From Eledone cirrhosa (Eukaryota), in assembly GCA_964016885.1 (NCBI GenBank), contig OZ024741.1, forward strand, positions 298,840,001 through 298,904,000: DNA of 64,000 bases. The letters run 5' to 3'. The notes beneath the pieces are model-generated. The model was given only the letters and a program-made list of their open reading frames with translations. It did no database searches and was not told the DNA's origin. This document shows, piece after piece, positions 1 through 64,000 of the stretch. Each line of letters opens with the position of its first letter. Position 1 is the stretch's first letter. Both the position numbers and the translations under genes were made by a program.

Positions 1-39
<39 letters not shown>

Positions 40-604
40 CACACACTTGCACACACATACACACTCAGACATACATATACAAGCTCAGTATTTCTGATCA
101 CGAGAATGTGTACTTAATACCACAGTAGAGATATATATTGTCTTGACTAAGGCCAAGGTTGAGTCATGTTACACTGAAGTTCCCTTTGTGTATTCACATG
201 GTCAAAACATAATCCTTTTAGTATACAGGAGAAACTCCAAAGTAACAAATTTGGCCATAATAATATATATATATATATAATTATAAATATCCGGTTGAGA
301 TAAGAAACATTGAAAAATTTGAGATTTGCAATATAGCCGCCTTAATGTAAAGGATTATAACACTAGTAGTTCACTATAAATAATTGCTGAGAAAATCGGA
401 TAAAGTACACTTCGAGAGGGAAAAATGTCGATAGAAGTGCTTTGTTTTTCTCGTTTCCCTCTCCAGAAATATTGTACTCAATTTTCTTAACTTTAAGTGA
501 TCGACTATTGTTATAGTCCTTTTCATAGGGTCGACTACATTTCATATATGTATATATATATATATATATATGATGTACATACATATATATATATGCACAC
601 ACAG

Positions 605-677
<73 letters not shown>

Positions 678-1402
678 AAACCTATGGTAACACCCAGCAT
701 GATTAAAGTTTTGTCTGATATACAGTCAATAAACAGATAGTGGAGTATTAAAAAAAAACGAAGTGCACTACACGAACAACATCAATAGCAACAACAACGT
801 CGACGACAACAACATTAAATCCCATGACAATAATAACTGAGATAATACGAAGTAAAAATAAAGAAAAAATATTAGACGAAAGATAGTTGAAAAATAAAAA
901 AAAGAGAATGTAATATTTTAACTGAAACTTTGAATATAATGAACTAATTTTAAAGAAAAATAAACACATTTAGAAAAGCAGAAAAATAACCAGTTAATGA
1001 ATTCCCCGGAAGGAACGTACCATATATTTGATAAACAGATTTAGAATGTTGGTGGAGTTTGATGAACCCATCACCATTTTTATTTGTTCATTTATTTATG
1101 TATTGTTTATTTACTTTATTTGTTTTATTTGTTTAATATAGACTTATGTTGGTGGTTTTATTTTCACGTATATATAATTTAGATTTATATCCCGACAGGT
1201 ATTCTGCAGGCGTTTGTCTTCAAGTCTTATACAAGAAGTATTTTTATACATATATTTATTTTCAGGTATTGTCTTTCATGCATGCAAACATACACGCATC
1301 ATGCATTCACACGTATACGGCATGTATATATATAAGTGTATGTATTTATGTATTTATATAAACGTGTATATATATAAATATATATATATATATTTAAACG
1401 TG

Positions 1403-1460
<58 letters not shown>

Positions 1461-1577
1461 GAACGCAGCTACCGAATAAGACGGTCGTATTCTCACACAC
1501 TCAATAATTTAATTAAGTGAGTAGTACCATATATATACTAATATTTATACATACATACTTGTTATTTCTGTTTACCT

Positions 1578-1667
<90 letters not shown>

Positions 1668-1863
1668 CACATTTATATAAATACATATATATATATATAC
1701 ACATTTATATAAATACATATATATATACATGTATGTATGTGTGCATGCATGTATGTGCTTGGAAGACAACACATACACACGTATATATATATATATATAT
1801 ATATACGTGTGTGTGTGTTGTATTCCACATGTATGTGCTTGGAAGACAACACACACACACGCG

Positions 1864-1896
<33 letters not shown>

Positions 1897-2165
1897 TTAT
1901 ATAAATGTGTATATATATATATATATAAATACATATATATAATATATACATTATATCAATACATATATATATATATATATATACATGTTATGAGCGTATC
2001 AGTGTATGTATGTGTGCATGCATGTATGTGCTTGGAAGACAACACATATATATATATTCATATATGAGTATAAGTTGATGTGCCTTCATTCAAAGTTCCT
2101 CATTTCTAATTGATGGTTTCTTAGTGAAATACTCTGGTCCAGTTTTCTTTATATATTCCACGTGC

Positions 2166-2200
<35 letters not shown>

Positions 2201-2334
2201 TTCTTCTCTGTCTGTCCTGTCGGTTGTAAAGTTTATATATTTTATTTTCACAGAAAGATGTTTCTGAAATAGAAATACAATGTTAGAATTAAATAAGATA
2301 AAAGAGATTGAATTTTAGGAAAAAAAGTCGTTTG

Positions 2335-2391
<57 letters not shown>

Positions 2392-2689
2392 CTTGCATAC
2401 TTATACACTTACACATTTACATAACCCACAAACAGGATTACACAAAAACTAGTAGAAACCAATTTACTAGAAATCTTTTGATTGTTAATTTATTGTCGGT
2501 TAACGTCATGTTTGGTAGCACAAGAGGAACAGTATGTCTTTATTTATATAAAGACATTCCTCTCATCATCACCGTTTCTCTTTTTCACCCCTATAATATC
2601 TAAGATTACATCATCCAATACATCAAATTTTCTTTTTTAAGGCAGTAAGATGTGAAACAATTCGTGGTGTCTATACACAGCCTATGTCC

Positions 2690-3180
2690 CGTAACACATG
2701 AAACCGTAGCAGCAAAGACATTCCTGAAATGTGTAAGAAATCTTTACTTTAATTTAGCAAATTTCCACAACAATCTGTCCACTCTTTGCATGGGGTTGGA
2801 ATGTCTCAGGAGAGAACCGCTTGAAAGATTTTATTGGAAAACCCAACTGGCAGGAGGCCCAGTAGATCTCGAGCATAATGGTTGGATAACATTCATTATC
2901 TTGGCTGGTTTCGCTTGGTCATCCAGCCGGATCTGTTGGAAACGCTTGCGTATGATAGTACCCGCTGGAAGGAGTGTTTGAAGGCTCTGCCCCAATGACC
3001 CTCCCAGGAATATGTGGGCGAAGAAGAAGGAGAAAAAAAAAGAAGAAGAAGAAGAAGAAGAAGAAGAAGAAGAAGAAGAAGAAGAAGAAGAAGAAGAAGA
3101 AGAAGAAGAAAGAAGAAGCAGAAGAAGAAGAAGAAGAAGAAGAAGAAGAAGAAGAAGAAGAAGAAGAAGAAGAAGAAGAA
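2690..3180 (+). mobile_element. Degenerate 3' fragment of an RTE-clade (Expander/Rex3-like) LINE ending in a (GAA)n tail
   Basis: Manual translation near 2850-3010 gives GRRPSRSRA*WLDNIHYLGWFRLVIQPDLLETLAYDSTRWKECLKALPQ*PSQE, resembling the RTE C-terminus (GRPR.RW.D.I..L.W..LGI...L...A.DR..W). It runs directly into (GAA)n at ~3020-3180. Confidence 0.6.
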
Positions 3181-4099
3181 TCTGTCCACTATCAAATATA
3201 CTATAAATATTTGATTTAACAAGAATGTTAACAAGAGTAGAATAAACACACCGCACAATATTTCAATGGGGATCGACAAACTTGAAGTCATTTAATTGAA
3301 GAAGAAACTGTGATCCAAATTTCTACTTTCTGGTAAGGAAGTAGAATTATGTGAACATGGGTGTCTCTTTAACGGGTACATGAACATTTTATGTTGTTGC
3401 TGTTGTTTAACCCTGATCAAGCAGATATTTCAGTCGTGACCATGCTGCCGCTATCCAAACATGAGTAATATATGCATGATTACATTATCCAATGCAACAT
3501 TCCCTTTTATAAAAGACAGTGTGATTTGAGAGAAATTTAGCTTTTCTTTCTAGCCTGTTGTCCAACTACCTACAGGACCCTTTCTTGAATTCATAGGTGG
3601 TTATTGATACTGTGATAACATTGTTTAGTTCTTGGCTAAACTAGATCAAATGAAACTGTGATCAAAGACAATCCAGTGACCTTCTCATCTTTCTAGTTAA
3701 ATCTCCACAATTATGCCCCCCCCCCATCAACTTTAACAGGAAGGATACATTGAACATAGAAATACGTAATGGTAAAAACTAGAAGGCATTTTGATAATCA
3801 GCTTTTCTCTATCAGGGAAGACCTACGTTAAATCACAATGATTATTAGGAAAATAGGCATTGTTGTAATTCCTAATTGGATATACTTAAGAACATTAGTG
3901 ACATGAAAGAAAACACTGTAGGATAGAATCAAAATCGAAAGACTGACGTATCACTATTTAATTGCATATGATGCCACCTACTCGTTCTTCCAATACAAGA
4001 CGCTATACTTATAGAACCGTCTACTATTCTTTCAGATTTCACTATTAAAAGAAAATCAGTTACAACATTTTTTTTTTTTTTCATGGAGATAGAAATGTT

Positions 4100-4710
4100 C
4101 ATGAATTTGGCAGACCCACCCTCTTCCTTCATACGGACAAGCTCGTTTACATCAGACTGGTAAAGACAGATAACACATTTGGTAAGCTGTACACAGTGTC
4201 TGGAGCAACAAGTACCTGAGAAATGATACAAAGATCAGCGTGTGCAAGCCTGATGTATTGATCAACCACATGTACGGCTCTGGGTCATAGATAACCTACA
4301 ATGACACTTACGACTCCTTGAGCACTTTCATTAGATCCACCTTCGTACCGTCCTTAACATCAACCCGAGTCACAGAATAGTGGGCCACTCTTGTGCTGTA
4401 TGGCGACATCGTAATCAGTTTCCTTGACACAATGACACGTTGAAGAAATATCTTGATGTATGTCAAATTGGCCATTGCCACTCGTTTCCTAATGAAACGT
4501 AGCGATACACCATTCACCAGTTTGCCTCCTTCGCTGGGAATGCATGCATAATCTTGAAGAGAAAAGGAGATAGTAGAAGTATTGTGACTCTACATTGCAG
4601 TTGCAGCGGCGGCTCAACATGATTTTCCCATATTAACCTCGTGAGCTATCAGCGAGCCCGCGGCAGCTGAAATAAACAATCTCCGTCTAAAATCATGATT
4701 CGTGAAGTTA
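4100..4710 (+). mobile_element. Degenerate RTE-clade LINE 3' fragment
   Basis: Frameshifted translation: RLVKTDNTFGKLY..VWSNKYLRNDTKISV..MYGSGS*ITY..HLRLLEHFH*IHLRTVLNI..DTLKKYL..FSHINLVSYQRAR. This follows the typical RTE post-RT region (RLAKA..AFGRL..VW..TKI.VY..LLYGSE.W..HLR.LERFH..LR.ILNI). Confidence 0.75.
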
Positions 4711-4950
4711 ATTCATGCACAAATATGCATATATACACATATAAACATATAAACACACATGCATATACATACATATAGAATATTGGACTTATAATAATTG
4801 ATAGTAAACAGCAATAGTGAGCGATAGGCAAAATAAAATACCTATCATTAATTCAGTCATTTCATAAAGTTTGACGTATACAGGATATTTGATATTACTA
4901 CACACACATATATATATACATATATGTATATGTATATATATGTGTATGTC

Positions 4951-5023
<73 letters not shown>

Positions 5024-5028
<5 letters not shown>

Positions 5029-5227
5029 AACAAGTATGACCCCGACGGCAGAGTTCAAGCCGTTTCGACGGCTATTTCTGGACTCTACTTCAGTCCAGAA
5101 ATAACCGTCGAAACGGCTTGAGCTCTACCGTCGGGGTCATACTTGTTCCTATTACCCACTCTACTACCCTAAGTATTGAGTACTTTGGTGCGTTATGGTC
5201 CATCTGGTTCCTTACCACAATTCCTTC

Positions 5228-5232
<5 letters not shown>
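5024..5232. mobile_element. Short fold-back element (61-bp arms, 7-bp spacer, ~80-bp unpaired tail) inserted in (TA)n; probably Penelope pLTR-derived
   Basis: 5024-5084 is the reverse complement of 5092-5152 with about 3 mismatches. (TA)n lies on both sides, and a second copy occurs at 25593-25758. Confidence 0.7.
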
Positions 5233-5325
<93 letters not shown>

Positions 5326-6265
5326 TATATACAATATATACATATATATATATACATAAGCAGCCATCATAGATTGTTGCCCAGTTCACCAATCCTTAAT
5401 GAAAATAATACTAAATTCCTTCCGTTGATATCAAGTACCTCTATACTCTGTCTCCAAACAACTATTCATAATTGCCCTTAATTTTACCAAATTAACAAAC
5501 ATAAAAGACTCAGAAATATAACTTATCCTACAGCCACGAAAAAAGAAAACATATTCAGGTAGCATTAAACAAAAACCAAACCTGTTCAATGTTACTTTTG
5601 GCACCAGTATGCGCAAAAATACTCTATGGAAATAAGTGATACCATCAAATTGTATGTAACACTTAATTTGAGTTTAAAATTTACCAAATTGAAAGGGCTT
5701 TCTATGTAAGCAACATAACCAGCAAGAAACTGTCAGATTACAAAAAGGTTACACCCATTCTCCATAGATATTTGCAACATAGAAATTAATGTTACCATTG
5801 TAACTTAAAATTTGAACACTTTCATATACTACGCATACTGTAAACAATTTATACCAAACAAACACATATTCTAACTACGCAAAGATAATTATTAATAATT
5901 TTACATAATCTAGTAGTGGATTCTCAGAGAAATTATTTTGAGAACTAGAACTACCAACAGAAATATGGAAAAGAAACACTACAATTCTAAGGACTTTGAA
6001 ATACTATTTGGTAAATTATCTCTACTCAACTGAGATTCACAGCGCATATCACGTAGAAAATTCAAACTCTTTTGATATTCTAAATCTTATTTATACCTCA
6101 ACAGGTCAACTCAGAGAGAATATATTTCAACACATAGTTTGAAAAATAACAAAATATGAAGAACTATTTGCAGCATAATCACCATATATTTCTCACTGAA
6201 ACTAGAACACTCGTATTCTTTATAATTATATTAATACCTAGAAATATATTATAACACATCTATGT

Positions 6266-6342
<77 letters not shown>

Positions 6343-7092
6343 CGCGCGTGCGTGACTGTGTTTGTACATATATGTGTATATACATTTGACTCTACATGGT
6401 TACATATATGCTCATCTTTATGCATTTGTGTATACACATATGTATGGAAATTTAATAAAAGATTTAGTAGCATATTAGTTATTTAAATATATTTTTTGTG
6501 TGTTAACCAGCGTAAATGAATATGTATATATTTCTGTATAGGTAAGTGTGTAGATACAAACACATATGTATGTATGCATGTATGTATGTATGTATGTATG
6601 TATGTATGTATGTATTTATGTATGTATGCATTTCTGTACGCATTTATTTAGATTCCAACCATGGTAAACTTATTACCATTTACTGTCATTTATAACTCCA
6701 AACTACTATATTCATGCATATTCCCATATTCTTGTGTTTGTTTGTATGTATGTATGTATGTATGTATGTATGTATGTATGTATGTATGTATGTATGTATG
6801 TATGTATGTATGTATGTGCGTGTGTATATATACTTATATATGTTTGTGTGAATTTATAAATCTTTATACAAATATCATCTAAACGCATTTGAAAATTTTA
6901 ATATATAATAACTGATTATTTCCATAGAATTTATTATTGAATAATGTATTGAAACACAAACACACACACACGCACACATACTTAGACCCACATAGAGAAA
7001 CACTCACAAACACACACATACACTCACACACACACATATATATATACTCTATATAAATATACATATACATACATATATATGTAGATATATAT

Positions 7093-7162
<70 letters not shown>

Positions 7163-7637
7163 CCACCCACCAACACACTCACACACACACACATACACAC
7201 ACACACGCGCACACACATATATATATATATATGAACATACATATCAGGATACGGATTTCGTTTAAAAACATTTCCGTACATTTAGATGCATTAAATAACG
7301 AAGTTTTTTCTTTCATTTCCATAGAATATAGTACTGAATGATTTATTGAATCATTTCTCTAAACTTTATGTCTAGCTAATATTGGATACTTTACTGTTAG
7401 TACAATCAATGATTTCTTCCTATCCTTTCTCTTCGTCTCTTTCTTATCTGTTTTTCTCAACATTTCAAACAGAGTTAGAATATATGTGTTATTTCTCCTA
7501 CCCTGTTCCAAACATCACATTTATGTCAACAGATTTCCACAATTATTTGTATGCTTTCAAATTAGAATGAATTTTGTTAATACCAACCAACATAGATTTA
7601 GCTTCTTCTCTGTTCATTCCCAATTAGTCTCCCCCCA

Positions 7638-7956
<319 letters not shown>

Positions 7957-8200
7957 AGTATGCATGTATACGTACATACATATATGTATACAGACGTACA
8001 GTAGCATGCACATATATATATATATATATACATATATATATACATATGCATACAGGTACACATACATATATGCACGTATCAGTTTAGCGGCGCTTATTAT
8101 AACGTCGCTTTGTTCGTTTGTAAACAAACTGAACAGCCTGAATTTATGCCATACGGTGTTAAGGCAACCACGTCACCTTTTTGTTCAACACTGACACAGG

Positions 8201-8245
8201 AACGATGTACTAGTTTCAAGCTTGTTAGCTATCATCAGCACCGTT
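8201..8245 (-). ncRNA. Minimal type I hammerhead ribozyme, copy 1 of 7
   Basis: Minus strand: AACGGUG-CUGAUGA-U AGC UAACAA GCU U-GAAA-C UA G-UA-CAUCGUU. Stem I is 7 bp with one G-U, both core boxes are intact, stem III is the palindrome ACUAGU, and the cleavage triplet is GUA. Confidence 0.88.
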
Positions 8246-8674
8246 TACCCATCTGCCAGATAGTTGAACGTTCGAAAGTATATACTTTCCTTATGAAAAT
8301 TAACGGCTGAGCAGCCTAATTTGCATATTGAGTGAGTTAAATCGGTCAGGCATACCGAAAACGATAAATTGAAACAAAATGAAAACGAAATTTCATTTCT
8401 CACTCTTAGTATGGCACTTACTTAAATGTAAGTATGCATGTATACGTACATACATATATGTATACAGACGTACAGTAGCATGCACATATATATATATATA
8501 TATACATATATATATACATATGCATACAGGTACACATACATATATGCACGTATCAGTTTAGCGGCGCTTATTATAACGTCGCTTTGTTCGTTTGTAAACA
8601 AACTGAACAGCCTGAATTTATGCCATACGGTGTTAAGGCAACCACGTCACCTTTTTGTTCAACACTGACACAGG

Positions 8675-8719
8675 AACGATGTACTAGTTTCAAGCTTGTT
8701 AGCTATCATCAGCACCGTT
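8675..8719 (-). ncRNA. Minimal hammerhead ribozyme, copy 2
   Basis: Identical to 8201-8245. Confidence 0.88.
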
Positions 8720-9148
8720 TACCCATCTGCCAGATAGTTGAACGTTCGAAAGTATATACTTTCCTTATGAAAATTAACGGCTGAGCAGCCTAATTTGCAT
8801 ATTGAGTGAGTTAAATCGGTCAGGCATACCGAAAACGATAAATTGAAACAAAATGAAAACGAAATTTCATTTCTCACTCTTAGTATGGCACTTACTTAAA
8901 TGTAAGTATGCATGTATACGTACATACATATATGTATACAGACGTACAGTAGCATGCACATATATATATATATATATACATATATATATACATATGCATA
9001 CAGGTACACATACATATATGCACGTATCAGTTTAGCGGCGCTTATTATAACGTCGCTTTGTTCGTTTGTAAACAAACTGAACAGCCTGAATTTATGCCAT
9101 ACGGTGTTAAGGCAACCACGTCACCTTTTTGTTCAACACTGACACAGG

Positions 9149-9193
9149 AACGATGTACTAGTTTCAAGCTTGTTAGCTATCATCAGCACCGTT
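9149..9193 (-). ncRNA. Minimal hammerhead ribozyme, copy 3
   Basis: Identical to 8201-8245. Confidence 0.88.
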
Positions 9194-9622
9194 TACCCAT
9201 CTGCCAGATAGTTGAACGTTCGAAAGTATATACTTTCCTTATGAAAATTAACGGCTGAGCAGCCTAATTTGCATATTGAGTGAGTTAAATCGGTCAGGCA
9301 TACCGAAAACGATAAATTGAAACAAAATGAAAACGAAATTTCATTTCTCACTCTTAGTATGGCACTTACTTAAATGTAAGTATGCATGTATACGTACATA
9401 CATATATGTATACAGACGTACAGTAGCATGCACATATATATATATATATATACATATATATATACATATGCATACAGGTACACATACATATATGCACGTA
9501 TCAGTTTAGCGGCGCTTATTATAACGTCGCTTTGTTCGTTTGTAAACAAACTGAACAGCCTGAATTTATGCCATACGGTGTTAAGGCAACCACGTCACCT
9601 TTTTGTTCAACACTGACACAGG

Positions 9623-9667
9623 AACGATGTACTAGTTTCAAGCTTGTTAGCTATCATCAGCACCGTT
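9623..9667 (-). ncRNA. Minimal hammerhead ribozyme, copy 4
   Basis: Identical to 8201-8245. Confidence 0.88.
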
Positions 9668-10096
9668 TACCCATCTGCCAGATAGTTGAACGTTCGAAAG
9701 TATATACTTTCCTTATGAAAATTAACGGCTGAGCAGCCTAATTTGCATATTGAGTGAGTTAAATCGGTCAGGCATACCGAAAACGATAAATTGAAACAAA
9801 ATGAAAACGAAATTTCATTTCTCACTCTTAGTATGGCACTTACTTAAATGTAAGTATGCATGTATACGTACATACATATATGTATACAGACGTACAGTAG
9901 CATGCACATATATATATATATATATACATATATATATACATATGCATACAGGTACACATACATATATGCACGTATCAGTTTAGCGGCGCTTATTATAACG
10001 TCGCTTTGTTCGTTTGTAAACAAACTGAACAGCCTGAATTTATGCCATACGGTGTTAAGGCAACCACGTCACCTTTTTGTTCAACACTGACACAGG

Positions 10097-10141
10097 AACG
10101 ATGTACTAGTTTCAAGCTTGTTAGCTATCATCAGCACCGTT
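10097..10141 (-). ncRNA. Minimal hammerhead ribozyme, copy 5
   Basis: Identical to 8201-8245. Confidence 0.88.
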
Positions 10142-10572
10142 TACCCATCTGCCAGATAGTTGAACGTTCGAAAGTATATACTTTCCTTATGAAAATTAAC
10201 GGCTGAGCAGCCTAATTTGCATATTGAGTGAGTTAAATCGGTCAGGCATACCGAAAACGATAAATTGAAACAAAATGAAAACGAAATTTCATTTCTCACT
10301 CTTAGTATGGCACTTACTTAAATGTAAGTATGCATGTATACGTACATACATATATGTATACAGACGTACAGTAGCATGCACATATATATATATATATATA
10401 TACATATATATATACATATGCATACAGGTACACATACATATATGCACGTATCAGTTTAGCGGCGCTTATTATAACGTCGCTTTGTTCGTTTGTAAACAAA
10501 CTGAACAGCCTGAATTTATGCCATACGGTGTTAAGGCAACCACGTCACCTTTTTGTTCAACACTGACACAGG

Positions 10573-10617
10573 AACGATGTACTAGTTTCAAGCTTGTTAG
10601 CTATCATCAGCACCGTT
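10573..10617 (-). ncRNA. Minimal hammerhead ribozyme, copy 6
   Basis: Identical to 8201-8245. Confidence 0.88.
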
Positions 10618-11046
10618 TACCCATCTGCCAGATAGTTGAACGTTCGAAAGTATATACTTTCCTTATGAAAATTAACGGCTGAGCAGCCTAATTTGCATAT
10701 TGAGTGAGTTAAATCGGTCAGGCATACCGAAAACGATAAATTGAAACAAAATGAAAACGAAATTTCATTTCTCACTCTTAGTATGGCACTTACTTAAATG
10801 TAAGTATGCATGTATACGTACATACATATATGTATACAGACGTACAGTAGCATGCACATATATATATATATATATACATATATATATACATATGCATACA
10901 GGTACACATACATATATGCACGTATCAGTTTAGCGGCGCTTATTATAACGTCGCTTTGTTCGTTTGTAAACAAACTGAACAGCCTGAATTTATGCCATAC
11001 GGTGTTAAGGCAACCACGTCACCTTTTTGTTCAACACTGACACAGG

Positions 11047-11091
11047 AACGATGTACTAGTTTCAAGCTTGTTAGCTATCATCAGCACCGTT
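11047..11091 (-). ncRNA. Minimal hammerhead ribozyme, copy 7
   Basis: Identical to 8201-8245. Confidence 0.88.
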
Positions 11092-11319
11092 TACCCATCT
11101 GCCAGATAGTTGAACGTTCGAAAGTATATACTTTCCTTATGAAAATTAACGGCTGAGCAGCCTAATTTGCATATTGAGTGAGTTAAATCGGTCAGGCATA
11201 CCGAAAACGATAAATTGAAACAAAATGAAAACGAAATTTCATTTCTCACATTTCTTACATTTAAGTAAGTGCCATACTAAGAGTGAGAAATGAAATTTCG
11301 TTTTCATTTTGTTTCAATT

Positions 11320-11379
<60 letters not shown>

Positions 11380-12200
11380 TGTGTATATAAAGGACTAAAA
11401 AAAATACTATTGTACTTGAAACATTCAAACTGAATGTTTGATGAGTACGAATAAACAGAGTTTATTTTCTGAAGAGAAATTTGACAGTGACGAAAAAGTT
11501 GGACAAGTTTGTAAATTTAGATTGTTCCTGCATTTACTGTAGAAAGGTGCCGCAAGTCATATAGTTGAAAAAGTCCGATACATTAATCTTGGCGACCCAA
11601 TAATGCCTGCAGGAATCAAACCACGTATCTGCTATATGTATATATTACAAAGTAGTCTGAAATTTTAATAAATATCTCTAAGTAGCGCCTTTATATTTTA
11701 AGAGATATAGATTTTCACATTTAGCGCACATTCGTACTCTACACAATGTTATGATATTATAATGAATTTAAAGCAAAAAATAATGATTTATTAAATATTG
11801 AATCCATTCCGGGACTTTCGCTCCACCAGCATGAATATCTATAAGGTTCATACACGGAAAAAAAGCGCTACCTAAATTTCAAGGCCCAATATAGACCATA
11901 TTTCCAGAATTTAAAAGGGATGAAAATTGTGACGAGTTTTCTTGAGATGTGGTCAATATTGAGCCGTGGAACCTTAATTAGCGCTTTTGTTCCGTGAATG
12001 AACATAAATAAATAATGCATTTCTGCTCTCTTCCTTGATTGAACACTGTTTTCCATTTCACACCTACCGATATTTCTACATACATACATACATACACACA
12101 TACACACACACACGCTCGCGCGCACGCACACACACTCACACACACACACACACACACACGCGCGCGCGCGCCCGCACACACACACACATACACACACATG

Positions 12201-12233
<33 letters not shown>

Positions 12234-12253
12234 TATATATATATATATATCTA

Positions 12254-12307
<54 letters not shown>

Positions 12308-12439
12308 TACGTTTGTAAATAAACATTTGAGCTTTGAGTGACTTGAAATGTATAAAATCTTGAATGTAGCTTAGTCTATTTATTTTCTAAGTGGTGTTTA
12401 CAGTTATTTTCTGCGTCCCAGATTTTCTACATTTTCTAA

Positions 12440-12573
<134 letters not shown>

Positions 12574-13186
12574 GGGTGGGGGCTGGGAGATGGTGGAGTA
12601 TGTGTGTGTGTGTGTGGCTATGTACGGAGATTTAGCAGAGTCTTAACAGCGTCAGATTTGCAGTATCCGTTCCAGTTTGCTGAACTCTCAGTTCGGTAAG
12701 ATCACCTTGCAACCAAATGCTCTAGGATCTAAACCCACAAATATAGCTCGTGCTGAACAATAGCTTGTGAGTGCAATTTTATATTAAGCTGCTATTGTTA
12801 ATGTCGTGAACATTTATGCCACATCACGTAACCGTTTGACTAACAGATTATCAACAACAGCAGTACCAGCTTGTAAATTGATCAACAAAAAATCTAATAA
12901 CAGAAGCTACGAAAAGACCAGAGAAAACGATGCAACTCTATATCTGCTCACTTATATTGGAATTTTATAATAAGTAATATATGATTAGAAAATGATATTT
13001 CCAGATACACATATGAAATATTCAAGCCAGCATAGTTGCTCAGACTTGATCCAACAATGGATCAATACCACGCTAAATGGAAATATGAAATATTCAAAGC
13101 TATTTCATGTTTACTCATCAAAGATTCATCCTTTATCTTTTGCCATCTTTGCATATAAATCCGCCATGTTTGAACCTTTAAATGAT

Positions 13187-13285
<99 letters not shown>

Positions 13286-13352
13286 ATATGTGTGTGTGTG
13301 TATGTGTGTGTGTGTGTGTGTGTGTGCATGTATATATGTATATATATATATG

Positions 13353-13383
<31 letters not shown>

Positions 13384-13750
13384 ATATTTGGGGAGGGTCA
13401 TATTTCTGTCTTAATTACTGATTTTTAAATGTTGTGTTCGCTATACGGTCCCATATATTCGAAATATCCTGTTTCATATGTTTAATGTTTAATGGTTTTC
13501 TATTGTATAATCATTCGAATCTTGATTTCATTGTTTTTCAAGTTATATAATCAATTTTGCATGCTTTCAACTTCAACCCGTCTATCATCAACGTGATCAT
13601 AATATAAATCCTGTCTTTTACATTACATGAGAGACTTAGTGGTTAGGGTGTTTTGTTCACTATCGTAAGGTTATGAATCTTGTTCCTGACTGTGCGATGA
13701 GTACTTGTGAAATACATTTTATTTCACGTTGTTCCAGTTCACTCAACTAG

Positions 13751-13829
13751 CAAAATTGAGTTGTACCTGTTGTTCAAAATTGAGTTGTACTTGTTATTCA
13801 AAATTGAGTTGTACTTGTTATTCAAAATT
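13751..13829. repeat. 24-bp tandem repeat, about 3 copies
   Basis: caaaattgagttgtacytgttrtt repeated; appears as KIELYLLF x3 in the ORF track. Confidence 0.85.
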
Positions 13830-13981
13830 CAATTGATACGGTGTGTGACACCGTGTCAACTGAATTTGGCTGTGAATTACGTATACGTGCCTGCGTACTG
13901 CTCAGCCAGTTGCACGTAAATTGCCCAAGCAGGCTGTTCCGTAAATCACTGGAAAACGTGTCACACGGACCCGACGGCGAA

Positions 13982-14023
<42 letters not shown>

Positions 14024-14233
14024 CATATATATAAATGTATATATATAGGATAAATCCCCCCTCCCCTTCCATTGTCCAAGGAATTTACACCTACAAAGTT
14101 GCCCTTCGAAGTAAAGTCCGAGCAAGGTTATTTGTGGAAAACCAACAGTTACCCATGCAGTCTCTCCTCGCCACTCAATGATGTTGTCAAAAGGAAAGGC
14201 AAATGTTGACAGACCTGAGTCTCTCTCTCTCTC

Positions 14234-14320
<87 letters not shown>

Positions 14321-15842
14321 TCTCTTTCTCTCTCTCTCCCACAATAATCCACAAATATTATTTAGGAATCAAATTCCACGAACTCTCGCGTCTTGAATAA
14401 TCACACCTCCTCACTTATTAATTGTTCAGATTTGTTCCACCATCCACGCTCTTATCCCCCCCCTCCTTATTAAATTTCGTTAATCTATCTCCGGCGAAAT
14501 TTTATTTGAATTTGTAGAATTCCCGCGATTAATTTTCTTTAGACATTAAAAATACTAGCAGAAAAACCATCCTTCGCGTGGTTTTCTGCTAGCCTGTGTA
14601 GTGTGCATATTGATATTATACGCAAGTATATATACATGTAGATATGATACATCAAATAAAATCGTAATTGACAATATACACAGACATTGAACGAAGACTG
14701 CGTTACACTGTCTTATGTAATCAGTAACGTAATCCATTGACTGAAATATATGACTGTTTATTTAAGTGATCGCTAACCAGAAGTGTTGACATTTGGAAAT
14801 TTTAAACAACTGAATCTTAAAATAAGCGACAAAATTATTTATATTTAATCAAGAATAACGAAATTTAGTAGATAAATTAAGTAATATTCATTCATTATTT
14901 ATTCAAAGTAATCCAACTTATTTTACAAACGGGATAAAAAATATATTCTGGACGCTGTCCCGCACTCCTCCATCATAGTTTAGATTATACATGACAAAGA
15001 AGTACATTACTAGAAATCCTATATATTGTAAGATAAATAGGATATGTTGGGGTCTCAATATTTACACAAAACAATTTATTCTGTTTTTTCAAATAATAAA
15101 TGTAGACAATTTAGAAAAAAGTACTGTTTTTCCAGCCTCCCATCGCTTATCCCCCCCATATGATTTGGGACCCGAGTGTATGTAAATCCGATGTAAAAAG
15201 TCAATAATGCACAAATAACCAAGATGAAAAAATTCAGACATTTTATTTTTCTAACGAATGTTTCTACAAAAATGAGCTGAAGGGAAAAACAAAAATACCG
15301 AAAATCGTAGTTCAAGCTCCATTATTCTTATATAGATGCATCTATATATATTTTATTCTAAGCATTGACTCAATAGGTTAGATATTAATATTAATTATGC
15401 TCATTAAGCGTCATCACAGAATTTATGAAATATTTAAAGAAGGAAAGTGAGTGAAATGTTATCATTACGTCACAACTATAACATGTATTATTGAAAATAA
15501 CGTAACTCTTTTATGAATTTTGTAATTAATACTCAGATTATGATATGTATATGCTCGAAAAGACCTATTAAAGTTTAAGTTTCATGCGTATCTTCGATTA
15601 GGATGGCAAATTCCATTATCGGAGTTTCTATGCTTGTTATCATCCTCCCAATCTTGTTCATTTTCAATGGTCAGGACGATCCCTCCCCTGCTTCTGCTGG
15701 ACACCGCCAAGGGGTGATAGCCGCCGGTATTTTTGCATAGCTATCGCTTTCTAAATGTATATGTATAAACATACCGTATTTCTTAAGAAATACGAATTCC
15801 AATACATATCTGAATACAGCCATGGTTGAAGCTAAATTCTAA

Positions 15843-15843
<1 letters not shown>

Positions 15844-15933
<90 letters not shown>

Positions 15934-15961
15934 ATATCTATCTATCTATCTATCTCTATCT
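15844..15961. repeat. (TATC)n microsatellite, 5' flank of the Tx1-like LINE
   Basis: Directly visible. Confidence 0.95.
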
Positions 15962-16181
15962 CTGGGATAGACACATGTGCTGAGGTCGCTCGGTAAGTTT
16001 CGTTTAAATTTATCTGGAAATTGTGAACTGTAAACTTTCATTTTTGTACCATTTTGTAGAGGGACTGCCAGGTCAAACTTTGATCTGGTCAGTCTCTCAA
16101 AATATTCTACGCCTTTAGGCGAAATAGTGTTGTAAAAATTTAATCTTTCGAAAAATTTCGAAAAATCCTATTTTGATAAAA

Positions 16182-17959
16182 ATGGCTGAAGTATCTTCAC
16201 CAAAATTCGAAGGAGGAAAGGGAAAGATAAGCTTACAGCTTCCCCCTTCCACTGTCACAGTAGCAGAGGTCAAAAAGAAAGGTCAGCCAGAGGAAGGATT
16301 TTCTCCACCTGTTGACCGACAACTTGACGTTGCCATGGCAACAAACCAAAGAACCAGCGGCACCAGCAACAGCAACAACAACAACAACAACAATGCGACG
16401 GACGAAAACAACACCAATAACAATAACAACAACAACAAGACCAATAACTGTGATAACAACAACAATGATAACAACAACACCACCAACTACAACAGCAACA
16501 CAAACAAAAAAAATTTCTCCTTCGCCGAGACGGCAAGGAAAACCCTCGACTATCTGCCAGTAGATATAACCAAAGCGAAGGAGCTACTGGCAGATGCCAA
16601 AAAATATATAGTGTACGGGGAAAATGGTTCATTCACGGAACTAAAAAGCCAGAGACTCCTAAACACTGTCATGTTTAGGAAAATCTCGAATAAAAGCAAA
16701 AAACCAGCTCAACCATCACAGAGTGAGATAGAGCTGGTTTTAAAAGACGTCATGAAGGACATCACCTTCATTCAGAAGGATAGACTCTACGGGAGTCTAT
16801 CCATTCTCATGAAGGACAGAGACACAGCAGTGAAACTGTCCATCAAACCAATCACATCCACCGCATACACCTTCTACCCTACGTACATGGGTAGAAGAAC
16901 ACAAAAAATAAAAATCCACACAATCCTGCCGATTATGGACATATGGTGGGTTTTGACAGGTTTCCTGGATGATGACACGATGGTGTCCATGGGAAAGGCA
17001 TCGGGTGACGCGTTCAGTGGAACGAGCCTCGAACTTGTAGTTCAAATGAGGCCCGAAAGGATCGCCCAGATCCCTGAACGCGTCATACTGGACGATCAAA
17101 CTTTCATCAACATTACCGTTGAGGGTAGGCGGCCCTCGTGTTACCTCTGCGAACCAGAGGTCACCTGAGGGCTGTCTGTCCCCAACTTAATAAGAAAACC
17201 CCAATCCTGCCTACACCACCAACAACTGCACAACCAACACAATCACCACAACTACCACTACAAAAACAACCACCACAGCTCAAACCAAAACAAAACAATG
17301 TCCAACCCATCCCCCCCACTCAAAAAACAAAAACAATTTCCAAAACAACCGCACCGCAAACACAACCCGATAATATACCCCTCCCCTCCAACGCGGAAGA
17401 TGACCCCAGTTCGTCGTCAGACGAGGAGGAGCACTTCCACACAATCAAAAGAAAAAAAAGAAAACACACCTCAGACACACAAATGAAAACAACCCCTCCC
17501 CAAAACATAACACTGACACCAACACAAAAGAGCTCACAACAACAGCAAACGAAAAACACCACACAAAAACAAAAACATGCATACACATACATAAACACAA
17601 GAAACAAAAAACTGTTAAACATTGTGTACAACAACAATCTAATGAAAACCCAAGGGCCTAACTTCACCCAGGCAGGGGATTTCCCCCACCTCAAAATGAT
17701 TAAGGCCCCACAGGACACCTATAAAACTTTAAAAAACAACTTTAAAGAGGACGTGGGTCCCCCCTGCGTCGGGCCCATTAACCGCGTCCTCCTAAAAAAC
17801 TACCCCACCCCCTCCCCAAACACCCACACAACTCCAAAATCCCCAACCACACAACACACTGATGCCCCTACACCTCCACAAACCACCACCCCACCCAACA
17901 ACCCATCCTCCACCCTAATGGAAATTGTGCAGCCCGATACCAGGGACGCAGAGAGGTAA
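16182..17959 (+). pseudogene. LINE ORF1 (gag-like, CCHC knuckle), frameshifted near 17160
   Basis: ORFs 16173-17168 and 17138-17959 join through VEGRRPSCYLC / GHLRAVCP; contains an Asn-rich N-terminal tract and a Pro/Thr/Gln-rich linker. Confidence 0.85.
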
Positions 17960-17983
17960 GTGCCTTTTCTCTTCACCACCAAC

Positions 17984-20900
17984 ATGGCCATGCTAAGAGT
18001 AGGCTGTTTAAATGCGGGTGGCCTGGGCTCAACTTGGAAGCAAGCAATGCTTCTAAATGACCTCAGGTCACAACGTATAGATGTGATGGTTATTTGCGAG
18101 GCCCGGATCAGCAAGGTGCGACAGCTGGCCCACACCTTTGATGACTTTGAGATGCACGCATCTCTCTGTCAGCCCGGAGGTGGGGGTGGGGTTGTCGTTC
18201 TGCTGCAAAAATATCTGGGTCTCGCAACTCAGATGGTACATTTGGACCCGGAGGGTCGACTAGTGGTTCTGGACCTTGGCAATGGTAAAGGCGGAGCGTT
18301 TAGGTTGGTAGCCGCCTACGGCCCTTTCGGGTCAATGCGGCCGGACTTCTTCCATTGTCTGAAGACTTTTCTAGGGACGTCCCGCTCCTTGCTATTAGTG
18401 GGGGACTGGAATGGTATCCTAGATGCACGCTGGGACTACGTAGGGGCCTGTCCCGATAGAGAGGGGTGTAATAGCTTCAAAGGGTTAATCGGTCGATTTG
18501 ACCTGGCCGATAGATATCGAGTAGATTTTCCGACTGCGCCAACCTGGACTTGAGCAAATCGTAGCGGATCATCTAGGTCGTACCTAGATAGGTTCTTAGT
18601 TATAATTAAGGGTAAGGACTTTTTAAGTTGTCCAAAAATGCGCATGGTTGGCTATTCAGACCACAAGTTAGTGACCTGCATGGTCAACCTTCACAGAACT
18701 CATAGACAGGGACCCTGTTACTGGAAGCTCAACTTGTCCTTACCGGCAAGTAAGGCTTACAGGGACCGGATTAGCACTTTAGTTAAGGAGCGGTTGACGG
18801 GCGCCATCGTCAACAGCAGGTGGTGGGGATCTCTCAAAAGAGAGATTAGAGTATTCTCTATAGAATTTAGTAAGGAGTTAGCCTCAAATAGAAATAGGAA
18901 GGAAAGGGAGTTGGTAGATAGTGTAGAAGAGGCAATTAGAAGCGGCGACGTGGCCAGAGTGCTAGCGTCGAGAACGGCCCTGGGCCAGTTCTTCGACGCG
19001 AAACACGAAGGCTGCATCGTCCGAAGCAAAATACGTGCTCTGGGAAACGAGGGGACCAAAGCTGTTAGCTGGGCCCTCGTGACAGAAGCCAAAAGAGGGA
19101 GCAGATCCACTATCCGGTCTTTGCGAGACCAGGATGGACGGGTGATCCTTGAACCTAAGCAGATGTGCGAGGCTTTTCAAAAGCACTTTGCCGGATTGTT
19201 CGGAAGGGGCGGGGAGCCGGTTGGGGATGAGGACTTCGGTCTATACCTAGACGGCCTGCCGCGTCTCTCGGACAGGGAGGCGAAGTCCTGCGAGGAGCCG
19301 ATTTCAGCCGCTGAGATAGAGGACGTGCTGAGCCAATGCGGCAAACGCAAATCCCCGGGTCTCGATGGACTTCCATACGAACTATATCTAGCTATGCCGG
19401 ACTTGTTCCCCGATCTCCTCGAGGCGGTCTACTGCAACTGGCAACAGAACGGGAGAATTCCCTGTGCTGTGACCAAGGGCGTAGTCACGCTAGTGAGGAA
19501 GGACGAGCACAAGGGGGACGATATAAATAATTTCAGGCCCATAACTCTGCTAAATACAGAGTTACAGATTTTGGCCAAGGTGCTAGCAAAGAGGTTGGCG
19601 CTTGTCGTGGGTAACCTGGTGGGAGATGCGCAGTCATGTGCTATCCCGTCCAGGTCCATCCACGACAACCTCCACCTCATGCGATACATCATAGAGAGGG
19701 TTGGGAACGAACCCGGCTTTGGTGGGGCCCTGATCAACTTGGATCAATCTAAGGCATTCGATAGAGTCGACCATGGTTACCTGGATGCGGTGCTAGCGGC
19801 GGCAGGCTTCGGACCCGTTTTCAGGGGCTGGATCAATGCCATGCACAGCAGCCGCATCTGCTCTAGGGTCAAGGTGAACGGCTACCCCTCGGAGCCGTTC
19901 GAAATCGCGACAGGTGTGCCCTCTCTCCTCCCTTCTGTATGTAATGACTCTAGAGCCACTGCTGCGGAAGTTGGAGTTGTTGCAGGGCATCCCGTTGGAA
20001 CCGGGATTGTGGAAAGCGGTGTCAGCCTACGCCGATGACGTAACAGTAATGGTGTCGACGGCCTCGGAAATCGGGGCGATCGGCACCTTACTGGAGGAGT
20101 ACGAAAGGTTTACAGGGGCTAAGCTGAACCGGGACAATTCGATCGGTCTGCAACTCGGCACGTGGAGGGGCAGATCGATGCCCTCCGATGGCGTCGTCGG
20201 GCGCTGGACGGAGGGCCCGGTGAAGTTGCTCGGGGTCTGGTTCGGACCAGACCTCCAGGTGGAGAAGAACTGGGGTGAGGGAACGAACAGGGTGTTTGCA
20301 CTGACCCAGAAGTGGGCCGAGTGCAAACTGTCCCTGAAAGGTCGGGCGGAGGTGGCGAACACTTATATAGCGTCCGTCATCTACTACCGCCTGACCGTTG
20401 TGCCTTGCCCAATGGAAACGCTCGCCAAAATGGAGCGCGCACTCTTCCAATTCCTTTGGAAGAAGCGGGCTCCTATGGTGAGGAGATCCATCTGCTGTCA
20501 ACACCCTTCGAAAGGAGGGCTGGGGATGCCGTGGCTAATGATACGTAAACACGCATTAAGGTATTCCTCTCCGGTCAACCGGTGTGGGCCCCGTTTGTGA
20601 GGCGAGCCTTTCCCAGACTCGTCTCACTCACCGAGCTGCAATCCTGGGTCAAGCAAAGACCGAGAAAACTGGGCGCCTGGTACACCGAGTGTGCCCAGGC
20701 GCTCACGGCTCTCTGGCAGGAGGACCGGGCTGTCAGTGGAGAATCCACCTCGTCATTCTATAGAGGGCTGGTGGTTAGCAGGTGCGACGACGCCCTCGGA
20801 GAAGCCCTAGGCATGGAGGAAGACGAACTGGCCAACCTGTTCGGTAGGACATTCAGCCCGGGACCTATGGATAACTTCCAGAGGTCCCTGGCCTGGCAGT

Positions 20901-21395
20901 GCTACAGAAAGGCTCTGCCCGTTCGAAAAAGGCTTTACAGACACGGGCGCCCGGGTAGGGACCCCTCAAAAAAGATCTGTCCCAGATGCGTGTGCGACGA
21001 GGAAACCGTTGCACACGTAATTGGTACACTCCTCGGGCATTGCCAATCTGTGGGGCTATGTCGAACAACTGCTGTCAAAGGTGGGACCGATCCGGTTGAC
21101 CACTGAGTCTATTGTAACGATCAAGCCGCCTCCCCTCTTCAAAAACGAAGGAGAGGTGGTGTTTCTGTGCGTAATAGCCATGGCGAAAGAGGTTGTATGG
21201 TGGACGCGTCTGAAAGGACTGAGGTCAGACACCTTTCTCTCTGGCCAACAACTGGTCCGTTACTTCCGATATCATTTCGGAAGAAGGATCAGGATGGAGA
21301 GAGAGGTGCTGCACCCCAGCCGTTTTTATGAAAGATGGGTGAAAGTGGCGAGAATGGCCCGTGTGAATGGGCCTGCACTCTACATCAGACTATAG
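17984..21395 (+). pseudogene. LINE ORF2 (APE endonuclease - reverse transcriptase - Cys motif) with one stop and about 3 frameshifts
   Basis: Motifs CLNAGGL, GDWN, YSDH, KSPGLDGLPYE, FRPITLLN, LDQSKAFDRVDH, AYADD and CPRC..ETV.H. In-frame TGA at 18551-18553; frameshifts near 19914, 20580 and 21020. Confidence 0.92.
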
Positions 21396-21649
21396 GTGAG
21401 GAAGATGAAAGACCAAGGGAGCACCCCTTCTCTGTGCTCCTGAGGAAAAGGGTTGCACACTTTTTTTCGGGGGTGTGTGCGACCCCCCAAGGCGCCTCCT
21501 CTCTATTGAGGATTTTGTTATTCTTTTATATTTAATTTTATTTTTATATTTTGTTATTGCCTCCTCCTTATTGAGGACGCCTTGTTTTGTAAACTCCCCC
21601 CTTTGTACTTGTCCCACTTTTGATGCCCTGGTGGCAAATAAAAGAAACA

Positions 21650-21706
<57 letters not shown>

Positions 21707-21707
21707 C

Positions 21708-21746
<39 letters not shown>

Positions 21747-21777
21747 CTCTATCTATCTATCTATCTATCTGTCTATC
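21650..21777. repeat. (TATC)n microsatellite, 3' flank of the LINE
   Basis: Directly visible. Confidence 0.95.
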
Positions 21778-21984
21778 ACACACATATAATATATATATGT
21801 GTGTGCGTGTCGCAACTCCAAGTACCTGGTATTGCGTCCGACAGATAGTATTACCAATTGGAAAGACCAACGGAAACATTATTTCCTCGGTCCGATTTAA
21901 CGAAAGTCGATCGACTGACGACTGACGATAAATGGTGCGTGTATGTGTGTGTGTGTGTGTGTGTGGGTGTGTGTGTGTGTGTGT

Positions 21985-22016
<32 letters not shown>

Positions 22017-22849
22017 CTGTCTGTATATATATATATATATATATATAGAAAAATTACCGATTTTCACCCTTCACCCATTCTACCCTCCGCTTATTCCCAC
22101 CCCCTCGCTTATTCCAACCCCGCTTATCCCTTCTATTATATGGGACCCGAGAGTATAGGTCCAGTCTAGTTCATACGAGGAGCTTCCAAACAATTTCTGT
22201 GCACACAATTTCACTCGAAGGTATAAGATGACACGAGGCTATGGTAAATGACATTTACCCAAGATAGTATACAGTGGGATCGAACATCCAGAGATAATGA
22301 TTTCATAACTAACATTTTAACAATCAACCGTGCTGCTTCCCCACGTAAAGTTTAATGATGGAGGAACAAGATCCTTTTTCTTTTTAATAACCTTGCCACC
22401 ACGCAGGTGACCAGTCAAAGTAAATTCTAAAATTTCTACATACACATGGCGCTTCCTCAAGCCTTCTGAAACCGCGGATATGCGCATGAAAAATTCGTCT
22501 CCAAAACTTGTTTATGAAAATGTTTATAAAGTTGAAGACCAGCAGTCACCCATGCATGCAAGTATCCGAGTCCCATGTCACTGAGGTTGAAAGGAAAGGG
22601 CAATATAGAGTCAGACCGTTTCGTGGCAGGTGAACTCAGAATGCTAAAATCCAAGAGAAATACCGCAAGGTATCCTGTCCGACGCAGCAACCTTTCCTCT
22701 CTCCCCAGCTCACCAACCTAGACAGATATTTTATTTATTGAACCCTAAAATGACGGAAGCAAAGTTCACTTCAGTGGCATTTGAACTCAGAGTGCAGAGA
22801 ACTGGAACGAATACATACACATACATTCACACTTATACACATACTACAG

Positions 22850-22890
<41 letters not shown>

Positions 22891-22893
22891 CTA

Positions 22894-22976
<83 letters not shown>

Positions 22977-24399
22977 GTATACATATATATACATATATAC
23001 CTACACACACACACACATATATATATATATTTACATATATATGTACATACACATATATAGATATGCATTCATAAACACAAATACATTTAGGTACACATGG
23101 ACGAACATCAGTTAACGCATGTGTCTCATATTGATTTTATCTCAGCAGGTTTCTATGTTACTTCGTATATAGTATCTTTGTTGTAGAACAAACATATAGA
23201 GCTGCTTATTTTGCATACATACATACATACATCACACACGTACATGCGTGCACATGTACACACATATATACAGATATTCACACATACATACTTATACAAA
23301 TACATACATACTTACACATATACGCGCGCGCGTACACACACACACACACACATATATATATAATATATGTGTACACACATGCATACAAGCACATACATAC
23401 AAGCAAGCATGCATACATACAAACACACATACATACTTAAACTGTACATACATACAAACATACATACTTACAATTGTACATATGCACACACATACATACG
23501 TACATATATACATACATGCACAGATATATACACACATATATACATGAATCCATACATTCAAATATACATACTTACATACATACAGCCATACACACATACA
23601 CACATACACACATACACACATACATACACACAAATACTACTTTATATTGAGAAACCCACTCGACCTATATGCATCGTTTTATATTACAACTATTTCAACA
23701 CATACTGTCATCTAACGATAATGGTTTCCTTTGTTTTTTGTAATGTTGCTTTGAGTATTTTAAACATTTTCTTTGTATAGTTTATATTTTCAGGAACATA
23801 TTGTAACGTATTAAAAAAATTCCAAGAACAAAACAGCAACAATGAGATCCCCCATCACCCTCACTACCACCAATAACATCAATCACACCACCACCACCAT
23901 CACCACCACAAAAACAGCAACAATACAAAACAGTACTACTACCACCACCAACAACTAGCCTACCATAACAAAATCAGCAACAACAACAACTACAACAATA
24001 ACATTAAAAAATCTAACAGACATAAATAAACAACACATACAAAAAAAAAATAATCACACGTAAAATGATAAAAAATGTATTGAAATATATCCTGGAAAAT
24101 CTAATACTTATAGAATATTCTTTTCTATATTAACTTTAATATTCTCTATATTGAGGTTTGGTGAAGACTACATTTTATTCTTATTCTATTTGTGACATAA
24201 AACCAAGGAAACAAAAACAACAGAAGCAACAGAAAAATCAATAAATAAAATGACTTCAGGAAGTAGAGATTTGAATCATAAATACACCTAGATCTGCCTG
24301 ATTACCGTAACTTGACACTAACAATATCCTAGAGTTGAGGCGATATAGGTGAATGAATGTGATATTGGACAATCTATCAACTGGTATGTATGCATGTAT

Positions 24400-24595
24400 T
24401 TAGGACTGAAAGTACAGGAGTTTCCCTGGACAGAATGCCGTTCTTTTGCAGGTTTGGCTACTCAGCTATTGTTGGTACTGATCTCAGTTAAGTTTACTGG
24501 AGCAACGTGAATAAAACACAACACATAAAGCCTATCCAGGAATCGAACCGGCGATATTGCGATTCAATATCAAGCATCCTAACCGTTAGGCCATA
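24400..24595 (-). mobile_element. Degenerate tRNA-derived SINE
   Basis: Minus strand begins tggcctaacggttagg (A-box-like) and contains ggttcgattcc (B-box-like). Confidence 0.55.
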
Positions 24596-24704
24596 ACGTT
24601 TATTCGAATACATAACAGGTGTTTTACTGTTATGTATGTGCCAAGTGCCTATATTCTTTTGTCGGAGGCCTTTGAAGAAATTATCCTAAATTACCACTGG
24701 CTAG

Positions 24705-25050
24705 TATGAACATCTGTTTCCTTTTACCAACATCTGTTTTTCTCCCACATTAACATATTTTATCTCGCATTAACATCTGTTCCCTCCACCTAACACTTGT
24801 TTCGCTCACACTAACATCTCTTTCCCCTGCTCAAACGTATTTTCTCTCGCACTAACATCTGTTTCCCTCTGCATTAAAATCAATTTCACCTTACCAATAT
24901 CGGTTCTCCTCTACTAACATCTGTTCCATCCAACGAACATATGTTCTACACATTAACACTTGTTTTCCTCTACTGACATATATTTTCACTAGTGAGACGT
25001 GTTTCCTCTCTCTCACTCATTTCCTCATATCAACATTTGTTTCCACTTCA
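24705..25050. repeat. Degenerate ~20-23-bp minisatellite
   Basis: Recurrent (c/t)taacatctgttt(c/t)cctc-like units. Confidence 0.7.
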
Positions 25051-25592
25051 TTGGAAACGTTAGGCAACCCTTCTTTCTCACGGCAAATATTTTTTACCCT
25101 GTTGCCCTGTTTACAAGTTATAATAGAATTTATATAGGCAGCGAAGTGGTAGTGTTGTTAGGGCGTCAGATTAAAAATGTTTAATTATTTCTTCCTGTTC
25201 ACTGTACTCTAAATACCAGTCTAGTAATGAGGGCAATTCTTCCTCTACATCTTACCTCGTTTCTATCAACCCTACCTTCTTCCCCCATTTTTCTTTGTCC
25301 CTGTCCCCCCCTCTCTCTTCTTCTCTGAAAGTAATCGGCTGTTCCAATCTGGAGAAAAGTTCCGGGTTAAAATTCCCAAGATACGCTATATGTCCCGACG
25401 CCGCCCCTAAGACTCAGGAGTTAAGGGTTCATAGTTGGAATTCAACGTGATATGTTTTAATCTCTTGATTTATCTGGCTAATTTCATTACAGTGACGTAG
25501 GTTTCTGTCAATTTCAACATAGCAATAAATTGCATATCTCTTTCTCACTATTCCCCTTCATCTTTACCCCCCCCCCTCTCTATCTATATATA

Positions 25593-25758
25593 TATAGGAA
25601 AATGTATGACCGCGACGGCAGAGGTCAAGCCGTTTCGACGGCTATTTCTGGACTTTTTAGTCATACTTTTTCCTATTACCAACTCTACTACCCTAAGTAT
25701 TGAGTACTCTGGTGCGTTATGGTCCATCTGGTTCCTTACCACATTTCCTTTGTTTTTT
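25593..25758. mobile_element. Second copy of the 5024 fold-back element, lacking most of its right arm
   Basis: Left arm and tail closely match 5024-5084 and 5137-5232; flanked by TA runs. Confidence 0.8.
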
Positions 25759-25777
25759 ATATATATATATATATATA

Positions 25778-25830
<53 letters not shown>

Positions 25831-25849
25831 AAATAAACGGGGAAGGTAA

Positions 25850-25885
<36 letters not shown>

Positions 25886-26685
25886 TTACCTTCCCCGTTT
25901 ATTTCTTCACCCACTCGCTTTATTCTTCTGTTCAGGAACTGTATGCATTTTATTGGGAATATCAAGAAAAACATGCCACAATGTTTGTCAATATATTAAA
26001 CACGTTTGTTTAAGCAACACTGTGTTGCTTTGTAACATCAATATTCAATATATAGCATATCGTTTTCATCTGAGTATCTGCGTATCTGAATATATATCTA
26101 TATTCTAGATATCTCTGCGTTTACTTGTATACGAAACATACATTTTTCCATATGCATTAGATGACTTTCTCAACTTATCGTCTCTCCACTCCCCATCTCA
26201 TTATATATGAATAAATATGTTGTGTTTTGTGGTTGTTTAGGCCTACATCACCCTTTATCATGACATATGATGAATTATATTCCAGTTATGACCATCCCAT
26301 CTATAATATTTTTAGAAGAGCATTATCCAACGCATTCCTCTTTTTTAAGATGACATAGTATATTTTGAGTGAGATTTGCTTGTTATTTGTAGCAAATCGT
26401 GTGACTACAATTAGACACTCGTTAGTTTGTGCTGCGTTTTAATTTGATCTGTTTGGATGTAACATTGTTTTTTAAATACAGTTCTTAGTTGCAGATTCAA
26501 TCACATTCGAAATATAACTACAACCTTTTATAGTGGTAAATGACTTTTTACTCCCGATGGAGGGATAGGGGCGCTGTTCTGACACACGCCGTTTCTTGGG
26601 TGCTTTAAATCTGGCGGAGCCCATCTGTCTCAAGGTCGCAATACAGCCAATTCTTTCATTCTTTCCTTCCATCCATCCATCCATC

Positions 26686-26763
<78 letters not shown>

Positions 26764-26780
26764 GAGAGAGAGGTGGAAAC

Positions 26781-26817
<37 letters not shown>

Positions 26818-26974
26818 GAGAGGGAGCGATAAAATCAACTGGTCTAGTACTGGTCTAGTACTGGTCTAGTTTTATCGACCCCCCAAATGAACGAAAAGCA
26901 AAGTTGACATCTACGTGATTTGAGTTCAGAGCACAGAGAACCGGCGGTCTAACGACTTTATCAATTAGCCACCA

Positions 26975-28740
26975 ACCATGTATTACTAATATAAAAATGA
27001 TATTCACACATGTGAGTTAAAAAAATGTCGGTTGCCATGCTGATGGGAAAGAAATTGATTGCTCTGTCAGTATTCACAGGGAAATCCCAGAGGATTGTTA
27101 CATTCTCACCTCCACTTGTTACAATCTCACATCTGGGTGATAACACCTGCACACTACCCAGTTTAAGTATTACCTCATTCTATCATACCTTGTTTTATAT
27201 TCCTGGGCAGCTAATACTATGCAGTCTGAAACTAGGTGGTTTATGGTCCCAACATTCTCATCACAGATTTGACAATTTTGGCCAATACCATTTCTGATCA
27301 AATTGGCTTGAAAGTTGAGATTTAGGTGTCCCTTGTCTCGTGCAGTCAAAATGAAGCCCACACTCTCTGCCTTTAGCTCAAAACTCTGCAGCCACTGATG
27401 AGTAAGAACTTGATCTGCATCAGGTTCTTTGCTACGGAGAACATACTGCCCATACAGTGGTTATTGCTCCCATTTAGTGCACAATCTCTGTTGGCCTTTA
27501 TGTTTTGCCAACACTTTGATATCCTTTGTAGCTTTAATTGCAGAATCGCCATTATTTTCAAACTGTATTCCCAGGTTTTTCCACAAACCTCCTTCTTTCC
27601 TTTATGACTGAATGTAATCACTTCTTTCTCCATTCGTCAACTGCGACCATTTTCATCATCCAGTCATCTGTGGTTTTCAGGTTCTGATTGAGTCCAATGG
27701 TCGATATCCTCTATGAAAGCTCTAGCTGGATCATTACTCTACATCAATCTTGTCTAGGGAGATAGAGGCGAATCTCATCTGCTTTTGGGTGATGTATTCT
27801 ATTACAGGTCAAACGTTTCCTGACTTTGGTGTCCATTCCCTTAATTTCTTTAACGTTCCAATTTATAATATTGAATCTGTAGGCGAGAACAGGGATTGCA
27901 AGCGCACTTATGGCAGAAAATGTATTTCTCGAGTTAAACTCCGTTTTCAGGACAGCACATACACTCTGGTAGCATTCCTTCCCGATTCTCTCCTTCATGC
28001 TGGCTTAGTAAAAACCTTTGCCTTCATTGCTCTATAGATATTTGTAGGCTTGTTCTTGTTCTAGGTTCCTAATTACTGGATTCACATCTATTTCCATTGA
28101 GTTTGTGCCTGTTATTCTGCCTTTGTGAATGTTGCTTTGGTGTATTTTTCCAGTCCAAACTCCAGCCCCACATCATTGCTGAACACCTTGACTCTTTTCA
28201 GCAGTCTTTCCGATTCGTTGTCATTTTTAACATACAGCTTCATGTCATGTCATACATATAAAACAGGTGATCTATTGTTTTGCTATATATTTTGAAGCCA
28301 TATTTTGTTTTGTTTAGCGCTAAAGACAGCGGTGTGAGAGCACTGCAAAATATCAGAGGAGAAACCGAATCACCATGAAAAATACCACAGTTAATACTTA
28401 TGATGCTGGAATTTATAATTCCATCACTGTGTGACAATGATAGGTTTGTATTCCATATAGATATGTTGTATTTCAGGAAGTTTGATGATACTGGAGAAAT
28501 TTTCAGACCATCCAACGTTTTCAAAATCAATGCGTGGGAACACAGTCAAATGCTTTCTTATAGTCAATCCAAGCAGTACTGAGATTTCTATACTCTTAAT
28601 GACAGTTTTTCAGAATCATACGGTTAATGAGAAATTGGTCTTTGCACCCATAAGACCCACTGCCACAACCTTTCTGTTTAATAAGGAATAGATGATTTTT
28701 ATCCATAAATTTGGAGGTCATCTCAGTCAAGATTGAGGTG
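26975..28740 (-). mobile_element. Degenerate R4/Dong-like (restriction-like endonuclease) LINE fragment
   Basis: QKGC..GSYGCKDQFLIN, GIFHGDSVSPLIFC, HLFY M, HHPKAD..RLYLPR, CQICDENVGTINHLVSDC, ILWDFPVNTDR. Confidence 0.85.
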
Positions 28741-28762
28741 ATATTATTATTATCATTATTAT

Positions 28763-30939
28763 TGGAGTCTCGGTCATTCATGTTATTTAACTGAACAAAT
28801 GAACATCAAGCCGCTACCTGCAGCCTCTGATATTCAGGTCGTATCGGAGGCTTCTTGCTGTTTCCAGCAAGCATGCCTTTTGAAGTGTTCCAAAAAGCGT
28901 GAAGGGGCCAATTTTCTTTAACCATCCCTGGAAACTTTTTGAGATAGTAACTAGTGCGCTATGACAATCGGGATCACTTTGACTTCATGGCAGTTCCAAA
29001 TCCTTTTTAACTCCCACTTTAAGTCCTGGTATCGGTTAATTTTCTCCCTCTCCTTCTCTTGCACTCTCGTGTCGAATGGGCAGGCCACATCCACAATCAG
29101 GCACGATCTTTTTTCTTTGTCCAAAACCACCAGGTCAGGTCTATTGTGTTCCAGTTTCTTGTCCGTCTGTATCCTAAAATTACACAGCACCTTCACCTGA
29201 TCGTTTTCTATCACCGCCTCTGGCTTATGTTCATACCACTTCTCAGAATGTGGTAAGTTGATTACTTTGCATAGGTGCCAGTGGATCACCCTGCCCATCA
29301 CATCATGTCTCCAGCCCTTATAGTGAGGCTGGGCTAGGTGTTTACACTCGGATACAATGTGAGCCACAGTCTCCTCTCTCTCTCCACAGATCCTGCACAT
29401 TGGGCTAGCCTCCTCCTTGTAAATGTGGTGTTTCAACCACTTCGTTTTGAGGGCCTGCTCCTGCGCAGCCATTAACATTCCTTCTGTAGCCTTTTTAAGG
29501 TCTCCTCTTTTCAACCAGTTCCATGTCTGTGGATCTCTAAATTCAGTTTTCTCAAAGAAGGTACTATGAAGGGATTTTTCATGAAGGCTGGTCTTTCTCC
29601 TTGATGTTATTTCCTCCTTGGACATCCCCTGGCCTATTGTCCCCTCCTTCAGCACAGTTCAGAGCATTGGCTCCTTACTATCAGTCACGTATTTGTGTAG
29701 GTTGTTTTTCTCCATCTGTCCTCTATGCTGATAAGACCTCTTCCACCCTCAGATCTCCTTAAGTAGAGTCTATCGACATCACTCCTCTTGTGTAACATAT
29801 TGTAGATAGTCAATAGCTTCCTAGTCTTCCTATCCATTTCTTTTTGTTCAGCAACATTCCATCTCAGAATTCACGCACTGTACCTAATAATAGACACAGC
29901 TCGGGAATTTACTGCACTTATGGCATTCCTACTGTTCAGATGTGACTTTAATACGCTCCTTACTCTCCGAAGGTATTCAGTTCTTATCAATTCCTTCATT
30001 TTTTTGTTCTTGATGTCATCAGCCTCCAGAACGCCCAAATACTTGTATCCTTCCTCAGAGTCAATTTCTTTTATCATCTCACCTGTTGGTATCTGGATTC
30101 CGTTACTTCTGCTCAACTTACCCCTCCTCATCACAATGACTCCACACTTACTAATACCAAATTGCATACATATATCATTGCTGAAAATACGGACAGTGTC
30201 AACAAGCACATCCAACTCCTTCTCACTCTTCCCGAAGAGCTTAAGATCGTCCATGAAGAGGAGGTGATTGATGGTAAGCCCTCCCTTTCCCAACCTGTAT
30301 CCTGCTCTCACTCTTCGCAGTACACTGGTCAGGGGCATCAGGGCAAGGACAAACAACAGAGGGGACAGACTATCTCCCTGGAAGATACCTCTCTTGATCT
30401 TCACGGTTCCCAAGGATTCTCCAGTTGATGTTAACTCTGTTTCCCAGGACTTCATACTTTTGCCCAACAACTGTCTGATGTTATCTGCCACCTTGAAGAT
30501 CTCCAGTCTTTTGGTGATCCAAGAATGAGGCACCATGTCAAATGCCTTTTTGTAGTCTATCCATCCCATGGCAAGACCAGTGTGTCTCCTCTTTCAATTC
30601 CTCATTACCATCTTATCAATAAGTAACTGGTCCTTTGTACCACGTGACTTCTTTTGGCATCCTTTCTGTTCGTCCGGTAACAAGTTGTTTGTGTGGTGAT
30701 GGTAGATTTCCACAGACATAATGCTTGTCAACAGTTTCCACATTACGGACAGACATGTGATAGGTCTATAGTTGGTAACATCATTACCCTTGATTCGGTC
30801 TTTCATTATCAGAACTGTGGTACCTTTTGTCAACCACTCTGGTACCTCACCTGACATCTAGCAGTCATTGAACATGGTTGTCAGTTTCGGGTGGAGGGAT
30901 GTTATGTTTTTAATCCAATACCCCTGCACACCATCTGGG
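28763..30939 (-). mobile_element. R4/Dong-like LINE, RT through endonuclease and 3' UTR, 5'-truncated
   Basis: NYRPITCL, DYKKAFDMVPH, GIFQGDSLSPLLF, HLLFMDDLKLFG, CRICGEREETVAHIVSEC, RPDLVVLDK..IVDVACP..KINRYQDL (PD-(D/E)xK-type endonuclease). The 3' end runs into a TAA-rich tract. Confidence 0.92.
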
Positions 30940-31180
30940 TATTATTATTATTATTATTATTATTGAATGCTATGGTTGACGGTGGCTCGGCTCTGTAAGG
31001 TATTGTAAATTTTGAACGCTATAACAACTGTAAATTGTTTAAAACTTTAACCAACTTGTAGACAAAAACAGCCTCCTCCTCGTGAGAGGGGTCTTTCTGC
31101 CCGTTATTTGGCCCTTCGGGGTTAAATAACTGCTTATTGGGGTTTTGTGCCCAATATTTATTTTAAACAAAAAAAACAAC

Positions 31181-32911
31181 ATGGCTACGAAAAAGAATTT
31201 TCATAGGTCACTCCCACTCATTCCGTCTTCTTCTTCCTCAATCGTCACTATAGCAGAGAGAAGATTGTCTCTCTCCCTCCCTTCTTTAAATGTGTCTCTC
31301 TCCCTCTCTTCTCTTTCGCAAGCGACGACAGAAAAGAAAAGTCTCGTGCAAAGCGTGCAAGATTTCTCCACGAGAAGATGGTGACAAAAACTGGACACCG
31401 AGCAATCTGCAAGGCAGCGGAAAAATGTTTCGAAACCCAACAGCACTGTACGGTCACGTACCGTACAGCAAGTCCAAAATCCCGTAGGGTTGAAAGAGCC
31501 ACAGAGGCTCAAATACAAAAAGCCTTGGGGTCTGTGTGGCAGCGGAAAACGCACATCACCCGAGGCAAGAAATATGCCACCGTAGACGTACATTTTGCCA
31601 CACACCAGGAGGCAAAGGCTCAATCCGTAGTGACCCTAAGGATCGAGGAAATGGTGTTGGTGCCCTCCTACTGCGGGAAAAAAATTGTGAGGGTCAAACT
31701 GACCCCCCCCCCCCGGGATGGCCCCTTCTTGGCTGGCCGCGTCTGTCCTCGTCGGAATCGAGGACAAAACAACTGTACTGCAAGTACAGAAAACAGTAAG
31801 AGAAGATTGGGTCGGCACCTCCATTGACGTGTTAATCCAAACCAACCAGGAGTGCATCGAAGCTATCCCGGATGTGATAGACTTCGATAACGGCACTCAA
31901 CTGCCCATAAGTGTTGAGGGCAAACGCCCGAAATGCTTTCGCTGTGGATCGAAGACTCACCTCAGGGCCTTCTGCAACGAGAAGGCCCTGAGAAAGGAGA
32001 AAACCCCCCTCCTTCCGAAACCGGCTCCATCGCTACCAACAACAGGACAAGCGGCAACCAGGAACGATAGGTCCGTGGCACCCATACCCACGCCACGGAA
32101 ATAAAAAACAGCAGCAGCAGTGGAAGTATTAACAACAACAACAGCAATACCAAATGCAGCTGCAACAGAGACTCCAGTGCAAACATCACCAACAACAACA
32201 AGTGAAAGAGTGGAGCTGGTACCCCTCCCCGACCTCACAGAATCAGACATGGAGTGTGAGGTGGGAGAGGGATGGCAAAAGGTCGTAAGAAGGCACAAAC
32301 GCAGAAGCAGCGCATCGTCGCCTTTGAAAAGGGAGGAAAGAAATGAAAAAAGGGTAAAGTCTACTGCAAAGAGACTCACAGCAGCAACACCACCAACACC
32401 ATCACCACCCACACTAGCACCACCAACACCACCGGCGACAACCCCACCGCCAACAACACCTTCAACACCACCACCACAAGCACCAACATCGCAAACACAA
32501 CAACAAAACACACACACCCAGCAACAACGACAAGAAAATAGTAGAACCACACCCCACCCCCAGAAAAACAAATGCACGGCAATAAATACACACAAGAAAC
32601 TAATGACTTACATAATTGAACACACAGACATTTCACAACACGACTACATAATACCAGCACCAATCAAAACGCCAACTAACATAAGAATGCTAAAAATAGC
32701 ACAGAAACAATACACAAACATTAAAACGAAATTCCCCAACGCAGTTGGTGATTTCAGAGACCTAGGAGGAACTATCAACCGAAGAGTATATTCGGACATA
32801 CTCATAGAAGAGCCGACGACCACCCGAAGGGACGATTCAACGGTCCCTTCACCAGACGATCAAGTGAAAAGGAATGGAAAAACCATCCCTCCTCTACGAA
32901 AAGTACGGTAA
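31181..32911 (+). pseudogene. LINE ORF1 (CCHC knuckle), disrupted
   Basis: VEGKRPKCFRCGSKTHLRAFC, homologous to family A ORF1; broken near 31380, at the C-run near 31710, and at 32104. Confidence 0.85.
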
Positions 32912-32946
32912 GTGGTCTTTCCCATCTTTTCCACTCTATTTTAAAC

Positions 32947-35900
32947 ATGACCTCACTCAGAATAGGCAGCATAAATGCGCGTGGCTTGGGGTCGTCGTGG
33001 AAGCAGGGTCACCTGCTCAACGACCTCAGGTCACTAAACATAGATGTAGTGGCCATCAGCGAGACCAGAATCTCCGAAGCACGGGCCTTCGCACCGATCT
33101 TCGGCGGCTACGATGTGTACGCATCTCCCAGCCGTCCTGGATCGGGGGGAGGAGTTGCTGTGCTTTTTCGGAGAGGTTTGGATTTCGCCATACGGGCCAT
33201 CTTCCTGGACCCAGAGGGTAAGTTGGTGGTGCTGGACCTGACCAGCGGAGACGGGCAAGCTTTCAGGCTAGTGGCCGTCTATGCCCCGACAGGAGCAGGG
33301 CGGCCTGATTTCTTCCGGCGTCTGGAGACCTTTCTTGGAACGTCCCGCTCTTTAGTGTTAGTGGGCGACTGTAACGGGATCTTAGATGCACGCTGGGACT
33401 GTGTGGGATTAGCGGATAGAGGTGGAGGGTGCAAGAGCCTCACCAACCTGCTCAGGCGTTTTGAACTGTCTGACAGGTACCGATTGGATTTCCCGAATGT
33501 GCCAATGTGGACTTGGACAAATCGCATAGGGTCATCCAGATCATATCTAGATAGAGTATTTTGTAGGGAAATAGATAGGTCTAGCATAGGCTGTCCACAA
33601 TTCAAGATAGTCAGCTACACGGACCACAAATTCGTGATCTGTGTGCTTGACTTAGATAGGCTTCATAGACGAGGACCCGGCTACAGGAAGCTAAACGCGT
33701 CCTTACCAGCGCGCAAGGCCTACAGAGACCGGATTAGAGAACTAGTTAAGCGGGCGTTGACGGAGGCCATCGTTAACAACAAGTGGTGGTTTTCTCTGAA
33801 AAGAGCGATTAGAATAGAATCGATTAGGTTTAGTAAGGCTTTAGCAATAGAGAAAAATAGAGCAGAAGGAGAACTAGTTATAAAATTAGACGAGGCGCTT
33901 AGCAAAGGCATTGCGACCGACGTGCTTGCGGCTAAATTGGCCCTTGACCAATTCTTCAATGCAAAGCACGAAGGCTGCGTTGTCGAAGCAAGGGTGCGTG
34001 CTCTCAGACACGAGGGGACGAAAGCCGTTCAATGGGCCCGAGTGGCGGAGGCGCGTCGTGGCAACAAAGCCACGATCCGGTCTTTGGTGGACCACGACGG
34101 GCGCATGCTACTCGATCCCGGGCAAATGTGTGAATCTTTTCAGCGACACTTCGCTCAGCTGTTCGGGGGCAGCGGTGGGCCGGGTCGAGGGATGGACTTT
34201 AGTGTCTACCTCGACGGACTGCCGCGGCTCTCGGCCACTGAGGCGAAGTGTTGCGAAAAGCCGATAACAGCCGCTGAAGTAAGGGAGGCAATGACTGGCT
34301 GCACAAGGGGTAAATCGACTGGTTTGGATGGTCTGCCCTATGAACTTTACGTACATATGCCAGACTTGTTCGGAAGCGCTCTTGGCGGACGTCTACTGCA
34401 ACTGGCAACAGAACGGGAGAATTCCCAGTTCTGTGAGCCGAGGAGCGGTGGCACTGCTGAGAAAGGATCCGACCAAGGGGGATAACATAGATAATTTCCG
34501 GCCCATAACTCTGCTAAACACAGAGTTCAAGATTTTGGCCAAGGTGCTAGCAAAGAGGTTGGCGCTTGTCGTTGGTGGTCTGGTGGGAGAGGCGCAGACA
34601 TGCGCCATTCCCGACAGATCCATCCACGACAACCTCCACCTCATGCTATACATCGTAGAGAGGGTAGCTAGGGAACCTGGAACGGGTGGGTCCTTGATCA
34701 ATTTAGATCAGTCGAAAGCTTTCGATAGGGTCGACCATCGTTACCTAGCGGCAGTCCTGAGGGCGGCTGGCTTTGGGCCCGCCTTCAGAGGCTGGATCGC
34801 TGCCATGCACAGCGACATCTGCTCTGTGGTGAGAGTGAACGGTCACCTGTCGGAACCGTTCAACATCATGCGCTCGGTCCGCCAAGGATATCCCCTCTCG
34901 TCCCTCTTGTACGTATTGACTCTAGAGCCATTACTGCACAAACTGGAGACGTTGAGGGGCGTCCCGCGCGAACAAGGATGCGGAAGATCCGTGTCAGCAT
35001 ATGCGGACGATGTCACCGTAGTGGTGTCGAACGCCAAACACATCGAGGCGATCGGCACTACACTAAGAGAATACGAAGCGGTGACAGGAGCAATGATCAA
35101 CCAGGAAAAGTCAGTGAGCCTGCAGCTCGGCACCTGGAGAGGCAGGTCCATGCGTCCAACAGCGTCGTCGGACGCTGGACGGACGGACCGGTTAAATTGC
35201 TAGGGGTGTGGTTCGGTCCGGACCTCCAGACGGACAAAAACTGGGACGAGGTGACGAGCAGGGTGGCTTCTCTCACCCAGAAATGGGTGGAGAGGAAGCT
35301 ATCCCTGAAAGGTCGAGCGGAGGTGGCTAACGCGTACATCGCGTCCGTCATCTGCTACCGCCTGACCGCCGTACCTTGTCCTAAGCCTCGCCTGACTGCG
35401 CTGGAGCGTTTGCTCTTTCGCTTTTTGTGGAAGGGACGCGCTCCGATGGTCAGGCGGTCCATCTGTTGTCAACACCAGCTACGTGGAGGGCTGGGCATGC
35501 CGTGGCTGATGATGCGCAAGCACGCGCTCAGGCTACGACAACTCCACCTCTTCCTCGACGGTGATCAGGTGTGGTCGCCGTTTGCTAGACACGTATTTCC
35601 CCAGCTCGTTTCCTTGACGGAGCTGCAGTCCTGGGTCAAGCGAAGACCGAGAGGGAGCGCCTGGATATTGGAATGTCTTCAGGCACTCACAGCCCTCGAC
35701 CAATCGGGCAATGTGATCGGTGGAAACTCCACCTCGGCGTTCTATAGAGGATTAGTGGAGGGGAAGAGCGACGACGTACTTGGGGAAACTCTAGGCGTCG
35801 ACGAAAATCAACTAGCCAATCTCTTCGGAAGAACTTTCGGGCCAGGGCCTATGGACAACTTCCAGAAATCTCTGGCCTGGCAGTGCTACCGAGGAGCCTT

Positions 35901-36366
35901 GCCAGTTCGGGATAAACTCTACAGGCATGGAGGTGCCGTCAGCCGAGCATGTCCGAGATGCGCACAGGGCGACGAAACCGTCCTGCACGCACTCGTCCAG
36001 TGTCCGAAAATTGCTGACTTGTGGGTTTATGTCGAACACCTGCTGTTGCGTGTAGGACGGATCCGGCTATCATCTGAGTCCATCGTGAGGATTGCCCCGC
36101 CCTCCTCCTTTAGCCGGGAAGGGCAGGCAGTTTTTATCTGTCTGGTGGCCATGGCGAAAGAGATAGTATGGTGGACACGTTTGAAAGGGCTGAAGACGAG
36201 CACTTACCTCTTCGGTGATGCTCTGATTGACTTTTTCAAATTTCATTTGAAAAGGAAAATCAGAGTAGAGAGGGAAGTGCTCTCTTCCCAGCATTTTGTT
36301 GAAAGATGGGTGAGAGAAGCAAGAATGACCCGAGTGAATGGGCCTACTCTGAGTATATATCTGTAA
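32947..36366 (+). pseudogene. LINE ORF2 (APE-RT-CCHC), two frameshifts
   Basis: SINARGL, ISETR, VYAP, YLDR, TDH, FRPITLLN, DQSKAFDRVDH, VRQGYPLS, AYADD, CPRC.QGDETVLHALVQC; frameshifts near 34380 and 35155. Confidence 0.93.
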
Positions 36367-36614
36367 ATTAAAGGTGGAAAACTGGGAGAGGGCACCTGCC
36401 TTGGTGGTCAGGGTCACTGTGGCCTTTTACTGGGCTTTCTCCACAAATGTCCCTCCGAAGTCTCCCCCTGTTGGGGAATTTTTCATTGTTATTTTTTGTT
36501 ACATCCTCTGTTTTTGTTTTTTACACGCAGAAATGCCCATTTGTACCGTCCTGTATTGTCCTGTACTGTCCTTAATGTAGACTTTATGTAAACCCTTGTG
36601 GTTAATAAAGAAAA

Positions 36615-36651
<37 letters not shown>

Positions 36652-36779
36652 GTTGTTCTTTGAGTCTCAGTCATTGATGTTAGTTAACTGGAAAGTTTGT
36701 TGTAATGAATATCAAGCCACTACCTGCAGCCTCAGATATTCAAGACGTATCGGAGGGTTTTTGCTGTTCCCAGCTAGCA

Positions 36780-36780
<1 letters not shown>
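36652..36780 (-). mobile_element. Short R4/Dong-like 3' terminal fragment between two (ATT)n runs
   Basis: Matches the 3' ends at 28763-28880 and 42218-42340. Confidence 0.8.
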
Positions 36781-36828
<48 letters not shown>

Positions 36829-36829
<1 letters not shown>

Positions 36830-37210
36830 GAGACGGACACCCTGCTTTGCAGCCTAGAGTTACGGCCCTTTACGTTCAGAGTTCAAATCCCACCGAGGTT
36901 AATTTTGTCTTTCAGCCTTACAGGGTCGATAAGATAAAGCACCAGTAATGCAATGCGGTCGCCTTTCCCCTCCCCCCAAATGCTGGCCTTGTGCCTAAAG
37001 TAGAAACAATTATTATTATTATTAGAATTGGCAGTGTCGGTAGAGGGTCTGACATGCTTTCCAGCATAGTTACGTCCCTTTACGATCTGAGTTCAAATCC
37101 CGCCGAGGTTAACTTTGCCTTTCATCCATACGGGGGCCGATAAAATAAAGTACCAGTAATGTACTGGTAAATTGCTGGCCTTGTGCCAAAAATAGAAACA
37201 ATTATTATTA
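36829..37210 (+). mobile_element. Two tandem tRNA-derived SINE copies ending in (ATT)n
   Basis: B-box-like gagttcaaatcc, central ttgcctttcatcc..cggggtcgataaaataaagtaccag (resembles the Deu/Nin SINE domain, recognised from memory only), and 3' ggccttgtgcc..tagaaaca-attatt. The family recurs at ~37640, 44016, 44220, 45575(-), 47243, 47828, 51408 and 62780(-). Confidence 0.8.
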
Positions 37211-37605
37211 TCGTTCTTTGAGTCTCAGTCATTGAAGATATTTAACTGGACAGTTTGTTGAAATGAATATCAAGCCGCTAGCAACAGCCTCAGACATTCA
37301 TGACGTATCGGAGGGTTCTTGCTGTTCCCAGCAAGCATGCCTTTTGAAGTGTTCCAAAAAGCGGGGCTGGACCAATCTTCTTTAGCCATCTTTGGAAACT
37401 CTTTGCGATAGTACCTAGTGCGCCTATGACAATCGGGACGACCTTGATTTCATGGCAGTTCCAAATCCTTTTTAACTCCCACTTTAAATCCTGGTATCGG
37501 TTAATTTTCTCCCTCTCCTTTTCTTGCACACTCGTGTCAAATGGGCAGGCTACATCTACAATCAGGCACAATCTGTTTTCCTTGTGCAAAACCACCAGGT
37601 CAGAG
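37211..37605 (-). mobile_element. R4/Dong-like 3' fragment (endonuclease C-terminus)
   Basis: DLVVLHKENRLCLIVDVACPFD..KVVPIVIGALG..LQKACLLGTARTLR. Confidence 0.88.
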
Positions 37606-37779
37606 ACAAACCAACTATTATTATTATTGGGCCATGCCATTCTGAGTTCAAATCTCGCCTTTCATCCTTACGGGGTCGATAAAATAAAGTACCAGTAATG
37701 CACTGGGTAATTGCTGGCCTTGTGCCAACAGTAGAAACAATTATTGTTATTATTATTATTATTTTTATTTTCTTTCATT

Positions 37780-40380
37780 ATTGTTTCTGAGATATATGCC
37801 GAGTGTCTTCCTGACACCTAGGGCAAATAAATTCACAGTGTGCATTGGTAAGCCAGTTAATACAGCACATCGATTATAATAAAAAAACAACAAAAAAAAA
37901 CAGTATACATATATACACATGTGCATATGCATATGTAAATACAAGGAGGGATATCAATCTTACAGAGATAGTGCTCTTCTCAATACGTGTGCAGTACCAG
38001 TCAAAACAATTTTTTGCACCTCGTGCAGAGAGGGTAAACCAGGAATCATTCGCAAATATTGTTCTGTTCCTTTCTTGATCATACCCAGTCCTTCCACAAT
38101 CACTGGTATTGTAACGGCCTTCATGTGCCACATTCTCTCAATTTCAATAAGCAGATCTTTATATTTTCGTAGCTTGTAAAATCCTTTTGCCGCGATATTG
38201 TGATCACATAGGATGCTCATATCTATCAACAAACAGACCTTGTTTTGTTGATATTTTATAATGATGTCAGGTCTATTTGCTTTTATGGTCCTGTCAGTAT
38301 GTATAGGAAAATCCCAGAGAATTGTTACTTTTTATTCTTCAGTTACAGCCTCAGGATGATGGTTGTACCAATTTTCTTCAGCTTTGATTTTGTAATGCTG
38401 ACATAATACCCAGTGTAGATATTGGCCAATTCTGTCATGTCTATATTTGTATTCTACAGTGATCCACTGTTTCAACCCCAGCATTACAGAATCGACACTT
38501 TGGGTTTATTCCGTTTCTCATCACATTGGCCTGGTAATTACGAGTCAATAAGCTTTGGTCTTGGGCAGCTAAGATGAAGCCTTCACTCTCCGCCTTTAGG
38601 TCTGAACTACGTAGCCACTGATGGGCGTGCTTTTGGTCAACATCAGCTCTCAATTTGATGGTTTCTGCTCCCAATTTGATGCTAATTGTCCTTGCCCTTT
38701 TGATTTTGCCAGTGATTTTATGTGCCTAGCAGCATCAGTTGCAGCAGTTTCTTTAGTCTGTCCAGCCTTGGTATCAAGCATGAGATCAGTAGCATATTTT
38801 TGCTCTTCTTCAAGATAGAATGAAGCTTCTTACTTCTCTCATACTTTTCAACAAGTTTCAGCATACAGTCGTTAGTTGTTTCAAGGTATTTGGCTAGTCC
38901 AATGATGGTGTTCTTGTAAGCAAGTTCAAATTGGATCAGGCTCCGGCCTCCCCGAGTTCAGGGAAGGTAAAGACGATCCATATCTGCTTTTGGGTGGTGC
39001 ATCCTATTACAAGTCAGTAGCTTACGGACTTTGGTGTCGATTTTTTTGATTTCACTCATATTCCAGTTCAACACACCGAAGCTATAAGTGACAACTGGGA
39101 CTGCCCAGGAATTTATAGTTAGCACCTTGTTACGAGCGTTTAGTTCTGATCTCAGAACTGCACGTACTCTCCGGTAACATTCTTTCCTTATCCTCTCTTT
39201 CATACTTGCATGCTGTATGCCAGAGCCCTCATTAGTATTTATAGGTTTGTTCCTGCTCAAGTTCCTTTATGATCGTTTCAGGATCCAATTCAACTGAGTC
39301 TGAGTTGACAAGCTTCCCCTTCTTGAAAGTGGCTTTTGCACACTTGGCAAGTCAAAACTCCACCCTGATGTCATCGCTAAACGTTTTTATTGTCCGCAAA
39401 AGGCCTTCCAGTTCCTCATTATCTTTTCAATATAGCTTCAAATCATCCATATAAGATAGGTGGCTTATTTATTTGTTGTCAATTCTATAACCGTACCCTG
39501 TTCTATTAAGTTTGGATGTAAGGGGTATTAAAGCTATGCAGAAAAGCAAGGGTGAAAGTGAGTCACCCTGGAATATACCACAGTTGATGTTTATATTCCC
39601 AGACCACAGTACCCCAGTGGAATGAGACAATTGGAGATTTGTGTTCCATAATGACATATTGTGCTTCAGGAAGTTTGAGATCACAGGTGAGATTTTGAAG
39701 TTGTCCAGTGATTTCTGAATCGATGAGTGTGGTATGCTATCAAAGGTTTTTTTTATAATCGATCCATGCAGAACTGATTTCTGTGTTTATTATGACAGTT
39801 CTCAAGTATCATTCAATTAATCAAAAGTTGATCTTTGCAACCATATGAACCTCGTCGTCACCCTTTTTATTCAATGGGGAAAAGATTGTTCTCCTCCAAA
39901 AACTCGTATGCTTTTTCCATGAGAATAGAGGTTAATAGTTTATAAATGGTGGATAAGGGTGTTATGGGCCGATAGTTTTTTTTATCTTTGGTTTCGTTGT
40001 TCTTTGGTTGAAGGTGGCTAATTCCACTTGCTATCCAATCAGGTGTATTTTTTGGATCTTTCATAATTCCATTAAACAGCTTGACCAATATATTGTGAGT
40101 GCGCGGGAGTGAGGAAAGCCAGACATTTGGCACCCTATCTCTACCAGGAGATTTCCATTTATGAGATTTATTGAGTACTGTCCTTAAGTCCGCTATAGAG
40201 ATGTCTTCCCACGCCTGTTCTAAATTTGTCTAGGATTTTTCCAGGCGACTAATCCAATCTACATTAGTATTATATGTCTTCTCATCACTTCAAATCTTAC
40301 TCCAGAAGTTTTCAACTTCTTCTATGGACTTCAATAATTATATTTTTCTTCCCTACTTCTCTATAAAATGACTTTGCATT
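37780..40380 (-). mobile_element. R4/Dong-like LINE of a second subfamily, degenerate RT-endonuclease
   Basis: KNYRPITPLSTIYKLLT, GIFQGDSLSPLLFC, MHHPKADMDRLYLP, AAQDQSLLTRNY, CRFC...ETVDH, KYKDL.IEIERMW, VQKIVLTGTAHVLR. The 3' boundary is approximate. Confidence 0.88.
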
Positions 40381-40384
40381 ATTA

Positions 40385-41416
40385 AGACGGACAAAACCTG
40401 GGACGTGACGAGCAGGGTGGCTTCTCTCACCCAGAAATGGGCAGAGAGGAAGCTATCCCTGAAAGGTCGAGCGGAGGTGGCGAATGCGTACATCGCGTCC
40501 GTCATCTACTACCGTCTCGCCGTCGTGCCTTGTCCTAAGCCTCGCCTGACTGCGCTGGAGCGTTTGCTCTTTCGCTTTTTGGGGAAACTCTAGCCGTCGA
40601 CGAAAATCAACTAGCCAATCTCTTCGGAAGAATTTTCGGTCCGGGGCCTATGGACAACTTCCAGAAATCCCAGGCCTGGCAGTTCTACCGAGGAGCTTTG
40701 CCAGTTCGGGATAAATTCTACAGGCATGGAAGTGCCGTCAGTCGGGCATGTCCGAGATGCGCGCAGGGCGACGAAACCGTCCTGCACGCACTCCTCCAGT
40801 GTCCGAGCATTGCTGACTTGTGGGTTTATGTCGAACACCTGCTGTCGCGTGTAGAACGGATCCGGCTATCAGCTGAGTCCATCGTGAGGATTGCCCTGCC
40901 CTCTTCCTTTAGCCGGGAAGGGCAGGCAGTTTTTATCTGTCTGGTGGCCATGGCGAAAGCGATAGTATGATGGACGCGTCTCTAAGGGCTGAAGACGAGC
41001 ACTTACCTCTTCGGTGATGCCCTGATTAACGTTTTCAAATTTCATTTGAAAAGGAAAATCAGGGTAGAGAGGGAAGTGCCCTTTCCCCAGCATTTTGTTG
41101 AAAGATGGGTGAGAGAGGCAAGAATGACTCTGAGTATGCGCCTGTAAATTGAAGGTGGAAAACAGAGAGAGGGCACTTGCCCTATTGGTCAGGGTCCTCG
41201 TGGCTTTTTTTAATGGGCTTTCTCCACCATGGCCCTCGGAAGTCTCCCCCCGCCCCTAATGGGGAATTTTTCATTGTTCCTCTTTTTGTTACATCCTCTG
41301 TTTTTGTTTTTTTACACGCAGAAATGTTTATTTGTACCGTCCTGTATTGTCCTGTTTTGTCCTGTATTGTCCTTAATGTCTTACTTTGTGTAAACCCTTG
41401 TGGTTAATAAAGAAAG

Positions 41417-41417
<1 letters not shown>
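40385..41417 (+). mobile_element. 5'-truncated family B Tx1-like copy with an internal deletion
   Basis: Highly similar to 35228-35427 joined to ~35781-36615; ends in (ATT)n. Confidence 0.9.
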
Positions 41418-41459
<42 letters not shown>

Positions 41460-41461
<2 letters not shown>

Positions 41462-41835
41462 AGTTGCATTTATCTTGCTTTATGTTCATACGAGTTATCA
41501 CCAAGTCACAACCAGTGACCTCAAGAGACAACAAGGTCCGCCATGTTCAAGAAAGAACATACATACACAAACATGCATCTTTAGGTGTTTAGACCTGTGA
41601 TGTACTTATATTGATAGAATCTTTCTTAGTATATGGGCAGTTCCCATTAGTACTATCTTTTGTATTTCTCCTATATGCGGGTTTCCTGGGATTCTTGTCT
41701 ATTGGAACGGACATATCAATTAGCAGGCATACCCTCTTTTTAAAGTCCTTCAGTATTATATCAGGTCTATTTGCATCTATTTTTCGGTCTGTTTGGATGC
41801 TAAAGTTCCACAAGATTGAGATGTGATCTTTATTA
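41460..41835 (-). mobile_element. R4/Dong-like 3' fragment
   Basis: ILWNFSIQTDRKIDANRPDIILKD..CLLIDMSVP. Confidence 0.8.
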
Positions 41836-41840
41836 TTATT

Positions 41841-42163
41841 CTTCCCAGCATTTTGTTGAAAGATGGGTGAGAGAAGCAAGTATGGCCCGAATGAATGGGC
41901 CTTCTCTGAGTATGTGTCTGTAAATTAAAGGTGGAAAACTGGGAGAGGGCACTTGCCCTGGTGGTCAGGGCCACTGTGGTCTTTTAATGGGCTTTCTCCA
42001 CAAATGTCCCTCGGAAGTCTCCCCCCTATTGGGGAATTTTTCTTTGTTATTTTATTTCAACCTCTGTTTTTACACGCAGAAATGCCCATTTGTACCGTCC
42101 TGTATTGTCCTGTACTGTCCTTAATGTCTACTTTATGTGAACCCTTGTGGTTAATAAAGAAAA

Positions 42164-42164
<1 letters not shown>
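41841..42164 (+). mobile_element. Family B Tx1-like 3' fragment
   Basis: Matches 36284-36615; followed by (ATT)n. Confidence 0.9.
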
Positions 42165-42217
<53 letters not shown>

Positions 42218-42219
<2 letters not shown>

Positions 42220-43245
42220 CTTGAATCTCAGTCATTGATGTTGGTTAACTGGAAAGTCCGTTGGAATGAATATCAAGCCACTACCTGCAGCCTCAGATAT
42301 TCAGGACGTATCGGAGGGTTCTTGCTGTTCCCAGCAAGCATGCCTTTTGAAGCGTTCCAAAAAGCGTGGCGGGGCCAATTTTCTTTAACCATCCCTGGAA
42401 ACTTTTTGAGATAGTACCTAGTGCGACTATGACAATCGGGACCACTTTGATTTCATGGCAGTTCCAAATCCTTTTTACCTCCCACTTTAAGTCCTGGTAT
42501 CGGTTAATTTTCTCCCTCTCCTTTTCTTGCACTCTCGTGTCGAATGGGCAGGCCACATCCACAATCAGGCACGATCTTTTTTCCTTGTCCAAAACCACCA
42601 GGTCAGGTCTATTGTGTTCCAGTTTCTTGTCCGTCTGTATCCTAAAATCCCACAGCAGCTTCACCTGATCGTTTTCTATCACCGACTCTGGCTTATGCTC
42701 ATACCACTTCTCAGAATGTGGTAAATTGTTTACTTTGCATAGGTGTCAGTGGATCAAACTGCCCATCACATCATGTCTCCAGCCCTTATAGTGAGTCTGG
42801 GCTAGGTGTTTACACTCGGATACAATGTGAGCCAGTCTCCTCCCTCTCTCCACAGATCCTGCACAGTCGGCTAGCCTCCTCCTTGTAAATATGGTGTTTC
42901 AACCACTTCCTTTTGAGGGCCTGCTCTTGCGCAGCCATTAGCATTCCTTCTGTAGCCTCTTTTCAACCAGTTCCATGTCTGTGTATCTCTGAATTCTGTT
43001 TTCTCAAAGAAGGTACTATGAAGGGATTTTTCACGAAGGCTGCTCTTTCTCCTTGTTGTTATTTCCTCCTTGGACATCCCCTGGTCTATTATCCCCTCCT
43101 TCAGTACAATTCTGAGCATTGACTCCTTACTATCAGTCACGTATTTGTGTAGGTTGTTTTTCTCCATCTGAACACAGTCCTCTATGCTGATAAGACCTCT
43201 TCCACCTTCAGATCTCCTTAAGTAGAGTCTATCGACATAACTCCT
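42218..43245 (-). mobile_element. R4/Dong-like 3' fragment, same subfamily as 28763-30939
   Basis: Closely similar to 28763-29785; LWDFRIQTDKKLEHNRPDLVVLDK; (ATT)n on both sides. Confidence 0.9.
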
Positions 43246-43246
43246 A

Positions 43247-43322
<76 letters not shown>

Positions 43323-43329
43323 TGTTGTT

Positions 43330-43960
43330 GTTTTATTTCGTTTAGCTCAGTTCTGTTTCTCTATTACCGGGTCCAGGCCTTGAACCTAAGGTAATATATG
43401 CTTTCCTTGTAGAGAGAGAACTGGTCTGAGAATGTGTGCCGTTCCTAGTAGCTCATATTTGCTGATCTTCCAGGCAAGGATGCTAAGGTCTGAGGATTTT
43501 GGTATTAATCCTAATGCTCCTATTACCACAGGCATAGTGTTGTGGTATTCCTCCACATGCAGTTGATCTCTATTTCCATGTCCTTATATTTAGACAGTTT
43601 TTCCATTGTTTTTATAGATGGTACGGAAATATCTATAAGACTACATGTCCGATCTGTTTTGATTTTTATGATCATATCTGGTCTGTTGGCAGTGATTTCT
43701 CGGTTGGTTATCCTAGGCATATCCCACAAGATGGATATGTTGCTCTTTTCCATGACTGTTTTTGGTTGGTGTTCATACCATTTGTTAGAAGTTTGGATGT
43801 TATGAGAGCGGCAGAGCATCCAGTGCACATATTTAGCAATGCAGTTGTGTCTTTCGATACAGTCAAATTTTGCCAACCGGAGATAACATGATCTACCGTT
43901 TCTTCATGTCTGTAGCATATTCTGTAGCATATTTTGTTCAAGTGGCAATAGATCTCCACA
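43330..43960 (-). mobile_element. R4/Dong-like 3' fragment (divergent subfamily)
   Basis: CRIC...ETVDHVISG, RHNCIAKYVHW, WYEHQP, ILWD....REITANRPD, KYKDMEIEI. Confidence 0.85.
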
Positions 43961-44689
43961 GGTGAGGTAATTTTAGAGCCTGTTGGTAATCACTGAGAAA
44001 TAATTATTATTGTTATGGCAGTATTGGTAGAACGACAGCATAGTAGATTTTATGGCCTTTTACGTTCTCAGCTCAAATCCCGCCAGGTTAACTTTGCATT
44101 TCATCCTTATGGGCTCGATAAAATAAAGTACCAGTCACGCACTGAGTCGATTTAATCGACTTTCCCCACCCTCCAAAATTGCTGGCCTTGTGCCTATATA
44201 ATAAATCATTATTATTATATTTTACGGTCTGAGTTCAAATCCCGCCGAGGTTCACTTTGCCTTTCATCCTTACGGGGTCTATAAAATAAAATACCAGTAA
44301 TGTACTGGGTAATTGCTGACCTTGTGTCAAAAAAGTAGAAACAATTATTATTATATTTTCGTTTGATTTCGTTTCATGTGCAATGACTACCAAGTAACAA
44401 CAAGTCACATCTCAAAAGTTGAGAGATAAATAAGTGTTTAATAAAAAAAAAGAGAAATTATAAAAAGGTAGGAGTAGAAAGAGATAAAAATAAGTATTAT
44501 GGAGTATAAAAGATATGAATTAATTTTACATATATGAATGGTAATTAATACTAATTTGCTCGAAAAATTAAACAGAAAAGATTGTGTGTTGACATATATT
44601 AGAAAGACAAAAATTTACGAAGTATGTGGGCGGTACTTCTTAGAACTATCTTTTGATGCTAGGTTTACCAGGTATCTTTTCAAGAAACA

Positions 44690-47215
44690 TTTGAACACCT
44701 TTCTTTATGACACCGAGAGCTCCTATCACTAGTTTGTGACTTTAGGTGCCGCATTCTGTTTATCTCAATTTCTAGATCTTTATATTTAGCAAGTTTCTCA
44801 TGCTCTTTTCTATCTGTCAATGAGTAAGCAGGTCTTGTTTAAATCTTTAATAATAGTATCAGGGTGGTTTGCATTAATAGTGTGATCTGTGCGAATGGTA
44901 AAGTCCTAAGATTTTGTTGTTCCTTCAGTCTCAGTCATTGGTTGTGGTTTGAGTTCATACCAGTTTTCAGCAGTTTCTGTATTGTATGCTTTACATATTA
45001 TCCAGTGGATATATTATCCCACCTTACTATCTCTAATCTTATATTCAGTTGGTGCAGATGTTTTTGTTAGCTTTCCTTTTTTAAACGTTGCTTTGACGTA
45101 TTTATCAAGACCAAATTCCATGCCAATGTTATTGCTAAATTGCTTCACAGTTCTAAAAGTCCTTCCGGCTCTTGGTGGCTTTCAGCATACAATTTTAGGT
45201 CATCCATAAAAAATAAATGGCTTACGATCGTATTGTTGCTGTTCATTATATCGGTATCCCTTGTTGATGAGATCACTTGATATTAGAAAGAGAGCAAGGC
45301 AAAAGGTAAGAGGGGCAGAGTGATTTATCTTGGAATATTCCGCAATTAATTTTAATTTTATCTGATTTTATGACTTCTTTTTTTATGGTTTAAAAATAAG
45401 GCAGTGTACCATTTTGTCATGCCAAAGTTAGATATTATGGGATATATTTTGGAAATTTCTAGAACTTCCAGTATCCATTCATGTGGTACACTGTTATAGG
45501 CCTTTCTATAATCAATCTAAGCAGTGCTTAAATTTTTTCTGTTTGGACCGATAATTTTCTAGAGTCATCTAATTAATTGTTTCTACTTTTGACACAAGGC
45601 CAGTAATTACCCAGTACATTACTAGTACTTTATTTTATCGACCCCATAAGGATGAAAGGCAAAGTTAACCTCGACGGGATTTGAACTCAGAATCATCTAA
45701 TTAATAGTTGGTCTTTGCACCTGTATGAGTTCAGTCTCTCTTCCTTTTCTTCTTGTAGAACGATTTCATTTTCATCAAGGTGTTTGTATGTTCGCTAGGT
45801 TACTATAGATGACAGGATTGTGTAAGTCGTAGTGAGACAGGTTATTGGGCTAAAGATTTTAGTTTTTATTTGTCTCAGCTGTTTTGGGGAGAATGTATGT
45901 TGTGCCTTCTGTCGACCAGTTCGGTGTTGTCTTTGGATTTCCTTTGGATTTTCATAAGCAGGTTCTTTATGCATCCCTGTAAATGAATGTAATCAAAAGT
46001 TAAAAATTTGGTGTTTCCCACCTTAGCTCTCGCAGCTCCATTTCTTGCCATTCCTGATGGTAAATATCTCTCGTGCTGTCTATTTCTCTATTAATCTATT
46101 CATCATCTTTATTATATTAGTTTTCATTGCTCCATATATTTTCCCAGAATTGTTGAACTACATTCACGGTAGTTGGTTCTTTAATCTCCATTGGATGTTT
46201 CCCTATTTCCGGATAAAATTTCTTTGCATCAGTTTGAAAGATTCTGTTTTGTTTGGAGAACTCCTCTCTCTTATCGCATCGCCTAACTCTCTGTCTTTGA
46301 CTTGGATACGTTGTTTCAGAGTCACCTTGATTCTCTTTATCTGTGATCTTAGGCTTTCTTTTAACTTTTCTCGCTGGTTAGCTCTTTGATTATTGACAGT
46401 TCAATTCTCAAGTTATCAATTTCTTTTTGTATTTATTTCCTGTCCATTTAAGTTGCTTATGATTTTATTTTTCTTAATTTTAAGATCAATTTTGCAGCTT
46501 ATAGCTTTAGTTGTAGAGTATATAAGGTCGTTAAGAGAGGTCAAATCTTTTTCACCTTCTGCTAAAATCTCCTTTATCGCATCATTGTAAATTCTAATCC
46601 CATGGTCGTTTGTCCCGGTTTTTTTTTTATTTCGGTGCATAATGTTTTACTTAATTCTCTAACAATGTATTTAGCTTCTGCAATGTCTTGTGCATTGCCT
46701 TCAAGAAACATGTAATCGTTTTCATTATCCTCAGCAATTGGTTCCATAAGTTGTTCTTCGCCAATATTTCTACTCTTTGACTTCTTCTTCCGACATGTCA
46801 TCAATTGTATCGGTGTCCTGGTGTTGTTAGGCTGTTTTTGTATTTCCGCTCCTCTCTTATCACATTGTGGTCTTATCTGTTTTAATTCAATCAATGTGAA
46901 TTTGATTTCTTTTACAATGTATCTACGTGTGTTTCCTAGTTTATTGATATTTATGTAAGGGCAGATGTTTACGCCGACCAGTTTCCTCCATTCAGTGTAT
47001 GTTTGTTTTCTAACATTTGATTGGGGGACGTTTAATGTTGTATAGAATGCTGTCCTAACCTGTTTATATTCCTCCCTAGTCTATTTTTGTTCTAGTGTCT
47101 TTTGTTGGTGTTTGTTCTACTGGTCAAAGTTTGGGGATTTCCAGGTTCTGGTGACCTGTTGAACTGTTAGATGGGGAGGTTGCACCAGTTGTCAACATTT
47201 CCCAACCTGTTACAT
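44690..47215 (-). mobile_element. Heavily decayed R4/Dong-like LINE including its N-terminal region, interrupted by a SINE at ~45575-45692
   Basis: Manual translation shows remnants: TREEYKQVR.AFY (~47050-47080), YTILSSIV, DYRKAYNSVPHEW, HLF.MD.LK, FSNNIGMEFGLDK, and EKLAKYKDLEIE. Confidence 0.65.
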
Positions 47216-47242
47216 CACTTTATTATTACTATTGTCATTCTT

Positions 47243-47470
47243 AGGGCAGTGGATTGGCAGTATCGGTAGAAGATCGGGCGCTATGCTTTGCAGCATAGAG
47301 TTACGGCCCTTTATGATCTGAGTTCAAATCCCGCGAGGTTAACTTTTCCTTTCATCCTTACGGGGTCGATAAAATAAGTACCAGTCACACACTGGGGTCG
47401 ATTTAATCGACTTTCCCCTCCCGCAAGATTGCTGGCCTTGTGCCTATATAAGAAACCATTATTATTGTTA
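47243..47470 (+). mobile_element. Full-length-looking tRNA-derived SINE
   Basis: gggcagtggattggcagtatcggtaga head, gagttcaaatcc B-box, central domain, and ATT tail; a similar copy lies at 51408-51628. Confidence 0.8.
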
Positions 47471-47812
47471 TTCTTGGAGTCTCAGCCATTAATGTTATTT
47501 AACTGGAAAGTGTGTTTAAATGAACATCAAGCTGATACCTGTAGCCTCAGATATTTAGCACGTATCGGAGGGTTCTTGCTATTCCCAGCTAGCATGCCTT
47601 TTGAAGTGCTCCAAAAAAGAGGACTGGACTAATGTTTTTTGACTATCCTTGAAAACTCTTTGAGATAGTAGCTAGTGCTCCCGTGACAATTAGGACGACC
47701 TTGATCTCATGACAGTCCCAAATCCTTTTTACTTCCCACTTATCAATTAATTTTCTTCTTCTCCTTTTCTTGCATTCTTGTGTCAAAGGGACAGGCTACA
47801 TGTACAATCAGG
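47470..47812 (-). mobile_element. R4/Dong-like 3' fragment
   Basis: Homologous to 37211-37570. Confidence 0.8.
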
Positions 47813-47937
47813 CATTATTGTTACGTACCCTTACGATCTGAGTTCAAATCCTGCCGAGGTTAACTTTGCCTTTCATCCTTACGGGGTCGATAAAATAAAG
47901 TACCAGGAACGTATAGGGTAATTGCTGGCCTTGTGCC

Positions 47938-48369
47938 AATTCGGCAAATCCATGATTGACTTTTTCAAATTTCACTTGAAGAGGAAAATCAGGGCGAAGA
48001 GGCAAGTGCTGTCTTCTAGTAAGATTGTTGAACCGTGGGTAAAAGAGACGAGTCTGGTCCGAGTGAACTGGCCACACTCTGAGTGTGCGCCTGTAGACTG
48101 AGGAGTGGGAGAAGTGAGAGAGGGTTCTTGCCCTGGTCACCAGGGTGGCCGTGGTATTTTGTGTGGTTTTCGCCATGAGTGACCCTCAGAGGTTTTCCCC
48201 TTATGGTGGAATTTTTGTTGTTTGAATTTTTTTGATTTGTTTTTACACATTTCTATCTTCTTTTTTTAACCATTTTACACGACCAAAACCCACTTTGTAT
48301 CGTCCTTTACCGTTCTGTGCCGTCTGTAATGTTTTTCTTCATGTTAGACCTTGTGGCCAATAAAGAAAG

Positions 48370-48418
<49 letters not shown>

Positions 48419-48820
48419 GATGAAAAAGATTATGTAGTTGATTCGATAAAATGGGTTGAGGACAGAAATCTTTCCCTTTCGGAGAATTTCTGATTAAACT
48501 TTTCAAGTTTCACTTGAAGAGGAAAATCGCAGTCGGGAGAGAAGTTCTGCCTCCCAGCCAGTTTGTTGAAAGGTTATGAGAGTTGCGACCATGGTCCGAG
48601 TGAATGTACACCGTGGGCTTTGTCCATGAGTGACCCCCGGATTAGTCCCAACCCCTAACGGAGAATTTTCTTTTGTTTAAATTTTGTGTTGTTTTATATT
48701 TTTACACGAAAAAACAAACAAACAAACAAAACAACAACCCTTATATTATACCTTGTTGTATTGTTTAGTGCCGCCCTTAATGTTTTCTCGGTGTCAACCT
48801 TTTATGATTAACAAAGAAAT
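47938..48820 (+). mobile_element. Two divergent Tx1-like 3' fragments (47938-48370 and ~48470-48820), each ending in (ATT)n
   Basis: Both contain tttcaa.tttcacttgaagaggaaaatc (FKFHLKRKI) and a 3' UTR similar to family B. Confidence 0.8.
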
Positions 48821-48849
48821 CATCATTATTATTATTATTGGCATTTTCA

Positions 48850-49135
48850 ATTTATCTTTTTACATTACGTAGAGCCGGGTTCAAGCTCTGAGCTTGAGAC
48901 CTTCTAAGGAGTATGTTATTTGATTGGCAGTACTTTCTGAAGTATGTAGCTAGCGGTGTTAACCGTCGGGCGATCTTCTGGACTGTGTAGATGTTGATAT
49001 GGCCTTGCTCACGGTTAATGAACTTTTTGACTCCTTTCTTCTTACGCTGTAGGGCAACAATGACCACTGATATTATTTCGAGCTTCATATTTCACACCAT
49101 GTTTATTTTAATCTCCATTCCATATATTTGTTGGA
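48850..49135 (-). mobile_element. R4/Dong-like 3' fragment
   Basis: KLEIISVVIVAL..INIYTVQKIA resembles the C-terminus of the other copies. Confidence 0.6.
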
Positions 49136-50599
49136 CCTCTGTTAATTCCAAAAACGAGTGGTCCCGTTATGTGAAGATCTTGCCTATGAAATTAATGAGA
49201 GACTACCAGAGCATTCCACGGGCAGGTTTAAATCGAAGAATATTATTAGGGAAATTCGGCGTGATGCACAATGTGACCAGGTCGGTCCTTTAAATTACAG
49301 GTTCAACTTATTATTTCTAGCTACATGACCTGGAGAAACGAGACAGAATTTGTCTTGGTCAGAGACATAACCCGCCGCTGGGAAACGAACTCATCAACTT
49401 ACGAACGTGAGCCGAATTATCCTAATGACAAATCAATAATCTTTCAAAGATCTATACTTGGTCAGCTTCACAGTAAGTTTCATGCAAGTATTTGTTTCGG
49501 ATGATATTGTTATGTTGATAAGCGTACATTTCTGATTATCCTCCACCTACACAACGATGACAGATTTCTTCATTTCGTTCTTTCTCTATCAGTGTGGATG
49601 GGCAAGATCTACTGGGTGATAACATTGTTGTTATCGGTGACCATATTTTGCAGAAAATACGGGATGAACACGCGTGATATATATTTGGTCATAAGTCTGC
49701 TCTCAATCAAGACTGACCTACGGCTCAACAACAGAAATAGTAGAAGCAACAACAACACTAGCAACAACAACAACAACAACAGTAGCAGTAGCAGCGGCAG
49801 CAACACAAAAAACATTTCTTTATGTTCTCTCGACGAATGTAGTCCACCAAACAAAAAAAAAAAAAAAAAACGCCGGCATTATCACAGTTAAAGTAACATT
49901 TGATCTCCAGTCTGCTCGACCAAGGTTAACATATGTCTTTAACAACAACAAAAACAACAACTACAATACCAGCATCAACAACATTTTAATAATTATATTA
50001 AATTATTTTCCTCTAGGCAATCCAATCAGTAACATGGTTTCTACTCATTAGCAACACATCCAATTTTTTTTTTTTTTCTGGTAACATCAAATGCACTGTT
50101 ATTAAGGCCAACCTTTTAAATCTTTGTAATACCAATTTCTACTTTTAATTTGTCTCCGTTAAGAAGACAACATATAATAATGAGTTTTCAATTACAGATC
50201 TGGTAGATTTGACATACAACACACGCACACACACACACACACGCCTACACACACATCAAACACATACCCTGACACACACACATAGACACAAAAACGCCCA
50301 CACATACACATACTACGTTTTTTTTTTTACACATATCTGCACTGATTCCAATTACAGGTTCAAGGCACAGGCATGGCTATATGATTATGTAGTCATTGCG
50401 AAACCATGTGATTGTAGGTTCTGGCCTCTGGCATCGATTCAACTGCACGGCATCATAGGCAAACGATTTCTATTATAGGTTTGCCAATATATTGTGAGTG
50501 GAATTTGTATGACGGATTCTGTGTGGAAGCCCGGCGTATATATATATGTTTCTCTCTCTTCCCCTCTGTGTATATATATATATATTTATTACTATATAT

Positions 50600-50679
<80 letters not shown>

Positions 50680-53600
50680 TTATATATATATATATATATA
50701 TACATATATATATAAATAAATAAATATATATATATATATATAGTAATATATCGTAATATATATATATATATAGTAATATATAGTAATAAATATATATAGG
50801 CATGTTTATATACCTGTGCGTGTATGTATGTATGAATCTGTGTTTATATTATATTTCTCATCGTATAACTGATAGAATTAAACACCGGTCTAAAAGCGGC
50901 ATTCTTTGAAAAAGTTCACCGAGTTACACACACGTGTCCATGTCACTCTTGCTATCAAATTAAAAATATAGTAGACAAATGATCGGTTTCCTGGAAACCT
51001 GTAACCAACGACGCTATTCTTCACAAATCACTACATAAAATATAAATAAATAAATCATCTAATTAATCACACTATCTTCTTGACGGCAATGAAAACGAAT
51101 AATCGTCTTCTCATTAATGTCTTGTTTTCTCCATAACATTATCCTGCTTTGAATCTTTAGTAATTTACTGTCTTTATTTTCTAATCAAGATTATTGCTTT
51201 TGTCGCGATGGTACCATTTTTGTTGTTGTTATTGTATTAACAAATGTTCTAGTTTAACATGTTTTAGTGATAAACTTGTCATTCTAATAACATTTATCTT
51301 TAGCGATGATAGACTCTTCGATTCACTAGAAACCACTTTACTTTGTTTCCACTACATCTGTTATGGATAGCCCCAGAGAATATATTTCATGTCATTATTT
51401 AAACTAAGGGCAGGGCGGTGGATTGGCAGTATCGGTAGAGGGTCAGAGGCCATGCTTTGCAGCATAGAGTTAGGGTCTGTTATGATCTGAGTTCAAATCG
51501 CGCCGAGGTTAACTTTGCCTTTCCTTTTTACGGCGTCGATAAAATAAAGCACCAGTGAGGTACTGGGGTCGATTTAATCGACTTCCCCCAAAATTACTGG
51601 TCTTGTGCCTATATTAGAAATCATTATTTAGACTAATACATTGCAGTGGATTGGCAGAATCGTTATGGTATCGGATAAAATGTACTGCAGTATTTTGTTA
51701 TGGTCCTCTGTGCTCTGTGTTCATTCTTCTGGGTTCGATAAAACAAAGTACTAATTATGTACTGGGATCGATATAATCAGTTTTTACTTTCCCTAAAATT
51801 GCTGGTCTGCGTCAATGGGAGAAAGAATTACTTCGTCGAACAGAGGGCTGTAGATTGGCAGAATTGTTTGAGCGTCGGGAGATATGCTTCGAAGTATTTC
51901 CTCAGAATCTTTACGTTCTGGTTTCAATCTCGCCGAGGTCACTTTGCATTTCATCCTTACAGATTGAAAGCCTTTTGCCAAAATTAGAAACCATTATTTA
52001 AGCGAGCGCTTTATAGTAAAATATAAAGCTGTTAGCGAAATGAATCAACAATAAGATTAAAACATCTCGATTGTAGCAATTCACACAATCAGATTTTCTT
52101 CCTTGATATGTAGTTGATCTTGTGTATGATTACAAAAATAACCATTGAGACGAGCAAAAATGGATGAGGTTACTTTGGAAACAAATAATTCATGACATTA
52201 TTTTTAAGACAATAATTTAGACTCACAGAAAAGATATTTCTGGTGATGAGCTACTCTTGATAGAATATTCCCATCAACACTTCTAGCAAAAGTAGAGGGT
52301 GCATCTAAGTAATCGTTTCCTCAAACCATACTCAATGAATTTGAAAATGAAAGAAATACATTGAATAATATAATCATAGATTAACGTCTGCGTGACTTAT
52401 AACTGCGCCTAATGACACATGGTGTATTTTGGGTACTTTAAATCTAGCAGAGTCCATCCCTTCTCTAGGTCTGAACAGAGAAAGAGATAGAATTGGAGAG
52501 GAAGAATCGACTCCAGTACAGGATTGGTAATTTTTCATTGGCCCCGAAAGGATGAAAGGCAAAATATAATCATAGATACACTATTTGAAATAAAGACGGT
52601 AAGTATGGTCGTGACTAGAATATCTTTGTACATAGGTCAACTCATTCAGAGTTTCCTTGGGTCTAAACAACAACAACAAACAAAAATAACTAAAGTAAAA
52701 TTACCCACTATCATGATTCCTCTTTTCGAATAAAAATAGGGGAATATAAGGATAATGGATGACGATCCCATAACTTCTTGTGGAATCGTAGAGGCACCGT
52801 CATACGGCGTGTCTAGAGCACATTTAAACCTGGCGGCGCCCAACCCTCTCCAGGTCTGAACACAGCCGACCTTTTCTATAGAGGAAGAACCAAGCCCAAT
52901 ACTGGACTGGTACTTTTTTATCGACCTCAAAAGGATGAAAGGCAAAGTTGAACAAGAAGGATTTGAACTCTGAGCGCTCAAAGAGGTGGGACGAACACCA
53001 TAAAGCATTCTCTCCGACGTTTGCCTATCGCAGCCTTAAAAAAATAAAATCTAAAGTAATGTGAAGTATGTGATGAGTGTGGACGCAGCATGGCCGATGG
53101 TTAAGAAGTTTCTAAAAAGTGATTACGTCGTGGGTTCGATCCCACTACATGGCATTTTGTGTAAGTTTTATTTACCATAGCGTTGGACGACTCATACCTT
53201 GTGAATGGAATTGGGTAGATGGAAATTGTTGCATGGATTGTACTTGTAATTTAAAGGGTTTCCCTTGTCACACGGTGTCGCGGTCAATCTCGTTGAGAAT
53301 CACATTCAGGATACACGTTTATGTGGAAGGCTCATCTACCTGCACATTAATTTAATGAGTAGGCTATTCCGTTTATTGAACAATTGGAACACCCTATTAG
53401 TCGATCACTGTTATACGTTCTTTCCGGCAAGCACGAAATACAACATATATTTTCCCTCACAGTAACTTAACGAATTGTTAGGGAATAAATTTCTCAGTAA
53501 ATATATTAGCTAAGAGAAATAAGATTACATTTGAATATTTTGTTATATTAAAGGGTGATGTTTGGCCACAATCCGGAGATCATCGGAGAAAATATTCCAG

Positions 53601-54768
53601 TGGTATTTATTCTGGTGCTTAATATTCTGAGTTCAAATACAGTCTACATCAATGTTATCGTTCGTCCCTCCGGGGCCCGATAAAATAATACCAGTCTCGT
53701 ACTGGTTGATATACTCAACATTTTCCATCCTTCTAAATTTGCTGGCCCTATGCCTAAAGTACAAATCAATATTTTTGTCAAATCGGTTAGGTTCAGATCA
53801 TACGAGAATGTTTGAGGTATTCATAGTATAGTAAATACCTTCTTTTTAAGTACCTCCCGCAGCTGGAGTCGTGTTTAGTTTTTGAATTATAAATTAACAC
53901 ATCCCTATAGTATATGTAAACTACAGACATCACTTGCAATCTATAATTACTTGATAGTAAGTACTATGCTTTCGCTGATGTCTTTATAGTCACGAATAGA
54001 CATATAAACACTCGATCCTTAATTCAGTAGAACATCAAATATGTGACAGAGAAGGTGATACAAGAATATTCTCTATTGGTCCCGAAACGAAATCAAAGAT
54101 GACCTCGGAGCGATTTGAACTCAAAGTGCACACACTATGAACACATATCCATCTTTCTAACGACCAAACCGACCGCCTACACACTATTCATACGTACATA
54201 TATGCATACATGCATACATACATACATATATATATACATACTTACATACTTACATACATACATGCATACATGCATACATGCATTTCAGAAATTCAGCATG
54301 TAATAACTGCATATTCACATATATCGACAAAGAAAAAAGTGGAACTGTACACATGTAACTCAACGCATACAGCGCCACACATGCAATAACATCCATACCT
54401 ACACACACACATACACACAAATACATACAGACATACGTATTTAGCTAGTTGATATCTAAATTCCAAGGAAAGAGTCTTGTTTTTATTTAGAAATCGACTC
54501 TTTCTCTTGGAGGAGATTTATGAAATAATAAAACCAGAGTTATATATATATATTTCGTTTCTGAATTTGTTTAGCAAGATTCTTTATCTGAAATCGTGTG
54601 TTGAAACCGATATTGTTATACTTTGGGAGGGTCATGTTGCCAATAAGAAACACACGCACCAGTTGCTTTCACTTCAATTTAATTTAATATATATTTATAA
54701 ATTTACAAATTTATAAATTTCTGGTTGGTTGGTTGGTTCCACAACCAGATAGTTGTTTATATATATAT

Positions 54769-54813
54769 AGTCATAGTTCTTTCGTCACACACTCTGTGAC
54801 CTCTTCAGTGACT
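54769..54813 (-). ncRNA. Mirror copy of the pLTR hammerhead
   Basis: Reverse complement of 56598-56642. Confidence 0.8.
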
Positions 54814-55109
54814 GGGGATTTCTTTCTTCGTTTCTGTGCCTTTCCTTTCTTCTATCCTACGCCATTTTGTTTGTGTGTGGGTTGCGTGCTCAGTTTGCGC
54901 ATGCGCCACATCCGGGTGTCTGTGTGTGTTTGTGTTCATTTTTCTATTTTTCTATTTATATTTGTTTGTTTATTTATTTATTTATTGTTGGTTGGTTGTT
55001 TGTTCTATGTGTGTGTGTGTTTTCATTTTGTCTTGTGTGTGTTTTCATTTTGTGTGTGTTTTCAATTGTAAGTTGTTTATATATGTGTGTGTGTGTTTTC
55101 ATTTTGTCC

Positions 55110-55775
55110 TTAATTGTAAGTTGTGATGTTGCTGTTCCACTCATATTTTCTATTTAATTTTGGTTTTAATTCTTTTATGCTTACTGCCTCTGTAATTTGC
55201 CTAAACATTGCGTCTTTCTTGTGTGTGGATTCTATTTTTATTTCTATGCTCTCTAATTTACCCCTGTGTTCTATCTTAGCATGTTGGTAGAGCACAGATG
55301 ATTCTTTACTATCTTGGAGGTCTCGCCAGTGTTCATTTATTCGTTCCCCTATACTACGAGCTGTCTCACCTATGTACACTATATTTTTGTTTCTACATTG
55401 TCCCTCAGTACATCTTATGCTATATACTACATTTCTAGTTTTACAGTTAATATGGGGGCTTATTTTACAGGTTATACATTTCTTATCTATACATGAGGGT
55501 CTTTGGAACGGGTATGTCTTGCTAATAAGTGTTTTTACGGAGGTACCAGGTCTTTCTACTATCTTAATATTGAGATTATGTTTCTTTAGGGCCCTTCTAA
55601 ATTTGTAGGCTAGTTCACCTCTAGGGGTTGTATTGATGAACATTACACTCTGGTATTTATTGCTATCATACCATGAGTTTATTCTATTGGCCTTGTTCTT
55701 AGAAAGAACTAAGAACAAGGCCAATAGAATAAACTCATGGTATGATAGCAATAAATACCAGAGTGTAATGTTCAT
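55110..55775 (-). CDS. Mirror copy of the GIY-YIG ORF
   Basis: Identical translation except for the 3 residues across the spacer. Confidence 0.75.
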   Translation of the reverse strand: MNITLWYLLLSYHEFILLALFLVLSKNKANRINSWYDSNKYQSVMFINTTPRGELAYKFRRALKKHNLNIKIVERPGTSVKTLISKTYPFQRPSCIDKKCITCKISPHINCKTRNVVYSIRCTEGQCRNKNIVYIGETARSIGERINEHWRDLQDSKESSVLYQHAKIEHRGKLESIEIKIESTHKKDAMFRQITEAVSIKELKPKLNRKYEWNSNITTYN

Positions 55776-56301
55776 CAATACAACCCCTAGAGGTGAACTA
55801 GCCTACAAATTTAGAAGGGCCCTAAAGAAACATAATCTCAATATTAAGATAGTAGAAAGACCTGGTACCTCCGTAAAAACACTTATTAGCAAGACATACC
55901 CGTTCCAAAGACCCTCATGTATAGATAAGAAATGTATAACCTGTAAAATAAGCCCCCATATTAACTGTAAAACTAGAAATGTAGTATATAGCATAAGATG
56001 TACTGAGGGACAATGTAGAAACAAAAATATAGTGTACATAGGTGAGACAGCTCGTAGTATAGGGGAACGAATAAATGAACACTGGCGAGACCTCCAAGAT
56101 AGTAAAGAATCATCTGTGCTCTACCAACATGCTAAGATAGAACACAGGGGTAAATTAGAGAGCATAGAAATAAAAATAGAATCCACACACAAGAAAGACG
56201 CAATGTTTAGGCAAATTACAGAGGCAGTAAGCATAAAAGAATTAAAACCAAAATTAAATAGAAAATATGAGTGGAACAGCAACATCACAACTTACAATTA
56301 A
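55636..56301 (+). CDS. GIY-YIG endonuclease domain of a Penelope-like element (5'-truncated, no RT; N-terminus supplied by the inverted arm)
   Basis: Cys-rich linker C.DKKC.TC....NC, then NVVYSIRC..C....YIGETARSIGERINEH, followed by H, RQITEA and LN motifs. Expression is not shown. Confidence 0.8.
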   Translation: MNITLWYLLLSYHEFILLALFLERTKNKANRINSWYDSNKYQSVMFINTTPRGELAYKFRRALKKHNLNIKIVERPGTSVKTLISKTYPFQRPSCIDKKCITCKISPHINCKTRNVVYSIRCTEGQCRNKNIVYIGETARSIGERINEHWRDLQDSKESSVLYQHAKIEHRGKLESIEIKIESTHKKDAMFRQITEAVSIKELKPKLNRKYEWNSNITTYN

Positions 56302-56597
56302 GGACAAAATGAAAACACACACACACATATATAAACAACTTACAATTGAAAACACACACAAAATGAAAACACACACAAGACAAAATGAAAACACACACAC
56401 ACATAGAACAAACAACCAACCAACAATAAATAAATAAATAAACAAACAAATATAAATAGAAAAATAGAAAAATGAACACAAACACACACAGACACCCGGA
56501 TGTGGCGCATGCGCAAACTGAGCACGCAACCCACACACAAACAAAATGGCGTAGGATAGAAGAAAGGAAAGGCACAGAAACGAAGAAAGAAATCCCC

Positions 56598-56642
56598 AGT
56601 CACTGAAGAGGTCACAGAGTGTGTGACGAAAGAACTATGACT
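56598..56642 (+). ncRNA. Minimal type I hammerhead in the Penelope pLTR
   Basis: AGUCA-CUGAAGA-G GUCACA GAGUG UGUGAC-GAAA-G AA C-UA-UGACU; cleavage triplet CUA. Confidence 0.8.
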
Positions 56643-56793
56643 ATATATATATAAACAACTATCTGGTTGTGGAACCAACCAACCAACCAGAAATTTATAA
56701 ATTTGTAAATTTATAAATATATATTAAATTAAATTGAAGTGAAAGCAACTGGTGCGTGTGTTTCTTATTGGCAACATGACCCTCCCAAAGTAT

Positions 56794-56842
<49 letters not shown>

Positions 56843-57090
56843 TTTTATTAAGGCTCAGTACTGAGTCTTGTTATTTATTATTCGGGAGTTTCGCCTGACT
56901 ATCATAGGGTCATCAGACTCTTCTTCGGTACTCTTTTCTCTCAGCCATCAACCACATACGGATACATACATACATACATACATATACGGTTGTCCTTCCT
57001 GTTCCTATAACCATGCAAATCCCGAGCTGAAGATCCGCTAAGGTGAAACAATTGTTCTCGGTATGGTGAACTAACTGTTGTTTAACCACT

Positions 57091-57124
<34 letters not shown>

Positions 57125-57702
57125 ATAAAAAAGAATTTCGCTCTACATGGCTGAAAACAATAAATGTAATCTGAGTTTTTCGAATATTAATAATAACATT
57201 CGATTCGTTTGCAAACAATTGCTTGTTTGCAAAATTGTAAACGAATCGAAGAAAAACTCAGATTACATTTATTGTATTCAGCCATGTAGAGCGAAATTTT
57301 CTTTTTTATTTGAATTTGGCAAAGCCGGCCATTTGTTGCTCGTATACAGGAAACTGACTGGCCAGTCTGCTGATATGCAAATCTGGCTGATCAGTGGATC
57401 TGCTAATATGCAGATCTGACTGATCAGCCAATCTGCTAATGTGCAAATCAGGCCAATCAGTCACTATATTTTTGAAAAGAGCATATATTTTCACTAGCTC
57501 TGACAGTTTGGCAGGTGAACAGTGAGCTGTACTGATGAAGGGTGATGCCCAGAAACATTAGTGTCTGTAGTTGTGTTCGCATGCCAACATAAGAGCAAGA
57601 ATGAAGCGTTCATTCTCCTGACATGACTATAAAATTGAGGCTTGTTTGCAAAATTGCAAACGAATCGAATGTTATTATTAATATTCGAAAAACTTAGATT
57701 AT
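57125..57702 (+). mobile_element. Non-coding Penelope-like pLTR element with a terminal direct repeat and an inverted 5' copy, in (TA)n
   Basis: 57222-57250 recurs at 57641-57669. 57125-57212 is inverted relative to 57235-57310 and 57654-57702. Contains a hammerhead and ~33-bp internal repeats. Confidence 0.75.
57525..57572 (+). ncRNA. Type I hammerhead ribozyme with a wobble-rich stem I
   Basis: AGCUGUA-CUGAUGA-A GGGU GAU GCCC A-GAAA-CA UUAG UG-UC-UGUAGUU; cleavage triplet GUC. Confidence 0.72.
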
Positions 57703-57751
57703 ATATATATATATATATACTGTATATATATATATACTGTATATATATATA

Positions 57752-58190
57752 TGAAAATTAGAATTGGTGCTCTGAAATAGCGATATATATATGAATGTTT
57801 ATATAGTGTGTTTTGCAATACACTGCATGCTTAATTAAAAGCATTTTGAAGACATTACGCTATTGTTTTAAAGTAGTGACTAGGTCACTTACTTCTTTTT
57901 TCAACAAACAAAGGGAGGGACCGGAAACCGCTCTGTATAATCAGTTCCTGATTATTACTGGAATTCTATAAGAATCCAACATTCATAATTTTCAACAAAC
58001 AAGGGGAGTGCTAAGCTCTGAGGAATACCAACAGTATGAAACAGAGATCTGTCAGCTTATCTCCTCTGTTTGTTGAAAAAAGAAGTAAGTGACATAGTCA
58101 CTACTTTAAAACAATAACTTAAGGTCTTGAAAATGCTGTTAATTAAGCATACAGTGTATTGCAAAATACACTATATATACATTCATATAT
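57752..58190 (+). mobile_element. Fold-back Penelope-like pLTR element in (TA)n
   Basis: Diverged inverted arms at ~57785-57916 and ~58060-58190, with a hammerhead between them. Confidence 0.75.
58012..58059 (+). ncRNA. Type I hammerhead ribozyme with intact canonical pairing
   Basis: UAAGCU-CUGAGGA-AUAC CAACA GUAU-GAAA-CAGA GA UCUG-UC-AGCUUA; all three stems are Watson-Crick and the triplet is GUC. Confidence 0.88.
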
Positions 58191-58204
58191 ATATATATTT
58201 ATTT

Positions 58205-58327
<123 letters not shown>

Positions 58328-58941
58328 ACTTATTTAAAATCACTATACAAGAGTTTATTAAGAAAAATAGCACTAGATTCTTAATTCACGAGATTCCCTA
58401 TCCCATACAGGTAAAAACATTGCTTTTCTGATGGTTTGTCTCATTGAAGGTGAATGATATATCTTACTTAAAATTGAAGGGTGTATGCTAGTATACCGCG
58501 ACATAACTAATAGCACTATACTTAAGAGTGAATCGTTTACAATCCTATATCATATATCACAAACGGAGAGTAGAGGAGCAATAGAGGCAACAGAGTGTTG
58601 GATTATTCATATAAATGTACTTAGTTACACGCCTTTCTGTTCTGTGTTCAAATATTGATGGTGTTGACTTTGGCCTACAATTATCCGTGTCGGTGTCAGT
58701 AATGTACTTCCTTCTTTGGGCCTCGAACGTGTATTGGGATTGTAGGTGTGTCATCGTATCACTTAAACATGACAGGGCCCATTACTCTTTAGGTCTGATT
58801 ACAATGGATTTCTTTAGGTGAGAACTAAAGCGGGGAGGTGAAAACTCGAGAACAAGAGAGAGAGAGGGAGAGTATGGTGTGTGTGTGAGAGAAAGAGTAT
58901 GTGTGTGTGTGAGAGAGAGAGATATGTGTGTGTGTGTGTGT

Positions 58942-58991
<50 letters not shown>

Positions 58992-60109
58992 AGAATAGAG
59001 CACTGTACTAAACTGACTATTTATTTATCGACCCCCATGAGATGTAAAACAAAGTTGACTTTGATGGAGTATTAACCGCGAGTGTAGAAAGCCAATGCGA
59101 CAAAGTATTCTACGTGGTGCTCTCAAAACTTTGCCAATTCACCACCTTAAGAATCCATTCAACTGCATATATCACTTCCCATCATATATTTGACGCTCTA
59201 AAATCTATATTAAATCATAAACAATATACAATTCTAAACTTTAACATTATGTCAATTAGTATACTAACGGCATCATATCGATATTCGTGCAATAATTTGT
59301 TGAGTTTTTCGAGCGAACATCTAGTAACGCAAGAAGCAATGATTCGTATCACCAAGTTGGCGCCGCGCAATGAAGATGACAAAGCTATTTAATTCTCAAT
59401 TCGCCTACTTATAAATCTGTACAACAAGAAGACAATTATAAGAAGAATAATTATGTATCACTGATAATTATTTATTTGGTTTGCTAGCATAGTTTGGCTC
59501 CAATTCTGACATGGCTACTGGAGAGAGAAAATAGAAAGCAGAATTATAATCAGCATCATTGTTATTCTTCTTTTCCAATAGTCCTATTTGATTGCATATT
59601 TTCACTGCGTAATCGAGCGTAGCGCTATGTGGCTTGATGGCATGCAGTATTTTGTATTGTATTAAAATTACCTTAACGCAATATGTGTTCAGTACCTAAG
59701 GGTGTTATTTTCAGTATGTCATTTTATGCGTAAGCCCTAATATTTTAGAAGTGTCATTATACTTTCGATGAACAACCTACCGTGGCCCTGTGGGCCTCTG
59801 GTATGAACTGAGTTTTTCTTTATTTCTCTATTATATTAAAAGTAATAGTATGTGTGCAGTGCATCGAAGTGCTATTTTCTGTGTTGATTACATGTATAAG
59901 ACTCACGAGTTTAAACATGTACTTATGCACAACCTGTTTTGATCATTCACAAGGCACCGATTATTATAGTTGATTGCTTCTATTTTCAATCCCCATGTTG
60001 ACTTTATCTGTATCTCCATATCTTAAGAACTGAATAATTCTATTGTTGTCAACATTATTTCTCACTAGTCTTATTTTTATTGCGTGCTTTCACTGTGTTA
60101 TAGAGAGTC

Positions 60110-60420
60110 GTTCTGTGGGCCTTGGGCCTGTGCATTTTGTTTTGTTTTGGTATTGTATTTACTATTGTATTGAAACTTCTCCACATAACAATGAGTGCAG
60201 TGCCTAAAAGTGCTATTTTCTGCATATTGTGCATATTTGAAAATGTTGAAGGTTTTGGTGGTTATGTCTATGTTTCTATGTTTTTCAATGACTCCAAAGG
60301 CATTTCATATAAGAGGGATTGTTTCTATTTTCAGTTCCCATTAATTAGTATTGATGTTTCTGTTTATGTGGATTGGCATGTTCCAGAATTCGGTCACTTT
60401 GTCATTTTCTGAGACCTTTA
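60110..60420 (-). mobile_element. Decayed R4/Dong-like 3' fragment
   Basis: Minus strand encodes NMQKIALLGTALIV, matching the QK..LLGTA C-terminal motif of the other copies. Confidence 0.55.
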
Positions 60421-60689
60421 TTTCAATTATTAGTTTTATTCTTATTCATATATGTTGAAGCAAATAGACGTCGGAAGTATACTTTTTGTAGATTGCTCGA
60501 ACAAAACTGTTTTGGGTAGTTCCATCTTTATTGACAGAAAGCTTGTAGATTGTTTGAGGGCCTAACCCATTACTTTAAATAGAAAGAAATGTTTGTTTTT
60601 AGACATTTTAAACTGGTAATATAATGTTAGTAAATAGTAATGTGTATTTTCATTTGTTGTTTCAAAATGATCGCAAAAATAGACTCCCT

Positions 60690-61445
60690 TTGGGTTAGCT
60701 CAAAGAAAGATAAAAGAAAAGATTGAAGCATATCACAAAAGACAGTGCTGTCTTGTCTTCAGAATTACTTCAGAAAGGAAGAAAGCTCCTATATGACGCC
60801 GAAAAATCATTTGAAAGAAGAGTTGATATGCGACAGAATGAGTACATCATCGACTGAGACAGGCTATAGGGAAGTGTGTACCTGGTCGTTAATATCGATA
60901 AGTAAGCAAGGGGATAGGTACGAGCTTCTGCATTACATACCTGCTCACAGGCTGGTGCCCTAGTATATGTTTCAAGATCATGAAAATCATAATAAGAAAT
61001 ATTGATACCGACACTGACCCTTGGCTACTCGCCCTCTTTGTGAAATAATACAGACATATAGTCAACGTACTGGTGACTCTCAACAACATGTGTTCTTGAT
61101 GGTCTCCGATGATCACAAGGCAATTTCCGAAATGCGCCACATCGATGAAGTGGAGAATAGGTCAACCAAATTGGTGGTGAAAGGGTAAAAGGCACAGTTG
61201 CTACACGAGTTGTAGTAAAGGCCACATGAGAGAGACTTCAGTTTAGAAGAGAAAAAGCAGAATATAAAAAAGAGAGCAGTAGATGGTAGCAGCAACAACA
61301 GCAATATGCACCAGAGTTTCCAGAACACGACATCACCCCATTCCAAAGCGTCCGATGACAAAGTAGGATACTTGAGAAGCCGTGGTGTCTCCACTTCCAG
61401 CACATAACTAGCTAGAAGATACGAGGAGCAATATCCACTCTCGTC
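60690..61445 (+). mobile_element. Possible decayed Tx1-like ORF1 remnant
   Basis: LVP*YM and VVKG/KRHSCYTSCSKGHMRE resemble the LVPSYCG and VEGKRPKCFRCGSKTHLRA motifs of the intact ORF1s. Confidence 0.45.
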
Positions 61446-61448
61446 TTG

Positions 61449-62177
<729 letters not shown>

Positions 62178-62223
62178 TATATATATATAATATATATATA
62201 TATAATATATATATATATATAAT

Positions 62224-62276
<53 letters not shown>

Positions 62277-62779
62277 ATATATATATATGCACGCACATAA
62301 GTAAATCCTCATCTACTAATGTACACACTGTCGTATAGCCTGCTCTGTATTGTAATTGCGTGTTCTTGTGTTACTCCTTACTACCGCTATCCCCTAAACT
62401 CTCACCAATACAGCTCAGCAAAGAATATTCCTGAAAGCAAAAAGATTAATAATGGTGACAAAAACAACACTACTAATGAAAACATCATGAGCAACAACAA
62501 CAACCACAACAACAACATGAACAGTACTAATGCACTAATGACTACAGTATGAACTCAACGAAAGGAAACACAATAACTTGAACGAAGGAACCACGGGCAT
62601 TTTGAGTAGTAGCGATGAAAACAATAACTAAACAATATTGACGACAGGAGCAATAATTATAATATCGACGATAACAGAATCAACAACAACATCCAAAGCA
62701 ACAACAACAACATTATAAACACCTGAGAAACAGCAACAACTACAACAGTAGTGAAACCATCACCACCAATTTAACAGAA

Positions 62780-62965
62780 AATAATTGTTTCTACTTTTGG
62801 CACAAGGCCAGAAATTAGCCAGTACATTACTGGTACTTTATCTTATCGACCCCGTAAGGATGAAAGGCAAAGTTAACCTCGGCGGGATTTGAACTCAGAT
62901 CGTAAAGGACCGTAACTCTATGCTGCAAAGCATGGCGTCCGACCCTCCACCGATACTGCCAATCT
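62780..62965 (-). mobile_element. tRNA-derived SINE, same family as 37024
   Basis: Reverse complement of the SINE head, B-box, central domain and agaaacaattatt tail. Confidence 0.82.
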
Positions 62966-63084
62966 TCAACAGAAAATAATGACACCGATATTTCAACAGA
63001 AAATAATGACACCAACAACAGTGATCACGGAAATATCAAAAGATATATACTAATCTACAGCAGTAAATATAGCAAACTGTTTTA

Positions 63085-64000
63085 AAATGTCCCTACTCAA
63101 GAAGGATTCATGCCTGGCGCAGGCGGCCAAATTGGGCAAACTGGAGAAGAGAAGAACGTAATTAGCTATTCTACTAGCGTTGGTGGAAATGGTAAGAAAA
63201 ACCACAATGTATCATTGTATCGTTAAAACCCCGGCACTCAGAAGCTGTAACACAGACCCAAATTGAGAGTGCCTTAACAGAAATAAGGCTCGAGGTTGAA
63301 ATTGTCGCATGGGCAAGGCAGTATGGTGAACCTTTTCGGCGGCCAGGCTTTGGTGTTAAAAAATTCTGTGGATCCTAGCAACGATTATGGTTTTTTCCGA
63401 CCTATTTAGGATGAATTTGGATATCTAGCGGATCTTGACCTGCGTTGTCCAGTAGGATAGCTTTACCTTCTTGGTTGTAAAAGATCGCGACAAGAAAACT
63501 GTTCTGGGATCACTTTGGAGAACCTGCTTTAGATCAAACTAGAAAATCTATATACGATTCCATATTATATTCACCTACCGAATGAGGGGGGATGGGTCAC
63601 GCAGCTGAGGGCAGAACATACGGTGTCATTTGTATGATTATGTCAATCTCCTAAGTGTTTTCTACTCCCACCAAAAAACAGGGGACGACATTCCAACTAC
63701 TGCAGACACTAGGGATCCAACAAAACAACACCAAGGTGGAACCACAATAGTAACAGCACCAGTGGAAACAGGGACACAGGAAACAGTAGAGTGACAGCAG
63801 AGTGGCCGCAATACCTACAACTGCAGCAGTAACAGTACCACCAACAACATTAGTAGCAACCGCAGCAACACCAACAAGAAAAACAACAGAAGAAAGAAAC
63901 CAACAACAAAACCACTCAGGGGAACCCCCTCTCTCTCCTTCCTTTAAATACAGTCATTAACACACTCACACACACATACACAAATACACATAAACACACA
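63085..64000 (+). mobile_element. Decayed Tx1-like ORF1 remnant
   Basis: EAVTQTQIESALTEI...ARQYG, FFPTYLG and AEGR..RCHL correspond to motifs of the two intact ORF1s; a Thr/Gln-rich tract follows. Confidence 0.55.

Follow-up and report, generated by a model that had tools for sequence, protein, structure and literature searches.

The analysed window is a 64,000-nucleotide stretch of the Eledone cirrhosa genome, and all positions below are counted from its first letter. It contains a tandem array bordered at both outer ends by (TA)n tracts, located at 7898–7951 on the left and at 11323–11376 on the right, in keeping with the earlier view of a (TA)n insertion site. The long arm of the array (7952–11249, minus strand) comprises 6.95 tandem units with starts at 7952, 8426, 8900, 9374, 9848, 10322, and 10798, and TRF reports a period of 474 with 7.0 copies. 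The sequence-only reading had counted seven near-identical units of about 474 bp. This description is accurate for units 1–5, which are identical at 474 bp, and for unit 6, which measures 476 bp through one additional dinucleotide, while the seventh unit is partial, being identical over its 452 bp and ending at 11249. The unit has a GC content of approximately 35% and includes a degenerate TA/CA microsatellite stretch (7952–8079, minus strand), which is present in each unit and is the main source of length variation among copies. When units are numbered on the ribozyme strand, with cleavage following position 156, the RNA-sense 3' end of the long arm at 7952 corresponds to monomer position 412 and its 5' end at 11249 to position 435. 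The array had been taken to extend to 11322, but its tandem part stops at 11249. The remaining sequence consists of a 4-nt joint at the head-to-head junction of the arms (11250–11253) and a short inverted arm of 69 bp on the plus strand (11254–11322), covering monomer positions 406–474. A 62-nt "tail" (11261–11322, plus strand) separates the short and long 3' ends and has no counterpart at the other end of the insertion. In agreement with the reported absence of coding capacity, the array overlaps no stop-to-stop frame of at least 150 aa.

The count of seven units would be wrong if a perfect repeat had been collapsed or expanded during assembly. The units are identical, the 3.3-kb array is longer than short reads, and none of the contigs checked from four runs of unrecorded kind spans it; one of these runs, X1, which may come from the source sample, has the unique left flank and contains the family in very many contigs. 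However, unit 6 differs in length from the others, and many loci carry cleanly ending arrays of between 2 and 15 units whose variants distinguish one unit from another. An assembly error is thus considered very improbable, and it would alter the unit count only, leaving the family unaffected. The adjacent segment at 7735–7900 is a short two-armed fragment of a different high-copy repeat, truncated within a hammerhead-like motif. The array occupies the (TA)n at the 3' end of this fragment, and a related motif is found at locus L069.

Each of the seven units carries a type I hammerhead motif on the minus strand (8201–8245, 8675–8719, 9149–9193, 9623–9667, 10097–10141, 10573–10617, and 11047–11091). 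The motif comprises a 7-bp stem I, the CUGAUGA box, a U-U pair, a 3-bp stem II, the GAAA box, a palindromic ACUAGU, and a GUA site, and it was absent from all 5000 dinucleotide shuffles of the non-microsatellite part of the unit (scan criteria: core boxes, stem I of at least 6 bp, and stem II of at least 3 bp). The complete hammerhead proposed from the sequence is therefore confirmed as a motif in every unit, and the cut in the first unit is predicted from it to lie between 8208 and 8207, as originally placed. The Rfam comparison proposed as a check fell below threshold: nothing reached the gathering score, and the best hammerhead model, HH9, gave 18.5 bits (E 0.16) against a cut-off of 52. 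The U-U pair closing stem II, previously suspected of impairing cleavage, is no obstacle in principle, since the axolotl HHR_Amex2 is described as having one and still cleaving, by 22% in an hour for the monomer and more efficiently for the dimer (PMC7229834). The G10.1–C11.1 closing pair given for the metazoan minimal hammerhead of Penelope-like elements (PLEs) (PMC4209133) is absent here, with the U-U pair in its place. A coding PLE family of the same genome (L064 and L075) has the combination of a U-U pair and a 3-bp stem II in its terminal repeat as well.

The palindromic stem III region is predicted to form a 6-bp intermolecular duplex of −6.8 kcal/mol. Such a dimer mode via the palindrome was described by Cervera and de la Pena in 2014, with low activity in vitro (PMC4209133). 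In the predicted minimum-energy fold, part of the core is base-paired and the inner pairs of stem I are weak (probabilities of 0.18–0.28), and the monomeric active fold would contain a 2-nt loop. Stem I is extended by two more helices. In ten copies from about three subfamilies, 96.9% of the cells of an 80-pair structure, built from the same alignment used for scoring it, are able to pair, and pairing falls to 29–40% in slid controls. Two-sided changes occur at 6 of the 80 pairs, including a G-U to U-G change in stem I, a level matched by 11 of 500 shuffles. As only about three subfamilies were sampled, the covariation reflects few independent events, and it provides support for, rather than proof of, a conserved RNA fold. 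Predicted folding of the monomer exceeds that of shuffles with a z of −9.5, to which the TA/CA tract contributes much. In the Xenopus retrozymes, eight of nine dimers are reported to show no cleavage in vitro (bioRxiv 10.64898/2026.07.22.740005), and ribozyme activity is accordingly not to be assumed here. The ribozyme most likely cleaves weakly, either by dimerisation via the ACUAGU palindrome or with the assistance of a protein.

A pattern search of the 3.0-Gb genome yielded 10,581 occurrences of the exact 34-nt ribozyme core and 8,633 of the pattern of a sister subfamily, whose units of about 422 bp are approximately 80% identical, while the reversed control patterns gave 0 matches. Across the family, the unit length is 420–540 bp with one hammerhead per unit, and each arm contains from less than one to 15 units. 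Among the matches listed, the first 100 of the 10,581 young cores group into about 53 insertions, from which the young subfamily is estimated at roughly 5,000 to 6,000 insertions. The expectation of dispersed copies with varying unit number is borne out by both sets of cores and by arms of 1 to 15 units. The term "satellite" is misleading, as the array in the window is one among several thousand scattered insertions. It represents the youngest haplotype, with no substitutions between units, and is one fresh insertion of a very abundant, protein-less mobile repeat, with unusually clear traces of the way it was inserted. Its non-coding nature, its dispersal, and the hammerhead in every tandem unit are consistent with the proposed kind, a non-LTR retrozyme.

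The ends of the insertions follow a defined pattern. Copies end at position 412 (short) or 474 (long), 62 nt apart, and continue into (AT)n; these 3' ends map inside the unit, at 256 and 318 nt downstream of the cleavage site and not at that site itself. The 5' ends are scattered across the unit. A script identified 54 head-to-head arm pairs in 100 loci, of which 52 were drawn from the young-core pattern, 18 from the sister pattern, and 30 from the cleavage-site truncation pattern. With ends from 455 onward accepted as long, the last bases being variable, all 33 classifiable pairs combine one long and one short end, and none has two ends alike. The probability of this outcome under independent choice is below 1e-9. 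The other 21 of the 54 pairs could not be classified by the script. Four of them, read by eye, obey the rule (L120, L133, L087, and L149), and in those inspected among the remainder, one end is cut off or interrupted by another insertion. The rule is also kept at the window locus, where 7952 is the short end and 11322 the long end. The 50 single-armed copies include 22 long, 10 short, and 18 unclassified ends. The inter-arm junctions mostly show an overlap or a gap of a few bases, and the junction in L020 lies on a palindrome. We infer that they represent two cDNAs, primed outward from two nicks and joined centrally. Long and short ends also occur in another non-coding family (L001, L024, L077, L109, and L148), whose very short arms meet at a palindrome.

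The same arrangement is found in coding PLEs of this genome: all eight two-armed Hydra-type copies with both ends visible keep the long-short rule, as does a GIY-YIG PLE fragment within the window (54550–56801), which has perfect arms of 1093 bp and a 60-nt tail on the left only. This fragment is the 3' part of a coding PLE (GIY-YIG, Pfam E 1e-4). It carries a type I hammerhead of its own (near 56603 and near 54808), and another 3' end from its family lies at 13399 on the minus strand. The window also contains a cluster of hammerhead-like motifs in other non-coding repeats at 56850–57760 (around 56916 on the minus strand, and 57027 and 57532 on the plus strand), as well as broken retrotransposons at 32105–36366 and 16128–21106, with LINE endonuclease, RT, and zinc-binding domains at 32752–36366 and RT matches at 18554–20600.

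Features of this type have been described for PLEs. Craig et al. report 5' truncation, an adjacent inverted copy, a tail of 30–40 bp at one end, and (TA)n targeting (PMC8557442), and Arkhipova et al. place the tail on one of the inverted repeats (PMC3846280). Frangieh et al. trace the tail to two internal start sites used by the RT in vitro, the sequence between them being the tail; they also report nicking and extension of both DNA strands, a protein predicted to be dimeric, and ribozyme cleavage that depends on protein but is not needed in vitro (PMC11167929). The ends, the inverted arm, and the (TA)n target of the present family together read as the PLE "tail" signature. MITEs can likewise have inverted terminal arms and TA targets, and a DNA-level element of the MITE or Helitron type, with internal tandem repeats and an incidental hammerhead, would share this resemblance. 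Such an element is hardly credible here: arm length ranges between 56 nt and several kb, the inner ends of the arms are ragged and the outer ends unequal, many copies are single-armed, the hammerhead occurs far above chance, and stem I covaries.

The array is very probably a non-autonomous PLE, that is, a non-LTR retrozyme, and the retrozyme hallmarks examined in the DNA are all present. The Penelope-like RT that had been invoked as the mover appears most likely, given the end structure, the (TA)n target, and the coding PLEs with like ends. In the proposed mechanism, the hammerhead strand would be transcribed into an RNA longer than one unit, and a PLE RT-endonuclease supplied in trans would nick (TA)n on both strands. 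Reverse transcription would start internally on the RNA from each nick, using the long site in one case and the short site in the other, and the resulting cDNAs would then be joined through their 3' ends via a few shared or added bases. At the window locus, one cDNA of 3298 nt across seven ribozymes and another of 69 nt would have been produced.

Because one cDNA ran through seven ribozymes, the template would have had intact ribozyme sites, either uncut or re-ligated. The search for 5' ends at the cleavage site gave 213 pattern matches, with true truncation in 6 of the 30 inspected. A control position gave 278 matches, of which 29 of the 100 listed had a non-reference start, an upper estimate made by eye and without flanks. 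Since copies with a 5' end at the cleavage site are rare, cut linear monomers do not usually serve as the template; either circles or uncut multimers would be compatible with this rarity. In the unique 282 nt of the unit, copies differ by 0.83% within an arm (115 pairs; median 0%) and by a mean of 1.2% between the arms of one insertion (63 pairs), compared with 3.8% between loci (990 pairs). Some variants, confined to a single locus among those sampled, run through all units in L014, L150, and L121, and through both arms in the latter two. Among the rare variants covered by both arms, 26 of 147 are present in both, and the remainder fits later mutation. These comparisons indicate that each insertion derives from one source.

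At such a locus, an uncleaved multimer has about an even chance of having been the template. A ribozyme-made circle is the next candidate and a more tentative one; along this route, dimeric hammerheads would cut the transcript into 474-nt monomers, which would be circularised and copied repeatedly by the PLE RT. The seven identical units and the median difference of 0% within arms are compatible with this route, and the private variants found in every unit of L014, L150, and L121 require a bottleneck of a single unit at some point. The free passage of cDNAs across the cleavage sites, the predicted monomer fold relative to shuffles, to which the TA/CA tract contributes much, and the circles demonstrated for other retrozymes (PMC7229834) point in the same direction. 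However, in L245 one variant is shared by unit 3 of the minus arm and units 4 and 7 of the plus arm, with similar cases in L247 and L244, and a monomer circle would need later conversion to generate this distribution. Such sharing of unit-specific variants between arms was absent from 11 other two-armed loci, bar one site in L120. Moreover, anole PLE ribozyme mutants are reported to insert normally, with unprocessed RNA as the chief substrate (PMC11167929), and a young homogeneous donor array would also yield identical units.

The identical units had been explained by rolling-circle copying, but they do not single out a circle, as arrays also grow in DNA. L248 contains five A-B dimers with about 11 differing sites and an opposite arm unlike either unit, and L249 contains two alternating units with 14 differences. 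Since these older arrays show amplification of dimers at the DNA level, identity of units is no proof of rolling-circle copying. On this basis, the PLE machinery might insert one or two units, after which unequal crossing-over or slippage would enlarge the array as a minisatellite, with the ribozyme uninvolved; local amplification of such a type is discussed in bioRxiv 10.64898/2026.07.22.740005. This expansion in DNA accounts for length only and not for the fixed ends or the long-short rule. The two example arrays are old and belong to the sister subfamily, whereas the array in the window is of the youngest haplotype and free of substitutions, and we regard this course as unlikely at such a locus. 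The A-B-A-B arrays were also considered as products of dimer circles with one crippled ribozyme, but were not accepted as proof of such circles: the opposite arm in L248 matches neither A nor B, and 11–14 differences per unit make one ribozyme mutation expected by chance. These A-B-A-B arrays of the sister subfamily offer a small model for the birth of satellite higher-order repeats within a mobile element.

PLEs with RT and GIY-YIG frames are present in the same genome, including a Hydra-type frame of 809 aa. The search of 113 PLE loci (best 150 of up to 71,890 candidates scored) revealed no coding PLE with a homologous terminal repeat; the only homologous repeats at these loci belong to neighbouring or chimeric retrozyme copies. 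The best candidate for the mobiliser, at a little less than even likelihood, is a young Hydra-clade PLE of this genome. This element is abundant (L246:1340–4870 and L214–L243): at least 19 copies share an identical stretch of 87 aa, and the 809-aa frame is located in L246. Stem II of its hammerhead is long, and its tail measures about 85 nt. Pfam did not recognise the 809-aa frame, and the Hydra-type assignment is based on a CxCX5C linker, a DKT motif, the absence of CCHH, insertion into (TA)n, and a weak PLE RT match. At least two further Hydra-type families are present (L151 and L153). The shape of the retrozyme ribozyme is nearer to that of a Neptune-type family of the same genome.

Two chimeric insertions point towards this Hydra-type family as the partner. 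In L112, the arm with the short end starts in the retrozyme and runs on into Hydra coding sequence, and the opposite arm is Hydra with a long end. Conversely, the short-end arm in L115 starts in that same Hydra family and runs on into the retrozyme, and the opposite arm is retrozyme with a long end. Both loci keep the long-short rule. The Hydra parts are 98.8% (L112) and 92.9% (L115) identical to L246, and the retrozyme copy in L115 is older. In 31 of the 50 single-armed copies, the 5' joint lacks a TA tract, and about eight of these abut another PLE-type sequence directly. Other chimeric junctions (L023, L128, L146, L201, L208, L105, and L126) were rejected as a means of naming the partner. 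Because several families are involved, two long ends are paired in L146, and L201 contains an old, broken coding fragment, these junctions are attributed to deletions at the 5' joint that reach into older neighbouring sequence. L112 and L115 are open to the same objection: a later insertion with a 5'-joint deletion would produce their appearance one time in four, and L146 and L201 resemble just such events. It is conceivable, albeit on balance doubtful, that the PLE enzyme acts as an asymmetric pair at each two-armed insertion, in which one subunit would use the long start and the other the short start, differing RNAs could be exchanged, and the Hydra-clade PLE would move the retrozyme. If true, the genome itself would directly identify the enzyme responsible for moving a retrozyme, and the restriction of the tail to one end would be explained.

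The family is a new one within an already described class. A 2026 preprint by Li, Clavereau and Pollet treats animal retrozymes as non-autonomous PLEs, on the basis of co-occurrence and terminal-repeat phylogeny (bioRxiv 10.64898/2026.07.22.740005). Our literature search, which covered largely open-access papers and their main texts, listed no paper that describes this family or counts long-short pairs; the family could already be included in a repeat catalogue, and the rule may appear in older PLE papers. The present analysis adds evidence from the insertion signature on a retrozyme, namely the tail, the inverted arm, and the (TA)n target, together with a strict rule of one long and one short end common to the retrozyme and the coding PLEs of the same genome. 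It also makes available a 474-nt template, with its start sites mapped, for asking how the tandem and inverted structures of PLEs form, and this template bears equally on the purpose of the hammerhead and on whether circles are real templates of transposition.

Among the known systems, newt satellite 2 is likewise a tandem repeat with a weak palindromic stem III and expected dimer cleavage; it is a vertebrate repeat of about 330 bp, and the likeness is one of description only (PMC7229834). MRC1 and other non-autonomous Chlamys PLEs of Chlamydomonas are also non-autonomous and form multicopy head-to-tail insertions, but their 3' ends resemble those of autonomous partners, and most Chlamys elements are described as lacking canonical hammerheads (PMC8557442). 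The metazoan non-LTR retrozymes share with the present family non-coding tandem units, a type I hammerhead in each unit, a GC content below 50%, thousands of copies, and coexisting PLEs (PMC7229834; bioRxiv 10.64898/2026.07.22.740005), and the axolotl HHR_Amex2 retrozyme shares the U-U pair at the base of stem II (PMC7229834). The unit of 474 bp lies at the upper end of the 150–450 bp range given by Cervera and de la Pena in 2020 (PMC7229834); the range in the preprint is 51–972 bp (bioRxiv 10.64898/2026.07.22.740005). Tails and inverted arms are the rule in the present family, whereas a word search of the main texts of both retrozyme papers gave no hit for "tail" and no more than one for "inverted", in the title of a reference, and neither feature is mentioned there. 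RNA and cleavage have been demonstrated for the known retrozymes (PMC7229834; bioRxiv 10.64898/2026.07.22.740005), while the present family is known through its genomic copies. Compared with the endonuclease-bearing PLEs of the Hydra, Neptune, and Poseidon clades, the family contains no ORF, the entire element is the repeat, and no homologous coding parent was found among the 113 PLE loci; its tail is 62 nt, against 30–40 nt in described PLEs (PMC8557442). With these elements it shares 5' truncation, a partial-tandem and inverted structure, a tail at one end, (TA)n targeting, and a hammerhead upstream of the 3' ends (PMC8557442, PMC3846280, PMC11167929).
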